NCBI GenBank assembly: GCA_054661495.1
Contig: BAAFSQ010000349.1
Location: 1 to 9,391 of the forward strand
Length of the DNA: 9,391 bases
Origin: Zygophlyctis sp. KS116
Taxonomy: Eukaryota; Fungi; Chytridiomycota
Reading direction: 5' to 3'
Both the position numbers and the translations under genes were made by a program. Positions 1 to 9,391 of the stretch are shown in pieces. The stretch's first letter is position 1; every line of letters begins with the position of its first letter. The notes below the pieces were generated by a model. It had not been told where the DNA came from. It ran no database searches and was given only the letters and a program-made list of their open reading frames with translations.

Positions 1-109
1 CAAATAACGCAACAACAAACAATATAAGTGGGAACTTTTGAACTATAAAATAACTAATAAAAATGTCTGACTTAGATTAGTGCTACCTGTTTGTTTTGCG
101 TTAAGATGT

Positions 110-523
110 CGAGGTTTCAGGATCATATTTCTATGTTTGACAGGGTCTGATTCATATATTAATATGTCATCCAGGTATGCATAAAGACCTCTACCAATCA
201 AGTCCTGGAGAATCGTATCCATAGATTTCTGAAAGTGTCCTGGGGCGTTCTTTAATCCCAATGGGATCACATTATACATAAATTTGCCAAATTTGGAAAC
301 AAAAGAAGTTGATAATATTAGGTAGGATAGCTTGAATTAGTAACCCTAAGAATCAGTAATCTTATTTAGTTCTCTATAGTCGATACAAAGTCTTAAAGAC
401 ACATCTGGTTTTTTAACAAAAAGGACTGGGCAGCCGCCATCAGCATTAGAGACTGACATATTTCATGATTCCAACCCATCGTTCAAAGCTTTTCGAAGTG
501 CGTCTTCCTCTTTGGATGAAAGC
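110..523 (-). pseudogene. pol: Reverse transcriptase remnant of element A
   Basis: Manual translation gives [55 protein letters not shown], then a disrupted segment, then TSFVSKFGKFMYNVIPLGLKNAPGHFQKSMD...YAYLDDILIY (YLDD at 177-166). These are Ty3/gypsy RT motifs. Similarity ends near 110. Confidence 0.95.
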
Positions 524-544
524 TTAGGGTCTAACCCTAAATGT

Positions 545-625
545 CCCAAAGCTCCAGTATCTACTAATCCTTCCAATTGGTGTCCAGAAACTTCAATCTG
601 GGTTAATATTGGTCGGCATATTGGA
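545..625 (-). pseudogene. Retropepsin (aspartic protease) remnant of element A
   Basis: PILTQIEVSGHQLEGLVDTGA (DTGA at 561-550). It is fused almost directly to the RT N-terminus, so the rest of the protease is deleted. Confidence 0.85.
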
Positions 626-699
626 GAATTCACGGTTAATAAAATGCAATAAGGAGAAGAATCTGCTCTATTTCCAGAAATTTCGTCAAACTTTTTGTT

Positions 700-1195
700 T
701 TTGATTTTGCATATAGAGTTTTCTTGGTGACCGAATTCAACATAATCTCGGCAAACTAAACAACATTTCAACTTGAGTAGAGTTTCCTTTAAAATCGAAC
801 ATTTTTCTCCTTCTAAGCTTTTCCATTTTATTTCGGAGCCTAATTAAAAATATATCCCTGAGATCCAATTTCACATCAGCATTCAAAGTTTTTATGACAC
901 TCTCAATCCCGAAATCCGAGTAAACGTCGAGGCCAGCCTGAATATTCAAAGATTCAGCATCTGCTAAGTGATTAGCCTACCCCTAAAAACTGTTCAACTA
1001 GAAGAGAATGCATGGAAATCACGCTATTCAGTTACATGGTAGTGACGAGATCTATCACGCAGGGCCTGATACCAAACTTTAGCACTACCAGAGAGAAGAC
1101 TAGACACAAAAGTAATCTTGGCGTATTTATAGAGAAGTTCCCAGGGGGAGTGTGAGTAGGATCCGAGAAAGACATTAGTTTGCACTTCAAAAAAC
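700..1195 (-). pseudogene. gag: gag remnant of element A (mostly missed by the ORF track)
   Basis: Manual translation from 1122 downward gives AKITFVSSLLSGSAKVWYQALRDR, the retrotransposon capsid L-x-G-x-A-x-x-W motif. A degenerate zinc knuckle (RLC...GHQENSIC) lies near 700-750. Confidence 0.75.
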
Positions 1196-1225
1196 TAATA
1201 TATATTTCTTCAAAACTATTAGGAG

Positions 1226-1236
1226 GTACTTTTTAA
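1226..1236 (-). other. Self-priming-type primer binding site of element A
   Basis: Minus-strand TTAAAAAGTAC begins 2 nt after the LTR end and is the exact complement of GTACTTTTTAA at 1296-1286. There is no TGG tRNA-type PBS here. Confidence 0.7.
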
Positions 1237-1982
1237 AATGTAACGGTCTTAGTGAAATAAGAGTAACAACCAAAAATACTTTGTATTAAAAAGTACAAGG
1301 GGTTACCTAACCTAACCCTACAAAAGATCCCTAGGTCCAAGTAAGCCTCCATAAGCAACAAGACTCGATCACTAATTCCGTTTACTTGAGTCCTTAATCT
1401 TTCAAAGCTCTCCACATAACTCGCCACTGATCCTTTTTGACAGAGTTTCTCCAACTTATCCATCACTGTTCTTTGATGATCCAGAGGATAAAAAGAAATC
1501 TTTAATTCCTTTGTAAAGTCTTTCCACCCTTCAACTTTCTCTTTGAGTTGGTCGGACCGATTTGTCCACCAATCCCTTGCTGACCCTCCAAGATAAAACA
1601 CAGCAAAGTCTACCAACTCCATTCCTTCAGATAACCCAAAATATCTCGCATATCTTTCAATTTGATCCACCCATGCGTTTATCTCCAATGCATCTCTTTT
1701 CCCTTTATAGAATTCCGGCTTAGGAGGCTTGACCACAAATTTCTTGCTAGCTCCACCATTCTCACCAATTCTATTTCTCCCAGCTTCTCCTTGCAGTTCT
1801 TCAATCTTCAGCTGTTGAGCTGCAATCGTTTCTTGACCGGACGCAACTGCTTTCATCAATTCATCCATTCTCATCCGCTGTTCTTCCAATGCCACATGCT
1901 GATTAGTAGCTGCAGCCATCAACTCATTTTGAGTTGTTAAAAGTTTGTTGATCAAATCGTTGTTCATTTCATTGTTACTCAT
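1233..1982 (-). CDS. gag: Ty3/gypsy Gag of element B. About the first 205 aa are genuine; the C-terminal ~42 aa read through element A's LTR.
   Basis: N-terminal coiled coil, then KPPKPEFYKGKRD...WVDQIERY, YLGGSARDWW, WKDFTKELKISF and LCQKGSVASYVESFERL (major-homology-region-like Q-x-GSV-x-x-Y-x-x-x-F). Confidence 0.92.
   Translation of the reverse strand: MSNNEMNNDLINKLLTTQNELMAAATNQHVALEEQRMRMDELMKAVASGQETIAAQQLKIEELQGEAGRNRIGENGGASKKFVVKPPKPEFYKGKRDALEINAWVDQIERYARYFGLSEGMELVDFAVFYLGGSARDWWTNRSDQLKEKVEGWKDFTKELKISFYPLDHQRTVMDKLEKLCQKGSVASYVESFERLRTQVNGISDRVLLLMEAYLDLGIFCRVRLGNPLYFLIQSIFGCYSYFTKTVTF
1239..1360 (-). repeat. 5' LTR remnant of element A
   Basis: Ends in GTTACA next to the PBS and has an AATACA poly(A)-like signal at 1287-1282. 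A possible TGTTG start is at 1360 (uncertain). The partner LTR is not in the window. Confidence 0.55.
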
Positions 1983-1989
1983 TGTTTTT

Positions 1990-2000
1990 CCAAGCTACCA
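1990..2000 (-). other. Primer binding site of element B, tRNA-iMet type
   Basis: TGGTAGCTTGG lies 2 nt after the LTR terminal CA. It is complementary to a tRNA ending CCAAGCU-A-CCA, and GCUACCA is the typical 3' end of fungal and animal initiator tRNA. Confidence 0.8.
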
Positions 2001-2002
2001 GA

Positions 2003-2171
2003 TGTTATTCTCAAAGTAAAGTTAAGTCTGATTCTGTTTATTCAGGTAAAGAATCTATTTATAAACTGCTATTTTAAGATGTGTTCAGAAATAGAATTCC
2101 TAAAATAACTATCTGATTGAATCGGTAAATCAGATCATGACTTACAGTCTAATGTTAGTCGTAATTTAACA
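2003..2171 (-). repeat. 5' LTR of element B (169 bp)
   Basis: Termini are TGTTA...TAACA. Minus-strand TATAAATA (2063-2056) and AATAAA (2042-2037) are present, and the LTR is followed by the PBS. The outer end is inferred from the terminal inverted repeat only. Confidence 0.8.
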
Positions 2172-2180
2172 GCAGAAGAT

Positions 2181-2255
2181 GGTTTCATAGTGTAGTTGGT
2201 TCATCACGTGAGCTTTACACGCTCAAGGTCCTGGGTTCGAGCCCCAGTGAAACCA
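2181..2255 (+). tRNA. tRNA-Val-TAC: tRNA-Val (anticodon TAC), intronless
   Basis: Acceptor stem GGTTTCA/TGAAACC plus discriminator A. Anticodon stem TGAGC/GCTCA with loop TTTACAC (TAC at 2216-2218). T arm CTGGG-TTCGAGC-CCCAG. A box 2188-2199, B box 2234-2244. Confidence 0.97.
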
Positions 2256-2267
2256 TTTTACTTTTTT
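2256..2267 (+). terminator. Pol III oligo-T terminator
   Basis: TTTTACTTTTTT immediately follows the tRNA. Confidence 0.85.
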
Positions 2268-2556
2268 AGTCAAACTGATGGCGCCTATTCCTTCCTCAAA
2301 CAGACCTCAACAGGTAGTTTGTTTACTTAATAATAGACATAAAGAGCTAATGACAACCTCAGAAGATTCAAAGTTGATTACTAAGAGGTCAAGAGAAAAG
2401 TGAAAATGAGGGAGAAGCGTTTACGAATTATCAACCATTCAGAGTGGAAGGGAATTTAACTGAAAATACACACTATTATACGATACATTTTGGTTGTAAG
2501 TAGTTGGATCAGTGATCAAGACAATAAACAAGTTTTAGGTTGGAAATATATCTGAT

Positions 2557-2862
2557 GTGATACATGTTTCTGAATTTAAACACAATCCGGTATCAGATAT
2601 ACAATTAATAAAATCTGGCTATGATCAGTATATTTCTAAAAATCTTAACTTTCTAATGTCGTCTAGGAAATACAATCCCTTCTATGGATTTTTGGAATTT
2701 GATAATAGTATTATTCATTCTGCGTGTCTTAGCCGATTGGAAACTGATGAAAAATATCAGATTTCTCACTACATAGAAAGCTGGGACATGTCAATAATCA
2801 AACAATTAAAGGAATTTGAAGTACTTACTATGAAGATAACATTGAATGTGAAGCCTGTTTAA
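2557..2862 (+). other. Unassigned 101-codon open frame
   Basis: Open frame in AT-rich DNA with a GTG start in the track. No motif recognised. It may be a TE gene fragment. Confidence 0.2.
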
Positions 2863-3289
2863 GAGCAAAAATGAAGCGCTCGAGAAAAAAACGTTCTGAT
2901 AGGAAATATGATGTTCTAAAGCTCTTGGAGTCAGGTAAGGTTAATTATAGTGAAACCATTCCGAAAAGAAAATCTGAAAACAGATGGAGTTCTGGTGTAT
3001 TTTCAGATTATTTTTTATTCTAATACTTAAGTCTAACACTGTTGACCTCAATCTTCTCGACACAAGTATAGATCGCATGAGCATCGTGGTTCAGTTGAAA
3101 GTTACATTGATCTTTTTAGTTAATATGTATAACAGGAAGGCCATTGAAGCTCAAAGAAAGCTGGATACTGATAGTTTTTCTCTCTAATCTACAAATCTCC
3201 ATTAAAACAGGATTTGAAAGGTCGTCCTCTGTTAAGAAATAATTAGGCAATTCAAGTTAGAGAAGGAGGACCACGCAATAATTTGATGG

Positions 3290-3450
3290 GTGTCAGGAGT
3301 CGAACTTGAACACTTAAGGGGTAATGCCCACTGCTTCCTTGAAGGTACATTTAAAGCAGCATCTACCGGATACTATCAATTTCTTGTACTAAGAACCTGT
3401 AAAGCAAGTAGGCGCATATATTGCACGTCTGCTTTTGCACTGTTGACTGG
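3290..3450 (+). pseudogene. Mutator/MULE transposase, 5' half of the DDE domain (remnant may extend left to ~2870)
   Basis: HCFLEGTFKAASTGYYQFLVL...SAFALLTG matches the MULE DGTFK...YQ...FALL motif, with the first catalytic D changed to E. Confidence 0.85.
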
Positions 3451-3555
3451 TATAGAGATTTGGCTTATAATTCAAGAAACAGATAAATACTTTAAAACCT
3501 AACCTTAACACTAACCATTCGTTAGCCAATAATCTACAACCCCTAGTCTCCAACA
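3451..3555 (-). repeat. 3' LTR of element C (105 bp, internally deleted)
   Basis: Starts with TGTTG directly after the PPT. 3451-3491 matches 5954-5994 at 40/41, and 3519-3540 matches 6122-6143 at 19/22. Confidence 0.85.
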
Positions 3556-3567
3556 TCACCCCCCACC
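3556..3567 (-). other. Polypurine tract of element C
   Basis: GGTGGGGGGTGA lies immediately before the TGTTG LTR start. Confidence 0.85.
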
Positions 3568-3754
3568 AAACGGCTGGAAGCGTCTAATTATGGGACATAT
3601 CTGGAGTAAAACCTCTGTGAGGGAAAAACCATGATATTTCGTGAGTTTGGTAAATCATTGTTTGACAAACAACTTTATACGTTTGTGCCCATGAGCATTA
3701 TCCAACGAAACTTCTTTAAAGGGCGGATTCCGTTGAACAACCTTAGTCTCCTTC

Positions 3755-4789
3755 TTAGACTTCCAATACGTTTGGATAATTAAAATTCTCTTCCAAAATC
3801 CAGCTGGGTTTTGGGTCTTTCCACTTCACAAAATAATAATAGTTGACGAGATCCGATTTCTTGTGATCTAAGACTCTATCTACCACTGCAGATTGATCAA
3901 AATTCATCATGGGTGAAACTGCCTTTAAAACACTTCCCGGTCTTTTGTACTCTGTGCCATCGGGTCCTGCCAATACGTATGCCCCTCCAGTATTCCTTTT
4001 AATCACTTTCAATGGTCCAACATACGCCGGTGAAGCCTTGTTCGGTCTTAATCCATCCTTGGCCATGACAAGAGATCCTTCCGGGAATTAATCAGAGCTT
4101 ATGATTCTATGACTCTTCGCAAAGTCCTTTGCTTTTTGAGTGTTCTTGTCGTTTATGTTTTCCCTTATAGCTGGATACACCACATCACAAAGATATCTTA
4201 AGCGAGCAACAATTTGCTCTTGAGATAGAGGATCAGATATCGCGTATTCCGAAAAATAGTTGAGACTACCTCCAAATAATAGCAAAGCTGAGATTTTCGA
4301 ATTTGTAAAGAATTAAGCAGCAGGTACATATTTATCCCATCTATCCCTAACACCATTGGCTTCGTAGCCGCTGCGGTGTGATTAAACTTTTCCGCTAAAC
4401 CAGTAGCACTTGAATGATAAGCAGTGATCATTCTGCGTTCAAGCTATTCGAGAATTGCTGATTAATTTTCGATACAAATTCCTTTCCATTATCACTCTGC
4501 AGGATTTTTTGAAATCCAACTTGACAGAAAATATGAAATAATGCTGAACTCACCGTTGTTGACTTCTTATTTTTTAAGGGCTGGAGAAATACAAATCTAG
4601 TTACCAACACGAGTAAATACTTGCAATTGTTCCTGGAGGGTGGCATTGATCTAATGGCAGTTCCGCTACGATTGATTTAAGAGGGTGGGATCCATGTCTG
4701 CCAGTATTATACCGCTGACAATCTACACACATTTTTACCGATTCTGAGGCTTCCTTACGCATTGTAGGCCAGTAAACTCCTCTGTACAT
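3755..4789 (-). pseudogene. pol: Integrase with GPY/F motif and C-terminal chromodomain (frameshifted)
   Basis: Zinc-binding YWPTMRKEA...CVDCQRYN; core KYLLVLV-TRFVFLQPL, ILQSDNGKEF and TAYHSSATGLAEKFN; YVGPLKVI; chromodomain VVDRVLDHK...YYYFVKWK...SWILEENF (~3758-3889). Confidence 0.95.
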
Positions 4790-4829
4790 AGGATTTTTGG
4801 TGTAAACAAGGTAAATTTTGATCCAGAGA

Positions 4830-5057
4830 TATAGTACTCAAAATGTTTAAAGAAAAAAATATGGCTAACAACTCTCTATGAGTTGCGCCATATTTCCTTT
4901 CACTTGTTTTTAGACTCCTACTGGCAAATGAGATGTATCTCGGTTTTTTAAGATCATCTAACTGGTAAAGAGCACCTCCAATACCATTTCCACTGGCAGC
5001 AGTAGCCACACAAAAAGGTTTGTTGAAGTTTGGATAATGTAACATTATATCAGACAA
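4830..5057 (-). pseudogene. pol: RNase H remnant of element C
   Basis: LHYPNFNKPFCVATAASGNGIGGALYQ...ISFASRSLKTSERKYGATHRELLAI. The catalytic TDAS motif is mutated to TAAS. Confidence 0.93.
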
Positions 5058-5099
5058 TAGAATTTCTTTAAGAGTCTGGTAGATTTGAGCATGCTGACT

Positions 5100-5710
5100 A
5101 TTATTAAATGTTTTGAGATGATCTTAGCCGATCAAGAGGCTCTGTTATTTTTGAATACAAAGGTACTAAGTCTCTGAAATAATTAAAGAATCACAACTGA
5201 CTAAACAAATGTTTGTGAGTAGAAGAAGGAGACCAATTCTTCATGACCAGTAATTTTTCTTTTGCCAATTTTATATTTTATACGGTCCCTGCTAATTCTT
5301 TAACCCAGAACAAATATCCCTGATTTTGCAAAAAGGCATTTCTTTATATTTACTTTTAGATTGTCAGAGTTAAGAATATCGAAGACTTCCGCCAAGTGAT
5401 TCATATGCAATTCTTTGTCACTTGAATGGATAATCAAATCATCAATGAATATTTTTACGAAAGGTAAGTGCGCTAATATGGTCAGCATAATTTTTTGAAA
5501 AACTGAAGATATCAATTTGATCCCAAAAGGGACTCCTACAAAACAGTATTGAGTACCATTCCAAGTAAATGTCATCTTTATTTGATCTGTTTCCTTTAAT
5601 CTAATTTGATTGAAGGAGCTTTTGAGATCCAACCTTAAGTAAATGACTGAGTTACTCAGGGATTCTAAGACATCCTTGACAGGGGGAAGCGGATAATTAA
5701 CTGATATTAG
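5100..5710 (-). pseudogene. pol: Reverse transcriptase remnant of element C
   Basis: NYPLPPVKDVLESL...LDLKSSFNQI...TFTWNGTQY...PFGIK...FQKIM...IFIDDLIIHS (FIDD at 5449-5438)...KKCLFA...VLG. Confidence 0.95.
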
Positions 5711-5730
5711 TATCTACCATGTTTTTCAGC

Positions 5731-5931
5731 CTAATTCAGTGCATTTGTTGCCACAGTTATAGCTGATCTGGGAGTAACTTCTATCTCCCTTAATCTTAAG
5801 AACTCTAGTTGCTTTGTCATGACATCCATCGAAGCCATTTTTGCAGCCATCTTAAAACTTTCAATCTGTTGTTCATTCATTTGAACATCGGCGGCTTCGC
5901 CTACTGATAATCCTAATCCAGCTTGAGACAT
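5731..5931 (-). pseudogene. Probable N-terminus of element C ORF1 (gag), truncated by deletion
   Basis: The ATG lies 9 nt after the PBS and inside the LTR pair. The assignment is positional only. Confidence 0.6.
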
Positions 5932-5940
5932 TATGATAAT

Positions 5941-5950
5941 TCAATTAGTA
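5941..5950 (-). other. Self-priming-type PBS of element C
   Basis: Minus-strand TACTAATTGA begins 3 nt after the LTR end and is the exact complement of TCAATTAGTA at 6000-5991 inside the LTR. Confidence 0.7.
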
Positions 5951-5953
5951 AAA

Positions 5954-6144
5954 TATAGAGATTTGGCTTATAATTCAAGAAACTGATAAATACTAATTGA
6001 TTCTCGCTTTCAGCAAGAAACAAAAACCCCTCTTAGGTAAGCCAAAGTCTATCAAAGATGACAACCCACTTCGGTCCTTCTCCTAACCACTGATTCCTCG
6101 TGTTAACATTTACTCCTCTCCTCGTAAGCCACTAATTTACAACA
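5954..6144 (-). repeat. 5' LTR of element C (191 bp)
   Basis: Starts TGTTG at 6144 and ends CTCTATA at 5954. Two blocks are shared with 3451-3555. Confidence 0.85.
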
Positions 6145-6369
6145 TCTGGTAAAAAGACACGGTTATATCTAAAGTTTCTCTCTATGATACAGCAGTTATT
6201 GGAATACGAATGGGCACCACTATATTTTACCTGTGATTATAAAAAATCACTTCTTAATGCAGTTCATCTAGTTCTTCCGAAGACTCGAGTTGTAGGCTGC
6301 TTTTTCCACTTTATGCAAGCTGTCTATGGTAAAATGGAAAAGGCGTGTGTAAAAAATTATTGGAATTGA
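6145..6369 (+). pseudogene. Mutator/MULE transposase, 3' half of the DDE domain
   Basis: SGKKTRLY...PLYFTCDYKKSLLNAVHLVLPKTRVVGCFFHFMQAV contains the second catalytic D (D-F/Y-E-like) and the MULE CxxH motif. Truncated after about 6345-6369. Confidence 0.9.
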
Positions 6370-7637
6370 AGGCTCTTTTAAGCTTTCATTCACTTTAGGA
6401 AGCTCCACATTTGGGCTGTCAATCTTCTTAGGATTCTTTTCATCAGTCATTGTAAGTTTGTTTTATTTTTCTTTGCGGCAGGTACATGCAAATTTGCGTT
6501 ATTTGAGTTTAGGTCCTATTTTCAAGATTGATACGTCTTTTTGAAGATCTCTTTGAGCTGTATATCATTCTGAAAAATCACATTAATCAGGGTCACGTAC
6601 GATAAGATATAACAATTTGAATGTTAACATTTTTCGCGTTTAGGTTTACTGAATCTGCTATCTCCTCCAGTTTACATCCTATAGATTTACGCTCATAGAC
6701 AAAAAGTTTCTACTCAAAATGCTATCGATCTTCCAAATCAGACAACATCGCAAAAACCACTATTTTTCTATGTAAACAGGGTACGCGTTAATTTAAGCTT
6801 TGGACGCGCAAATTTTTCATCGTGCAAATTTAACTTTTGGTTAATATTTCAACAAAAATGAGTATTTTCCAATTAGAAAGGCTAACGAAATTGAAAAAGG
6901 GATAGACTGGATTAAGTTTGAATTCAGTGATCATCATTATCATTGAGCAATGTTATGCTTAAGGAGGACAAAAATACAAGATTAAAAAGAATATACTACG
7001 AGTAAGAATACCGTACAAAAATCTTAAGCAAATCAAGCAAAATCAAAAAGTTTCTATCGGCAGGTTATAAAGTTAACTAAGGGTTATTTGAAAACTGCTT
7101 TAATCGAACAGGTTCAAGATCCGATGATGTATTTTATAAAACTTATCTTTTGAAATGAACAACTTATACACTTCTGGAGAAGTTGCTTTTTAAATACTGC
7201 GTAAATTTTTAATGGAAAAAAAATCTTCTGCTCAATGTTAAATTTCAGAGAAGAACTATTGACAAAAGCAGTTGCTCTAAAAATTATGGAGACTCATGCA
7301 GCACTCACAGCAAGAGCTATGTACTGTAATACAGAGTGTTAAGTCACTCGAGAAAACTATGACCATTATCAAAAGTATAATAAGGTCAGGTTTACTTAAC
7401 TCATTTTCAGTCCTGGTCACAATTTTTTTACGAAAATGAAATAGTCTTTAACGAAAGAGTTATTGCTTTTTTAATGCGAGAAGTTTTATTTTTGCCTAAG
7501 ATGAAACCAGGCCGCAAGTCTTCTGAACAAAAGATAAAGGAAGAGGAAGCTTAGATGGCAAACAATAGAAGGTATTCAATGTAGATTTACAAATGTAGAG
7601 ACTTTAGAGAGTTTAGAAGAGCTTCAGAATTTACAAA

Positions 7638-7979
7638 CTATGTATAAGTTTTCTGTTTTAAATTTATTTCTGGTGAAGATAGCACAGGAACTACTCGTGA
7701 ACAAACACAACAAAAATTTCTGTCAATAAAGTTTTTAGGATTTAAAACAGGTTCAGTTCTTTTGAAATGTTCGATACAATTATCTTCAGTTATAATTGGT
7801 GGAAAATGTTCAATAACGCTTTCTTCTCTAAGGATTTTTGAGTTGTCCTTCAAAATATTAATGATATATTGTTCCGTTAAATTTTTGTCAATAGTGCCTG
7901 CTCGACTTTTCGGAAATTTAGGATGTAATTTAGCTCCATGACCAATTAATGATTGTATAAATTTTTCTCTTGAATACAA
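7638..7979 (-). pseudogene. Possible Helitron Rep/helicase N-terminal fragment
   Basis: FPP...F...P-x-NF...CCVCSRVVP resembles, from memory, the FPP...CAVC segment upstream of the Rep domain in fungal Helitron proteins. No Rep or helicase motifs were seen. Confidence 0.4.
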
Positions 7980-8566
7980 AATTGCTTAATGTTTTGATGT
8001 TATATTTTTAGACTATTTTGTTTTGTTAATTCAGTGAAATTTAATTCATCTAGCTCTGCATATGTAGACACTATTCTTACATTCAGTTGTTGATTTTGAT
8101 CATTATCATTATTATTCAATTTTTTTGTATTAGTTTGTCTTTCACAACTTAATTTCTTTAGGGTTAGATTCATTTACTTGATCGATGCTTTAAATGTTTT
8201 AACCTTTATATTCAAATAAACGCCACATGACGTAAACAAGAATATAAATTTCTGCCAAAGTACAGTAGATTTTTTAAAAGCCCAACATGAGCAACTAAAA
8301 AATTTTAGAGTAGTTTCGTTTATCCAATCTGACACACCCTCTTAATGATCCAAAATCACCATATTGAACTCAACTAAACCTAACAAAACTAACATAAATG
8401 TACAAATCAACAACTTTTCTTTAATAATAAATTAAATTTTATCATAAATATTCTGGAAATCATATAGTGATCAAGACTACTTTTAACACATTGACATGAT
8501 AATTTAAAATGGTCTAGTAAGTAGGTCAAGCTTTAGGGTGAGTTTGGATGCGGTCGTAGCCGTTAG

Positions 8567-8854
8567 TTTGCTAGCCCTATTTTCGATTGGGTAAAAGAAA
8601 AGCGGGGCCTATCTATGCGTGTAACAAATGCTAAAATGTCGCATGAGGTGATGCGCAGATTTTCTAATCGTTTCTCGTCACTTGCACATTGTCAAAAATG
8701 GCTTTACAGTTTTATGGAGAAGAATAATTTGTCTATAAGGAGAAAAACACATGACCAAAATACATTCCAAGAAAGCGAAATGTCAGCAATTCGTTTAGAC
8801 TTAATGTTCACTTTCATAGACTCTTGCGCCTCTGTGTCTCATTTTCTTAAATAG
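8567..8854 (+). pseudogene. pogo/Tc5-type transposase CENP-B-like HTH DNA-binding domain fragment
   Basis: IFDWVKEKRGLSMRVT...KWLYSFMEKNNLSIRRKTH matches the W-V-x-E-x-R...W-L-x-x-F-M-x-R-x-x-L-S-x-R-R-x-T pattern. No DDE domain follows. Confidence 0.8.
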
Positions 8855-8859
8855 AATAA

Positions 8860-9391
8860 TAAATCAAAACTCCTTTATTGTGATTATTATGATCAACGGG
8901 AGTTCGTGAATTCGCCAAATTTATTTTGGCAATAAAATCACCAGCACCATCAATGTGATAGGCTGTATCTCCAAATTCTTTTTGGCTTGTGTTCTTTTTA
9001 ACATCAATTTTTTGAGAGGTACGATCTTTTGAGGCACCTGTTTTCTTGAATCGTTTCGATCTCTGTTCCATGATTTCTTTTAAGTGAATTGGACACTAAT
9101 CTTTTGGTCTTTTTGGAGAACCACATTAAACTTGTTTGTGCCTATATCCCCCACAATTGAAGCTAAGATTTTGGTTAAAATTCGTATCATGATTTGGTTT
9201 TTCATTCACATGATAATCGCTTGATAACTGGTCATGCATCTATTGAATTTGGAAGCATTTCATTGAGTTGATCTCTTTTAAGATTTTCCATTGCAAGTTG
9301 ATTTATTTTTCTTCAAGATATAAAACGTCCACTTGAGCTCTTTTATAGTCCAAAAGGGTGAGATCTGAGACATGCGGCAGCTTGCGGCACC
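8860..9391 (-). pseudogene. Decayed gag/ORF1-like sequence with a CCHC zinc knuckle
   Basis: Manual translation of 9164-9123 gives SFNCGGYRHKQV*C, i.e. CX2CX4HX4C with the first C changed to S and a stop. A basic, K-rich stretch follows. Boundaries are approximate. Confidence 0.5.

Follow-up and report, generated by a model that had tools for sequence, protein, structure and literature searches.

Gypsy-type retrotransposons of many families lie just upstream of tRNA genes in a chytrid genome

The window analysed here was the whole of contig C349 (9391 bp), one of the 1175 contigs of a 12.7-Mb chytrid assembly. A single tRNA gene was found in the window, on which ARAGORN and Rfam agreed: tRNA-Val(UAC), located at 2181..2255 on the plus strand, was scored at 65.8 bits against RF00005 (cut-off 29), was recovered in the genome-wide tRNA scan and is the putative Pol III target of the insertion described below. 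The T-rich stretch TTTTACTTTTTT, seen in the sequence directly 3′ of the gene (2256..2268, plus strand), is likely its Pol III terminator. On the upstream side, the 9-bp spacer GCAGAAGAT (2172..2180), whose boundaries were set by Rfam and by a three-way alignment, separates the gene from an LTR of 169 bp, TGTTA...TAACA, on the minus strand (2003..2171). This is the 5′ LTR of an element that we call family B. A genome search with 1990-2171 returned two further copies of the LTR, C350:4571-4739 and C591:3030-3199, which were 97-98% identical. In the three-way alignment the identity started at TGTTA (window 2171) and stopped at TAACA (window 2003), with diverging flanks beyond, and in both the C350 and the C591 copy an integrase gene and the polypurine tract AAGAGGGGGA directly precede the LTR. 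Both ends of the LTR were thus fixed, giving a length of 169 bp and an outer end at 2171. The first-pass annotation had placed the LTR end at this very position and had described a head-to-head arrangement of LTR and tRNA-Val 9 bp apart; the alignment bore out both, with the LTR on the minus and the tRNA gene on the plus strand. Inside the LTR, a TATA-like TTTATAAATAG and one AATAAA were found. Inward of 2003, read on the minus strand, come TC, then TGGTAGCTTGGAA (2000-1988) and then the gag ORF, indicating that 2003-2171 is a 5′ LTR that points away from tRNA-Val.

The sequence TGGTAGCTTGGAA (1988..2000, minus strand) is the primer-binding site, with 12 nt complementary to the 3′ end of initiator tRNA-Met, CCA included. 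The genome contains 10 copies of the primer-site 13-mer and a reversed control none; in all nine of the occurrences that were read, the 13-mer directly followed a sequence ending in CA. By pattern search, the tRNA matching the primer site is encoded by two genes in the genome, and it has an A1:U72 pair and a GGGCCCATAACCC anticodon arm. Given these eukaryotic hallmarks, we take the primer tRNA to be initiator tRNA-Met.

Family B is represented in the window by an 813-bp 5′ fragment only, running from 2171 to 1359 on the minus strand. The 5′ part of its gag (1359..1982, minus strand) matched Pfam Retrotrans_gag (6.6e-15) and Ty3_capsid (2.1e-8), both of which are carried by the ORF at 1982-1233, and gag is interrupted at 1358/1359 by the LTR of a different element (element A). 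The fragment showed about 70% DNA identity to a near-complete sister element on C512, and in a three-way alignment that included this sister the family B similarity stopped at about window 1369. The order of the pol domains and the polypurine tract were established on other copies and on the C512 sister, not in the window. The family B copy on C350 contains, by Pfam, a zinc knuckle, protease, RT, RNase H and integrase, followed by the polypurine tract and the LTR; it is decayed, with stop codons and a damaged integrase N-terminus. The order PR-RT-RH-IN, the polypurine tract and the 3′ LTR were read on C350 and C591. In the C512 sister, a gag of 336 aa is followed by PR-RT-RH-IN in long frames, and its gag has a CX2CX4HX4C zinc knuckle, before which the window gag is cut. 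The best solved-structure match of the sister was Ty3 Gag-Pol (7q5b, E 2e-83). Family B and its sister therefore show what defines Metaviridae, namely TG...CA LTRs, a primer site, a polypurine tract, PR-RT-RH-IN and a Ty3-type capsid. The earlier assignment of the window element to Ty3/gypsy was upheld by the Retrotrans_gag and Ty3_capsid matches in the window together with the Ty3 structure match of the sister.

The family B fragment of the window ends, and that of C350 begins, with an identical stretch of 27 nt (window 1369-1395, corresponding to 854-880 of locus L005 on C350), which is joined to element A on the window side and to unrelated DNA on the C350 side. The overlap may stem from a rearrangement or from a join made in assembly. 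A single split element was considered for the two fragments and rejected, because 27 nt is far beyond a normal target duplication. The C350 and C591 LTRs were likewise rejected as the 3′ partner of the window copy, their flanks being CATC and TAAG (element sense) versus CTGC in the window.

Element A is a different LTR retrotransposon that interrupts family B (1..1358, minus strand); its LTR outer end, ...GCAACA, lies at 1358. Fragments of its gag, protease and RT run off the contig end, with an RVT_1 match at 43-279. The LTR and leader of element A were 76% identical to those of an element on C167 that lies 11 bp upstream of tRNA-Asn. The element A family was without an initiator tRNA-Met primer site, and reading of its sequence suggested self-priming. 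Next to tRNA genes the family was seen at C167 about 11288-14429 (tRNA-Asn, 11 bp) and in the stack at the initiator tRNA-Met gene of C328. Two further repeats were noted in the window. A decayed gypsy element at 3450-5994 (minus strand) retains fragments of RT, RNase H and integrase along with a weak Chromo match (E 3e-5); a 41-nt direct repeat (3451-3491, 5954-5994) marks its two ends, and the element does not lie on the upstream side of the tRNA gene. A short MULE-type transposase fragment is found at 6211-6366 on the plus strand (Pfam MULE, E 7e-6, just below the cut-off).

The surroundings of tRNA genes were then compared across the genome. At least 62 tRNA genes were found by Rfam, with 63 of about 1120 candidates scored, and seven of the 62 were set aside (three abutting genes on C172, two with less than 10 bp of upstream sequence and two partial genes). 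The three genes on C172 (8086-8410) abut or nearly abut and are unlike the nuclear ones, so the contig is possibly organellar. For 14 of the 55 usable genes, an LTR terminus ...AACA was found 4-11 bp before the mature 5′ end, with spacers of 4, 5, 6, 7, 8, 8, 8, 9, 9, 9, 9, 10, 11 and 11 bp (median 8.5). The two initiator tRNA-Met genes were one occupied (9 bp) and one empty. In total, 15/57 tRNA genes, representing 11 isoacceptors, had a verified LTR end 4-11 bp upstream: Val, Lys (two), Gly, Ala, Ile, Ser (two), Asp (two), Asn (two), Leu, His and initiator Met. Every LTR terminus was compared with a second or related copy, and those comparison copies that reached the terminus diverged at exactly that base, or no more than two bases away at C1162; beyond it they continue as a primer site, a polypurine tract or some other flanking sequence. 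The arrangement of the window thus recurs at 14 other tRNA genes of the genome, indicating that it is not due to chance. A rough calculation agrees, since even 2000 LTR termini in 12.7 Mb would by chance place about 0.07 in 57 eight-bp windows versus the 15 observed. The first-pass annotation had proposed a tRNA-gene-targeting family on the basis of this one insertion. The census extends the proposal to many families with one narrow upstream window, and copies were not placed at random relative to tRNA genes.

The LTR ends that face tRNA genes represent at least nine LTR families, in either orientation. The U3 end faces the tRNA gene in the window and on C43, C365, C317, C236 and C167, and the U5 end on C532, C131, C309 and C328. 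LTRs were 169-313 bp among the copies measured. RT-RNase H identity among the tRNA-associated families ranged from 31 to 100%; family B and the elements of C512, C523 and C579 form a tight group (80-82% identical), to which the most distant families are 31-36% identical. These data support the conclusion, drawn from sequence, that integration just upstream of tRNA genes, irrespective of isotype, is common to many of the gypsy families found here. The gypsy population as a whole is very diverse for a 12.7-Mb assembly: at least 93 pol matches were found among 202 candidates, with 30-100% RT-RNase H identity to C512, and many of these copies have uninterrupted frames of 1100-1560 aa.

The assembly itself is asymmetric around tRNA genes. 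Contig ends were found within 300 bp upstream for 16 and within 300 bp downstream for three (one of them a truncated gene) of the 62 Rfam tRNA genes. Such contig ends overlap other contigs by 76-77 nt (for example, C131:1-77 is identical to C609:1-77), as expected when a graph with k = 77 breaks in repeats. Because short-read assembly breaks inside LTRs, most elements could not be linked to both flanks. The contigs of about 5 kb that were examined (C512, C523) each consist of a single retrotransposon with a truncated LTR at each end; contigs numbered in the same range hold many further pol copies, and the assembly graph could be used to link flanks. Downstream flanks shared between tRNA loci were paralogous tRNA loci, not LTRs. 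One pair provides an empty site: but for one mismatch in the spacer, two tRNA-Asp paralogues on C309 share the same sequence from -8 to about 134 bp beyond the gene, whereas the sequence further upstream is an LTR end in one and a promoter in the other.

Several searches gave negative results. None of the four 5S genes and not the one U6 gene carried an insertion, which is not significant given the 26% occupancy of tRNA genes. On C124 and C477, LTR ends of the C43 family abut non-tRNA DNA, with no tRNA or other Rfam match beside the end. Since these flanks, read in reverse, resemble tRNA promoters, they may be the far, promoter-side flanks of insertions. The contigs of three Pol relatives (44-56% identical) contained little beyond the element and no tRNA. 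Moreover, in a metagenome scan that covered 28 of 80 loci, no tRNA gene was found beside mostly distant integrase relatives; two of the scanned loci were close relatives (43-54% integrase identity) with almost no flank, and the rest serve as a rough negative control.

The target duplication was read wherever both sides of an insertion were available. On C43, a 223-bp solo LTR is flanked by AACA on either side and lies between tRNA-Lys and a retained promoter, made up of a TATA-like box followed by GTGCAATTTTC. A full-length element on C328 lies between two copies of TATG; its 3′ LTR is 9 bp from initiator tRNA-Met, and on its 5′ side the same TATG separates its LTR from the outer end of an A-type element. 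The shared TATG indicates that these 4 bp served as target for two families, one after the other. Five LTR-LTR junctions with spacers of exactly 4 bp were found, among them CATC on C350, CTTA on C591, AAAT on C503 and TATT on C493. A junction on C224 has a 1-bp spacer. At tRNA-Asp on C309, the end of an older LTR is 9 bp from the gene; within the last 10 bp of that LTR lies the end of a newer 3′ LTR, at 19 bp from the gene. A 5-bp duplication, GCAGA, had been predicted for the window. Every case that could be measured in the genome was 4 bp, however, and GCAG (2172-2175) is therefore the likelier copy of the target duplication in the window.

The distance to the tRNA gene was then set against the Pol III promoter. 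Upstream of 41 unoccupied tRNA genes (loci L008-L063), a TATA-like box with a median start at -32 from the mature 5′ end was found, together with a conserved GTGCAAWTTTT whose T-run is located at -17 to -12. In the 5S genes (n = 4), the TATA is at -29/-28 from the gene start and TGCAYTTT motifs lie further upstream. Judged by sequence, the upstream motifs of the tRNA and 5S genes resemble upstream Pol III promoters of the type seen in fission yeast or plants. The first base of 5S RNA is the transcription start. Applying the TATA-to-start spacing of the 5S genes to the TATA of the tRNA genes, the tRNA start is predicted about 3-4 nt upstream of the mature end, and the 4-bp targets would then lie some 2-5 bp before that start. 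On C43, 29 bp separate the TATA-like box from the insertion junction. For Ty3, the joining positions are -6 and -2, counted from the start site (PMC8632968). The spacing, which is closer to the mature tRNA than that of Ty3, had been read as a possible sign of a separate origin. This part of the first-pass annotation was not supported, as the position predicted from the TATA box agrees with that of Ty3 at the Pol III start. The distance of 4-11 bp most likely reflects short tRNA leaders, with the same geometry as Ty3. In the LTRs of C131 and C1:137530, a TATATAAAG box was noted about 25-33 nt from the tRNA-facing terminus. It positions a TATA some 35-40 bp ahead of the tRNA gene and could replace the displaced promoter.

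Taken together, we consider it probable (about 0.85) that the family B fragment integrated at the Pol III start of tRNA-Val, as part of a genome-wide habit, a TFIIIB tether like that of Ty3 being the likely mechanism. In the mechanism we propose, integrase would be tethered by TFIIIB about 30 bp upstream of the tRNA gene, as in yeast Ty3, and the cut would fall a few bases upstream of the transcription start. After a first insertion, TFIIIC would place TFIIIB again, measuring from the promoter within the tRNA gene; the same 4 bp would thereby remain the target, and elements would stack end to end. The integrase of Ty3 binds both TBP and Brf1, the C-terminal domain contacting TBP and a vestigial chromodomain contacting Brf1 (PMC8632968). 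No chromodomain was detected by Pfam after the SH3-like domain in the integrases of family B, C512, family D or the closest database relatives of the B/C512 group. In the AlphaFold model of the C-terminal part of the C512 integrase, an SH3-like barrel (176-228) was confident and the 57-residue tail had pLDDT below 60, and Foldseek with the C512 integrase model returned matches to the integrase core and C-terminal domain only, with no chromodomain. In the closest group, the last residues of the tail are a conserved KRIGIPIRVPSN, and most tRNA-associated integrases have LAPW...NQDYxYD after the barrel, the C883/C309 family having a looser form. Both tail motifs are no more than leads.

Other ways of producing LTR ends beside tRNA genes were weighed against this reading. 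Integration might be aimed at LTR ends within repeat islands, with tRNA genes as bystanders, and the many LTR-LTR junctions with 1- or 4-bp spacers and the repeat-rich contig of the window fit that idea. We regard it as very unlikely. Repeated use of one tRNA-defined site would itself give rise to stacks, and the solo LTR on C43 has its own 4-bp duplication, with an intact promoter and tRNA gene around it and no other element. Moreover, what adjoins the LTR at occupied sites is a spacer of 4-11 bp and not the end of another element, C309 being the sole exception, and the distance is fixed at 11 isoacceptor types. This constancy also bears on a selective explanation, in which integration is random and insertions survive only in the harmless DNA upstream of tRNA genes. 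Selection of this kind could be invoked in an assembly as small as 12.7 Mb, but it cannot yield a window 8 bp wide or the reuse of an identical 4-bp target. In the loci that were read, no insertions were found downstream of tRNA genes or in other intergenic DNA, and we consider random integration followed by selection extremely unlikely.

When yeast Ty3 was compared with C512 in RT-RNase H, it scored 262 bits, within the 190-272 bits of the other tRNA-associated families of the genome; common descent with Ty3 and an independent origin therefore fit these scores equally well. We tentatively raise the possibility that targeting of the tRNA start is a trait of a large and old gypsy radiation in chytrids, whose families, down to about 31% RT-RNase H identity, are mutually as far apart as they are from Ty3. 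The trait would either pre-date the chytrid/Dikarya split and be shared with Ty3 and Tj1, or act via a short conserved peptide of the integrase tail in place of the Ty3 chromodomain. It is also conceivable, if doubtful, that targeting evolved here apart from Ty3, Tj1 and DGLT-A, with a new geometry and different docking, which would account for both the 9-bp distance and the shortness of the LTR. A duplication of 4 bp versus the 5 bp of Ty3 (PMC8632968) points in that direction, as does the lack of a detectable chromodomain in the integrase tail; the conserved C-terminal KRIGIPIRVPSN of the closest clade could be a different docking peptide, and repeated emergence of tRNA targeting is known (PMC5006619). 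On the other hand, the insertion position given by the TATA box and the predicted start agrees with that of Ty3, and the Ty3 RT-RNase H scores like the genome's own tRNA-associated families.

Because many divergent families appear to share one narrow target, they form a natural series for finding the part of integrase that reads TFIIIB, and they make it possible to ask if the trait is old within the fungi or has evolved several times. Repeated hits at the same sites build ordered LTR stacks. In practical terms, the insertions break short-read assembly just upstream of about one quarter of the tRNA genes.

Among known systems, Ty3 of Saccharomyces cerevisiae (Metaviridae) has, like the chytrid elements, the order PR-RT-RH-IN and no canonical chromodomain, and it inserts within a few bp at the Pol III start of tRNA genes, whatever their isotype. 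Both Ty3 and family B use initiator tRNA-Met as primer. In contrast, Ty3 makes a 5-bp duplication, whereas 4 bp was found in every measurable case here, and it lies about 15-17 bp from the mature tRNA end rather than 4-11 bp. Ty3 is also one family, compared with the many that coexist in this genome; its chromodomain is vestigial, whereas none was detectable here; and the 5S and U6 targeting of Ty3 was not seen among the five such genes of the chytrid. Chromoviruses differ in that B, C512 and D have no canonical integrase chromodomain.

Tj1, whose host has Pol III genes that depend on TATA boxes, belongs to an ascomycete rather than a chytrid; its targeting has been shown experimentally in S. 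pombe, at 5S genes too, whereas the targeting described here is known from genome sequence alone. It is a Ty3/gypsy element of Schizosaccharomyces japonicus that inserts 1-10 bp upstream of tRNA starts, and the S. japonicus genome, like that of the chytrid, holds several related, clustering families (PMC5911963, PMC4600332). DGLT-A of Dictyostelium resembles the chytrid elements in being gypsy-type, without a chromodomain and inserted upstream of tRNA genes in either orientation, in a compact genome. It differs in its distance (13-33 bp upstream), in having gag and pol in a single ORF and in its amoebozoan host. Dp_NLTR-A inserts similarly close, 2-6 bp upstream (PMC5006619), but is a non-LTR element, also of an amoebozoan host. 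By published description, Tyl3, Ylt1 and Tyl6 of Yarrowia and Tca8/beta of Candida, which lie about 5 bp before tRNA starts or 6-30 bp from the mature end (PMC5911963), are Ty3/gypsy elements too, but of budding-yeast lineages. A 2018 review table of Pol III-targeting elements listed Ty3, Ty3p, Tj1, Tca8, Tyl3, Ylt1, Tyl6, DGLT-A and Skipper-2, with budding and fission yeasts and social amoebae as the only hosts (PMC5911963), and our literature search returned no report of tRNA-start-targeting elements from chytrids. The chytrid elements are a further example of the habit known from Ty3, Tj1 and DGLT-A.
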